Origin: Entomortierella parvispora E1425
Lineage: Eukaryota > Fungi > Mortierellomycota
Length of the DNA stretch: 64,000 nt
Assembly: GCA_020891255.1 (NCBI GenBank)
Contig: BQFW01000001.1
Location: 744,001 to 808,000, forward strand
Direction of reading: 5' to 3'
Under the pieces are notes generated by a model. The model was not told the DNA's origin. It did no database searches and saw only the letters and a list, made by a program, of their open reading frames with translations. Shown piece after piece: positions 1-64,000 of this stretch (positions are counted from its first letter, which is position 1; each line of letters opens with the position of its first letter). The position numbers and the translations under genes are program-made.

Positions 1-3000
1 GCCGCCAGAGGAAGGTCGCCTCTCTTCATCTTGGACGACGTGAAGGCCGAAATGACTGATTCCGCCAATTTCGTCTCTGCCCCTGCTTGCTGATTTTGTG
101 TTTTGTTTTTCATGCTCGCGCCGATTAATCGCTCGGCTGCCTGTCGCAATGTGATGGTGGGAGCGGGTTCGCCTTTTGCGCCACGCTGTTTCAAGAGTCG
201 AGCGTTACCGGCGCCTAGGTCAGTGACGCCCTCGATGCAGGTGTCGTTGGCCACTAACTTTCCATAAGCCGAGGTCCAAACCAATACAACCCTTCGCAAG
301 GGTTCCTGCTTCTTGTCCTTCTCAAAGGTTCCTGAACGCGTTTCCTGACTCGAGGTGAGTGTTGAATCCACAGCTGGAGTTGGTTCTGGATTTTCAAGGA
401 CACGCCAGGTGCTGACACTCATATCCTCACATCCCAAGCTAAAGCTGGTGCCCTCAAAAGTCGGATCCACATCCAGGCACGTCACTCGACCTGGCAATTT
501 GTCCAGTACCGCCAGCGCCTGACCTGTTCGACTGCACCATACACGTGCAGAACTCTTCGCCATGTCACCGCCCGCTGAAATAATCCTTTCTCCATCAGGC
601 GTAAAGGCAACACCGGTAACACTTCCACTATCGCCACACACGGAAAACCTCTGTTTGCCTGTTTCAACGTCCCAGACTTGGATATTCTGTCTAGAAACGT
701 TGGATGCGATTTGTTTCCCATCAGGCGAGAACACAACAGACACCGTGCCATAATGCGTCGCCATTGTCGTCACAGCCTGTCCAGTCTTGGGATCCCACAG
801 TCGGCATGTCTTGTCCTCGCCAGCTGATGCCAACAGTCGTCCATCGGGGGAATAGACGACACTCATAGCTCTATCGGTATGCCCCTTCAATATGAATTGA
901 CATTCGCCAGTGCGTGGGTCCCAGAGTCGGATTGTATGATCGTTTGATGAGGATGCGATTTGATTCCCTGATGGTGAAAAGACGACACTTCTTAACGCGT
1001 CCACGTCGTTCAAGATCCGAACCAGCGTACCACGGTGTCGGTCCCACAAACGAAGCGTCCTGTCATAACTAGCCGAGACGACCAGATTGCCATCGGGTGA
1101 ATAGGCAACGTCCACGACCGCTTTTGTGTGGCCCTCCAAAACAAACTTGCACCGGCCAGCTGCAAGGTCATGCAATCGCACAGTTCCATCGTCACCGCAA
1201 GTGGCTGCCTCAAATCCAGTAGGGGCATGAGCCCAGCGGTGTATCTTCTCCCTGTGTCCAGTTTTGACTTCAATGGACTCACCAGTCATCTTATCCCATA
1301 GTCTAATACTCGAATCGGGACTCACAGAACCCACCATTTGACTTCCTGAAAGATATGACAAATGTAGAGGCGGTTGGGTATGGCCATCTCGGGCAGGAGC
1401 CGACTTTGCACTTCGGGCGTCCCAAAGGCGAATGGCCTTGTCTCGACCTGAAGATGCCAGCTGGAGACCGTTGGGGTGATATGCGATTCCATGAACAGCG
1501 ACATTGTGACCTTGAAGGGTTGCGATGTTGACACCAGTCTGTGCGTCCCACTGTCGCACAGTAAAGTCCCAACTGCTTGTGGCGACTTGGAGAGAGTCGG
1601 GTGAGAAGGCGATGGCGCGGACTACCTTAAAGTGTCCCTTCAAAATTGGCCCCGGTGCTCCTGTTTCCGCATCCCAAAGTCGCGCTGTCATGTCCTTGCT
1701 GGTGGTGGCGATCTGAAGTCCATTGGGTGAATATTCTATGGACGTAATGTCGGCTGTGTGTCCTTCCAAGGTGTAGAGGCACCGGCCACTGGCCACATCC
1801 CATATTCTTGCGGTACCATCCATACTTGCAGACGCAACCCGATCACCGGACCGAGAGAACTTGGTCATGACCACACTTTCAGTATGGCCACTGAGAACAT
1901 ATACACATTCTCCTGTCCTAGTGTCCCAAAGGCGTACGTTTTTGTCGTCGCAAGAGGATACTAGCAATTTTCCATCGGGCGAGAAGGCGACATGGGAAAC
2001 AGTTTTCCCTTCAAAGTAGTCGTCCGCCTCGGGATCCTTCTTCACATGAAGTAACACATGGACCTCCTTGTTTGTGTTGGGATTGTAGATCCTGACGGTG
2101 GAATCCTCACTGCAGGAAGCGACTAGATCTCCATCAGGCGAGAATGCAACTTCGTTGACATTATCGGAATGTGTTGTCCAGAATCCCCTGACTTTACCAG
2201 ACTGAACTTCATACACTCGCACACTCTTTTCATAGGTTCCGCAAGCCAGAAGCGAGTCATCCATGGAAAACTCAAGACCCATGATATCGTCTTCCTCGCC
2301 AAAGTCCTGATTGAGGGAAAGAAGTTTCTCCCATGTGAGGGTGTCGTAAATGTTGATACCATTGGGCCCGGATGTCACCGCAGCAAGCTTGGATCCATCA
2401 TGAGAATATCGAAAAACGAGTCCTATATCGGCATTCTCATCTTTCAATGTTGGCCACTCTCCAAACTGTGCCCGAGTCATTTTCGCTCCCGTAAAATCCG
2501 ATTGTCGAAGCCAGGCGCCTCGGAAATTGACCTTTCTCAAATCAGCACCTTGTAGTTGCACAGAGTCGAACACACCGTTCGTTAGATCCGCTCCCGGAAT
2601 CTGGGCACCTCGAAGATCCATTCCTGAGAATCCATAACCGGCGCGAACCAAAATTGAAACTGCATTGGTTGCCGCAATACGCCACTTCTTGTCCAACTTT
2701 GAATATTCTAGGTAACCGAGCAATTGGTCCTTGAAGGCCGGTTCGGGATGCACACGCTCAGCCAGAAACTGAAGAACTGAGATATCCTTGATAAAGCTCC
2801 TTTTGACAAGAAGCGAGTCCGGATCAGGTCCCTGTGAGGTTTTTGCCTTTGTTTCTTCCTGCGCTGTAATTTCTGGATCCTCGAAACTGAATATAGAGCT
2901 AATGCTGTTGCGCCGTTTCTTTTCGGGTTCTGCCGTTTCCAACTTGAAACCCGCCTTCTTTTGAGGTTCATAAATGGCTCGACTGACCCCATACTCTAGG

Positions 3001-6000
3001 ATAGACCGATGGATAAATCCAAAGCGTCCTCCATTGCGGGTCATAGGGATCGCCTTCCTCAGCAAACGAATCTCATCGTCCTTCCGTCCAAAGAATCGCT
3101 CCTTCCACGTTTGGACATCGCGGGCCTTGGAATATTCAACCACAGGGTTTCCGTGGTGCTCCTTGTAGATAGCCGCAGACAGATCTCGCAGATACGCTAG
3201 ACCCTGTTGAGTGAACCCATCATCAGAAAGACTCTCAAACGCCTCCTTCTCCTGGTCGGTCAAGTCTTGAACCGCCATACGCTTCTTGTTTCGTTCCAGC
3301 CACTGAGCCACGAACTCGTCATACAGAACCACTCTGGTAATTTTGTTGGCGGCGAGCTTTTGACCAGGATCTGTAAGGCGTGGCAAGACCTCCAATGATA
3401 GCGTCAATAGGAAAGGGTTCTTGACGAGCTCCTGCAGACTTGGAATCTGATCAAGAACACCCTCGTAATCAGATGCCTCCCACAAAGGACGTTTGATAGA
3501 GACGTACATGGCAATGTACTCTTTGATCTGAGGTATCGAAAATGGCACTAGCACGGCTTGCATGAGCAGATCAGGGTCTGAAGGGCTTGAACGCGCGGGC
3601 TGGAAAAGGTCACGGTAATCCAGGCCAAGATGCTCACTACGACAGCTGATCACCATCTGAGCCTTCCATCCTCCGTCCTTGTTTAGTCCATTCGATTCGT
3701 AAAGGTTTTGTGTCTGTTGACTCTCATCATAGCCGTCGCAGATGATGACGAATTCACGATCCTTGAGCTCTCGGATTTGCGACTCTGAAAACTCACTGAT
3801 GCGAAGGTGCTTGGCGATAAGGTCCTTCTCTGGTCTGTCAATTGAAGGTAAACTGATCAAGAGAGGAATTCGTCCAGTCTTGGGCTTGTACGCCTTCCAG
3901 AGCTTGAGATCCAGCTCCCGATTGAAGGTGGTTTTTCCCACTCCTGAATCACCGAGGAGTAAAAGCACTTTGAGGTCGCTCTCCAAGAACTCGTCGACTA
4001 CAGGGATAAGCTTGAACAGAGCGTCATCGCTTGCCTGCAAACTAGCCTTGGCAAGGGGGGGAACATACACCGTGCCTCCTCGTTCCTTTATCCGTTGTCG
4101 AGCAATCCGTCGAAGATCAGCTTCGACAACTGTCTTTTTTTGGACACGGTCCAACAAAGATGGGGATGCGAGCTCTGGGAGCCCAGACTTTAGAAGATGA
4201 GTGCTCTTTTCCGCTCCGATGCATTTCCTGTAAATATCCAGCTTGGCAGGGTCTCCTTCTGTCTCAAGTTCTTTAAAGAGGGTTCCTGCATCTGCAAGAT
4301 GTAAAACGATGTTAGCCAGAATAAGGAAAGAATATCCAACACATATCCTTCATGAATATGTACCTGGCAAACTATCTGGAGAAGGCGCAGCCAGTTGCTT
4401 GAGGATATCCAAGATGTATTCCTTGATCTGAGGGAGAGTGCCCCAGGAAAGGTCGTTGCGGTAAATTTCTCCAAGGAATCGAACTGCCCCTTGCCGTGTC
4501 TCGATACCCCAGAGTGGACTAGCAGCAAGATTACCCAAGCGCTGGCAGATTCCCCACTGGAATGCAAGCTCAAGTCGACAAGGCGCTTCACATACTAGAG
4601 TCTTGAATTTGGCCAGCTCACCTCCCTCGATCAAGGTATCAGCACCGCGCAAGGCAGAGTACCATGCGCGCTTGCGATTGAAAGTAAGGCCTTCCTTCAA
4701 GCTGTCCATCAAATCCTGCTCGCCTTCGTAAACAGCACTCACGCCTTCGTACGCCGTTTTGGCGAGCTCAAAGACCTGCTGCATGCCCTCGAATCCTTCC
4801 TGAATGCTCAGAAGACCATCCATGAATCCACTCAAGTCGAGTCCCTTGACGGCACTGACTAATCCAGAGATGCCCTTAACTACCTTGGTTGTGCGTCTGA
4901 CAGTGGCCTGCCAAGGAGATTCGTCGTCAGGGACACACAACAGTGCTTGAAAGGCGTAGGAGGCGTAATACTTTAGATGCAAGTCACTGCTTCCTTGAAG
5001 ACCTCCCAGGAACGCCAGCAGCGGCTCGTGCATTTCTACGCGCTTCAGTCCAGTTACTTTGGTGTCTGCCATGGAGTCAAGAACAGCGCAAACGGCGACC
5101 GTGAGTTCAAAGATCTGGTCCTGTGACTGGGAATGAGTTGCTTGAAGACGACTGCTTACAGGCCCCAAGACCTCAATCAGATCCTGCGCCTTGAGGTGAC
5201 CTGGGAAGGCATTCCGAAGCAGCTGGGCCAATCCTCTGAGAGCGCCAATGTCGAGAATCGGTGATCCGTTTACGTTGTTAAGGAACTGACGAAGCAAGAA
5301 CCGAAAGTCATCTTCATCGAGGACTGGAACAAGACAGAGGACCTCAGTAATAGCCTTCTTGTCCTTGATCTCATCGCCAGTGAATGCTCGAATAAGGTCA
5401 GTTGCTAGTGTATCCAGTCTGGCTCGCTCTTCCTCGCTCTTTTCAGTCTCCAGCAGCCATTTCCATGCAGTGGGATCGAGTGTATCCTCGGGTAAATTAG
5501 CAGAGCCTTGCCTCAGTAAACCGAGGCAGGAAACTAGCTGAGGGGTATCCTCTACTCGACTGTCAGGTGCAGGGAATGTCCATGATAACGAGAGCGGGCG
5601 GACATCGTCCGGAAAGATACTTTCAGACACAGTGGCCGCCTCGACAGTTTTGCCTTTCTTCTTGGGTGGTGGAGATGCTATTGTTTTCTGTGCGCCCGGT
5701 CCACTACAATGCAGCCAGCAAACACCATCAGCATTCAGTTGTCAAATGTTGCGACTCTGTTTCTGTCCCCGTTTATATTTTCTTACCCCCACTTGTCTGC
5801 TTTTTTGCGACTGGCTAGAACCCTGTCTGGCTGCCCAAGATCGGCCATCAAGTTGGCGTGGTCGAGGTATGCTTCTGCGATGCCTTCCCGGAGCTCCTTT
5901 TCAGTGTCATTTTTGACATTGGCTGGTGGGGTCCTCTTCACAGACTTTTTCATATGTTCCAGCAACGAGTCGGCGTACTCACAAAGCACAAGTTGAATCT

Positions 6001-6097
6001 CGGGATCCTTGCTGTCACGAGCATTCTTGAGGTGAAACTGGATGAGTCCGAGAGACTTTGACGGCGAGAGCGCGTGCTTGGCGCTGTGCTCAAACAT
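1..6097 (-). CDS. NLR-like protein: helical/ARM-like N-terminus + NACHT-type P-loop NTPase + pentapeptide repeats + ~14-16 WD40 repeats; 3' end beyond the window
   Basis: Exons 6097-5787, 5703-4364 and 4291-<1 join in frame through GT-AG introns. Walker A GDSGVGKT at 3953-3930 and Walker B IICDGYDE. Pentapeptide stretch MDLRGAQIPGADLTNGVFDSVQLQGADLRKVNFRGAW at ~2630-2480. Many GH...FSPDG...LWD repeats from ~2400 to ~350. The last exon has no stop before base 1, which explains its absence from the ORF track. Confidence 0.92.
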
Positions 6098-7583
6098 GGG
6101 TTGTCCGAACTTTCTTCAGTCACCAGAAAAAAAAAGAAAAGGGGGTTGTTGGGCGTGAAGTTTCTAGGCTTTGGCGGTTGAGGAACTGTACGTATTCTGG
6201 AATGAACGAAATGCACGCGTCGAATGCGGAAGAATGAGGAATGCCTGCAGTCTTGATGTCGATGCAACCTACCTTTTCACGCCAATGCTTTTAATGATGG
6301 GTGACAGTGATTCTAGCGGGATGTAGATGAGGAGAGGAGAGATGGAATGGAAATGCCCAGATGGACTTTGTTCAGAGGAAATTGAGGCGGTGCAATGTTG
6401 AGAGCAATATCCATGGGTAATGATGTGGTCCACGGAGTGCATGTAGCCTAGACCCAGGGCCTTTCGGGAGGAGGCCCACGTTGCGACCGTTCGAGGACGC
6501 GACAAGAGTCGGCGCGTAAACAGTCAAGTTTGGTAGCAGTGCTCATTTTGAAGCAAAGGATGTTGAGCGATTCAAAGCCAGCACAGTTGAGCAGGGAATG
6601 AGTGACCTTGGTTCCTCAAGGTGATGAGTTCCAGAAGAAAATCATAGAAGGGTACTTGATGACGATCAATGAGCTCGAATACACTCTTGTCTTGAGGCAT
6701 ACTCTCTTTATTTTCAAGGGCCAATAGTTTCTGGTTGCAATTGCTCGCACTCCTAGATGCAAAACAGGCAGATCTGAGTCCCACTGTCGAGAGACTTTGA
6801 CTCGGTAATGAAGTCGCATAGCGTAGACACGAGAAGTTGCAGTTGTAATCCCATCTTCAGAAGCGCGTCGCCCTCATTTGGATAGACAATCGACTAAGGA
6901 GGGAGGTAGAGAGATCAATCGAGACGACCAACTGTCCTTGTCCTTGATGTGTTTAGCACTTCGCACACCAACCCTTCCAGGCACCCTCTGTAAGGAAGAT
7001 GTAGATGTGGGCCGCTGGCCCTGTTATTCCTAGATAAACTACATTTCATTCATGGCTATGATAAAGCAACCATGCCTCCTACTTCCTGAAGACCATCACT
7101 CTCTTTTTTCCTTTGGTACTCATCTCATGAGCCAAGGGTGAAAATTACTTAAAGAAAAACGCGTGTTCACGGTGAATGATGCATCAGCGCAGACACCATC
7201 GATCCAAACTACTTCGTCCCTGGCGTATCTCTCTCCGCGTTTGGTTCATTTCCTAGATGTGCCAACGTTTGTAGAGCTACCGGCATCAATTGACCCGCTT
7301 TTGTTGACGCAATGCCAGTGAACAAGTTTGTCAGGTGTGTGTACAAGCAACAGGGGAGGGCGTAGAAAAGAACAAGAGTCGATTGCAAAAAGCACTCGCT
7401 CGTCTGTCCACAACCTTTCGTGCTTTGCCACCATAGCCGTTTGTCCTGGGTTTCTCCTCTGCGGGTGAGAGCGCCCGTTTCCCCCCACTTCTTTTGTTTT
7501 TTCCCCTCGATTTTCGATTTTTGCTCTCTTTCCTCTCTTCAAATCCTCCTCCCTCCCTTGTTTCTTCCATCCCTACTTATTCA

Positions 7584-8361
7584 ATGTCGATTGACCTTAT
7601 CAAGAGCCGTGCTGCTCAGCACTGGCCACGAGTCTTTATTGGACTCATCTCACTCTGGGGACTTTACGGTGGAATCTCTGCCCTCTGGCTCGGCGTGCAA
7701 CTCAACCGCCCCCTCCAGGGCAACCACAAGGGTCTGGCTTTTACTGGTAACGACCTTACCCTATCGTCTTGGCTCTGAAAGAAAGAAGGTCAATGCTTTC
7801 CCTTCAGCAACTAACGTTGACGGCTGCGCTCTGTCTTTTCCCTTGACCAACTTTATCAAAACCATAACCATTCATCCACACCCGCCACACACCGAAACAC
7901 ACACAAACACAAATCCTCCTCTCCCGGCCATAGTGTTTGGCGATTCTGGACTTGGCCCCGAAGAGGAGGACCGCATGATCAAGATAAGTCTCATCACCGT
8001 CGGTGTCATCTCTACCCTCGTCAACGGCATTGGCCTCTATGCCTCGGTCCGAAAGTCTATCTGGGCCACCAAGACCTCGTTGGTATTCTGGATCATTCAA
8101 ATCGGCTGGCTTATCCTCGCCACTATCCTCTTCATTATTGCTGTCCTGAGCATGTCTGATAAGGACCGCGAGCAGCTGCCAAAGCTCTCGGCCAGGCAAT
8201 GGTTCAGTGCCTTCTTTGATATCGCCTTCAGCTTCTTGCATGGTTGGGCTCTGCTGGTCTTCTTGAGAGATCTCAAGCAGCGCCCACGCAATGCCTGGGG
8301 CCGACTCGTCAGAACTGGAGGTGTCTTTGAGTACGAGCCCATTGCGCAACTTCAGATTTAA
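7584..8361 (+). CDS. Small ~4-TM membrane protein (191 aa), function unknown
   Basis: ATG at 7584 (MSIDLIKSRAAQHWPRVFIGLISLWGLYGG). Intron 7732-7933 (GT..AG) joins in frame to ...ISLITVGVISTLVNGIGLYAS...QLQI*. Four hydrophobic segments. Confidence 0.75.
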
Positions 8362-8514
8362 AAGAGAAAGTGAGACCTTCTAGCTTCAGTTGGGTAATAA
8401 AAGCAGAAATCATCAGAGAACCTGCTGAAAAAAAAGGGTGCTTGCGGCGACATGGATCGTAAGGCGGAGCAAAAATGGTGGGTCTTGGCGCCCAAAAGAA
8501 AATAGCAAAAGAAA

Positions 8515-8587
8515 TGCTCACTGCAGGGATCGAACCTGCGGCCTTTGCGTTATTAGCACAACGCTCTACCGACTAAGCTAAGCGAGC
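8515..8587 (-). tRNA. tRNA-Ile (AAT)
   Basis: GCTCGCT/AGTGAGC acceptor stem, TAGC-TTAGTCGGTA-GAGC D arm, TTGTG-CT-AAT-AA-CGCAA anticodon arm, GGTTCGATCC T loop; 73 nt, no intron, no encoded CCA. Confidence 0.96.
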
Positions 8588-8826
8588 AGCTACTTGTTGA
8601 GACACAGATTATTAAAATATTTATTAATGTAAAATTTAATCGCTTAAGGGTATATACTATGTACTCGCTGGTTTGCAAGCAGGGTCTTTTCATTCAAAAA
8701 CGTTTTTTCTTATGATATACATACACGATATACACTTCCAAAAACACAAACACTCATTTTCAACACGCCTACCCGATTCAATGGATCCTGATGATTATTA
8801 TTCAAAGTTGGCCCTTCAAATGGACC

Positions 8827-10829
8827 TTATTCATCATCAGAATCATCGAGCAAAATCGCCCTCCTGCCAGGTTTTCTCCGTGTCTGAGTGCTGAGCTGCT
8901 CCTGCTGTTCGTCATCCTCGTCATCCACAAGCAGCCTCTGTCGAAGCTGTGATGATCGCGCAGAGAAATCCGTAGAGTCCATATTATTGTCCTGTGCCTG
9001 GATCTTTCCATCCGCTGCAACGACCATCATAGCCGTATCTTTTGTGTCTGCGACTCCTGCATCCAAAGTAGCCGCGACCGCAGTGGCCGTCGAGACAACA
9101 GGGTCTGCATCCCGGTTCATCAGCCTCAGAGCTCGGTTGGTGAAGAGTGGCGCATCCTCCTCATGTTCTTCTTCCTCTTCTTCCTCGACTTCGCTGTCAT
9201 AGTTATCCAGATCAATCTCATTCTTGCCTGTGACGGTATCGGCCTTGGCCGCCATCTCTTCATCTTTCGTTGATGTGTGCGCAGGAAAAGATCGGCGACG
9301 GACGGCTTCCAAATTGGATTTAGAAGGTCCTTGGTTCATGTCGGCGCGTATCCTTGCCATTCTCCTCTCAAACTCGGCCTCATCTTCAGCTTCCTCATCC
9401 GACATGTCCATGCGCATGGCCGCAGAAACGCTATAACCTGGAATGACCTTGGGTGCCCTGGCCGCCTTCGTCTTTTCTTTTGAGACCCGTGATCGTAATT
9501 GTTCCTGTGTAAGCAAAGGTCGCGCCGATTCCGACCCTGAACCAGATTCCTTGTTTGATATTTGTCTTGTAGCAGAAGACGCATCACCAAAAGGGGAAGA
9601 GGAAGAGTTGCCTCTGAAATCGTTGCTGCCACCAGCTTCCGTCTGTATCCTCTCACCGTCATGACTGCTGCCGAGACTATTCCAAATGGCTTCCTGCATA
9701 GTTCCATCTTCCATCTCTTGCGCCTTGCGTTGCTCCTCCTCTGCCCGCTCCTTCTCTTCTTTCTTTTGCTCCCAGTAGGCATCTCGCCATCCGTTGAATG
9801 TAGACTAGAGTGATAAGATATAGCGAGAAAAAAGATCGTTATTAGTCAAGCACCTCAAGCATCCCCTTGCGTTCATACATAGGAAAAAACCGCTCAAAAT
9901 CGTACCCTAATCTGCTTGTCGTTTTTACACTTGGATTCCGCCTGTGTGATAAAGTCTCCAAAAGTTGCCTTGGGGAACAAATTGTGTGCCCACGTCTGGT
10001 ATACTCGCATCAAATCAGTCATATTTGCTTTCTAATTGTTGATAAGAGGTCAAAGAAATTCCCATTGTGAGAAAATATACCCCTTCGACAGGATCTCAAG
10101 CTGCTGGTAGTCTTGGATCTTCATGTTCTTTTTTTTGCTGCAGCCACCACTTACGACGTTGGCGTTCTTTTCGGCAGTGTTGCTGTACTTTTGTCGAATC
10201 TTCAGTCCTTTGCCTTGAGTGAGCAGTGCCGGGAATCCTCTGGGGCCCAGTAACCTGTGATCAACAAGAGAGAAAAGTAAATATTTGTGTAAATGAAGCG
10301 ACCGAGCGGAAGATCACGGTCTCTTTGTCGTTCAACCTTCAACCCTGATCTCTTACTTTTCAGCGTCCAGTTTCACAATCTTGACTCGTTCCTTGACCTT
10401 CTTTATATCCAAGTCTCCCAGACCACCAGTATCGCCTCCTGCTGCTCCATTCGATCGACTCCCGCCAGCTCCACCTTTTCTTTGCCACTGACCACTTTTG
10501 GCCGCTTGCTGCTGCTGTTGCTGTTGTTGTTGTTGACGTTGTTGAGCCTGCGCTTGAACGGCTTGCTCATGTTCACGTTGTTGTTGATTCAACATGCCAA
10601 TGAAATCAAGCTGGGCTGGTAAATCATCTGCTCTGGATGAGCTTCCCATCCATGACGACGTTCTTGCGCCCGGATTGGATGCAGCACCAGTAGCAGCGGA
10701 GCCAGATGTGGAGGCGGCGACGGCTTGCTGCATTTCGTGCGCCTCGGCCTCGCGCATCATCTGGTCCTCGTAATCTTCATAGTCGTCAAAACGCTCGAAG
10801 GGTTCGTCTTCAAGTGGAATGTTGTCCAT
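8827..10829 (-). CDS. CSM3: Replication fork protection complex subunit Csm3/Swi3/TIPIN homologue
   Basis: Exons 10829-10357, 10254-10155, 10031-9906 and 9804-8827. Swi3-domain motifs VKLDAEKLLGPRGFPAL and DLMRVYQTWAHNLFPKATFGDFI; acidic disordered termini. Confidence 0.85.
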
Positions 10830-11002
10830 GGTGCAGTGGATGGGGATACAAGCCTGAAGAGATTGGATGTGTTGGTGATGTAAGAAGTGAACAAAGAGAC
10901 AGGTTACAAAAGAGGGGGGAGTCTGAACGAAGGGACACGCGTGGAGTCGCGTTTTGTGTTTGTTTTCTGCTTTTTTTAATTTAAAAAAATGGTGACTGCG
11001 AT

Positions 11003-12358
11003 TTATGCTGCTGTCGTCTCTGACTCTGCCGGGGTTTCGGGTGCAGCGGCGGTCGCCTTTTGAGCAGCCAGCTGCCAGGCAGGGATGGAGGCCTTTGTGT
11101 TCAAGAAGTTCATGGCTGCATCATCCGACTTTGGTGTAGAGACACCCTGGGATGCGGCAGCGGCGGCGGGGGCAGTGGAGGAGGCGGCAGAAGAGCCAGC
11201 TCCGGTATATGATCCAGCGTTCCAGGGAAGGGGGGTTGAAGAAGGGGAGCCGGCCGTAGGTCCAGCACCGGGAGCGCGACGGTTCAACAATAAGCTCTTC
11301 AAAGACTTGATCTCGGTCTGAAGCTCGTTCAAAGTGTTGGCCTGTGATTCCTTGTTCTTTTCCATAAGCTGTGGTAATAGAGTACAAGAAATGGAGATCC
11401 GATCAGCACATGTTCTCAAGAGCTGGTCTGGGTAGCATTGTAATTTAAGAATGAACAGCAATGCCGTACCTTGGGGATCATGGTCTTGATGTTTTCAATA
11501 TCAGTCTTGAGTCCCAAGAGTTCTTGCTCTCTCTTGTCATCGTTCGTCTTCATGCCATCAAGAACTCCGGTCATGCCCTCAAGGGACTCCTTGACATGTG
11601 CAGTTTGATCTTCGACGTTCTTGGCGACAAGAGTGGTTGATTCCTTGACCTCGCCCAAGCTCTTTTCGATCTCCTCAAACTGCTCGTCCAACTTCTTCTT
11701 GTCCATCTCCAAATCTTCTTGTGAAGGCCATTGAAGTTTGGGACCAACAACTTTCTGTTCGTGGCAACATAAGAAAGATCACAAAGGCAGAGGATTTTGC
11801 GTTAGATCAATGGGGAGCTTCAGAAAGAACAGCAATGCCCAAAAGGAAGACGATCGGTGGTGTGGTGCGCGGTGCGGGGAAGCAACCGCCCGTAAAGTTT
11901 CAAATCCGGCCGGAGGAGGAATTCAAAAAAGTGGAGACGACAGAATGATATCCGCCAGATCAATGGTACACGAAAGAGTGAACAGGGTGCTCAACGGTCC
12001 TTACCTTTGCGACCTGCCACATGCCGTAACTGAAGCCTCCTGCGACAACAGCAGCAATGAACATGTCCTTCCAGTCGTATTTTGGTGGCAATGGGGGAGG
12101 TGCCATCATAACTTGTCCATTAGGGTATGGCATCATGGCTTGTCCTTGTGGTCCCGCAGGTACTGCTGCTCCTGCGGCTGAAGCTGCTGCTGGTGAAGAG
12201 GTACCGTTGGCTCTGGCCATGGCTTCCTCGATTTCCTGCGAGGTCAGGCCCTTGGACTCCAAGAAAGCGACCTTTTTACCCAGGGACGAAGCCTGGACGT
12301 TGGGGTCCTGCAAGAACTTTACGGCAGAAGCCAAGATGTCTTCTCGCATTCCAGACAT
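11003..12358 (-). CDS. PEX14: Peroxisomal membrane anchor/docking protein Pex14
   Basis: N-terminus MREDILASAVKFLQDPNVQASSLGKKVAFLESKGLTSQEIEEA, then WKDMFIAAVVAGG, coiled coil and IPAWQL. Exons 12358-12005, 11754-11470 and 11368-11003. Confidence 0.95.
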
Positions 12359-12862
12359 TTGATGAGTGTGTGTGTATAAGAGGATGGGGTAAAATAGAGA
12401 GAAGAGGTGATGAAGAAACGAAAGGAAGAAAGACGGGAGAAGGGATGGATGGACAGATGGAAGAAGGAAGAGAACAGCGCAGAAAGTGACAGCAAAAGCA
12501 TATGTGAGTGAGAAGAGGTCTTCTGGCTGACCAGTAGTCCACTCCCAGCCGAGGCCGTCGTGGAGAGAGACCACTCGGTTTCCTGCACGGGCAATTTAGC
12601 CTTTGGGTCGATCTGCGGCGGATCCGATTCCAGGGCAATTTTTCTGTTGTCATGTGATTCTTGGAGACGTGTAGCAATTGCGTTCATATAAAATACAGTG
12701 ACACTTCAAAATCTGAATCGTTTCCCCCGCCCTTGCCCTTGACGAGACGCGTACTTGCCAAAGCTGGGACAGTCAGCCAGAAAACGTGCATGCAACAGCG
12801 CGACCAACCTTTTCTTCTTCATTCACAAGTTCATCCCCCCCCCACAGCACATCACTACCACA

Positions 12863-14815
12863 ATGTCTGACGCACCACGCCGCTCCACCCGGTTGAACAA
12901 GGGCCAGGAAGAGGAAGCAAAGAAGACAAAGCACGCCGACCATGACGTCGAGATGGAGGATACCACAGACGCGACCAAGGACGGCGACAAGCCTGAGGAA
13001 AAGGTCCTCGGCGTCAAGGAGCTCGAGGCCATTGCCATTGCTGGTAAATGGAAGGAGGATTACTCTTGGACAGTTTTTGGCGCCATTTCCATTACTTGTC
13101 CTTCATGGACTGAATTCAGCTTCTAACGTGCATTCTTGTAACATTCGTCACCAGATATTAAACAGCACTTTGTCCTCTTCACAAAGTCTGCCAAGACTCA
13201 TGAGGCCCGTTTCGCCGTCCGTGCTCTTCGGTCGGTCAGCTCCCTTCGCAAGAGACTCACTGCTGCTGTCCTCGCTAGAACTATCGCCAGCTCTTACACC
13301 AAAGGTTCGGAATGCAACTATCAGGGCGGCAATTCGACTCGTGAATATCAACAGGAATTAACAGTTAGGCTCCTTCTTATTGATGAATCTAGATGAGGAA
13401 GAGCGCCAGCGTCTTTTGGGATATCTTGGACCAGAGGCATTGAGCAGCATTACTTCTGAGGATGAGGCAACTGTGACCAAGGTGGATACCCCTGAAGTTG
13501 GCGTGTACTTGCACCTTTTGGTCATGATCTACTTGCTCGATCAGGGCCAGATTGAGAAGGGCATTGAGCTTTCCAACGTGACAGTCAAGACAGTTCAGGA
13601 ATTGAACAGGAGATCTCTGGATCAATTGGCAGCCAAGGTCTACTTCTACTATGCCCGTTTCTACGAGCTGGCTGGACGTTTGGCCGAGATCCGACCTACC
13701 CTCTTGAATGCCCAACGCACAGCAACTCTTCGTCGCGATGACGACACTCAGTCGACTTTGATCAACTTGCTGTTGCGCAACTATTTCCACTACAACCTCT
13801 ATGATCAGGCTGACAAGCTGGTTTCCAAGACAACTTTCCCCGAAAACGCAACCAACAACCAGCTCGCTAGATACATGTACTACTTGGGCAGGATCAAGGC
13901 TATTCAGCTCGAGTACACGGAGAGTCACCAGAGTCTGTTGCAGGCCGTTCGTAAAGCCCCTCAAAACACTGTCACAGCTGGATTCCAACAGGAGGTATTT
14001 TCATTACACAGATTGTCCACACTATACAAGTGCTGAAGGGAACATTAAGGACTAATCTATATCATCCCATCGTTTCTTTACATAGGCCAACAAGCTGTTG
14101 ATTATTGTGCAGCTTTTGATGGGAGAGATCCCTGAGCGCTCGTTGTTCCGTCAGCCTGTGCTTCGTAAGGCTCTTGTGCCCTATTTCCAGATTACTCAGG
14201 CAGTGCGTGTTGGAGATTTGACAAAGTTCCAGGAGACTCTGGCCACACATGCAGCTACTTTCAACACAGACAAGAACTACACCTTGATCTTGCGTCTTCG
14301 CCACAACGTCATCAAGACTGGTATTCGCATGATTTCTCTCTCATACTCACGTATTTCATTGCGGGATGTTTGTTTGAAGTTGCATCTCGACAGCGAGGAG
14401 GATGCAGAGTATATTGTAGCCAAGTCCATCCGTGACGGAGTTATCGATGCCACCATTGACCACGAGAAGGGATTCATGCGATCTAAGGAGAATGTCGATA
14501 TCTACTCTACGAACGAGCCCCAGCACGCCTTCCACCAACGTATTGGTTTCTGTCTGAAGTTGCACAACGACTCTGTCAAGGTAACTATTGTTGAAGAAAA
14601 GATCGTTCGTAGAGGTTGACTACCTTTTAAGAGTTGCTTGTTAATGTTCCATTTCATTTTTATTTTATGATCACCAGGCCATGCGTTTCCCCCTCAAGGT
14701 CACCCCTAACCAGGATGCGGCCGAGTTGGAGGCTGCAAGAGATCAGGAAAAGACTTTGGTCCAGGAGATTGCAGAGGCCGACGAGGATATGGACGAGGAT
14801 CACGATGAGCTGTAA
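12863..14815 (+). CDS. RPN3: 26S proteasome lid subunit Rpn3/PSMD3
   Basis: Motifs [76 protein letters not shown]; multi-exon, ends HDEL* at 14815. Confidence 0.96.
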
Positions 14816-15135
14816 ATGAACCAAAGGAAAAAGCAGGATAGAAGCGCGATACCAATTGGCAGTTCGGTCTTTTTTTCATGTCTTTCAACATTACACTCTT
14901 TCAGTCTAAAATGATCGCGAATAATAAAAAAACCAGAAAGCCCAAGTTGTGAGCGACCATTCTGAGCGCAGCGAGGGCAAGGGTGAGGATCGCAGTCACG
15001 AAACGTGGCGCTTTTGAGGTCGATGAATGGCGGAATGCATGCATCATCTCTTTAACTCTGCCCAGGAACGCATCTCTCAGGAACAGCATCAAACTCATTT
15101 GCGCAGGACAACTGGGGGAATATACACACTCATTA

Positions 15136-17533
15136 ATGACATTACCCAAGGACAGAACCGCCGCCCAAGGTACCTCATCTCGGCATGCAAGCTTTCTGCA
15201 TGCATGTCAAAAGCGTGCCGTCACCAATAGAAAAAAGGCCTTTGTTCTGACAACCTCTGCAACATCCTTTGTCCACCATACTGCCTCCTTTTCCCTCTTC
15301 CTTCCCACCTCTCCTCTTTTCTCTGCTACAACTGAACTTCTTAGATCGGACAAGGCGAATGGTTCTGCTGTCGATCTGGATAGCGATCCTCTTGGGCTTC
15401 CCTCTTTGGTGGAAGACTACACGCGTCTATAGAGCCGAGCTGCCTTTTGATGAAGTTGAGCAGTGGAGCCAGTGGTCGGTAAGGAACTCACAGACGAGGA
15501 GCTACGTCTCTTTTCGAACGAAGGAAAGGGAGGGGGGCTGCAACCAAAAGCATGGCATCCCCGCGTCACTTGACTGACCATTCATTTTTTTTTTTCGTTT
15601 CTTTTATAGTCTTGTCGACCAGCTTTCCCACTCAAGATCAACGTACACCTTTCAGACGCTGTGTCATTACCGGGATCAGTCAACCCACAACAACAACACG
15701 AGGCGATCGTGTCAGAGATTATCAACAAAGTCCAAAGTTCCTCCCCCTCCTCAGGATCGCAAAACCTGCCGCTGGAGGTCGTCTTGGTCGATCAAGCATG
15801 GAGGGGTACCAAGGAGCAGGATATTCTTGGTAAATTGGGCGTCCAACAGCAAAAAGACTCGAAATCGGACAGAGACAAACACTCTTCTGTTCCCACGTTT
15901 CCCTGATTTCTCTATGGAGTTTTGTGGAGCCATCATCGAAACGATACTTACTTTTTTTTATTTTCGTGATTTCTGAAACTAGATCGACCCAGCGCTGTCC
16001 CCGGCACCTACGACTTTTACATCAGCCCCACCAGCTCTACTTCCAAAAAGACGAGTGTTTCGATCAAGAGTCAGCGTCAGGGGTGGATTCAGGTCGCGGA
16101 TTGGACGCAGGATCAGATTTCGAGTGCTGTGGCAGAGACCTTGGAGCGCGTTTTTGGGTCCGAGAGAACAAAGATTCAAAAGCTTTTGGATCGTCAGGAC
16201 GAGGAAGAGGCGGCCAAGGTGAAGACGGCTGTCAAGTATGCATCGGGCTATCAGTTGACGTTCAGTCTTTTCAGCGGCGACACTTCGAATGGAGTTCGCG
16301 AGTGGAAGATGCAAGAGGCCATCAATAGTAAGAGGAACATATTGACCTACAAGAAAGAGCAGATGGAAAAGGAGACGAGTGATGGATATATAGATGTCAG
16401 ACATGTACTAACATTATTTTACTTTACATTTTAGCCTACATGGCACCTTTCTTGAGAACCATGTCAGTGGTGTCAAAGTTCACAGTGGAGTCGCAAGTTC
16501 AGCATTATGCTTCGTTGACCTTTCAGCCAGATCTGGACGCAACCGCCAAGGAGTACTACTTGACGCCTGACAAGTTGCCCAACTTTATCAACACTGCCGA
16601 ATGGAGCCTTGGTAAGTATCCTTTTGATTGTCCTTCCCTTTATTCAAGTGAAAAAAAGACTAAAATCACCTCCTTTTGCTTTCTTCACTAGCTTCCACGG
16701 TTTCATCCTTGCCTTCTCTCAACTTTTTGGTCTATGTCCCTCCAGCAGACCAAAGTCCCTTGGTCATCAAATCAGGACCAGGAGCACCTCCATCCAAGAC
16801 CAACTCGTTCTTGATCCCCCGATGGGGCGGTATCACGGTCCTGAACCGCCCTGCCAATGACCCCATCCTCACCGTCTCTGAGCTCGAGCCCGTCATGAAG
16901 ATCTTTTTGAGCCAATTGCGTGATCTCTTGGGTCTCTCGGACCTCTCCACCTCTGTGCCCGCTGGCTCTTTCCCCATTACCTTCCAAAAGAACGAAGCCA
17001 CGTCCATGACGACCTGGGAACTCGATCAATTGCTTAGGAAGCGTATCAGCGAAAACTTGGTAGATTCGATCAAGACGTTGGGTTCTCTCGCTCGACTGGT
17101 GGCGGATACCCCCAACATGGTGGTTTTGGATCCCATCCAGGAAGATGTGACGCAAGCACTTTTGGATGTCAAGGCTGCCTGCGAAAAGGTCCAGGGATCG
17201 TCCTCTTCGTCACTGTCTACAGGATCGGCGGTCGAGGAGGCTTTGCAACATTCCAGAGATGCGTTGGAAAAGGCAGAGAGTGCCTTCTTTGACCCCACCA
17301 TGGTGTCGATGCTGTATTTCCCAGACGAGCACAAGTATGCCATCTACATGCCTTTGTTCGTGCCCATCTCTGTGCCTTTGCTCTTGTCCTTGTTGAAGGA
17401 GCTCAAGAAATGGGCAGCCGCCAAGAAGGAGGCCAAAGCCAAGGCGTCGGCCAAGAAGACCGCGGGTCAGGACGCAGATGCAGAGCATGTCCATGACAGG
17501 AAGGAGGAGGCGGAAGATAGGAAGACAAAGTAG
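15136..17533 (+). CDS. GPI17: GPI transamidase subunit PIG-S/Gpi17
   Basis: ILLGFPLWWKTTRVYRAELP, FLIPRWGGITVLN, AESAFFDPTMVSMLYFPDEHKYAIYMPLF; multi-exon with a short first exon MTLPKDRTAAQ. Confidence 0.93.
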
Positions 17534-17984
17534 ATATGTTCAATATTTAGAGGACCACTACTTTCTTCAAATGGGGGGGTTTTTTTTGTATGGACATCAC
17601 CTATTGTTAGAACGCAATGCATTTGTACGAGGGTTTTGTATTATTTTTTGTTTGGGTTGAAATACTCTAATTGAGCGCAACGGTGTATTTCTCGAGATGA
17701 CAAGGGGAGGGGGAGGGATGTTCTTTTTGAAATGGTTTGAATAGAAAAAAAAAACGGTTCAAGGAAAAGGTGAAGGTATTGGTACATGGTTCGAAAAAGT
17801 AGATGGAAGAAGATGGCGTAGATGAAAAGGAAGGAAAAGTGAAACGAAAGAGAGGGATAATTGTACAAAGAGAGATGATGATGAAGGACGGGTGAGCGTG
17901 TATAAAAAAAAAAAGAAAAAAAAAAGAAGTTGCGTCGCAGCGGATCGAGGATTCCAGTGGGCATGGAAAAAGAGGCTATGTTTT

Positions 17985-19507
17985 TTAAACAGGGTTTCCG
18001 TCCTTGTCGTAGAGCCCTTCTACAAAGGCAGGATGCAACTGTTTTTGAACATAGGTTCTGCAAGGAGAGAGGAGAGTGTGATCCGGTTAGTGTCTGATAA
18101 AAGTACAAAAGACGAGGCAAGGCGTTGTCCCTGATTCAGCCAACGACAAGACTAGAAAACTTACGAAAAGGTACTCTTGGGGGTGCCCAGGAAGTACCGC
18201 CCCTTGGCCGACACCACGGCGTCGACCATGGGAATCAAATCTTTACTCAAGCCCACATCGTCCGTATTCCGCATCTCCTTGAGCTCCTGCAAGTGCTCCG
18301 AAAAGTCGTCCAGGGTAAAGATGCAAGGGAAATGATCAAACAGTTTGCGGAACAGGATATTCCTCCTGGGATACACGCCATCCGTCGCAATGTAAATCGT
18401 CCTGAACCGGCCTCCTTCGGCTTGACGCGCCCGACACTCCTGATGCGTCAATCGCAAAGGCGCTGCCAGCTGCCAGCCTCCTGCGGCCCCTTGAACGTGC
18501 GGATAGTCCGCAATGGGCGTAATACCGGTAATGTTGACCAGGCTCTTGAACATGTTTTCGATATTGACCGGCGCCGGCTCCACAAACATGCCATCGCCCA
18601 CCCGCAAATGCAAGCCGATAAAGCCACCAAGTCCGCCCATCTTTTCCACAATGGCGTTGGAGGTCTTGACCAAGATGGGCGTCGACAAGATCATGGTCCG
18701 TCTCAGGAACTGTTGGTACTCCTTGTGCGCGGGCAATTCGGCCAAGACGCGACCCGTGGCAAAAAGGGAACCCATATGCAAGACTCTGTGAGGGACGTCC
18801 TCCAACTCCTTGAGATCCAGGCGTCGCATGTACCTTGCCCTGTTCAAGGGCGTCTGTGAAAGGGGGTTGTCATAAATTTGATAGTCATAATGGGCGCGGT
18901 CCTTGACGATATAGATGTCCCTTTCCCGATCGACGCCCAAGTGTGTTTCCATCCACGCAAACGAATGGTCGGCTCTGAACCGCCAGGGCTGCTTCTCGCG
19001 GATCTTTTCCATGTCGTAAAAAAAGTCCCACTCGACGGTCGTCCAAGAATAGTAGTTTAGGCACTCGGCCGGCAGGGGCTCGCCTTTGGGGATCCGACCA
19101 CAGTGATCCAGTCCTCGCTTGGTCTGGAGCAGGATCCTTCTCAGCAAGACATCAAACAGCCGCCACTCGGTCGCCGGTCCCAAAAACACGGGCGGCACCA
19201 ACAGCGTCCTGTTCAGGTACTTTGCCAAAAGCAGGGCGTTCTCGAGGGTGATTCTCTGGTTATGGAAGCCACTGTGGGGCAGGTAGGCCAGGTAGCGCTC
19301 CTTGGGGTTGTAAGAAGGGAAGGGAACGAGACCTTTTTGGAGCAAAAGCTCTTTTTCGCGTTGTTGGTTATGGGATTTAGCGTTCCTGGAGCCAGAAGAG
19401 GTCAGGGTTTGGTTGGCAAGTGAGCTGACATGGTGGTAAATGAGGGCGAGGACGAGATTGGAGATGAGGATGAAGCAGAGGATCAGCTTTTTGGATTGTA
19501 TCAGCAT
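17985..19507 (-). CDS. O-fucosyltransferase-family (CigA-like) type II membrane glycosyltransferase
   Basis: N-terminal signal anchor, YLAYLPHSGFHNQRITLENA..LNRTLLVPP, FIGLHLRVGDG, IYIATD and FLGTPKSTFS. A 3' intron (GTAAGT..TTGCAG) adds TYVQKQLHPAFVEGLYDKDGNPV*. Confidence 0.85.
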
Positions 19508-22500
19508 CCTGGGTGGAGTGTGTGCCCCTGGTCGTCAGGGAAGGAAGAGAGAGAAAACAGAAGAAGAGAGAGAGAAAGAGAAAGAAAAAGAGGTGCAATT
19601 GCAACAGAAGAAAGAAAGAAAGAAAGAGCAAAGAGTAAAAGAAAAGAGGAGAAGGGTATAAGGCGGCGGAAGAGTAAGAGCTGGGCGTAAAGAAGGGAGG
19701 AGAGAAGAAAGAGAGCCAAGGGAGCCAAGGGAGTCAAGGAAGCAAGGAAGTAACGAAGGGAGAAAGAGAGAGAGAGAGAGAGAGAAGAAAGAAGAAAGAA
19801 AGAAAAAGAAGTAGAGAGGAAAAAGAAAGCAAAGGGAGGAAGAAGACGGGGCGAACAAACAGTGCGTCTCTTCCCGGGGGTGTCTGTTTCTCTCTATCTA
19901 CTGCATGTATGTGCTATTATCAGTCCCTGACGGACATACAGCCGACGCAGACAACGCAGGGCGGAGAGAAAGAGGAAAGGCAAAGACAAAGACTGACGGA
20001 CAGGGCGCCAGAACGGGGATCAGATCGGCGTGGATGATCTGCTGTGTCCGCGTGTGTGTTGCTGTGTGGTCTCTGACTCTCCTCCTCGTGACGAGGGCTG
20101 TCTTGTCTCTCTTTTGTCTTCTGTCTTCTGCTGTGTGCCTGCACCCCACACCCGTCGTGATGGTGATCACCCTGATCAGCTTGCATCCCTCTCCTCATGT
20201 CGAAAGGTTGTCGGCCTCCTCTTTCTGTCTTGTCGCCTTTCCCTATTTTTAGCTAGTGGGCGCGAGGGAAGGGGTGTTGACCAGCTGGAAAAGGCATGTT
20301 GTCCCTGTGCTTCGAATGCGTCGCGTTTCCCTTCCCTCTTTTGTGTTTGTGGCCTGCTGGGCGGCGTGGGCGTGGGCCTGGGCGCGTGCTCTGTTCGCAA
20401 CTATCTCCAGTGGCAGTGGCAGGGAATGTGCAATGCATCTGTTCCGTTTTCTCTCCTTTAGTTCTTCCGTCCTCATTTCCACGCTCCCCCCCTTTGCCAT
20501 TCACCCCTCATTCCTACCCGCCTCGTTCTTTTTGGCGCCCCAAAAATAAACCTTGACTGAATGGTGGCGCATTCCCATTCTTTTTTTTCCTCGGTTGATC
20601 AATGAGCGAATCTCTGGAAAAAGACAAGGTTGGTGGGTTGAGAGCAGTAGGCAACAAAAAGAGAGAGAAATAGCAAGACGGACATCTTCCCCCCCCCATC
20701 CCATCCCATTCAGACAAACGATATTGTAGCCGACCAGCCAGCCTGCACCCTATCCTGTTTGCTCACTTGTCTGTGCCTTGCAGAATGAAGAGGAACAGCT
20801 GAACAAGAACACACAAAACCATCGTTGAGGTCTATCTATTCTCCAAAGGCTCTCAATTGAAACCACGCAACACACGCAACGTTTTTTTCTCTGCATTCAT
20901 TCTTTGCCTTCTCTTTGGACTTTGGTTGTGATCAGTCAAAAAGCTTTCGACCTCGGTCGGTTCTACGTTCCAGACCGGAATGACAGCCATTGGCGGATGG
21001 ACTAGTCCTCATGGAGGGTTGTGGCTAGGTGAATACGACCCTACAACGAGACTCACTAACGGACAGACAAATGCAGATTTGCACATGTACGCCTTCTGCT
21101 GGAACGAGAATAGCTTCTGCGCATTGGCGCAGGGATATCTCGGATAGAATGGCGTTGCATGAATGAATAGGGTCTTCCAGGGACAGTTGGACAAAAACAA
21201 AAACAAAAAAAAAAAAAACGTATTTTTAAAAAAAGATCCAGGCGGGTGTCATCATCATCTTGATCATGATCTCGTCGTAGAGACTGGGGTTGCTTGCGCC
21301 CTTGCCCTGCTGCTCTGTCGTGTGTCTGTCTGTCATGCTCCCCCTTTCCTACCTGGTCGTTCTCCCTCGTCACCGTCAAGGCGTGTCGAGAGAGATGGAC
21401 ACTCGATCCTTACTTGGATGACCTGATTTGAGCAAAACAGACAGTCTCTGCCTTCCTTTACGACCGAGTCCACTCGAGGAGAGATACATTCCTAACAATA
21501 ACATCAATGTTGAGGGCCAGGCCGCAAACAGAGAGAGAGGCAAAGACAGAGAGAGGTATGCTCTCAAGATCGGAAACACAAAAGGTCTCTTTTTTTGGGT
21601 TTTACCACCTGGTCTCTGGCGAAAATGGAAGTATCTCTTTTTTTGAACTTCCACGTTTGCTCTCTTGCTGTTGTTTCTTCACATCCATTCCACCTCGAGG
21701 GAGATGCAAGAGAGGGCGAAGGTTACAAAGAAAGATAGAGAGCATGCATCCATAAAGTTGAACAGCTTCTTTCTTTGTGCAACACACCCAACACGGAGGG
21801 GGAGAGAGAGAGAAAAGAGAGCAACAAGACGTCGCTCGTCGCCGCTTTGGTTTAGTGCCTGTGCCCTTGGCTCTTGTTTTTTTTCTTGGTAAAATTTCGG
21901 ACCTTACCCGGGTAACGCTCCTGAAAAAACACGGGGCGTTGCATGTATGTTTGGACATGACACCACTGCATAGTACTGGTAATTGAAGAATGGGCAGATT
22001 GGGCGTAAAACAAAAATCGAGTGGAAAAGAAACAACAATTGCACGCAGTCCTTGTGCCTTTCATTCCATTTTACTGAAATGGGGCACCGTCATTGACCTT
22101 TCAATGGGAGACCCCTTGGCATGGCAACAGGGCTGTCGTTTGAGTGAAGGTTTGGTTGCCACGCAAAGAGATAATGGCGTCTTAAGTAAGGTCCACATTT
22201 ATTTGAACGTAATTCCTTGGAACGGAACCTGCACTCTACAGGTAGCGCACAAGGAGCCATTACACAGCCAAGCGTTTCTTGGTCAAGGTGCCTCTACACG
22301 GCCCCTTCCATGTAGATTGTATCGTTGCAGATGTCAGCGATTGCCGTGATGGAACGTTGAAGTAGCAACCCTGGGCAGTTCACGTTGGTGATCATCCAGG
22401 TCATATTTACTTGCTGAATGTGGGATGAACAGAGAACATGGAAATATACTGCAATTGACGTTGAAGGACCTTGCCGGAGGGGGTCAGATTTCGGTGGTAA

Positions 22501-22758
22501 TGGCGTAAAAATATACTGCCCCCTGGCCCCAAAAGCCATATCGCTGTGCTTGCGATTTGACCTAGCCAGCAGCAGCTTGGAGGGTATCCAATTAATTAGA
22601 AACAACTTGCGACAACATCAGGAACATGAGTGCTTTGGATGCAATCTGAAAAGAGGATGATGAGTTTAGGCAATTAAAAGGCCGTAGACAATTACATCCT
22701 GTTGTGAGGTTCGGTGTTGGGGAACCTTTCAACCTGCCATCTTTTTTAATATCTGAAA

Positions 22759-22792
<34 letters not shown>

Positions 22793-22982
22793 CCATGCCT
22801 GTCAAGGTTGAAATGATATGGTCTAATAGTTTCAAGCATTGTCCATCTTCTACAATCTACCCTGGTGTTGAAATTAATCCAAAGTTGAATCGAATGCATC
22901 TCGATTATATAACAGAGTCTTCAATCGATATTGAGCCTCCCGACGTAGTTGGCTATAGCCTCCAGCACTGAAAATCACAGCT

Positions 22983-23117
22983 CTAGATTTCTGATCCGGA
23001 AACACTATAACCGTGCGAGGGCGCTTCTGATAGAGTATCAGGAGCAGGCGCACCCTGGACGACATCGGCGAGGAGCAGGATGGATGCGAGCAATGAAAGG
23101 GTAGCTAAGGATTGCAT
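22983..23117 (-). CDS. Small secreted peptide precursor (44 aa), possibly frameshift-truncated
   Basis: MQSLATLSLLASILLLADVVQG-APAP looks like a signal peptide; TATATAA at 23198-23192 upstream. Confidence 0.4.
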   Translation of the reverse strand: MQSLATLSLLASILLLADVVQGAPAPDTLSEAPSHGYSVSGSEI

Positions 23118-23388
23118 ATTATCGTGGTGCTGGGTGTTGGGATGAAGAGACGGACGAGTGTTGACTTTTGAAAACTGGTGTCGTCCTATTCTTATATAGC
23201 TGATCCAACATGCGGACATCGTACCAGGCACCAGGTTTTTTATGTTTGGAGGGGAGTTCCAAAGCGACGACGCAATGTTGTCTGGTGTAGCCATCTCCTA
23301 GATTTGACACTGGAACTAGACTGGCCTAAACTAGACATTGATCTATAGCTGAATATTCCAAGGCCTTGTTCATCGCGACTCGTCGCCC

Positions 23389-23420
<32 letters not shown>

Positions 23421-23674
23421 GATCCATCTAACCTTCTTTGGACTCGCCTCTTGCGAACTAGCAAAGGACTGACAAAAGACATTGATAATTTGATAGATTC
23501 GTGCCAAATGAATGGGCAGAGGCGGCAGAGAACTGGAACAAATTTTATGCAAATGAATGGTTAACCCACCATTTTTAGGAGGCAAAAGGCATGTGCAACT
23601 CAACAAGGAAAGACACGCACCGATTATTCATCGAATAAAAGACCAATCTATGAGGAATACAGAACAAGCACTTT

Positions 23675-25295
23675 TTATTTTTTGACAGGACGAGCTGTCA
23701 GCACCTCAACACCAGTCTTCGTGACAACCATGGTCTGCTCAAATTGTGCGGATCGTTTTCCGTCCTGGGTAACAACAGTCCAGTCATCGGGCCACACCTC
23801 ATCCTTCCAGGTACCCTCGTTGATCATGGGTTCGATCGTGAAGACGTGTCCCACCTTCATCACACCAATGGCCTTGTTGCGCGCATAGTGGGGAATGTCG
23901 GGCAAGGCATGGAAGTAACGGTGAACTCCGTGACCGACATATGCCTTGACCACAGAGAATCCTTGAGTATCGGCATGACCTTCGATAGCATTTCCAAGAT
24001 CTCTGTATAGCGCGCCGGGCTTGACTAATGGATCCCACAAAATACAAAAAGAAAAAACAAAGAGAGTCAGAAAAAACTGTTGGAGAGCAACAAGCCTCGA
24101 TCGGCTCCCAATCGCAGAGGAGATAAAAGGAACGTACCCAAGGCAATGGCCTTTTCAAGACACTCGCGTGCATTCTTGATCAATCGCAATCCGTCAGCAT
24201 CGACATTGCCCACGGGCACAGTCTCGTTCAAGTCAGAGTGGAATCCGTCCTTGTAAATGCTGACATCGAGGTTCACAATATCTCCATCGCGGAAGGGGCG
24301 CTGATCAGGCACACCGTGGCAAATGACCTCGTTCACAGAGACACAGCACGACTTTTTGAAGCCGTTGTAGTTCAAGGGCGAAGGATAGGCTCCTCGCTCA
24401 ATCGTGGCCTCGTGGATAATCCTGTCAATCTCATCACTGGTCACGCCCACTGCCATAGCTGCAATTCCAATATCCATGATCTCACGAGCAGTCTATTCCC
24501 GGAAAATAAAAAGTAGGTAAACATGGAGTTACTGAATTAGTGTAACTGTGGGGTTGATAATTGTAATTTGTTACGCAGTCCATTGAAATCGACTGTGGCA
24601 CTTTACCTGGCAGACCTTGCGCAAGACATCAATGTCCTTCTCGGGGAGAGCCTCAATTCTTCCGGTCCTACGATTGATTTTTTCCGATACGGGGTTTCCA
24701 GTCTGAGCATAGTCAGGCTTTGGAATGTGATCAGGAACAGTACGGCGAGGCGTCAATGGGTAGAAGGGTCGAAGGGGTCCTGTATATCTGGTGCCGGGCC
24801 ATGGGTCCGAACCACCCTCCTCTGTTCATGCCAGCGACAAGTTAAGCAAACACAATTGCCATGTTTTGTGATGGATCCAGGAAACGCAACAAAAAAAAAA
24901 AAAAAAGAAAGAAAAAAGTCAGCCCCCTTGCAAATCACCACGTGCTGAAAGCATTGTAGAGCAGCGAACCTCCAGCGGGTCCCTTGGTAAGGGCGGCGAT
25001 CTTGTGGATGGCCTTGTGGGTTGCCTGTTGTGGATTGGGAGGTACAATGGAAGGTACAGTGATAAGTGACCTGGCCGAGTTTAAGTGCCTGTGCCTGTAA
25101 GTGTTGACAAGAACCCCCCTTCCTTCCACCCTCCTTATTTTCCCTTAAATTGGACGGTACCCAGTTCTCCTTGAAGCATGTCTGAGAGCAAAAGAAAGAG
25201 TCTGGGATGTCGAGTTTAAGACAGCTAGGGCACTGGAGTGCAGCTGGTTTTGAGCAGTTCAAGCCCTGGCAGACATGTTCTGATGAGGGTGCCAT
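23675..25295 (-). CDS. MAP1: Methionine aminopeptidase 1 with N-terminal zinc finger
   Basis: [81 protein letters not shown]; multi-exon. Confidence 0.97.
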
Positions 25296-26890
25296 TGTGG
25301 GAGAAAGAAAAAAAGAGAATGGAACAAGGTGCAGCACCGCATGCCATGAAAAAAATCTGTATGTGTCACGTGATTTTGTTTCCGTTTCCGGGTTTGAACT
25401 CTAGGACAAGCAACGACGGTGTATGATCTCAGAGTGAAGAGCGTTGCTGACGATCAGCATCTCCACAGAGTCTTAGATCGTTCTAGACAAAGGTCGTTCT
25501 AGCACATCAAGATAACGGCCTCGTCCTTGAAATGAAGAGACTGTTCCATGCACATACCAGGCTACCAGGACTCGATTTGTGTTATACCCAGCGAGACAAA
25601 TCAGTCAAAGACTCGAGCTCGTGCAGTCCATCAAGTATCGCTTGGAAAGAACAAAAACAAAACGAAAGGCGATTGAGGTTGTTACACAAGGGGACCGGTG
25701 GTGTGTGGCCAATACGCCACCAAATCTCGCGCCACTAACTAAAATCTCGAGTAGCGTCACCAACTTGTTCATGGTGTTGGCTGTCAGGCTTGGGGTAATT
25801 TCTTTCCCTCCAATTTCAAGCTAGGAGCAATAGTCAGCAAACACCAATAAACGAAGCTGAATCCAGCTTTGCAGCGCACTCTTCTAGAGGCTGGCAAAAA
25901 TATCGCGTATTGAATGCGGCTGCAATCGTTGCCGTTGTACCGGAGTTGTACCACAGTTGAACCGGTGGCTGGTTCGCTGGGTCCGCGCGTCCGCCGTGAT
26001 GGACACTATTCTTGGTCTTTGACAGCCAGGAATGATGGAAGAACTGGGCACGTATATATATTTTTAAAGAAAGAATGCGGGAAACGGAAAAAGGGGCGGG
26101 AAAGAAATGAGCGGACCCGACGATAATAACTTGATATTAACTATTGAGGTGCCAGTAGCCATTCTCCACTGTTTGGGACGGTCGAGCAGAGCAACGTGTC
26201 GTGTCCTAAAGGGAAACTATAGATTGATGCATCAGCAAAGAACAGATCGCGTTCCTGTTGCAGCGAGATCATGGTCACCCTTACTGCCTGTAACAGTATG
26301 ATAGTTGTACGGTGACATCACGCGATCCACGCCTATCTTGTCTCCACTTCGTTGCCAGTACTCCTATTGCACTGTCGGACCATATCTCAAGAGTGGACAC
26401 TAGCAGCAGCCCGACTTGCCCTTGTCGCATTGCTTCGTTCAACAGCCAGGGTTGAAGAGAGCTCTACTCTTTAATATCAAGAGATGTACTGCCTTTTGCG
26501 TGCCTTGGGTACATAAAGGTGAAGTCAACAGCAGATTGGAGAAGTATAATCCTTTGGCGCCAATTGTGCACTATGACCTGCTCCAAAGTGCCAAAGCAAT
26601 TTCAGAAATGCTAGCACGTCTGTAATCTGTTGATTTCACGGTAGCTGAACTCTTTTGGCTGCTCTGGGCTTTTCATGCGATCGCAAGTGGGCTCTCGGAG
26701 AGACGTCTGTGACAAACTCGGCCTCACTCACCACGCACTTGCACTTTTTCTCGTATTACAGGTAAATTAGTAGAACTCTCTTTCTATTCTGGGCGAGAGA
26801 TCCAATTGCACCGGGAGGCGGTATGTATAAAAGACAGACCACTGTGGAATTATTCCCCTCAGTTCTCACTCCCATTCCTAACCGTTAAAC

Positions 26891-27784
26891 ATGGTTGCCA
26901 TCACCAAATCCTTCCTCCTTTTGTTGGGAGCAGCACTCGTCTGTGCTGCCGCCAAGGAGCCATCCACCACCACCAAGTCGCACTCTATCGCCAAGTCGCA
27001 CACCACCACCAAGTCGCACCACACCACCACCAAGTTGCACTCCACCACCAAGAAGCATACTACCACCAAGAAGCATACTACCACCAAGAAGCAAACCACG
27101 ACCAAGAAGCCATCGCACTCTACCACCAAGTCGTCGCTCACCACCACCAAGGCGCCTAAGCCTACCTCCAAGTCGACACTCCCCGTCCCCATGCCTTCTC
27201 TGGAGGATATTTCGAAGGAGCTCGACTGTCAGGCACAATGCATCTTCCTCACCCCACCATTTGGCAACTACCAAACAGGTTACAACGTGTCGAAATACAT
27301 GGATATCAATGACGGTGGCAGAACTTCTTATTTGGTCCAGAATATTGCGCCACTTGCCAAGGTATTCATACGGAACATTACTCGCTTTTTTTTTTTGCAT
27401 TTCTCTTTTGGCCTCTAAAAAGTACTCACTTGTTTTTTTTTCTTCTTCTCCTAAACAAACTTCCATTAGCCATGCCTCAAAGATCTCTACAAGTTGAAGG
27501 GTGATGTCTCCAAGATTACCCAGGAACTCTTTGACAACTACGTGACGTGTAATGGCCAGACCCTGCGTCTGAACAACGACATTTATTCGGCCAAGAGCTT
27601 CAACTGGAAGAAGAATGGATTTAACGCAGCACAGCAGGCGCAGTTCCAGCAGTGCACCTTGCCTACCTTCACGAATGCACTCCACGTTTGCCGAGGAGGA
27701 TGCAGACGTATCCATTTCACTCATAAGGGAGCACCAGAGGTCCCCAAGCCCTCGAAGAAGTGTGCCAAATATCCCAAGAAATAA
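26891..27784 (+). CDS. Secreted protein (261 aa): signal peptide, Thr/Lys/His-rich repeat stalk, Cys-containing C-terminal domain
   Basis: MVAITKSFLLLLGAALVCAAA then KHTTTK-type repeats. Intron 27362-27469 joins in frame. Eight Cys in the C-terminal domain. TATAAAA at ~26826. Confidence 0.8.
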
Positions 27785-28388
27785 GCGCGCGCCCATCAAT
27801 CGTTATTTATTCTTCAAGGAGGGGGACAAAACAACCATGACAAACATACCCCGGCTCACTTTTGTGTGGGTGCTCCCCACAGGTTTTCACCCGTCTCATG
27901 TTCCCCTCCTCTCCTTTCGTCTCTGAGCTTTTTGAACTAAAAATAATTTGATTGTCTCCTTACTTGTACCTGACATTTCTCGTAGTCCTCTGTGTAAGAG
28001 AGCATAGTCTTTTTTTTTTTTGTTCAAGAATGTTCATTGTAAAGGAACCTGTGAGAGAAGAGTGTACGGCAAAGAGAAGGAAATGTGGGTGCTAGAAAAC
28101 ACGGAGCCTGACAAAGTAGACGAGTGCGCGAATCTTTGTGGTAAATCTTCGTATGCACGAGTGTGGATCTTCGTGTTCAGTCGTCACTGCTCACCCCCTT
28201 GTTTGCCACCATCCGTTGCGCCGCATCTTAATTAGAACTCAACATTAATCTTCCCATCTGCACCTTTCCGAGCAGCTTGTTTCCCCCATCAAGGTCCTCC
28301 CAAGCCTATAACCCACTGAGAAGTTCCTGCTGCCTATTTCATCCACGTTTGCAAGGCTTCAATTAGTCACAAAATTAATTGATGTTAG

Positions 28389-28792
28389 ATGAGACAACGC
28401 GAAAAACGTCCAGCAAAGGAGGCCTTCTGTCCGTCGATGGAGATTATTGCGGTCTTCTACGCGACATTTGCTTTCGGCTACAGTACTTGTATACCCCTGC
28501 TCTGCCATCCCTTTCACATTCACCATTACGTCGCTCATTTCCGACCAGGTTCCTGGCATCAAACTTGCCCTCGGGCAGAGATGGTAAACTACAGCTCGCT
28601 CATGTGCATCTTTTGCAGCTCTGTTGCACCTTTTTTTCGCCTGTGGCTAATTTCTTTGCTCAATCAACATTGTAATCTTCATGTAGAGGAGTCTACAGTC
28701 GCCAACGCCCAAGTGTGGCCAGGCGGCGGTCAGCAACTTTGAAGATGTTTTTGGAGAGGACTCGACCGGGGACACAGAGCAGCGGTTCAGGT

Positions 28793-28824
<32 letters not shown>

Positions 28825-30708
28825 TGATGACGATGATGAAGCTGATGAGCACTACGAGAGTACATTGCAGGGATCCCCAGCACCCTCCATCGTCCGCTCG
28901 GCTCGTATTCCTTGACAGAGAAAGGCGGTAGATTCATGCCAGACCACGGAGCAGGATTTGGCAGAAACACGGAGCACGCCATCACACAGCATGTTCGCTC
29001 TGACGAGCCCCGTGGGCCGCAGAGACTTATGGACCAAAGCCTTCTTCAAGCTGACGCACTTAGGGTCAAGGAGTTCAAGGTCGACTTGGCCTTGCGCACT
29101 CAGCGCCATACAAGTTTATCGACCGCAACAAGGCTAGCTGCGATGGCCACCAACAGTACTGGGTGGTAAAGGAAGGGGATCAGCGCGCTTTTTCAAGACG
29201 TGTTCTCTCTCTTATTCTCGTTACCACTTGCAACATTTTTAGCGATGGTGCGATCGAAAAGGTTATCCCAATGACCTGGTCACCCCGGCCAAGTTTCAAG
29301 TATACATGTCTGCAGAGGACATGGACGAGGAAGAGCGACGTCCATCCGATCCGAATCAAAAAGGACAAGATGAGAGGCGAGGAAGTTGGAGGGATTCAAC
29401 AAGAACGACCATGAAGATATCAGGAACGCCAATTTGTCCGACACATTCTCTTCGTTGAAGCGAAACTCATTCCTGGGTTCAGGAAACGCTCTTGGAGGCA
29501 AGACAAACAAAAAAGGGGAAAATATGTACGCCACCACGTTCCGGCACAAGGATATCAACAGATGCACGTAGGTGGATTCGCGTTTTATATGTTTGAGCGA
29601 TTCGAGGTATGGTGGTTAGCTATTTCTCTATTTTCTATTACTGCTCGTTGGTAGCATCGTATGAACTGACATCTATGTTTCTGTCGTCTAAATCACCTCA
29701 GGTCGAGAAGGAGCCTTTGCCCGATTTTTCCAAGCCAGATGAGTGGCATCGGGTCAAGATCTTGGTCGGAGGAAGTGTTAAAGATCGGGTAGATCCAAGG
29801 AGTTCACATTTCCGATTCTTGTCACTCGACCCGAAAACTCGAAACGACTCAACATCCGCGGTGATGAGATCCTGTCAGGTATACTCCCTCAAGGTCACTC
29901 ACACCGTTCGGCGCGCTGGAGTGGTGAAGGCATACAACCTCGGTCTTGGGTTAGAGGATATTCGACATCTAGGACGTTGGTCAATGGGTCAGATGGAAGC
30001 GTTTTACGCACCTCGGAACCCAGTCAATGGTGCATTCGCCATGGCTCATTTCCAAAACGAACCGTACTTTATTGAGCGCGACTTCATCACTCCTCCTCTC
30101 GAACTTCAACGGAAGATTTTCAGCGGGATCGAAGAGACCTTTGATGTCGATCACCCCGAGCTGAGGGATAGCTGGATCGAAGATTGTCAGAGCCAGATGA
30201 AAGCCATCGTCCAACAGAGATTACAGAAGACGACCTGCATTATATGCCTCCTCGCTCTGACTCAAACGAGAAAACAGCCAAGGATTTGGTCCAAAGCGCG
30301 ATTGTTGACAGAAAGGCCTTTCTTCAACTCCTTGTTCGGCTCCGTCGAGTTATTCTTCAAGATGCAGTCATCTTCCGCAGGAAAGATAGTCAGGGACGAA
30401 CTCTTACCAACTCTTTGATTACCTCAAGACCCGACATCTTTGAGAGCCCTCTCTTTCTCAAGTTTGAGGCGGATCTTTTAGCTGCGATTGAGAAACATCG
30501 TCAGCACGTCAATCTATTTCCCAGGGAGATTACAATTGATGGCGAAGCCGTCGTCGGGGCCGTCAATGGTCTTGCTGACAAAGTCCAGCAGTTAACCGCA
30601 ACAACCTCCGCCTTGCAAGCCACTCTCAACCATGATCAGAGTCAGGATCTAGCGCGAGAGCAACAACGCCACCTGCAAGAGTTGATGCGATCAAGTATGG
30701 AATTTTGA
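28389..30708 (+). mobile_element. Degenerate Crypton-like / Ndc10 domain-II tyrosine-recombinase element (pseudogene)
   Basis: Frameshifted segments GGKTNKKGENMYATTFRHKDINRC/VGGFAFYMF, (intron) VEKEPLPDF..WH, KVTHTVRRAG..IRHLGRWS..MEAFY, RDFITPPLELQRKIF and FLQLLVRLRRVILQDAV match the Ndc10-II/Crypton YR fold. Several frameshifts and stops; poly-Asp GAY run at ~28793-28837. Confidence 0.75.
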
Positions 30709-31030
30709 GGCGTCAGGAAGGGTCCGCGTGGAATGGAGAGAGAAAGGGGGGGGGGTTGAATAGAGTCAGATGAAGTTCCGATGATGTTCAGATGGAGTCC
30801 AGATGGAGCGAATTAATTCGTAGAAGGTGAAAGGGAATAAGGATGTTGATTAGGTTGATCAAAGGTAGATCGTCCGGTCGTCAAAAAAATGTTCAGGGCA
30901 GGTCAAGTCAATGTTAATGGTGGACCGAGATGATGACGGGAAGGAAGAAGGATTTCTTTATTGCAACGGTCGCGACGACAGATATTTCCAGATTGAAAAT
31001 AACTACGCAAGGGTGTCTTTCACTAGACGC

Positions 31031-31671
31031 TCAAATCTCCTAGATAAAAGAAAACGCAGGATGTTAGTAAACATGACTGTCATAGAAATTACATTATCAG
31101 AGTTATACTAAAGAAATAACATTCAGTTGATGAATGTGTGCTTCACTTACACCCTATCATTCATTGAATCAAATTCAGAAAACAAGAAATGATAATATTA
31201 GTACTCATGTCGATTGTTCACTCATCGATTGAAAGAAATAACATTCAGTTGATGAATGTGTTTCACTTACACCCTATCATTCATTGAATCAAATTCAGAA
31301 AACAAGAAATGATAATATTAGTACTCATGTCGATTGTTCACTCATCAATTGAAAGAGATAATATTCACTTGATGAATATGTTTCACTTACACCCTATCAT
31401 TCATTGAATCAAATTCAGAAAACAAGAAATGATAATATTAGTACTCATGTCGATTGTTCACTCATCGATTGAAAGAGATAATATTCACTTGATGAATATG
31501 TGTTTCACTTACACAATAAGGCTCACAGTATGCAGTATATCCATTACTGCAAAGTCCTGCGTGACATTCACGCTTTTCAAGTTTGCCTTGAAGGGGGACA
31601 GCGCTAATCAACGCCAGTGTGGCTAACATGGCCAAGGCAATAAGAATGGGGGAAAAGGTACGGGAAACCAT
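31031..31671 (-). CDS. Small secreted Cys-rich peptide precursor with Kex2 (KR) site
   Basis: Exon 1 (31671-31513) MVSRTFSPILIALAMLATLALISA-VPLQGKLEKR-ECHAGLCSNGYTAYCEPYC ends at GTAAGT. Final acceptor TACTAAC..TTTTATCTAG at 31040, then GAG ATT TGA. TATATAAA at 31768-31761. Confidence 0.7.
31110..31512. repeat. AT-rich 120-bp tandem repeat, ~3.4 copies
   Basis: Lines starting at 31141, 31261 and 31381 are near-identical (ttcacttacaccctatcattcattgaatc...); exact 120-bp period. Confidence 0.97.
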
Positions 31672-31819
31672 GATAACAAAGGGGAGGGGAGTTCAAGGTG
31701 GATCAAGAGGTTTTTCAAGTTACTAGGTGAAGAACTAAACTAGGGTGGGAGAGTTATTGCTTTATATAATAAATGGTTGGGCAGTGCTTATCAAAACTGA
31801 GATGGCTCTCAATGTTTGG

Positions 31820-32647
31820 TTCTTATTTGCTGTCTGGATTTCTGGGCCTGGTTATGCATCGCGCGGCCGGGCCATCTATTTGTGTTACCAGGGCAAGTGT
31901 CCATTTGTTGTTCGGTCCGACAGCTCTTACTTGCCGTCCAATGCTCTTGTTTACCGTTCTTCTGTGCTCCTATATTGTTCAGGGGCAAACTGAGGTGCGA
32001 GGATGCGTTCGCATTTCCTTACTCAGAGTTCGAGCCTCGAAAAAAAAAATTTCACGTGTATGTATTATAATACCTGTACCTGGGGTCGTTAACTTACCCT
32101 TTCTACCTCCATGCCTGCGTGAGCCTCTGAACTCTGCCCACTACTCTGCTCCTCACGATTCTCATACATCAAAGGGGTTTGACTGGGTGATTTGATCCAG
32201 AGCCTTAATCCGCAATCTCCGTCGCGAAAGGGCGCACAAAACGATCAAGATTGGGAAGTTCAACACGAGAAGAGCAATTGTGTCGGTGGATAAAAAGCTT
32301 GATCAACGGCTTTATGGAACTTCTGATTGGTCTTATGATCAAAACCAGTCGATAATCGATCGCGCCTTGCTGGTCATACGGATACGTCCCTAAACGAGGT
32401 ATTTTGCAGTGGTTAGCCAGGGCGCGGTGCATGCCCAGGGCGCGGTGCATGACCAGGGCGCGGTGCATGACCAGGGCGCGGTGAATGACCAGAGCGCGGT
32501 GCATGACCAGGGCGCGGTGCATGACCAGAGCGCGGTGCATGACCAGGGCGCGGTGCATGACCAGGGCGCGGTGCAGAAATCTAGACGACAAATAAGAGAG
32601 CAATAATGGACGACAAATAAGAGCATTGGACGACAAATAGACGGAAG
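31820..32647 (-). mobile_element. Foldback/MITE-like non-autonomous element, copy A (modular TIRs built of tatttgtcgtc units)
   Basis: Motif clusters at 31820-31960 and, inverted, at 32575-32645. The internal sequence is the reverse complement of the internal part of copy B. Confidence 0.55.
32417..32575. repeat. 18-bp minisatellite (ccagggcgcggtgcatga) x9
   Basis: Copies start at 32417, 32435, 32453, 32471, 32489, 32507, 32525, 32543 and 32561. Confidence 0.95.
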
Positions 32648-34010
32648 TGTCTATGGAAGTGTCTATTTGTCGTCCGGTCCGACGGCCCCTTCCATGTCGT
32701 CCGATTCTCTTATTTGTCGTCCAATGCTCTTTTATTTGTCGTCTGGATTTCTGTACTGCATTTGAAAGTGTCTATTTGTGGTCCTATCTGACAGTTCCTT
32801 CCTTGTCGTCCAATGCTCTTATTTGTCTTCTCCTATTTGTCGTCTGGATTTCTGCACAGCTCCCTGGTCATGCACCGCGCCCTGGCCATCCACCGCGCCC
32901 TGGCCATCCACTGCAAAATGCCTCGATTTGGGAAGTATCTGTATGATCATGGATCGATTATCGACTGAGTTTAGTCATAAGACCACTCCTGGGAACGCCT
33001 TTCATTTCTCTTAGAAGTTCCATGTGACCGTTGGTCAATATCATTTTATCCACCGACGCATTTGCATTTCTGATGTCGAACTTCCTGAGCTTGATCGTTT
33101 TGTGCGCCTTTACGGATTGAGGCTCTACATGAGATCACCCCTTTGATATATGAGAACCGTGAGGGGTGGGCAGAATTCAGAGGTTCGCTCAAGCAAGGAC
33201 GTAGAGAGAGGGTTGGTGAACGACATCAGATACAGGTAATACTGTACGTACATACACGCGATTTTTTTTTTTTTAAAAGTTTGAACTCTGGGAAAGGAAA
33301 TGCGAACATCCTCGCGCTTCAGTTTGCCCCTGAACTTTATTTGCGAGAGCTGGAGCACAGAAGAATGGCAAATAACAATAACGAACAACAAGCAAGGGAC
33401 CCTCGTCCAAGTCTCATTGGTTAGCCCGCCAACACAGCTGCACCTTCGGTTGCGATATCATGTCCTTAATCCGTTGATACTCGACCGATTAATGGCCGAT
33501 TTGAACCATTGGACAATTCTCAGATCCTCTGACCGACATCATTTTGTCCGCCGATGCAAGCGTCTTTCTGTCCGAGTTCTCGTGTCGAACACCCTGAACA
33601 ATTTCGACTGGGCATCCTTTTCCTGCAGCTGCTGAATCGTGAGCTCGGACAAGGTTTGGTCCACACGCTTGGTGGGAATAAATCACGCTGTTGAAAACAC
33701 TTGTCTTGCATATAAACACAAGCCGGGTAAACCACGCGCGGTGGCAGCTAGAGACGACGACAGTGGGGTTGATGTGCCATCATTTCGATCTCAATTGGTC
33801 AGTTCGAGTGATAATACATCCTTTTTGTTTTGCCATTTGCCTTACATCGGACGACAAATAAGAACCGGGCGACAAGTAAGACCTGTCGGACCGGACGACA
33901 AATAGATGCTTCGCTGTACAGAAATTCAGACGACAAATAAGAGAATCGGACGACAAGGAAGGGGCTGTCGGACCGGACGACAAATAGACACTTCCCAAAT
34001 AGACACATCC
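32643..34010 (+). mobile_element. Foldback/MITE-like non-autonomous element, copy B
   Basis: ggaagtgtctatggaagtgtctatttgtcgtccggtccgacggccccttcc at 32643 matches the reverse complement of 33850-34010; imperfect TIRs of ~150 bp made of sub-repeats. Confidence 0.6.
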
Positions 34011-34109
34011 GGAAGAAATGCGTCTTCAAGTTGACAATTGGGCTGTGTCAGTCGTTTTCAATCATGGTTGCACAAAGAAAATTTCAAGGGAACTGGGGTG
34101 TCCCAACCA

Positions 34110-34140
<31 letters not shown>

Positions 34141-34421
34141 ACTGTACTTCTACGTGGCAAAAAAGGCAATAAGAAACCCACTCGGCAAATCAGACAAATC
34201 ATCATGTCTAAACCTTACTCCAGTTTTGCGTTGGGCTTTTTTGTTTGTGTAATCGAGATATATCATCTCATATATAAAAGAAAAAAAAACGCCAAATGCT
34301 TGTTGCCGAGTGGCCATTAATACATATAAAAACCTTTGGGAATTTGGCCCTCTTTTTTTCACATCCGTCCGAAATTTGCTCCTAATTGTCTCCATCATTC
34401 CTCAAAAATACAACAACAATT

Positions 34422-35398
34422 ATGTCGACTGAAACTTCCGACCCCAAAGCCGAGTTTCTCGAAACTTTCCGAAACTTGCTTGTACATCCTTTTTACGACA
34501 AATATGACGATAATACATGGGATGAAGATGCTTGGTGGGAAGCCGTCGAGACCTTCAAAGTCAAATCTAAGGAACTTGGATTCGATGAGCCATTGGATAT
34601 CCTTGCCGAATCTACAATTACATCTTTCGAAAGGGCTCGTGATCTTGCAAAGACCGGGACCCCACAATGCCTCAGACGCCATTGGAAAAGCCCTATCCTT
34701 GGTGAGAAGATTGATGTGTTGAGTCTCCTCGAGAAGACGCACCACATCCATGGAAACAAGTTTGAAGGCAAAGAACACATTGTGGTCTTGGACTTTTGGG
34801 CAACATGGTAACAAAAAAAAAAAAAAAAAAAAAAAGATTAACCGTCGTTGATCAATCTCTTGCCACCAAGGGCAACTAACTTAACTGGGTCCCTAACCAC
34901 TCAAATATTTGATATACATTATAGGTGTGGACCATGTCTTAAGGTCGCACCATTGCTTTCCGACCTTGCAGATAAATACCCTGGACGTGTTGCTGTCATT
35001 GGAATTAATAACGATGGAAACCCCGATGAAAATGGACGGGATGTTGAAAAGGTTAGAGCCTTCATTGAAGAAAACAATGAGAAGTTTCGCTATATGTCAT
35101 ATGTCGACAACACCGAAAACCACGCAAAGATGAGTAAGTGAACATGAAATCACAAAAAAAAAAAAAAAAAAAAGTATTCTTCTCTTATCGCAATTTGTAT
35201 TACCAATCGCTGACTCTTTTTACTCTTTCATTCCTCGCACTTATTAATATACACAAAGCGCTGCTCAAGAGAACTGAATTTAAATTCATTCCTTGCCTCA
35301 TTTTGGTTTTGAATGGTGAAATTAAATTCGCTGGTAGCGGAGAATTTTTCTGGGAATACCTGGACGAAGTATTAAAGGCTGAAGGTGTTGAGGAGTAA
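34422..35398 (+). CDS. Thioredoxin-like (TlpA/redoxin-type) protein with acidic N-terminal extension
   Basis: VVLDFWATW|CGPC active site split by intron 34808-34924, VAVIGIN, second intron 35134-35258, FIPCLILVLNGEIKFAG. Confidence 0.88.
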
Positions 35399-35408
35399 AT
35401 ATGGGAAT

Positions 35409-35626
35409 TGTAATAGCAAGGGTCAGGGAAGTCAGAGTAGGATTTGATGATATTTAATTAGTCTATAAAAGATGAGAGTATATATAAGAGAGAGAAAGGG
35501 ACTGAGCCGATAGGTAGGGAGGCGAGGTGGCTAAGGCGGCTATGTAAAGGGTGGTGTGATTGCGTGAGTGTGGCAAAGGCGCAGACGATAACAACAGCAA
35601 GGCGCAGTCAAGTTCAACTTGTTGCA
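35409..35626 (-). mobile_element. 3' LTR (218 bp) of a Ty3/gypsy chromovirus
   Basis: Minus strand starts TGCAAC directly after the PPT GAGGGGAAGGA (35637-35627) and ends ATTACA; internal TATATATA. Confidence 0.75.
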
Positions 35627-35646
35627 TCCTTCCCCTCAAAAAAAAA

Positions 35647-35930
35647 CTATTGTTGGCGAGTTCGCTCAAATTCTTGCAGTGTTTCTTGAGCGCGTTCGAA
35701 AGCATCTCGAGGTTCCCAAGAGGCTTCATCCAGAGGAAAGCCTTTCCATTGGACCATCCATTTCGGAGTTCTTTCAAAGATCTTGTAATCGAGAATCTTT
35801 TCAACCTCCCATTCCTGTGAGCCGTCTTCTGCTTCTTCGGGTTCCTGGCATGTATAGGATCGTTCGCCGAATTCAGGTGGTGAAGCAGTGTAGGCACGTA
35901 AGAGATCCGCATTGAAGACCGGGTGTTCCC
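35647..35930 (-). mobile_element. Chromovirus integrase C-terminus with chromodomain (truncated element)
   Basis: HPVFNADLLRAY (gypsy integrase C-terminal motif) followed by EWEVEKILDYK...WMVQWKGFPLDEASWEP; the stop lies just before the PPT and LTR. Confidence 0.85.
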
Positions 35931-35935
35931 TAGCT

Positions 35936-36407
35936 CGGCTCTGGAAGACGCGCTGCGAAGTGACTATTGCATGGGAGAAGACACAAGGTATCCGCCCCAA
36001 GATGAAGAAGCAAGCCCAGACTGGGCAACCGTGGAACAATGCCCCTGGTACGATCTTACCACCGGACACTTGCCTATGCGGAAAACCTAACACCGACCAC
36101 CACCAAGGCCTCTGCCCTGGTGCCCAAGATAATCCCACGCTGGCCGACCAGCGCTTACTGGCTTGTGTGCGTGGCCAGGTTCACTTATCGACATTAGAAA
36201 AGAGGGGAAGATCCATTTTTTGTAACGTTTTACTCTTCTTTATTACACGGTGACGAGCCGTGGCATTTGTTGCGCGGGGATCCGGGGTCTTTGTTCGTAT
36301 GGACCACGCGGCTTTGCTCAGGTTGTAGATAGTTTGGTCTCGCACTTCACTTCTTTGTCTCGACATAGCAAATAAAATGTTGCAAAAAAAAAAAAAAAAA
36401 AAAAAAA
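35936..36407 (+). mobile_element. 5'-truncated non-LTR retrotransposon (LINE-like) 3' end
   Basis: RLWKTRCEVTIAWEKTQGI...CLCG.....H...CP C-terminal motif, short 3' UTR, AATAAA at 36371 and a 24-nt poly(A) at 36384-36407. Confidence 0.5.
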
Positions 36408-36640
36408 CTACTGCAACGGCCAACTCAGAGCACAGATCAAGCCATAGGTTGCGATCGACTCGCCCCACAGGCTGAAGCAAATGGAAAGGGAACTCGCGTC
36501 AAGAATAGCAGCTGAAAACAAAGAACAAGGGAAACAATGGAACAAAGACAGAAACAAGGAACAACCGCCGCCTAGAGGCCCCATTTCAATGATCAACACA
36601 CACCTATGTATCCTTTTCTTATATCGACTACACCCAATCT

Positions 36641-37579
36641 TTGTCGTGTTTCCTCTCGTCTATCTTCTTGTACGAAGCACCTTCGACAACTTATTGTTCA
36701 TTGTCCAAAAGACCGGCCAACTCATCCGAACCACTTGGCGACTCTTCACTGCCGCCCTTGCGTTGGTACTCCGCCTCGCTCGACTTTCTATTCCTCTCGT
36801 TCATATCTTGGCAAGTCTCGTGTCGATTGCATACAGGAAAGATCTTTGGCTCATCACCCTCTCACTTTCAGTCCTCCCTTATATTCATCGGTACCTTCCT
36901 AGCACTCTTCTTACTCCAACTTGGCCTGACCTTCTCTCCCTCGTGGTTGATCCACTGGTTTTGGTTGTTCTCGTCATCCATTTTCTTCTGGTTACAATCG
37001 CTTTTTCCTATCAGCTGGTTTTCAGAAGTAAGGAGATACTTCGAGTCGTTTTTCGTTGGAACGTCGCTGTCCTCAAGTTCTCCCTCACTTTCGCCGTTGG
37101 CAGACTCGCCCTCAAAATCATCTCTATCACCTTCAGCAACTTCGAAGACCACTACTCAGCACTTCTCCGCTACTACAGTCACTACATCCTTGTCCACCTC
37201 CACAATCTCTTCGACCACGAGTGACCTAGTCAGTACCGCCATTTCAGCTTTCTCAACAACAACCACCGCTGTTCCCTCTTACCCAGAGTCTATGTCCGAG
37301 TCTCAGTCTTCAGAAACGCCATATATTCATCAAGAAACAGCTACTACTACGATCCCCTTCTCAATTATTTCCACTGCAACCGCCCCTTTCTTGACCTTCA
37401 CGGCAACAACACTTCCATTTCTATCACCCTTCAAAACCTCTGACTCTCTCTACACACCATCCCCTACGATGAGTGAAGACATCACCACAGCTGATACCAG
37501 CGAGGTGTACGCGACAGAAACAACTCCCCAACCAACTACGACCACTACTTTCCCTTCATCCCAGCCCAACGGCCACTGA
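36641..37579 (+). CDS. Hypothetical hydrophobic + Ser/Thr-rich ORF (overlaps a second same-strand ORF 36481-37224)
   Basis: 312-aa ORF with a mucin-like TTT/STT C-terminus; no recognised family. Confidence 0.3.
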   Translation: MSCFLSSIFLYEAPSTTYCSLSKRPANSSEPLGDSSLPPLRWYSASLDFLFLSFISWQVSCRLHTGKIFGSSPSHFQSSLIFIGTFLALFLLQLGLTFSPSWLIHWFWLFSSSIFFWLQSLFPISWFSEVRRYFESFFVGTSLSSSSPSLSPLADSPSKSSLSPSATSKTTTQHFSATTVTTSLSTSTISSTTSDLVSTAISAFSTTTTAVPSYPESMSESQSSETPYIHQETATTTIPFSIISTATAPFLTFTATTLPFLSPFKTSDSLYTPSPTMSEDITTADTSEVYATETTPQPTTTTTFPSSQPNGH

Positions 37580-37676
37580 CCCCGGAGGGAAACACAACTA
37601 GTTGGCAGCCACAAGATCCACCCCACAGTGGCGCCACACAGCACAGCTTTTGACAAGATTCCTGATTTTCTATTTG

Positions 37677-38445
37677 TCAGGATGACTTCTCAAGGACATG
37701 GTTCCTCGACCCCCCGGCAAAATCAACGTAGGTGATGTCACTGCTTTCCGCGGGTACTGCCTGGTCGACGAGTATGAGGTTCAAGGCCGTGGGTATACCC
37801 ACAACTTTGTTCTCGATGGTCCAGTCAGGATCATTCCCCGTGGACCATCGTTTTAGAACTTGCCGGTAGCACGAGCTGGACAGACGGTTCGTATTTCCTG
37901 CTTTTGTTTGGCTCGGACACTGAGTCGTTCTGCGTCTCATCTTCGCCGTTCTGTTCATTCTCTTCTCCAGTTTCATCTTCACCGACCTCGTTAGTTGTCG
38001 AGCTCTCTGTATCACTGAGCTTAGGGTCGGGAACAGAAGACGATTCGAAAGGCACCGCGCCGACATCAATTTCCGAAGAACAGTGATTGTACGCAGCCTC
38101 CGCTTGCTTAAAACCCAAGTTCTGGACAAGCACCCCCGCACTCTTGGAAGTTGTTTGGCTGTTGAGCTGCAGAAGGTGATCGGCCCAGAATTCCTTTTCG
38201 TTGTTGGCTTGGAAAAAAACAAACACCAAGCTCTACGCTGTCGTTGATTAGAGGCAAATACGCATTTGTCGCCGATTCTTGGTCACCTCAGCCGAAACCG
38301 CTTCGCAAATGCGGGGAAGCTCACGTGTTCCTTGGTTGACTGCTTCATGAACAACCACATAAGGTGTGGTCATCTGCGGGTATCTGTCAAGGTTATAGGC
38401 ATATTGTACACCCAGAAGAAAGGAAGTTAATTGAAGACTTCCCAA
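37677..38445 (-). pseudogene. Degenerate ORF of unknown family
   Basis: Protein-like segments YAYNLDRYPQMTTPYVVV, FWADHLLQ, an acidic linker and DWTIENKVVG, broken by stops and frameshifts. Confidence 0.35.
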
Positions 38446-39918
38446 AAGAGTTTCACATTGGTGTCATCGCAAGCAAAACAATCCAACAGAATGGTCAATG
38501 GTACCACACAAGGCATAGCCAGAGAACCATCCTGATGACCACCATTGTCGCATCCACTTCCCGCTCGGTAGAGCCCGCAGTATATCTGCTGGAGCTAAAG
38601 AGGCCAGGCTACTAATGACAAGGTGTTTCTACATGGGAAAGAAACTAATTTCTCACTTACCAAAACCAGTCGGGCCAGAAGGATTGTGAACGTGACGAAA
38701 AGAAGAGTGAGGAGGTTGAAAGTTTGAAAGTGTGAAAGAGGCGAAGAGAGAGGTCATGAGGTTGAGATGTGCGCCTCGAGATTAAATGGGTCTCGAGGGA
38801 GAAGCACCAGGACGTCAAATCTCAAGATTGGCCCCTTAAACACACCTTCGAAAGAGCAAAGGATGGTGGTGATTCTTTGCAAACTCGATCCCACTTTGTT
38901 GCAAGCCGGACCACAGAAGAACAGCCGGAAAGCACAAACAACCTCCCTAGACTTGTGCCAAGAAGAAAACGATGCTGAAATGAGAGGTAAGAGGATATTG
39001 AGGCGAGATAATTGCTTGGGGGTTCAAAAAAAACCCCCTCCAGTTGGGTTTTCGGATCCTTCATGAACGATCGTGAACTCAGGAAGGAGGCCAAAACCAA
39101 AGAGACCTGCTTATGAAAGCAACTTGCTTCTGGGTCTACTGGCATGTGCTTTCCTCTTGGTTGGACTATAGTAGTAACAAGCTTTTTAATCTGTCTGTCG
39201 CACAGACAACGATCCAATTTATTTTGCGTTTCGACCGAGCTTTCACCAACAGCCTCATTCCCTCCTTCTCCCCCCAAAAGGCCGCAATGAACAGTAAAGC
39301 CGCGCGTTGTGAAAACAACTGCCGCTCTGGGCCCCCTCCTTCACCCTGGCTCTTTAAGAAAAGAATGGGTTGCTTTGTGAGTTTGTGACCACTACGGCAA
39401 ATATCAGTATAGGCAATGTTCTCTCAATGTTTTTGTGGAGGAGCATAGGCAAGAAAAGTCCCCACAAACAATCACCGCATGGTTGGAGTTTTTTTTCATT
39501 TTTTTTATTGCGCATTGTTGACTAGACTCGATAACTCAGCCCTGGTTCGGCTGCCAAGGCTTCTGCCGCAGGTGGACCTTGAAAAAGCAGAGCAACGGCC
39601 ACATGCACAGGATGTGGAGGTGTAAAATTGGGGGGAGTATTAGAGGGCAGGTATGTGGGGCAGGGTGGCTCGTCCAGCACATGCAGGCAGGCAAGGATAC
39701 AGAGGCAAGGGTCGACCCAAGGACAGAGTGAGAGCCGAAAGGGACGGACACCAACAAACAAAGTCCACAAACACAAAGTCAGCCAAAAAGAAGAAAAGAG
39801 TTGAGAGCGGCTGGCATGAGATGAGAGCACGCTAGCAGAGAGAGAGAGAGGAAAACAGGGCCGACTGTTTCTCGTTCTTGGAAGAGAAGGAAAAGAATGA
39901 AAACCACACTCCTTTCCT

Positions 39919-39924
<6 letters not shown>

Positions 39925-40008
<84 letters not shown>
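39925..40008. repeat. (TC)n microsatellite, ~42 units
   Basis: Uninterrupted tctc run ~120 bp upstream of the TTC39-like ATG. Confidence 0.97.
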
Positions 40009-40012
<4 letters not shown>

Positions 40013-40126
40013 TCTGTCCTTCCTCACTCTCTTTGCTGTCAGCTCTGTGCCGCTCTCGGTCTCGCTACCCCCTCTTTTGAATACATCTCTGCTCCCTTGG
40101 ACCCTGCGATCGTCCAGCCGAGAATC

Positions 40127-42704
40127 ATGTCGTACCCACAACAGCAACCACCGCCCATCAACCCGTCTCGACGAACAGCGGCCTTCCCCACCCTCAAAAA
40201 GCCCGTCCCGAACTGGCATCGACTGGTTCGACCTCCTCTTCCAGATTCTTCTCCCCGAAAGTCCTCTCTTGAGAAAGCTCTGGACGAAGATCTGGCAGAG
40301 CTCCGGATTGTCATGGACTTTTTTCTCGACAACAAGATGAACCAAGGAGAAGAGTTGCTTCGTGGACGTCATAAACCTGAATCGATGTATTATACTTTTG
40401 GAAAGGCTCTCGTCGATGCTTTGAAAGCCATCCTGAGTTTCCACCCCGATGACATTGAGAAGGCCATGAAGAGTTTTGATCTGACCTTGAAGGTGACCAA
40501 CAAGCAACGCAAGAGTGCGAACCAATATGCAGTGACGGGATCTGTCAGGGCCTTTGGAAGTTGGGTGGTGGGAACAGTTGGAGGAGGGAGTTTCCGAGGA
40601 ATGACCAGGATCGAGAAGCATGCTGTAAGGGTCTTTGATGGAGCGAAAGGGTTCATGTTCTAGACAAAGGAAAGAGGGCAAAGCAACTTCAAAGAAACTG
40701 ATCTCTTCTGAACATTTTTGTGTGGAAATAGGAACTTGTGTACGCAGAGGCAACCATCCTTCGAGCAGGATTCAGTGTTCTTTACCATCAAGACTTTTGG
40801 TCCTTGCTGGAAGAGTCCGTCTCATTGCGTTCGGCATTTGCCATCTTCAACGGCCTGAAATCTCATTTTGATCAAGTGGAGGCAGAGCTCAGGGCAGGAG
40901 GTGACATCACGGAGCATCATTTGGACGAACATCTTGTCACTGGTCTGATCTTTGCGGCCTCCCTCTTCAACATTGTCATCAGTTTCTTACCCGACGTTAT
41001 CATCAAACTCCTTCAGTTTGTGGGATTCCCCTCTGATCGCGACTGGGGACTGGCGCTTTTGAATACGGCGGGAGAATGGAACCCCAACGCCGTCGGGACA
41101 GAGACCCCGCTCGAGCTCCAAGAACGTATGGCTTCTCATACCAACAGTGGCATGCGACGTCAGATCTGCGACGTGGCCCCGATTGCGATTCATTTGATTG
41201 CCGCCTCATTCTTGCCCTTCCGACATGTGGACTATTCGTTTGCAGAGCAAATCAACAATTACAACTTGCACCGATATCCAAATTCAATGTTGTTCTTGTT
41301 CTTGAAGGCCAGGCACGCACAAGTCAACACTCGATTAGAGGAGGCGATTGCGATCCATGAATCGTTTCATGTGGAGGATCAATGGAAGAAAATCAAACAC
41401 GCACCCATCTTTGAACAATTGATGTGCGCCATGATGGAGAGCGACTATGATCTGGCATGTACCAAGAGCAGGATTCTCCTGAGGGAGAGTATGTGGACAA
41501 AGACCATTTTCAGATATCTGGCCGCGATCACGACCCTGACGAGAGGCATGCCCAAAGAAGCGAAGCGCGTGGACGAATTGATGCAGAAGGTCGAGCCAGG
41601 AATGCAGACATTCTGTGGAGTCCATATTTTCCCAGAGGTAATTGTCCGCTTCCTGACCCTGTTTTCTATATACAAAGTTCGGATAGGGTTGCTGACAATC
41701 CTGTTGTGCATTTTTTTTAGACGTATTGTGCCAGGAAGGCGAACCGGTATTTGAACGAAGGTCGTCGGTTGCTTTTGCCCGATTACGACTTTTTGGTGCT
41801 CTGGAACGGATTTGACATGATGCCTTTGAAATCCCTCAGGGTCGCCCTTTCTAATATCATGGTCAAGGTGGAGGAACTGGAGACGCTTCTGCCTCCTTCC
41901 ATGGTCGGTATTGCAGACAAGCCACTGCCCAAGGGTGGATACACGATCGAGGCTACCAAGGGTCTTTTCTCCGCCCTTCGCAACCCTATTCACACGCTTA
42001 CCAAAGCCGACAAGCTGGAGGATTATTCTCATTTCTATGACGATTTCTGTATTGCTCATTATCTTTTGGGTCTCGTCGCCAAGAACATTGCCTTCTTCCC
42101 TGACGAACCTTATGACGCAGACATGGCCACTTTGGCCGTTCGATCGTTCAAGACCGTGTTCCGGTATGCGCCCTATATCATCGACGATACCTACGCCTAC
42201 TATTTCTCCCATTACAACATGGGTTTGATTATGAGGCACTATGGTCAATTGGATAAGGCTGAGGAAAAGTTCAAGTACCTCTTGAGCACGATTAACCCTA
42301 CTCTCTTGGGTCTGCCAGCTCTGGTCGCGGGTAAGGGTCGCAACTCGCTCGAGGTTTTGATCTTGGCAAAGGCCCATGCTGCCATGTTCCTGTTGAACGA
42401 GGACCATCAGAACGGACAGACTTCCACCTCCTCTGCCTCCGTTTCCAAAGTCGAGCTTCCCGGGATCAGCCCCACCACCTCAGCCTCTTCATTTGAGGTC
42501 AACCAGATTTTGACAGCAGGCATGAGCGGATTGGCAGTACAGCCTTCTTTGCCGGGATCGACCCCGTCCTTCTCGGATCAGGTTTCGTTGTCATCGGCCA
42601 CTAGCACCACCAAACTATACAAGAACGCATCTCCAATCCAGCGCGAGTTTACACAGTTCCCCACTGTGCCCACCGTGGATTTTATTGGCCGCGACCGGTC
42701 GTAA
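40127..42704 (+). CDS. TTC39/Iml2-family TPR protein
   Basis: MDFFLDNKMNQGEELL, SMYYTFGKAL, LLQFVGFPSDRDWGLALL, YPNSMLFLFLKAR, PDYDFLVLWNGF; three exons with GT-AG introns near 40625-40735 and 41638-41720. Confidence 0.88.
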
Positions 42705-42864
42705 GGGCAAGGAAGCAGCTTGTCCCCTCTTCTTTGCAGTCCACTCCATATCAAATGTTATACCTATACCCTTCTTAAATAAACCATTTAGTCCAATGAA
42801 AGGTTTTTGTGTCTATATTTTCACGTTTATTCTAAGATAACAATCCTTGTGCAGGGATTTTGTC

Positions 42865-43905
42865 TTAACCGTATCTGAATCCCAAAACGAATCCACCAGC
42901 AAAGGTAGACTTGAACTGAAAGTTCCTCGTCAAGAGCTCGAGCAAGCCTCTGAATCCATGTTTGGCGTCGTTGAGGGTGACCTGACCATCCTGATCCAGA
43001 TCAAACTTGGATTTGAACTTGCGTTCAATCTTTGCCCAGTTCACGGTGATGTATCCCTGGTTGGCCAACAGTTGCAGCGAGACAAAGCCCAGACCGACGA
43101 CCAACATGGCCATCTTGCCCAACTTCTTGACCAGGTATCCGGAGCAGAGTCCCATGGCCATGCCAAATGTCAATTCCTTGCTGTTGATCCAGGGTTCCTT
43201 AGTGTCAAACTCCTTTTCGAAATCATAGGGTGCTGTTTCTATGATGGAGCAAAGTTAAAAAAAAAAAAAAAAAAAAAAAAGATCATAGGGTCAGTTTCTT
43301 CCTTCACTTTATATCGTCTCCAAGATGTAGTTTTTCAAGATGACGAGTGATGATACGTACTGGTGGCGGCGGCACAATGAGCGACCCGAGCCGTCGGAGC
43401 CAATCCGGGGTGCATCATGGCGACCTTGTTCCAGATCAAGGGTCCAAAAAGACAGGTGGTGGCAGCGCCTGTTCCGATCCAGCCGTTGATCCTGGCCGTT
43501 GAGGGTCCTGCACTCTTCAAGCCCGCGACCTGTGAAACCAGAGAGGACTGTGCGGCATTCCTGCGGACTGATAAGAAAGGTCAAAAGAAAAAAGAAAAAG
43601 AAAAAATAGAAAAGCGATTACAATCTTTGTTGCATGCATTCCAATTGCACCCCGCAGGAGCTAGTAGAGCGGATTCCATCCATTCCGACTTTTTTTATTT
43701 AGGAGGAACACTTACAACCTGCGGATGAGTTTGTGGAGGCGAAACGGATCTGGTGCAGAGGAGACTTTGACTGCCAGACGAGGGGACGGACTGCAGCAGT
43801 GTTTGTGCATGGGCGCGCGTGGCCGATGGAGGCCCTGAATGCGGTGGAGACCGAGGTGGAGATGGCGGCTGAGTGCCTCAACAAGCCCAGTGATGAGGGA
43901 AGCAT
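42865..43905 (-). CDS. FUN14-domain mitochondrial outer membrane protein (FUNDC-like)
   Basis: LTFGMAMGLCSGYLVKKLGK..LVVGLGFVSLQLLANQGYITVNW..GGFVLGFRYG; Arg/Ser-rich presequence-like first exon. Exact splice sites of exons 1-2 are uncertain. Confidence 0.85.
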
Positions 43906-44463
43906 GGGGGGTGGTGAGTGATGAGGAGGAGGAGAGAGGGGAAAGGTGGGGATAAAGAAAAGAGAGAGAAAGAAAGAGAGAAAGAGAAGGGAAAAGAGGG
44001 AAAAAGAAAGAAAGAGACAATGCGACAATGCGACAATGCCCGGAAAGGAAATCTCAGTCCTCTCTCGCGTGGTCTTGGCGTGGGTGGAGGTCTTGCTTGG
44101 TGGCCGGGTCTGGAACTGGGGCCAGCCGATTGGCTGATGGCACCAAGGACAGCGAGGGTGGATCCGGGAGGCAGGAGAGGCGAGGATGGGGCAGGCCAAG
44201 GGTCCTTTCCGTCCTATCCTCCTTGCGTCCCTCGTGTGAAGGATGAAGAGTGTTGAAAGAGTCCTTTTGGGCGCAGAACTGACCTCGTCACGTGGGCCGC
44301 GTTCATTTTTATCTTTTTGGTGCATGCATGCATTACATGCAACTCTTTTTTTTTGTTGCTCCTTTTCTTGCTCACTCTCGCTCAGTCACTTGTCCCTCTT
44401 CCCTTCCTTCCTAAAGTTACCACCAATAACTCGACAGCATCGGACTCAAACAGGATAGATACA

Positions 44464-46640
44464 ATGGCCCCCGCGAACAGGGCCTGGATTCGGGGCAGGA
44501 TGGCTGCCATCAAAAAGACCTCCGGGATCGCATTCTCTGAAGAGATCTTTCTCTCCATCCTCATCTGTCTCGTCGCCAAGGGCAAGCACCTTGTTCTTCA
44601 TACCACCCCAGAGATCCTCCCAGAGCTCAAGAGCGTCGTCGAGCAGGTACAGCAGGATGGCCGTCTTTCCCAGAAAGCATTGACAACGGTCATCCATGAA
44701 TGAATTGCTGGTCCCCTGACCTGTTTTATTATTATTTTGGTCCTGATAGCATTGTGCCACGGTCTTTGGCCTGACGACAGCGACCATTGTCTGCCATGGA
44801 CAGCAAACAAGGGCCGATATCATTGCCGCCATCAGTGGACGCCATGCCGACATCCACACCAACTCATCCACACCCTCCGCACAGTATCAGCTCCCAGGAA
44901 GTGTACACCATCATTTACTCAACCATAGCCACCACCACAACCAGGGCCATCCACATCATCAGCATCACCAGCATAACCAAGCATCGTCCTCAAACCACTA
45001 TCAACATTATACGGACGATAATACCCAGCGCGGTGGTACCCGACAAAGGACAGAGAGATCACGTCGATCCATCGCTACAAGTCATTCGGAGGCATCCGAC
45101 TACAGTGTGCGTCCTTCAGAGACCATGACACCATCCATCATTTCATTCAAGACAGCAAGCGAGCGGGATCCCATGGATGCTGGTAGCATCCACATGCGGA
45201 CCTCTCGGCGGTCACAGCAGCTCTCTTATTTTACTCCTACAGCTTCATCTACATCAACACAATTGCAGCAGCAATATTCTGCAGGGACATCAGTAGGGGG
45301 AGGAGCAGGAGGAGCAGGAGCAGGAGGAGGATCAGGGCTAGGAGGATATTTGAATACCAACAATGGCGCTCCTGGGACCAGCAATAGTCAAACACCTGTA
45401 ACGCCCGTCGACTTTACATTTCCTAGACGACGGCATGAGAGCGTTTCAATAGCGGGCACCGGAGGAGGGATGGAAGAAGCCTCCGGTGTAACCTATGGTG
45501 GTCGTCGAATCGCCCAAGCTATTATCCTGGATGGGCTTGAGAACGCTAGTCAAGAGATCTTTGCAGTGATCATGGAGGTGAGGCGAAAGCGCTTGTTTCT
45601 TCTTTTGCTCCATGGACGATTATATTGAAGTTGATCGCCGTTGTTTTTTTTAGATGATTATTACAAGAGAGATCAACGACAGGAACCGCTATGTTTTCCC
45701 GGATTTGATTGTAATTGCAGTCTTCAACTCACCGACTGTGCCCGACAACATACCCAAGCAGTTGGTACATGACATGACTACGATGAAGTCCAGGACGGTT
45801 GTTCATTGTTCATTGACACACTTGGTTTCCTAACAGTCGCCTGGCCTGTTTTTTCGTTCTTCATATAGCTCGACTACTTTGCAATCAATGGATCGTATTA
45901 TTTTTCAACACCGCAACCAAAGCCCCAATCTGTGCCTAATCGAAGGCATGCTCTCTTCCGCCGGACTGTAAGCTGTCCTTTCTTTTCTTTTCCTTTTTTT
46001 TTATTTTTATTTTTTATTTTTTTTATGGTTATCTTCCCTCCTAACTTGTCTCCTGTTTGTATTGTCGTAGGATTGGGATGAACTTTCGAAACGGATGAAG
46101 ACAGTGACAGTTGCCAATGATATGACTCGCTACATTCGTGATGTCATTGTTGCCATCAGGACACATGAGGCTGTTCATGGAGGGCTCACAGCGAGGGCAG
46201 CATTAGACCTGGAGGCGATCATGAAGTGTGTATTCTTTGGACTCTTAATGCATGCATGGACTCTCTCTGGTTTCTCGATGCCACTCGTTATTAACTCATA
46301 TCTGCCTTCCCGCCTTTTTTTTTTTTTTTTTTTACCCAGGACACTAGCGGCTATCTTCCAGTCCAAGTTTGTGACCCCGGAGCTGCTAACGATCGCGGCG
46401 GAAAAGGTCTTTTCTCACCGACTGCAACTTAAATCCGCACGGATACGACGGATACAACAGGGCCGGGAACATGGTGAGAACAGTCCTCCTTCTCATCCTT
46501 CGTCCGTATCGCGCAGATCGTCCGACAACTTTTCAGAATCATCTCGGCAATCTTCCTCGGAGGAACAGGATGGCCAAGACGCAACGACGGCCATGGACGT
46601 AGTCCAGGACGTACTCAAAGTGGTGTTCCCACCCATTTAG
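44464..46640 (+). CDS. Fungal protein with MoxR/ChlI-like AAA+ lid domain (degenerate AAA)
   Basis: Multi-exon; IILDGLENAS..., VTVANDMTRYIRDVIVAIRTH..GGLTARAALDL, FVTPELLTIAAEKVFSHRL, DVLKVVFPPI*. Confidence 0.7.
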
Positions 46641-46949
46641 GAATGATCGTATCCCCTTCCCCTGTGTTGTTACCTACTCTACTTCTTAATATCATTAATA
46701 CACTTGATACAGCGCGAGGATGTCAGAGATATATCAAAGTCAAGGTTATGAAAATAAGGAATGAAGCGAAACACATCGGATTTGAAATACCAGTGGGGAC
46801 TCAACAGGCACAAAGTACATGCTATAAGGTGGTATAATCTCATTCGACTCCCAGCGGATAGTCCTTTATCCCTGCAGCGGCTTGTCTGGCCCGTTGTCTC
46901 CGGTATCGATCGGCGTTGGGGGGCAAAGCAGTGGGGCCACTGCTTGTTC

Positions 46950-47323
46950 ATCCAGTCCGAGCTGAGCGATGGGATTCAATGTGGGCTGTCATTCTCTGAC
47001 CAGTGCATTGCCAAACGACAATTCCAGATTGTTAAGGTTGCAAACACATCGTGTCGGTGCAGTAGGTTGCCATGGTTTCTGCCAAGGGTACTCGAAAAGT
47101 GACTGATATACTTTGCGACAGATTTTAGTCAGCTCTGGGTAGCCTCACTGCCGTGGGCATCCCACTGGTCATTGCCCATCACTGCCACCGTGTGGTACAA
47201 GTAAAGAAGCCATATTTGACTGAACCCTTTACTAACTCTGACACAGATCGCTATTGTAGCAGGTTCAAGATGCATTTGCAACCATATCGAAAATCTCTTG
47301 TGGAAAGGCTTCAAGACGATCAT
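46950..47323 (-). pseudogene. F-box gene remnant
   Basis: LPQEIFDMVAN / (1-bp shift) HLEPATIAICVRVSKGFSQIWLLYLYHTV forms an F-box motif, followed by stops. Confidence 0.5.
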
Positions 47324-47991
47324 GAGGTAAAGCTACAGAGGAAAAACTATGAGGCTAGGATGCAAGAAGGAGAGGGGAGGGGAAGCAGGATGCAGCACTC
47401 GCCTTATATCGAGGACATTGGCCTCTAAGGCGATTTTAAGATCGTTGCTATAGTTGCGATGATCATGATGGTAGATGGTCCTTGCGACACGAATAATCTT
47501 GTTGCCAATATGACGGAATAGTGCTGTGTCTTGAGGTAGGATAAAAGGCGGGTAATCTTTTGGCCACACAGAGAGAGTAGGCGATATACCCAGCAGGAGA
47601 AAGGATTATGATGGCTGCACAGATCAACTAGGTCTTGTTATCAATGGCCGCGACCAGTGCTGGCAAATAGACTGGGCAAGGTCCATGTCGTGACCAAATT
47701 GTCTCTTTTCCGGCCTTCCTCACCTTCATTCTTTCTCCTCCCATCGTGGGCCACCGCTCGCATTGCCGAGTACCCAGTTCAGTTTGGATCGTCAAATCCG
47801 GAAGAAAAGGAGAAGTGGTCCATTTACTTGGAGTCGGCGGAAAGTGCAGCAAGAGTTGGTCAAGTCAAATCATCACCAGGCTACGGGGCATTTTTTTTTT
47901 AAAGGGAGACGTGCCCTGAGTACCATAGAGTACCGTATATGTTTTATTTAAATATATAGTCGCGACTGTTATAACGACTTTTTTCTTTTTT

Positions 47992-48282
47992 TTAGTTCTT
48001 GCAGTAGTTGTAGCTGTAGATCTGAACACAGGCGGTGGACATGGTGGCGCAGACATGCATGGCAGGGCCATTGTCCGAGGCGTACATGATGGCGGCGGTG
48101 TTGGCGGTGCTGGTGACAGTGCAGGTGATGCACTCGTACTTGCCCTTGGCGCGAATGCTCAAATCACCCGTGTTGCAGGCCTGGTTGTTGTCACGCTTGA
48201 CCACGTTGACATCTGTGGCGGGAGAGGCTTGGGCCATGGCGGCAACGGCGGCAACGGCAAGGGCAACAAAGGAGAAACGCAT
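47992..48282 (-). CDS. Small secreted 6-Cys protein with Kex2 propeptide (96 aa)
   Basis: MRFSFVALAVAAVAAMAQA-SPATDVNVVKR-DNNQAC...CITC...C...C...CKN; strongly C/G-ending codons; single exon. Confidence 0.85.
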   Translation of the reverse strand: MRFSFVALAVAAVAAMAQASPATDVNVVKRDNNQACNTGDLSIRAKGKYECITCTVTSTANTAAIMYASDNGPAMHVCATMSTACVQIYSYNYCKN

Positions 48283-49360
48283 GGTGAGTTTGATTGGAGG
48301 TTTGTGAAGAGGGCGGGGTGAGGTGGAAACCTTAGAGTGTTGAAGATTGATGGATAGAGAATAAGAAAGAAAATTCCTAGTCGCAGCTTGGTATTTATGT
48401 GAAAAAAAATAAAAAAAAAATAAGAAATCTCTGAGTCCGCGGGTGGATCAAAAACTTTTCTGTCTATTGTCACTTCTTACAGTCATAGAGACCCGTTGGG
48501 TGCTAGTGGACAAACGGCAATGGCAAAGCCGAGGGCGAGGGAGAGAGACTCGATGATGGATTATGATGCGATTGACATTGTTAAGAATTTGGTTTGCAGG
48601 GGCCACTCTCCGCCAACGGCCCTCCTTTCACATGTGGTTCCTTAAACGGCAAACCTGCAGGAATGAAGATGGCCAATAATTGAGTTTCGTACCTGAAAGG
48701 CAGCCGCCGTAGTTTTGCCACCAGCGCAGGACATGAGAATAATCGATAACATGTCAACATGGATGGGGGGATGTTCCGTGGCGTCAACCCCATGGATGCA
48801 TGAATTACTCAGAAGAGGCTCTCTCGATTTACGCGTATTTGTATCCGCGGAGGATGTACAAGCGCAAGATCTGAAGCAGAAAAAAAAAGTAGATCAAGAT
48901 GCAGGAAATCGACTCGGTGCGCCATCCAAGAGGAACCAGCCGTTGAGCACCGTTTTTTTCTTTTTTTTTTGTGGCCAGCCAATTAAAGACCGCGTTTGTT
49001 CAAATACGAAAATAAAAACTGTGGGCAAGGGCAAAAGAGCCCAGCAGGAAAGATGAGCTCCGGGGAGGTTGCGAATGGACTTTTTGCTCCCCTGGGCAAC
49101 GGTGTTTGCATTCTGTCGATCAAAACACAGGAAATCAGCGCAAGTATTCCTATTGAACTTTAGGAGGGAGACACGTCCTTGCCTACTTATCTTTGCCGAT
49201 GGGGCGGGGGCGAGGGGGTCTTCGTTTATCGAAATAAGAGCAAGACAAATCTCGCTGCCACGGTATTAATAACTGCTGGTTTACATTCGAATGAACGAAC
49301 CTCTCAGATTATCTCTTCCGCTTCAATTTGAACATCCTCCGGTCCTTTATTCACCACATC

Positions 49361-51979
49361 TCAATAATACGAGCTTCCAATCCCCGAAGGATGCTCCTGT
49401 AGCCACACCTCTACTTCGCATTGCCTCTGAATCCGGAACGCCTCATCCGCCCAGCCGGAGGGGCTCGTCAACAAACCCTCGATCCGCTTCAAGCGAGGCC
49501 AGTTGACATGCATCCACGCCAACTCTGCAGCCCCGATCCGATGGGCCATTCCACTCACGTCCAGGACGTGCAGCTGCTTTAAGTCCTTCAACAAGTCCAA
49601 TCCTGAATCGAGCGAGAGTCTCAAACATCCATATTGGAAAAGATGCAACGTGTCCCTGCAGGATGGTCCTTGACCCGTCACTCGTTGCTCCGACTCCAAC
49701 CATGCATCCAATTCTAGTATCGCTTCTACTAGAGGTGCATTTCCTCCCTCCTGCTGGTGAGGTTGCTGTTGTTGCAGCTGAGGTAGTAGTGAGGGTAAGG
49801 TTGTTTCTGCTTCAGCTGCTGTAGCGGTTTGTTGGGGCACCGCTTCCACTGGCACTAGTACCTCCTCCATTGGGTCATCTTGTAATGGCATCTCCACTAC
49901 CCCTACATTTCCAACCAGTACCTCAGGCACCACTGGTACGTCTTCGGCCGTGACAGCAGTGACGGCCACTTCCACTACCTGCTCTCCCTGCCCATCCTGC
50001 TCTCCCTGCTCTCCCTCATGTTCTTCTTCCTCCTCTTCTTCCTCCTCCTCTTCCTCCCCCTCTTCCTCCTCTTCTTCTGCTTCCGCTTCTTCCCCTTCTT
50101 CTTCTTCCTCATCCTCCTCCTCCTCCTCCTCCTCCTCTTCGTCCTCTTCTTGTGCGTCACTTTCTTCCTCGGGAATGACAAACCTTGGGGTGTGTCCCAA
50201 ATAAAGCGCCTCTAACGCCTTCAGCTGTCCTAGCTGGTGATAAGCCCGTCGATGCATCTCACTTTCCAGTCGCTTCAGCTCCCGTTCCTGGGCTGTGTTG
50301 GATCCCCAGAACTGAACATACGTGTCCGTGACCCAATACTCTGCATGAGCCTCTGCATCCCAAGGAGCTCCATCCTGCTGGAAACAAATATCCGATCTCG
50401 GCACATCCTTGATCAACAATGCCAGACTCTTCAATGTCTCGGCACAAGCCCAAGGTTTTGAGATGCCTTGTTTCGTAATATCCTGCTCTGTCTCCTCTGC
50501 ATCACAGATATGACTGACATCCAGGGACAAATCATAGGCCCGAAGAGAACCCTCTGGGGTCGTGTCCTCCTCCCGATTCAAGCCCTCAAAGTGTTTGAGA
50601 GAAACAGCCGACTCCAAAAACCGCTGGATCGACTCGCCGTCAAAGCCCTGGATACCACCCACGACCAAGGACTCGATCCGAGTCACGTACTTCATCAACG
50701 CCTCTCGTGAGAGCGGCCCAAACCCCTTGGATACACAAGGAATCGTGATCCTCTTCCACCCATAGGCACTTTCGGCAGCTCCAATGATCCTGCTCAATCT
50801 CTTGTCGGTCACCTCCCGAGCCACGTCCCAAACAAGGGATTCCAGGTTCTGAAGATGGATTGCGGACCAGGGACTCGATGTCAAAGAGGATGAAGGTGGG
50901 GACAGGGACGAAAGAGAAGTTGAAGTGGCTGCTGGGGATGGTTTCCGTGGCAAAGACATTTTTTTCAAAAATGAAAAAGGGGACAGCCAGTTATGGAACT
51001 CGATCTCCTTCAGGTTGGGACACCGTTCCAAGAACGCCAAGACCAAATCGTCGTTGCCACTAAAACTCCGGATCGAAAGATGGTTCAATGCCTTCAAGAC
51101 TGGCAAGGTGGAATTGCTTCGTCGGATGTTGCCATAGAGGTCATATCTCCGGTTTGCGTGACTCTGCTGGAAATCCAAGGTCAGAGACGTGAGCGAGGAG
51201 GACTCGAGACGTTGAAGAAATATGGGGGTGTTGCTTTTCGGGTGAGTGGAGGCTGGGTGGTAAAAGGGCCTCAGTTCATCAAAGTCGCCCTTGAGAGTAA
51301 GATGCTTCAAGTTTGGGTTCAGTCGGACCCACTCGACCATGAGATTTAGTGGAGAGAGCAAGCTTGGAGGGAAGACGGGCTCGGACGCCAGCAGGCTTGC
51401 TTCTTCTTGGGCCAGTTCTCTTTCTAGTTGCGTCAGCACCGCAGCAGCAGCCGCCATGGCCGCTGCGGAAGCTGCCATGGCCACCTCTGCTGCATCAATG
51501 GCTTCTGCATTAGCTTCGGGTGCCTCTGCTGCATTAATGGCCACGACTGCAGCTTCTTGAGCCTCGGTCGCCGCTACCACTGTTGGATGCACCTGGCGAC
51601 GACGATGACGCTGGGGCCGGTGGGGCGGCACAGGTGGGATTGAGAATTCAACCTCGAGTTCCTGCAGGAATTGACTGCCTTGGAGTTCTGGTTGGATCAT
51701 AACGTTGCCAGTGGCCAGGCCCTCGGGGGTGGAGAAGCAACGAATAAAGTGGGAGTGGTGCTGTAGGACAGGAGAGCCATAGAGCATGAGAAAGCGCAGA
51801 TATTGTGTAGGGGTGGAGAGAACCACGCAACGCCAGAGGAGTGGCGTCCAGAGCTCGGACCAGGCTTTGGAGACAAGGGCACACTGAGCACGGTGGGCTG
51901 GTTTGGGGAGATGGGACGCGACAAAGGCCATGATCTCGGGTGGGGGTGCAGCCCAGCATTGGGCTCTTGGCTGCTGCAT
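49361..51979 (-). CDS. Large F-box protein with degenerate LRR/RNI-like region and poly-Glu insert (872 aa)
   Basis: PPPEIMAFVASHL..CALVSKAWSELWTPLLWRCV F-box; PWACAETLKSL and CLRLSLDSGLDLLKDLKQLHVLDV..HRIG..EL.WM..NWPRLKRI C-terminus; single exon. The upstream 113 codons of the track ORF are likely UTR. Confidence 0.88.
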   Translation of the reverse strand: MQQPRAQCWAAPPPEIMAFVASHLPKPAHRAQCALVSKAWSELWTPLLWRCVVLSTPTQYLRFLMLYGSPVLQHHSHFIRCFSTPEGLATGNVMIQPELQGSQFLQELEVEFSIPPVPPHRPQRHRRRQVHPTVVAATEAQEAAVVAINAAEAPEANAEAIDAAEVAMAASAAAMAAAAAVLTQLERELAQEEASLLASEPVFPPSLLSPLNLMVEWVRLNPNLKHLTLKGDFDELRPFYHPASTHPKSNTPIFLQRLESSSLTSLTLDFQQSHANRRYDLYGNIRRSNSTLPVLKALNHLSIRSFSGNDDLVLAFLERCPNLKEIEFHNWLSPFSFLKKMSLPRKPSPAATSTSLSSLSPPSSSLTSSPWSAIHLQNLESLVWDVAREVTDKRLSRIIGAAESAYGWKRITIPCVSKGFGPLSREALMKYVTRIESLVVGGIQGFDGESIQRFLESAVSLKHFEGLNREEDTTPEGSLRAYDLSLDVSHICDAEETEQDITKQGISKPWACAETLKSLALLIKDVPRSDICFQQDGAPWDAEAHAEYWVTDTYVQFWGSNTAQERELKRLESEMHRRAYHQLGQLKALEALYLGHTPRFVIPEEESDAQEEDEEEEEEEEEDEEEEEGEEAEAEEEEEEGEEEEEEEEEEEEHEGEQGEQDGQGEQVVEVAVTAVTAEDVPVVPEVLVGNVGVVEMPLQDDPMEEVLVPVEAVPQQTATAAEAETTLPSLLPQLQQQQPHQQEGGNAPLVEAILELDAWLESEQRVTGQGPSCRDTLHLFQYGCLRLSLDSGLDLLKDLKQLHVLDVSGMAHRIGAAELAWMHVNWPRLKRIEGLLTSPSGWADEAFRIQRQCEVEVWLQEHPSGIGSSYY

Positions 51980-52494
51980 GATGTGAGATGGATGGAGGGA
52001 ATGAAGTAAAGTGAGGTGAGGTAATGAGTAAATGGCAAAGGAGAGAAAAGAAGAGGAGATGCAACGTAATGAGGTAATGAGGTGAAGTGCAATGAGAATG
52101 GAGGCAAAGGGAACACAGAACAAAAAGGGGTGTCTGCAGAGAAGGTGAAGACTGAGGATGGGGATGGGAATGATGCTTGGGGATGACAGTGCGCCACCAA
52201 TTGACTTCAGTCGCTGCCGTGCCAGCGATGATTGCATGGTCGCACCATGGGTGGTACCGACCTTGTCTCTTTCACCACTTCTCCACCCGTAGAAACAAAG
52301 CCAACGACTGACAGACACAACGCGACGCGAACGCCGTGCTCAGAGGACATTTCTGCCGCAGTCGACTACGGTGGTGCGTCCAATAATAATGGTCAAAAGG
52401 CCTGCTCTCATCGCTGCTGTTCCCCAATTCTCGTTTCTTTTCTCCATTGTTGCCATCTCTGTCGCTGCCAGACTCATTGACAGGATGTCACGGA

Positions 52495-53529
52495 TACATC
52501 CCTTCGACTTGCCCGAGCTTCGACATCGAATCGCCCATTACTTCAGCCTAAAGACCTTGCCACCTGTCTGTGCGTGAGCCAAGATTGGAACGAACTCTTC
52601 TCACCTCTTCTCTACAAGGACCTCCATGTATCGCGACATAAGTCCCAGTATGGAGGCGATGGAGAAGAAAAAGCAAGTGATTCCGCATTTGACGATCAAT
52701 TGCCTTTTCTTTCGAAACCCACAATTATTCTCAACGCGAGCTGAGCTTCTGTCGAGAGTCATGGTCAACTCGGCTCTTGTCGTTCTAGGTTTGACGAATT
52801 CCCTGATGGACAATGAAGTTCAAGTGATTGCTTAAGCGCTTAAGACCAACTCTGCTCTGACCAGTCAAAGCCTAAGAGAGAATAGGATTTCAGGGTCAGG
52901 CGTGGAGGCGCTGTCTGAAGCCCTCGAGACCAACTCTACTCTTACCACCCTGAACTTGGATCTCAACAACGACGGATACAATAGAGCCCTGGCACTGGCA
53001 CGGTTACTCAAAGTGAACTCAAGCTTGACTAATTTGCATTTGCAGAGCTGCTCAATCGGAGACAATGGAGATCAAGCCCTTGCAGAGGCCCTCAAGATGA
53101 ACTCAACCCTTACCAGATTGACCAGGGGATAACTCGATCAAAGGCAGTGGGGCCCAGGCGCTCTCTGAGCTACTCAAGACCAATTCAGCTCTGTACCGCT
53201 TGGAGTTGCCCAAGAATGAGATCAAGGAAGTCCGAGCCCAGGCACTCGCAAATGCACTTATCAGCAACTCGACTTTGACCGAACTGAACTTGGGTTACAA
53301 CTCCATTGGAAGCAACGGGGCCAAGGCGTTGGCAAGGGCACTCAAAGTCAACAGGACTCCGGAAGTTTTCTACTTTCAGAATAACTGTATCGGTGAAATT
53401 GGAGCTCTATCGCTGCTTGAAGCACTTAAGATGAATTCGTCGCTGCTCGATTTGGACATAAAGAACAACCATCGAGCGCGCTCTTCGCCAGGCGCTGGAG
53501 GAGACCTTCTGGACCCCGGTCCGATCTGA
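52495..53529 (+). pseudogene. F-box + RI-type LRR paralogue 1 (disabled)
   Basis: MSRIHPFDLPELRHRIAHY, then frameshifts and an in-frame TAA; ALxxNSTLTxLxLxxNxIG repeats spread over several frames. Confidence 0.85.
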
Positions 53530-53869
53530 AGCCATTGCCTTTTTGTTCGTGTAGTGAAATGTCAACATAGTTCCTCCTCAACAGCGCCAGACACTTGCAG
53601 TCCCTGCCAAACAGAGGCAAGGTTGCTTTGATGGAGAAGGAGCAACTCTTTTTTTTTTTTTTTTTTTTTTTTTTGGAAGAGGACTCAGGGCGAGTGATTG
53701 CCACAGACGCAGGTCAGCATTCAATTCACTCTTTTCTTTCTTTCATCATTTCATCATCATCGTCCCCCATTCTCATTGCCTTCTCCATTGTTGCCCCTAT
53801 TGCCACACATACTGCTTGAATTGTCATCATTCGTAACCCAGACACCCTCCTTCATTCAGTTTCTTCCCA

Positions 53870-55012
53870 ATGTCACGTACAGGTGCCCTCGACCTTCCTG
53901 AGATTCTCTCTCGAATTGCAAGCTACCTTGAACCCAGTGACCTTGCATCCTGTACACAAGTGAGTCATGACTGGAGCGACTCATTCTCACCGCCACTTTA
54001 CAACTCTGTCGTCTTATCCAACCATCGCTTCCGTATGGAATCGATCGAGAGAAATAATCACTTGATACGACATATGACCATCAATCGCTCTTTCTTTACG
54101 GAACTCCAATACACAAAATTCAAAGTACTTTCCAGCGTCTTGGCCAATTCAGCCCTTCTCACCCTGAAGATGAGAGATCTCTCAATAGGGGACGATGAAA
54201 CTCGGCTACTGGCTCGAGCGCTTAAGACAAATTCTTCTCTGGCCACTCTAGAGTTGGTATACAATTTCATTGGCAAGGTGGGAGCAATGGCGCTCGCGCA
54301 GGCACTAAAGACCAACTCAACCTTGACAACTTTGAGCTTGGAACTCAACTACATCGGATATTATGGAGCAGAAGCACTGTCAAAGGCACTTATGGTCAAT
54401 TCAACGCTGTCTGCTCTATTCTTGTCGCGCACTGAATTCGGGGACTTTGGAGTGCAGGATCTGGCAGAGGCACTCAGGACCAATTCGGCCCTACGCATCC
54501 TGGAGCTACGCCACAACAATATATATGAAGATGGAGCCCAGGCACTGGCCGAGTCCCTCAAGATCAACTCGGTGCTGACCACACTGGACTTGGGAAACAA
54601 TTCAATTGGAAGCAATGGGGCCAAAGCGTTGGCGGAGGCACTCAGAATCAATTCGACTCTAACCCACCTGGAGTTGGCGGAAAACGAGGTCTTGGATGAC
54701 GGAGCTATGGCGTTGGCAGAGGCACTCAAGACGAACTCAGTTTTGACCTGCCTGAACTTGGGAGGTAACTCAATTGAAAGCAACGGAGCCAATGCACTCG
54801 CCAATGCACTGATAACCAACACGACGCTGACAGCTCTGTACCTGTACAACAATTCGATTGGGGACATTGGGAGTCAGTCCATGTGTGAAGCAATTCAGGT
54901 CAACTCGACGCTGACCAAGTTGTTCGTGTATCAGAATTTGATTGGAGATATCGGGGGCGAGGCGTTTTCCAAGCTGCTCAAGAACAATACAGCACTGGAA
55001 ATAGTTTATTGA
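53870..55012 (+). CDS. F-box + RI-type (NLRC3-like) LRR protein, 380 aa, intact paralogue 2
   Basis: ALDLPEILSRIASYLEPSDLASCTQVSHDW F-box plus ~10 28-aa repeats ALAEALKTNSTLTTLxLxxNxIGxxGA. Confidence 0.92.
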   Translation: MSRTGALDLPEILSRIASYLEPSDLASCTQVSHDWSDSFSPPLYNSVVLSNHRFRMESIERNNHLIRHMTINRSFFTELQYTKFKVLSSVLANSALLTLKMRDLSIGDDETRLLARALKTNSSLATLELVYNFIGKVGAMALAQALKTNSTLTTLSLELNYIGYYGAEALSKALMVNSTLSALFLSRTEFGDFGVQDLAEALRTNSALRILELRHNNIYEDGAQALAESLKINSVLTTLDLGNNSIGSNGAKALAEALRINSTLTHLELAENEVLDDGAMALAEALKTNSVLTCLNLGGNSIESNGANALANALITNTTLTALYLYNNSIGDIGSQSMCEAIQVNSTLTKLFVYQNLIGDIGGEAFSKLLKNNTALEIVY

Positions 55013-55812
55013 ATTCACATCCAAGTGTCCGATATAGGTGTATGGTTGACCACTACCGATCAAACACTGATCGACATGGACTTGGATAGTTGCCTCTGCT
55101 CTCATACCCTGCAGCAGGTGCAGGCATTGAGTGTCACGTCGCTCGTGTTCAGGAGGCGCTCACAGATGCAGGTCATTCAATTCGCCCTTTCCCTTTCTCT
55201 CATTGCGACGACAACGAGGACGACGCCAAATCAATTGTGTACAAGACAGACCATCCTTACGTCAATGTAGCCAACGGCAGTACCATTATGGAAGCTCTCA
55301 ACAGAGGCCTCAGTGGGGTTTCAATTGTTGCCATCAAGAGACTTGGACCGTGCACAAGAGGACAAAAAAAAATCAAAAAAAAAAAAAATTGGGCGAAGCA
55401 CCTCCCACCTGGTTTTTCCCGCTTCTCATCTTCTTATGTCTCCATCTCCCCAAGCTCGCATTCCTCGCATTCCTCCATCCTTCTTTTCATCCGCCCTCTC
55501 TCTTCCATGCACACTTGCCCACATTCACTCCATCTCTCATTCATTTTGTTCAATGCATCTCTCGATTCTCATGCCATGGCGCGTTTGACAGCACTTGTGC
55601 AGACCAAGGATCTGACTTTGTAAATTAATTCATTTTTTTTTGTCAGAATTAAAGAGAGAAAACAAGAATTTTAATAAAGTGCTATGAAAGGGATACGGAA
55701 GGGAAGAGAGTGCTTTGGAAGTGGAAGTGGAAAAGAAGAGGGTCCTTTGGAAAAGAAAAGGTAAGTTTCGAAGAAAAAAAATGGTTTGTGGAAGGGACAA
55801 AATGAATTGGCG

Positions 55813-55973
55813 TACCAAGTCCCCCGATGTTTGTTATAGATGCTGACGACTGCGTGCCATCACCACATCCCATCGGGATCATGGATTTGTGGAAGAAACA
55901 AAGAGCAATACCAAGTCCCCGATGTTCGCTGACGACTCTGAGCCATCACCTCATCACATCGGCATCATGGATT
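55813..55973. repeat. Imperfect tandem duplication (~70 bp x2)
   Basis: taccaagtcccc(c)gatgtt...gctgacgact..g.gccatcacc...catcgg.atcatggatt at 55813-55887 and 55909-55973. Confidence 0.8.
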
Positions 55974-56224
55974 ACCGCCCACTATCCTAACTACACTAGG
56001 GCTAAACTAACTAGTCTAAAAGCGAAGGAAGGGGGACGGAAGGAAAAGGAAGTTTTCTCTCTTGATTCTTGATTCTTGATTCTTGTTACTTATTACTTGT
56101 TTCTTGGATGGGGGGCCCAAGACCAAAGAGGGCAGGGAGGCAACTGCGTTTGGGAGGCAGGCCTTGATCAAGCCAAGCAGGCTAGGCGGTCTTGAGGACC
56201 AAGGCTCGGGCCAGAGAGGCAGCG

Positions 56225-56470
56225 GGTCTCGTGGCCGAGGCAGGCCTTGAGGGCAGATGTCAAGCCTTGGGGAGGCAGACACCTTTGCGGCCGAGGCAGG
56301 TCTTGAGGGCTGAGGTGAAGCCTTGGGGAGGCAGACACCTTTGCGGCCGAGGCAGGTCTTGAGGGCTGAGGTGAAGCCTTGGGGAGGCAGACACCTTTGC
56401 GGCCGAGGCAGGTCTTGAGGGCTGAGGTCAAGCCTTGAGGAAGCAGACGACTTTGCGGCCGAGGCTTGGG
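56225..56470. repeat. GC-rich 56-bp minisatellite, ~4.5 copies plus degenerate flanks
   Basis: acctttgcggccgaggcaggtcttgagggctgaggt.aagccttggggaggcagac recurs at 56281, 56337, 56393 and 56449. Confidence 0.93.
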
Positions 56471-58178
56471 CCCGGAAGGCAGGCAGGCTTGCGACCAAAG
56501 TCTTGAAAGGGCAGGCAGGTTTGCGGCCAAAGACTTTGAAGGGCAGGAAAGGTAGGCCGATGGATCAGGACCATTGGGACCGAGGCCGAGGAGGACAGGA
56601 CTGAACTTGAAGAGCCGATGTCGTTGGGCCGGGGACACTTGTTGCTGGCTGAGTGGAGAGTAGCAGCATGGTGGTGTGTTTTGTGTGCTTTGTGTGTGTG
56701 GAAGGGGAGTGAAGTAGAAATGAAGGATGAGGAGCAAAAAAAGAGGGGGATCGTGGGGGGGTATTTGTATGAAAACTGTTTGACTTATCGACTGCGGCCC
56801 CTCGACATGGCGACATAGCGACATGAGGAGGGAGGAAATCGATTGGTCCAAGGATAAGAGACAACGAAGGAAGGATGGCGATTGGACCGTCGAAACATGT
56901 GGAAGGAAAGATAAGCGAACGAACAGACGTTAACTTTTGGGTGTGGAGTGAAAATAAGGGAACTGGCCGCGCGTGGACGCGAGTTCAGACGCGCCATTTT
57001 GCCACGGAGGATGAAAATAAGGGAACTGGTCGCGTGTGAACGGAAAATGAGGTGGCGCATGGCGACGTGTTTTTGAAATTTGGTGAAATTCTGAAAAAAT
57101 GATGATGGCTTGGCGGATGAAAACAAAACAACAGTCTCAACCTAGGCGAAGCATCGACGCGTGTGACAGCAACCAGCGGGAATTACCCGCGTGAAAGAAG
57201 GTGGATCTCGTTCGCCACAGTCCCTTTACCACACACAGCACCTATGACTTACGGCACAATCATATTTTGAGCGTTGTTTTTTTTCCGCATTTCAAGGGCA
57301 TTGAAGTACACTTTGTCAGTGGCAGCCAGCAAGGAAAGGTGGCACACCGACAGGGGAGGTGTCAATGTATTTATCGATTGTTGAGCAAGCAGAAGAGGGA
57401 CATGGTCAAGATACGGCTGGCCTCCTTTAGCTCTGGCGTGTTGAACGGAAAGATGAACTTTCTCTGGAGTGCTGACCTGGGAAGGGAGCTGGATCATGTC
57501 TTCACTGCGAAATGCACTGAGGTGTACTTCAAGTTTCGAGTGGTTAATGAATGAGTTTTGTTCTAAGTTTCTTGTTCGCGCCATCGATTTCCGGCTAAAA
57601 CATGCTGATATCACCATGTCTATGGTCAGTCTCAGTGGGCATCGGGTTCTGCAGTCGACATGGCAGGATGCTTCAATGCTATTCACCATCATTTACACCA
57701 TTCATCCTCAAGGCTGCTGGATCGATTTCGAATGTTGGTGTCCTGGGAGCAAGTTGCCATCAAATTAAGAAAGGGGGCCAGGCGCTGTCTGCAACACTCC
57801 AAGGTCTCCAAGGTATCTCGACCTGGACGACTTGAGCCTACGGGGGCTACTCCACCGGATACATGGAGCGGGAGGCATTCAAAGTATCTTAGACTCCAAC
57901 TCGATGTCTATTTGTTCCAGGAGCAGGGTCCACACGGGATTTAGCCTGAGTTCAAAATAAAGGCTCAGTACGTGCCTGGAAAGCAAGATGTTTGCATGCA
58001 GAGGAAGCGCTCACAAAATGCAGGCCAGCATTCAATTCGTTCTTTTCTTTCCCTCATTGGCGCCACCATCCCATTCTCATTGCCTTTTCTCCATCGTCGA
58101 CTTCACTGCCATTCATGCCGATTGTTAACGACATTACACTCATCCGCAGACATTAGTGTTGTTCTTTCATTTACCAGA

Positions 58179-59307
58179 ATGACTCAGCCCCGTGCGCTCG
58201 ACCTTCATGAGATTCGCTCTCGAATCGCCAGTTTCTTGGAGCGCAGAGACATTGTATCCTGCGCACGAGTGAGTCTGGATTGGAATGCCTCGTTCTCACC
58301 GTCTCTCTACAACTCTGTCGTATTATCGAGAAATAGCCCCAGCATGGAAGCTATCGAGAGAAATAAGCACCTAATTCGATACTTGAAGATCTTTCGCCGG
58401 GCCCACATGTCGATATTTGCGAAACCTGACGTACTTTTTAGTACCATGTCCAGCCCTGCTCTGGCCACTCTTGAGATGCACCTCACCTGGATGAGAGACA
58501 GCGGGGCGCAGGCAGTAGCCCATGCTCTCAAGTATAATTCTACCTGACCACTTTGATCTTACGAACCAATTCAATCAGGGAAGCCGGGGCACGAGCACTT
58601 GCGGAGGCACTCGAGACCAATTCGTCCCTCACCACTTTGAAGCTGGACCAGGACAAGATCGGATCCAACGGAGGTCAGGCTCTGGCTATGGCTATTACGA
58701 TAAACTCGACTCTGTCCACCCTATCTTTATGGTGTGCCGGTATCGGGAACGAAGGAGCTGAAGCAATGGCAAAGGCTCTAAAGACCAACTCGACTCTGAC
58801 CTCTTTGACCTTGGTTGGAAATGATATTAGGGACCATGGAGCCAAGGCACTGTCTGGGGCACTCAAGAATAACTCTGCGCTGGCTGACTTGGACTTGTCC
58901 GGCAATCATATCAAAGAGCCCGGAGCTCATGCACTGGCTGAGTTACTCACGATCAGGTCAGCTCTTTCCACCTTAAAATTAAAGCACAACCGGATTGGGG
59001 ATGATGGGACTCATTCTCTGGCTGAGGCGCTCAACACAAACTCGACCTTTGTCAATTTCAACCTGAGCAACAACTCGACTGGGTGCAACGGAGCGATAGC
59101 TCTGGCAGAGGCGCTCAGGACCAATTCGACCCTGAAAACCCCGCACTACACCTCAATCCTATCAGAGACAAAGGAAGTCTGTCGCTGGCAGAGGTGTTCA
59201 AGACCAATTATACTCTGACCACTTTGAGCTTGCACAACAACCCGATTGGGGATGTTGGAATGCAGGCACTGAACGAGGCACGCAAGGCCCTGTCGACGCG
59301 GTCCTAA
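58179..59307 (+). pseudogene. F-box + RI-type LRR paralogue 3 (two frameshifts)
   Basis: MTQPRALDLHEIRSRIASFL...; a 1-bp loss at ~58543 (TCT ACC TGA instead of ACC CTG ACC) and a second shift near 59145. Confidence 0.85.
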
Positions 59308-59564
59308 GTCACTTTGTTGTTTTAGGGCAGGTGAATAAATTGATCCTTCGAAAAAAAAAAAAAAAAAAAAGGCACGCGCCTGAAACCTTTGTAAAGTGGG
59401 GTCCGCGCGCGACGTTCAAAAATTAGGCAGTGACAGCGGTCAGCATTCAGTTCCTCGCTCATTGCCACAGCCCCATTGTCATTACCGTCTCCACTGTCGT
59501 CCTCATTACCACATGAATCGCCTGTTTGCTTCAAGTTGCATCGTCTTGATTCAGTTTCATTAGA

Positions 59565-59810
59565 ATGGCACAGACATGTCCCCTCGACCTTCATGAGATT
59601 CGTTCTCAAATCGCCAGTTACTTGGAACCGAAAGATCTTGCGTCCTGCGCGCAAGTGAGTCAGGATTGGAACGAAACTTTCACACGGCAACTCTACAGGT
59701 CTGCCGTCATGTCAAGACGTGGCCCCAGATTTTGTCCTCCCGTACGCCTGAACATAAAGCGGGCATCTCGTACATCATCCGACTTTCAAAATAGTACTTC
59801 TTATTCTTAA
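59565..59810 (+). pseudogene. F-box paralogue 4, truncated directly after the F-box
   Basis: MAQTCPLDLHEIRSQIASYLEPKDLASCAQVSQDWNETF..LYRSAVMS; similarity to the paralogues ends at ~59728. Confidence 0.8.
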
Positions 59811-59879
59811 GATAGGCGCCAACCTACTGACGAACCACCAGACGTAAGAACTAATGTAATGTCCAGTGCTGGGTCGCAA

Positions 59880-60170
59880 CTAACAATTTAGTTTTTTGAT
59901 CCAGGGCCTTTCGGCGTTGCCGATTTGTTCGCCAGTTTGAGGGTTGACACAGAAGCAATAGCCTGTAGAGCCGTTGCACTGAAGCTTGGAATAGGTGCCA
60001 TCATATTCACATTTAGGAACAAAAACACCTACTCGCGGATTGTCTCCTCCAAGTAATTTGAGTGCCTTCTGCCGATCTGCTTGACACTTTGTTTGATGCG
60101 CGCTTGCCATCAGAGTCTTGCTCAATAAAAGAGCAACAACGAAATAAATCATGTTCTTGTTTGGACGCAT
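59880..60170 (-). CDS. Secreted single-domain thyroglobulin type-1 (thyropin-like) protein, 96 aa
   Basis: Signal peptide MIYFVVALLLSKTLMASA, then TKC...FVPKCEYDGTYSKLQCNGSTGYCFCVNPQTGEQI...C; six Cys in Tg1 type-1A spacing; intronless. Confidence 0.88.
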   Translation of the reverse strand: MRPNKNMIYFVVALLLSKTLMASAHQTKCQADRQKALKLLGGDNPRVGVFVPKCEYDGTYSKLQCNGSTGYCFCVNPQTGEQIGNAERPWIKKLNC

Positions 60171-60739
60171 TGGATACCTATAGAGAATTGATGAGATTGG
60201 AAGGGAAAAAAATAGGTCAGTCGATGAATTGACACTCCAACATAGAAATACCGTAGCCTGAGTATACGCAATCTTACGAGAGTCTGGTCAAGATACACAG
60301 ATGTGTTCAGGAGATGAGGGAAGACTGGTCTTCTTGAGGGCGGTCTTAATAGAGGGCTCTAGAGCACTTATCAGTGTTTCTTTGAGCAGAGATCTTTTGA
60401 GTGGCGGCTTTTATAATGTTTGTCAAGGCGGTTCTTGCAGTAGATGCTGTGAGTGAAAAGTGTACAGAGTGCAGTTGCGAGTTTAGGTTTGAATGGGATC
60501 AGTACGCTTTTATATTCGTGAAGAGGATGAAGAATGAAAAAAAAAAAAAATGCAGGAGGATAGGAAAAAATGATAGTATGGATGAGGACAAGAAAAAGAA
60601 CGTATGCATGAAAAGTAGGGGTAGAGATGGGCAGGGGCATGGGGAAAGCGGGTGGAGGAAAAGTGGAGGCAGGAAAAAAATGGATACAAAAAAACGAAAA
60701 AAGGACACATGCCTGAAAAGAGGAACCAAGGGAAGCGAA

Positions 60740-61173
60740 ATGGAAGGGACAGCCGTGCCCTCCGTTCCAGATCTGAAAGCAGCCAGAGAACACTGCTTGG
60801 GACCGACTTCGGCGCCTGCAAAGACTCTTTTGCGTTCTCATGTACTTGATACCGCGCTTGATCCACGACTGTTTGATCTGCTGCTAACGGATGTAGCAAA
60901 CGACGACGACCTCGAAAGCGTGCCAAGCCAGCAAATGTCCACTTCCTTGTCGACACTGACGCCCCTGTCACATATCTTTGCAGAAAAGCATTGAGGACTT
61001 TGGGCGCAAGGGCTGAATCAGATATCAAAAGGGACGGGCTCACCTGGGTGGTGACGGTCAACGGGGTCAGACCCGGGGTGATCTTGTCGTCATTGGAGAA
61101 ACATTTCCCTGATGTCAGCCTCCTTGGATCTGACTTCCTTCCTGGTAACAGCACGCTGCAGCTTTTTTTTTAG
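60740..61173 (+). pseudogene. Retropepsin-like aspartic protease gene remnant
   Basis: NVHFLVDTDAPVTYLC (DTG changed to DTD at 60952-60960) ... HFPDVSLLGSDFL; upstream HCLGPT..DPRLF lies in another frame (shift near 60895). Confidence 0.55.
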
Positions 61174-61463
61174 TAAGTTTATAAAAAAAAAAAGTGCTTA
61201 GTCAGCATGCACCGACCATGATGCCTAGAATGCACCAATTCCTGCGTGCAAAAGTGCGTTGATGAATGCAAACTAGGCACCGTTGAGCGCATGGATCCAT
61301 GCGACCCATGCATCAACTCAATGACCGAGTCGTTGGATCTATGAACTCATCGCATCACAGACTCACGTGGCCACTATCGTTGTTGATGGCCAGGACGGTA
61401 CGATACACCTTTAAGTAGAACCACTATATGTAGTTGCTCGCACGGCGTGGCCCTCTGCTCTTT

Positions 61464-61615
61464 ATCCGTCTTATTCCACATTGATCGATACTGACAGAGG
61501 CCAGCACGGTGACCCTTAGGTAGAGCAGCCCTCTCATTATTTATTATTACCAATACATGATCCGTCTTATTCCACATTGATCGATACTGACAGAGGCCAG
61601 CACGGCGACCCTTAG
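61464..61615. repeat. 56-bp direct repeat x2 separated by 40 bp
   Basis: atccgtcttattccacattgatcgatactgacagaggccagcacggYgacccttag at 61464-61519 and 61560-61615. Confidence 0.93.
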
Positions 61616-61740
61616 TCTGATTCTCACTCGTCACCTAGGATTGCCATATCCCGCACAGCGCCCCTCAAGCCTGCCCCCGTACGCAACATCGTGAGCGTCC
61701 AACCTTCGTGTCCTTCATGTTTCAGTCCTTTTTTTGAACG

Positions 61741-62030
61741 ATGACTCTTCTCGACCTTCATGAGATTCGCTCTCGCATCGCCATTTGCCTGGAGCCAAAG
61801 GCCTTGCGTCCTGTACGCGTGTGAGTCAGGAGTGGGACACTCCATTCTCATCATAGCTCTACATCTCTATCATTTTGTCGGAGAGAGGCCCCAGCAAGGA
61901 ATCAGTCAAGAATCCAGTTGCTTTCTAGCATCATGGCCAGCTCAGCTCTGACCATTTTGGATAATAAAAACACTTCTGCGAGACGTGCGGGGACTCAGGC
62001 GGTAGCTAAAGCCCTGAAAACCGATTTTCT
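61741..62030 (+). pseudogene. F-box + LRR paralogue 5 (heavily decayed)
   Basis: LDLHEIRSRIAICLEPK / shifted SCTRVSQEWDTPFSS*LY..LSERGPS...AGTQAVAKALKT. Confidence 0.75.
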
Positions 62031-63373
62031 CTAGCCCCTTCGATCGTGGCACAGAAAATGATAGGAGAGATCTTGAGACGAGGGCATTTACACCCTCAGA
62101 CATCGCGCCTTTGGCATTTCGTTTAAACGGAGCCAGGAGGCAGAGTGACTCCATAGAAACTGGCTCCATGGTTCGCTCACACCTGTGAACGTGTCCTTCA
62201 GGGGAATGGCTCTTTGCGTAACAAGAGACCTCCGAGGCTGATCTAACTTTTGGTGGCACTTTATTCACCGCAGAATTTTCTCTTCATTCAAGCTGTCCAA
62301 CTCTCTTACAGACTATCTCCATGAAGCCGATGAATCTGAACCCGCTCGGGGGTCGGAGGAGAATGTTTATTCCTTTGGGGAGGGTTTTCTTCTATATCTC
62401 AACGCAAAGTACTGGGCCTTGACGGACAGCTGTATCCTGAGCAACGCTTGGTCGAGGACGCTTCCCAACCGAACTGCAGCAATTCAGACTCGCGACTGCT
62501 CTCAACAGAGTGTCTGGGACAAACACAACAGGCCAAGGATGGCAACGTTGTAACCGAGCCTCAGTCGCCAGGTGAGTATGAAGGTGACAGTGGCAGTGAC
62601 CACACAACATGGTTGCAGAAAGAACAAAAAAACTGAAGAAAAAAAGAGCCCAGCGACAACATCAAATGCTCGCCATACTACTTTTTTCTACTCTTTCTCT
62701 TCTTCTTCCACTCCTTCATCATATTCCACTCCTTCTCCTTCCCCCCCTCCTTCTTTCGTCTCCCTTACTTTCACCACACGAACACTTTCCTCCCTTACCT
62801 CCTCAACACGACCATCTTTCACCCTTGACACCCCATCCTTAATAGATAGCCGTTCCAGTTCACCCATTTCATTCTAGTTTTCGTCAGATCAAAACCCTGA
62901 GTCGGCACAGGACCAGGACTCCGAGCCAGAGCCAGACCGAGCACAGTCACCACAGCAACCTGAACGAGCACCGGCCCCAAACCGAGACCTTGCTTCCTAT
63001 CTGTTCGGAGCTACACCCCCGGGAGAACACAGAAAAGCTACTACGGCCTTCCTCCGTCAACAGAGAGCACTAGAACGCGCCCTTGTTCAGGCAACCATCC
63101 CCGCAGCAGGCAGTGAAAGGGTGGCAATAGGATCCTTACTGGTAGAGCAAGCAACAGCCAACGCGATCACTGAGGTTCAGATTCGCCCACCCGCACCCGC
63201 ACCAAGACATATGTACTCGGATGGCTTAGGTCATATAGTCCCATTTCAATAAAAAAAAAAATAAAAAAAAAAAAAACTCCCTTGACCCCTCGTTTAGTTT
63301 CTCAACAAGCAACATTCCAATCTCGACCTTGTCCCCTCTGCTTATTGGACATGCCGGATTATTCCAAATTGCT

Positions 63374-63598
63374 GGCAAGAATCCCCTAGCTGCAGCACTG
63401 CAGTCAAAACCAATGAAATTGGCCGATCTCTGCACTCTGAACAAAGTTGTCCTGACGGACCTGGGTAACTCGAGGTTGCGACCATGGCGATCCCAAAAAT
63501 TAGAGGTAAACTAAAATTTCAGGCAGCTAATGCATTGAATCGAAAGTGCCGAAATCCATTGGTTTTGACTGCAGTGCTGCAGCAAAGGGATTCTTGCC
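63374..63598. repeat. 42-bp inverted repeat with ~141-nt loop
   Basis: ggcaagaatcccctagctgcagcactgcagtcaaaaccaatg (63374-63415) matches the reverse complement of 63557-63598 with about 2 mismatches. Confidence 0.88.
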
Positions 63599-64000
63599 GG
63601 TACTTCTTGAAAGAATGCTACTACTGCCAGTGCATCTTGAAAGGATGCTGCTACTGCCCATCTTGTAAGCCATAACACGTCTTTATGTTCTCGGCGATTT
63701 TAACAAAGGCAAAGAACGCACCTTCACTCAGAGCCATACGAGAGTGTACTCATTCTACTTTCTATCATCCCCTAGCCCTGTATTAGAATCCTACGTTTCT
63801 CGCTAGTCGTTGTCTTTTTGTCTCGTTTAGTCATCTATGTCCCTCTCTTGGTATTCATGGAGTCATTACCAAAAGCACCAGGTCATCCATTCCTCTTCCC
63901 TCACACTCCTCCCTTGACTTTGGTCTTCGTATTATTTTTCGTATGCTAGCTTCGTCTGGTACAACTTGATCTTGTATAAAAGGACGATAAAGTCCGAACG

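Follow-up and report, generated by a model that had tools for sequence, protein, structure and literature searches.

The gene of interest in the window (the whole 64-kb stretch of DNA analyzed) is an intronless open reading frame (ORF) of 96 codons plus a TAG stop at 59880..60170 on the minus strand. It is supported by the ORF list, by the match of its product to the thyroglobulin type-1 (Tg1) profile PF00086 (Thyroglobulin_1), and by a short-read contig that runs across it with no differences. The frame begins with ATG and ends with the TAG immediately after Cys96, and a script run on the translation places the cysteines at residues 29, 54, 65, 72, 74, and 96. Two motifs can be read around them, P52-x-C54-x3-G58-x-Y60-x3-Q64-C65 and G67-S-T-G-Y-C72-F-C74-V. 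Residues 29-86 align to positions 1-58 of the 67-position PF00086 profile at an E value of 4.7e-16; with a score of 58.4 bits, where the curated cut-off is 20.6, the match is far beyond chance. The six canonical cysteines have the spacing of subtype 1A (1B has one pair fewer); all six occupy invariant columns in an alignment of 13 sequences (A2), and in one of 71 sequences (A1) invariance is complete for C29, C54, and C74 and almost so for C96. Gly48 and Pro52, invariant columns in A2, are present as well. In the core signature, Q64-C65 is kept and C-F-C-V replaces C-W-C-V, a conservative Trp-to-Phe change that is also found in a Clytia Tg1 domain of A2 (P0015).

At the N terminus, a basic n-region is followed by a hydrophobic core at residues 8-16 and by A-S-A at positions -3 to -1, which we read heuristically as a signal peptide with predicted cleavage after residue 24 (residues 1-24; 60099..60170, minus strand). 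A structural model places a separate, low-confidence helix at residues 6-23, and the in-frame Met7, an alternative start, leaves the signal-peptide reading the same. The predicted mature protein (59883..60098, minus strand) has 72 residues, a mass of ~8.0 kDa and a pI of 8.8, and consists of exactly one type-1A domain with nothing attached, as the profile, the cysteines, the model, and the structure alignment agree. No second Tg1 domain was found by script within the 64-kb window. A first-pass annotation of this DNA had described a signal peptide plus exactly one domain, the same six cysteine positions, the same two motifs, and a stop after the last Cys; each of these particulars is confirmed, and so, by the profile match and the canonical cysteines, is its assignment to Tg1 type 1A. 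It is very probable that the product is a secreted protein consisting of one Tg1 type-1A domain with three predicted disulfides, the secretion being predicted from the N-terminal sequence. The gene thus adds to a known family, from a kingdom where it was not expected.

The identity of the host follows from the neighboring genes. The ARM_5 gene of the window (4353-5630, minus strand) has 692 relatives at an E value of 1e-20 or better, and every one with a name comes from the Mortierellaceae, with Mortierella sp. AD094 (72% identity), Dissophora globulifera (71%), and Gryganskiella cystojenkinii (66%) ahead of many further Mortierella species. The host is therefore a Mortierellaceae fungus, in keeping with the soil fungus that the first-pass annotation had supposed. 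The window also holds F-box/RI-type LRR arrays.

For a Tg1 domain, found otherwise in animals, bacteria, and viruses, and here in an ORF with atypical third-position GC content (GC3), one has to ask whether the assembly is chimeric or contaminated, with DNA from an animal or bacterium wrongly assembled onto fungal sequence. The region was found in two DNA runs of one sample, where a single short-read contig of 2159 bp and depth 72.1 covers 59248-61406 with no differences. The flanking single-copy contigs are similar in depth (76-121); since the run may be the assembly's own sample, this linkage check is one of consistency and not independent proof. The same 2159-bp contig carries, besides the Tg1 ORF, a truncated F-box fragment on the plus strand (59565..59732; residues 1-54 only), recognized by tblastn with an intact 380-aa copy and by PF12937 (E 2.3e-09). 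Its protein is 59% identical to the intact copy at 53870-55009, and its DNA matches the copy at 58176 at 91% over a 46-nt core and at 75% over 167 nt. With the Tg1 ORF and an F-box fragment of Mortierellaceae type joined on one contig, contamination or chimerism is very unlikely, and we give that explanation almost no weight. The contig continuity at issue in the first-pass annotation held up at the level of consistency, with no chimera seen across the gene. The Tg1 ORF is a genuine gene in the nuclear genome of a Mortierellaceae fungus.

F-box N termini occur on the plus strand at 58176, 59562, and about 61729. The segments that they open (58176-59331, 59562-59732, and about 61729-61910) have spacings of 1386 and 2167 nt. 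LRRs come after the first of them, the second breaks off after residue 54, and only a short piece is left of the third. Homology in the middle copy ends past residue 54, and a gap of 150 bp separates the end of this fragment from the Tg1 stop codon, the two lying on opposite strands. The Tg1 gene sits in a decaying birth-and-death F-box/LRR array. At 61341-61841 the short-read contig depth is 2900-4800, versus about 72 in neighboring single-copy DNA; this is therefore a high-copy repeat, and it lies 1.2 kb upstream of the Tg1 gene. Within the repeat lies a 96-nt tandem duplication (61464-61519 and 61560-61615), and many contig ends bunch at 61380-61467. A mobile element was considered and rejected: there are no flanking terminal inverted or long terminal repeats, and the flanking ORFs are without a Pfam domain.

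The GC3 of the Tg1 ORF is 0.44, below all of nine neighboring coding stretches (0.52-0.72), which fits a young or foreign gene, a weak indication for a gene of 96 codons. The codon adaptation index was uninformative here, as random windows score as high as genes. From the composition, the truncated F-box gene next door in a birth-and-death array, the high-copy repeat nearby, the lack of any listed RNA run for the genome, and the failure of the searches run to find orthologues, one could argue that the ORF was recently acquired or duplicated and is silent or decaying, its reading frame intact by youth and not by selection. Such a gene would be only a taxonomic curiosity, as would one whose product is inactive. 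However, no family-invariant residue has been lost, the predicted signal peptide is whole, and the domain limits are exactly kept, and we consider this account improbable.

The structural evidence comes from an AlphaFold2 model whose input alignment was built from the best-matching domain cut out of each of 70 matches of an exhaustive HMMER search. The mean pLDDT is 86, with values >90 across most of the domain. A helix at residues 28-40 and strands at 63-65, 72-75, and 82-87 make up the N-terminal helix and small three-stranded sheet of the fold, which superpose on solved Tg1 domains. The best match found by Foldseek in the PDB is 1ICF chain I, the p41 fragment in complex with cathepsin L (TM 0.80 by target, 39% identity), followed by saxiphilin. 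With VIA-align, the saxiphilin Tg1 domains score Z 9.7-10.3 at 40-43% identity and p41 scores Z 9.5 (61/65 residues, rmsd 1.8 A, 43% identity). The Z values are 9.0-9.4 for thyroglobulin and IGFBP domains and ~7 for EpCAM/Trop2, and they drop to <3 for unrelated chains. A phmmer search against PDB sequences returned thyroglobulins, saxiphilins, the p41 fragment, a tick thyropin, IGFBPs, and EpCAM/Trop2. The Tg1 fold assignment is secure. Two of the checks proposed in the first-pass annotation, HMMER with PF00086 and structure prediction, came out in its favor, the one above cut-off and the other with a fold that superposes on Tg1 domains; and the likeness that it had noted to p41-type inhibitors is borne out, p41 and saxiphilin being the closest solved structures.

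The fold alone is no proof of function, because noninhibitory Tg1 domains fit the model nearly as well. Inhibition is not known for a large number of Tg1 domains, among them those of IGFBPs, nidogen, and EpCAM/Trop2, and only a few Tg1 proteins have been confirmed as inhibitors (PMC7863939). Hence the fungal protein could be a noninhibitory binding module like the Tg1 domains of IGFBPs, nidogen, SMOC, and EpCAM, with a ligand, glycan, or surface as its partner and not a protease. The Z values of 6.7-9.4 for IGFBP C-domains, thyroglobulin repeats, and EpCAM/Trop2 speak for this, and the basic character of the mature protein (pI 8.8) would suit polyanion binding. On the other side, the top matches in structure and identity (40-43%) are the inhibitory p41 and saxiphilin domains, whereas the IGFBP domains reach only 24-30% identity, and the stand-alone secreted architecture is like that of "equistatin-like" and spider-venom proteins, unlike that of matrix proteins. 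We regard a binding module as unlikely, if the least unlikely of the alternatives to an inhibitor.

The preferred reading is that the protein acts as a thyropin. In thyropins, three loops form a wedge in the papain-like cleft, of which L1 and L2 occlude the reactive site (PMC7863939). The fungal model has candidates for all three, on the minus strand in each case. Putative L1 comprises residues 41-53 (60012..60050), between helix 28-40 and Cys54; its boundaries are drawn from the model, from the positions of Gly48 and Pro52, and from the published description (PMC10889554). Putative L2 runs from Cys65 to Cys72 (59955..59978), between strands 63-65 and 72-75 of the model, and has an N-G-S sequon at residues 66-68; a disulfide-clamped L2 has been described for p41 and saxiphilin domain 1 (PMC10889554). 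Putative L3, residues 76-81 (59928..59945), would be the hairpin between strands 72-75 and 82-87, as the model and the published loops suggest (PMC7863939). Under this reading, papain-like (C1A) cysteine endopeptidases would be blocked reversibly by the L1-L3 wedge lodging in their active-site cleft. The targets would be foreign enzymes outside the hypha, and ecology suggests the digestive cathepsins of fungivorous nematodes, arthropods, or amoebae, with a role in defense against grazers; gut proteases of grazers were also the target that the first-pass annotation had proposed. Apoplastic cysteine proteases of plant roots, a target familiar from effector biology in general, could be others.

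The thyropin mechanism is the best supported because the closest structures are inhibitors, Gly48 and Pro52 are kept, the domain is a free single unit with predicted secretion, as in the stand-alone Tg1 proteins of animals, and there is fungal precedent for such a defense. p41 and saxiphilin are proven cathepsin inhibitors (PMC7863939; PMC10889554), the L1 Gly and Pro are thought important for recognition (PMC10889554), and cysteine-protease inhibitors that are secreted or stored, for example mycocypins, are known to serve fungi in defense (PMC10816698). There are several points against an inhibitor. Glycosylation of Asn66 in the N-G-S sequon could hinder binding through L2; the signature Trp is Phe (CFCV); the gene lies beside a truncated gene in a decaying array and has the low GC3 given above; and, with no orthologue or close homologue found in the sequence searches, conservation would be unusable as functional evidence. 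On balance, and by analogy with its nearest relatives, we would put the inhibitor mechanism close to an even bet, perhaps a shade under. The explanation as a whole, a Mortierellaceae gene for a secreted Tg1 protein with a thyropin mechanism and foreign targets, we hold to be about evenly balanced between right and wrong.

A Tg1 inhibitor need not act on cysteine proteases. Tg1 domains also inhibit aspartic proteases, as does equistatin domain 2, and testicans inhibit metallo- and serine proteases (PMC10889554; PMC7863939). Since it is in the loops that the Tg1 fold varies, a change of target class could be envisaged for the fungal protein. Against this, the nearest characterized structures inhibit cysteine cathepsins, and an inhibitor of another class seems to us a poor prospect. 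Concerning the sequon itself, L2 reads C-N-G-S-T-G-Y-C, with the N-glycosylation site where most Tg1 domains carry His. The same Asn is present in a spider U24-ctenitoxin-like protein (P0360) and in a few metagenome sequences.

Among known systems, p41 (MEROPS I31.002; 1ICF chain I) is the natural comparison for a cysteine-protease inhibitor of this kind, as it too is a single type-1A domain of ~65-72 residues with the same fold. We take p41 to share with the fungal protein the T-K-C-Q N terminus, the G...P-x-C of L1, and the QC-x-GS-x-GYC-x-CV core. It differs in being an alternatively spliced insert in a vertebrate immune-cell membrane protein, whereas the fungal domain is free-standing and predicted to be secreted; the fungal domain also has CFCV in place of CWCV, the N-G-S sequon in L2, and a different L3 and C-terminal tail (R-P-W ... 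C). The saxiphilin Tg1 domains (PDB 6O0D, 8D6M), the best structural matches, inhibit papain and cathepsin L (PMC7863939) but, unlike the fungal domain, are embedded in an 850-aa transferrin-like amphibian protein. The architecture itself has precedent, since stand-alone secreted single-domain Tg1 proteins are already known in animals. Those of the spider U24-ctenitoxin-Pn1a type and of fish have the same architecture at 82-110 aa; stand-alone Tg1 proteins of animals are mostly named by similarity only, and equistatin, from a sea anemone, has three domains. In fungi, the functional analogues would be the mycocypins (clitocypin, I48; macrocypins, I85) and the cocaprins of basidiomycetes, cysteine-protease inhibitors viewed as a defense against insects (PMC10816698). 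Membership in the mycocypins (I48/I85) is excluded by fold, as these are nonhomologous beta-trefoil proteins of 138-169 aa. If the Mortierellaceae protein is an inhibitor, it would represent a fourth, unrelated scaffold for fungal cysteine-protease inhibitors, remarkable for being very small (72 aa, three disulfides). Such an activity would also open a molecular way, amenable to testing, into how Mortierellaceae, fungi abundant in soil and the rhizosphere, withstand grazers or interact with roots.

Relatives of the protein were sought in several ways. A search by word index through 5.8 billion clustered proteins of comparable length returned nothing. The exact protein and those of seven other ORFs of the window were absent from the protein collection, and this genome is therefore outside the database. 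An exhaustive HMMER search gave 1716 matches; the 150 listed are mostly multi-domain proteins and leave single-domain matches out, and fungal relatives may exist among the others. The ten best single-domain scores among these 150 have 36-55% identity and come from frog, coral, fish, hydrozoan, and amphioxus proteins, one euglenid transcript cluster, and unnamed metagenome proteins. When the profile search was limited to proteins of 53-168 aa, 511 matches were obtained, and the named ones in the best 120 are all animal: fish "equistatin-like" and "saxiphilin-like" proteins, spider venom-gland "U24-ctenitoxin"-type proteins, and cnidarian and tardigrade sequences. Two unnamed matches on long ENA contigs proved to be exons of animal genes; fifteen other unnamed matches resemble animal exons or marine bacterial proteins.

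At the DNA level, a metagenome scan with eight-residue peptide patterns from the protein returned nothing. The core pattern STG[YF]C[WF]CV retrieved 372 metagenome relatives; the best 80 of these are marine or coral associated, with 32-65% identity in the best segment, and none of the 80 is a soil-fungal locus. Searches of the Atlas and AFDB gave no fungal-labeled Tg1 cluster, and the literature searched yielded no report tying thyroglobulin type-1 to Mortierella, nor one in the wider fungal searches. Mortierellaceae DNA is abundant in these collections, as seen from the JGI and ENA matches to ARM_5. Because no close Tg1 relative turned up despite this, the results suggest that the family is narrowly distributed or fast evolving, with the proviso that small unannotated genes and motif variants would slip past these searches.

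The Tg1 domain has been called animal specific (PMC10889554), and its fold, g.28, is counted among the metazoan synapomorphies (PMC9541633). The first-pass annotation had likewise described the domain as metazoan, which holds for this literature but not for the bacterial-type marine and virus-labeled contigs that came up in the searches. One marine locus (L006, 6007-6720) encodes a 237-aa protein with a signal peptide and a PF00086 match at E 7.8e-17, and its gene adjoins a Peptidase_S24 gene and an impB/mucB/samB polymerase gene, which together make up a bacterial umuD/umuC pair. Dozens of similar low-GC, gene-dense marine contigs have the same N-terminal Tg1 architecture, and the Atlas includes a bacterial PF00086 cluster. 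There is, then, a sizeable bacterial Tg1 family, unmentioned in the thyropin literature consulted. Some 30 loci resemble L006 (L012, L019, L037, and L042 are examples), with a signal peptide, then Tg1, and then variable C-terminal parts.

Small stand-alone Tg1 ORFs occur on two dense, ORFan-rich contigs (L039, 553-834; L071, 5947-6255) that also carry ankyrin, patatin, and bestrophin-like genes and look like giant virus DNA. Five virus-labeled IMG/VR contigs of 52-299 kb (L083-L087) carry Tg1 relatives as well, and viruses may move the domain between hosts. As in the fungal protein, PF00086 comes directly after the signal peptide in the marine bacterial-type and virus-labeled proteins; unlike it, these are built of several parts, with C-terminal extensions and lengths of 130-490 aa, and they are only 35-40% identical to it. 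The "animal-only" distribution is true of the literature and not of the sequence data. With one copy in a zygomycete-grade soil fungus and others in bacteria and viruses, the picture of an animal module is incomplete; at the same time, the bacterial and viral copies soften the taxonomic surprise of the fungal gene.

Where the fungal copy came from was addressed with a maximum-likelihood tree of 57 domains and 74 columns. The fungal sequence falls in a large polytomy with animal and unassigned sequences and in none of the starred clades; the bacterial-type clade is supported at 97/94, and the fungal sequence lies outside it. Its highest pairwise identity, 52-54%, is to a spider U24-ctenitoxin-like protein. 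Because the fungal branch is in a polytomy, no claim of a donor is made, and the tree would fit horizontal transfer and ancient retention alike. A bolder version, that one branch of the Mortierellaceae has lineage-restricted, secreted thyropin-like effectors, taken up horizontally from an animal, giant-virus, or bacterial donor and not handed down from the opisthokont ancestor, and that these serve as cysteine-protease inhibitors in an arms race with grazers or plants, with variable loops and a place in a birth-and-death array as its marks, appears to us unlikely, although, if true, it would bring the first thyropin-type inhibitor to the fungal kingdom. Within the tree, the bacterial clade is sister to a group of coral thyroglobulin-like domains (support 90/80).

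Synteny was also considered, by way of the Gryganskiella ARM_5 locus (L082), and set aside: only ARM_5 and an adjoining large gene are common to the two loci, and the side toward Tg1 is not. The ARM_5 family is hugely expanded in the Mortierellaceae. As for the large gene, a minus-strand stop-free frame of ~1450 codons (3-4349) follows directly after the ARM_5 ORF and continues beyond the limit of the window, and it is 48% identical to the stretch beside the Gryganskiella ARM_5 gene (L082, 11861-15967). The minus strand at 3-5741 is probably occupied by one very large gene or by a conserved gene pair.
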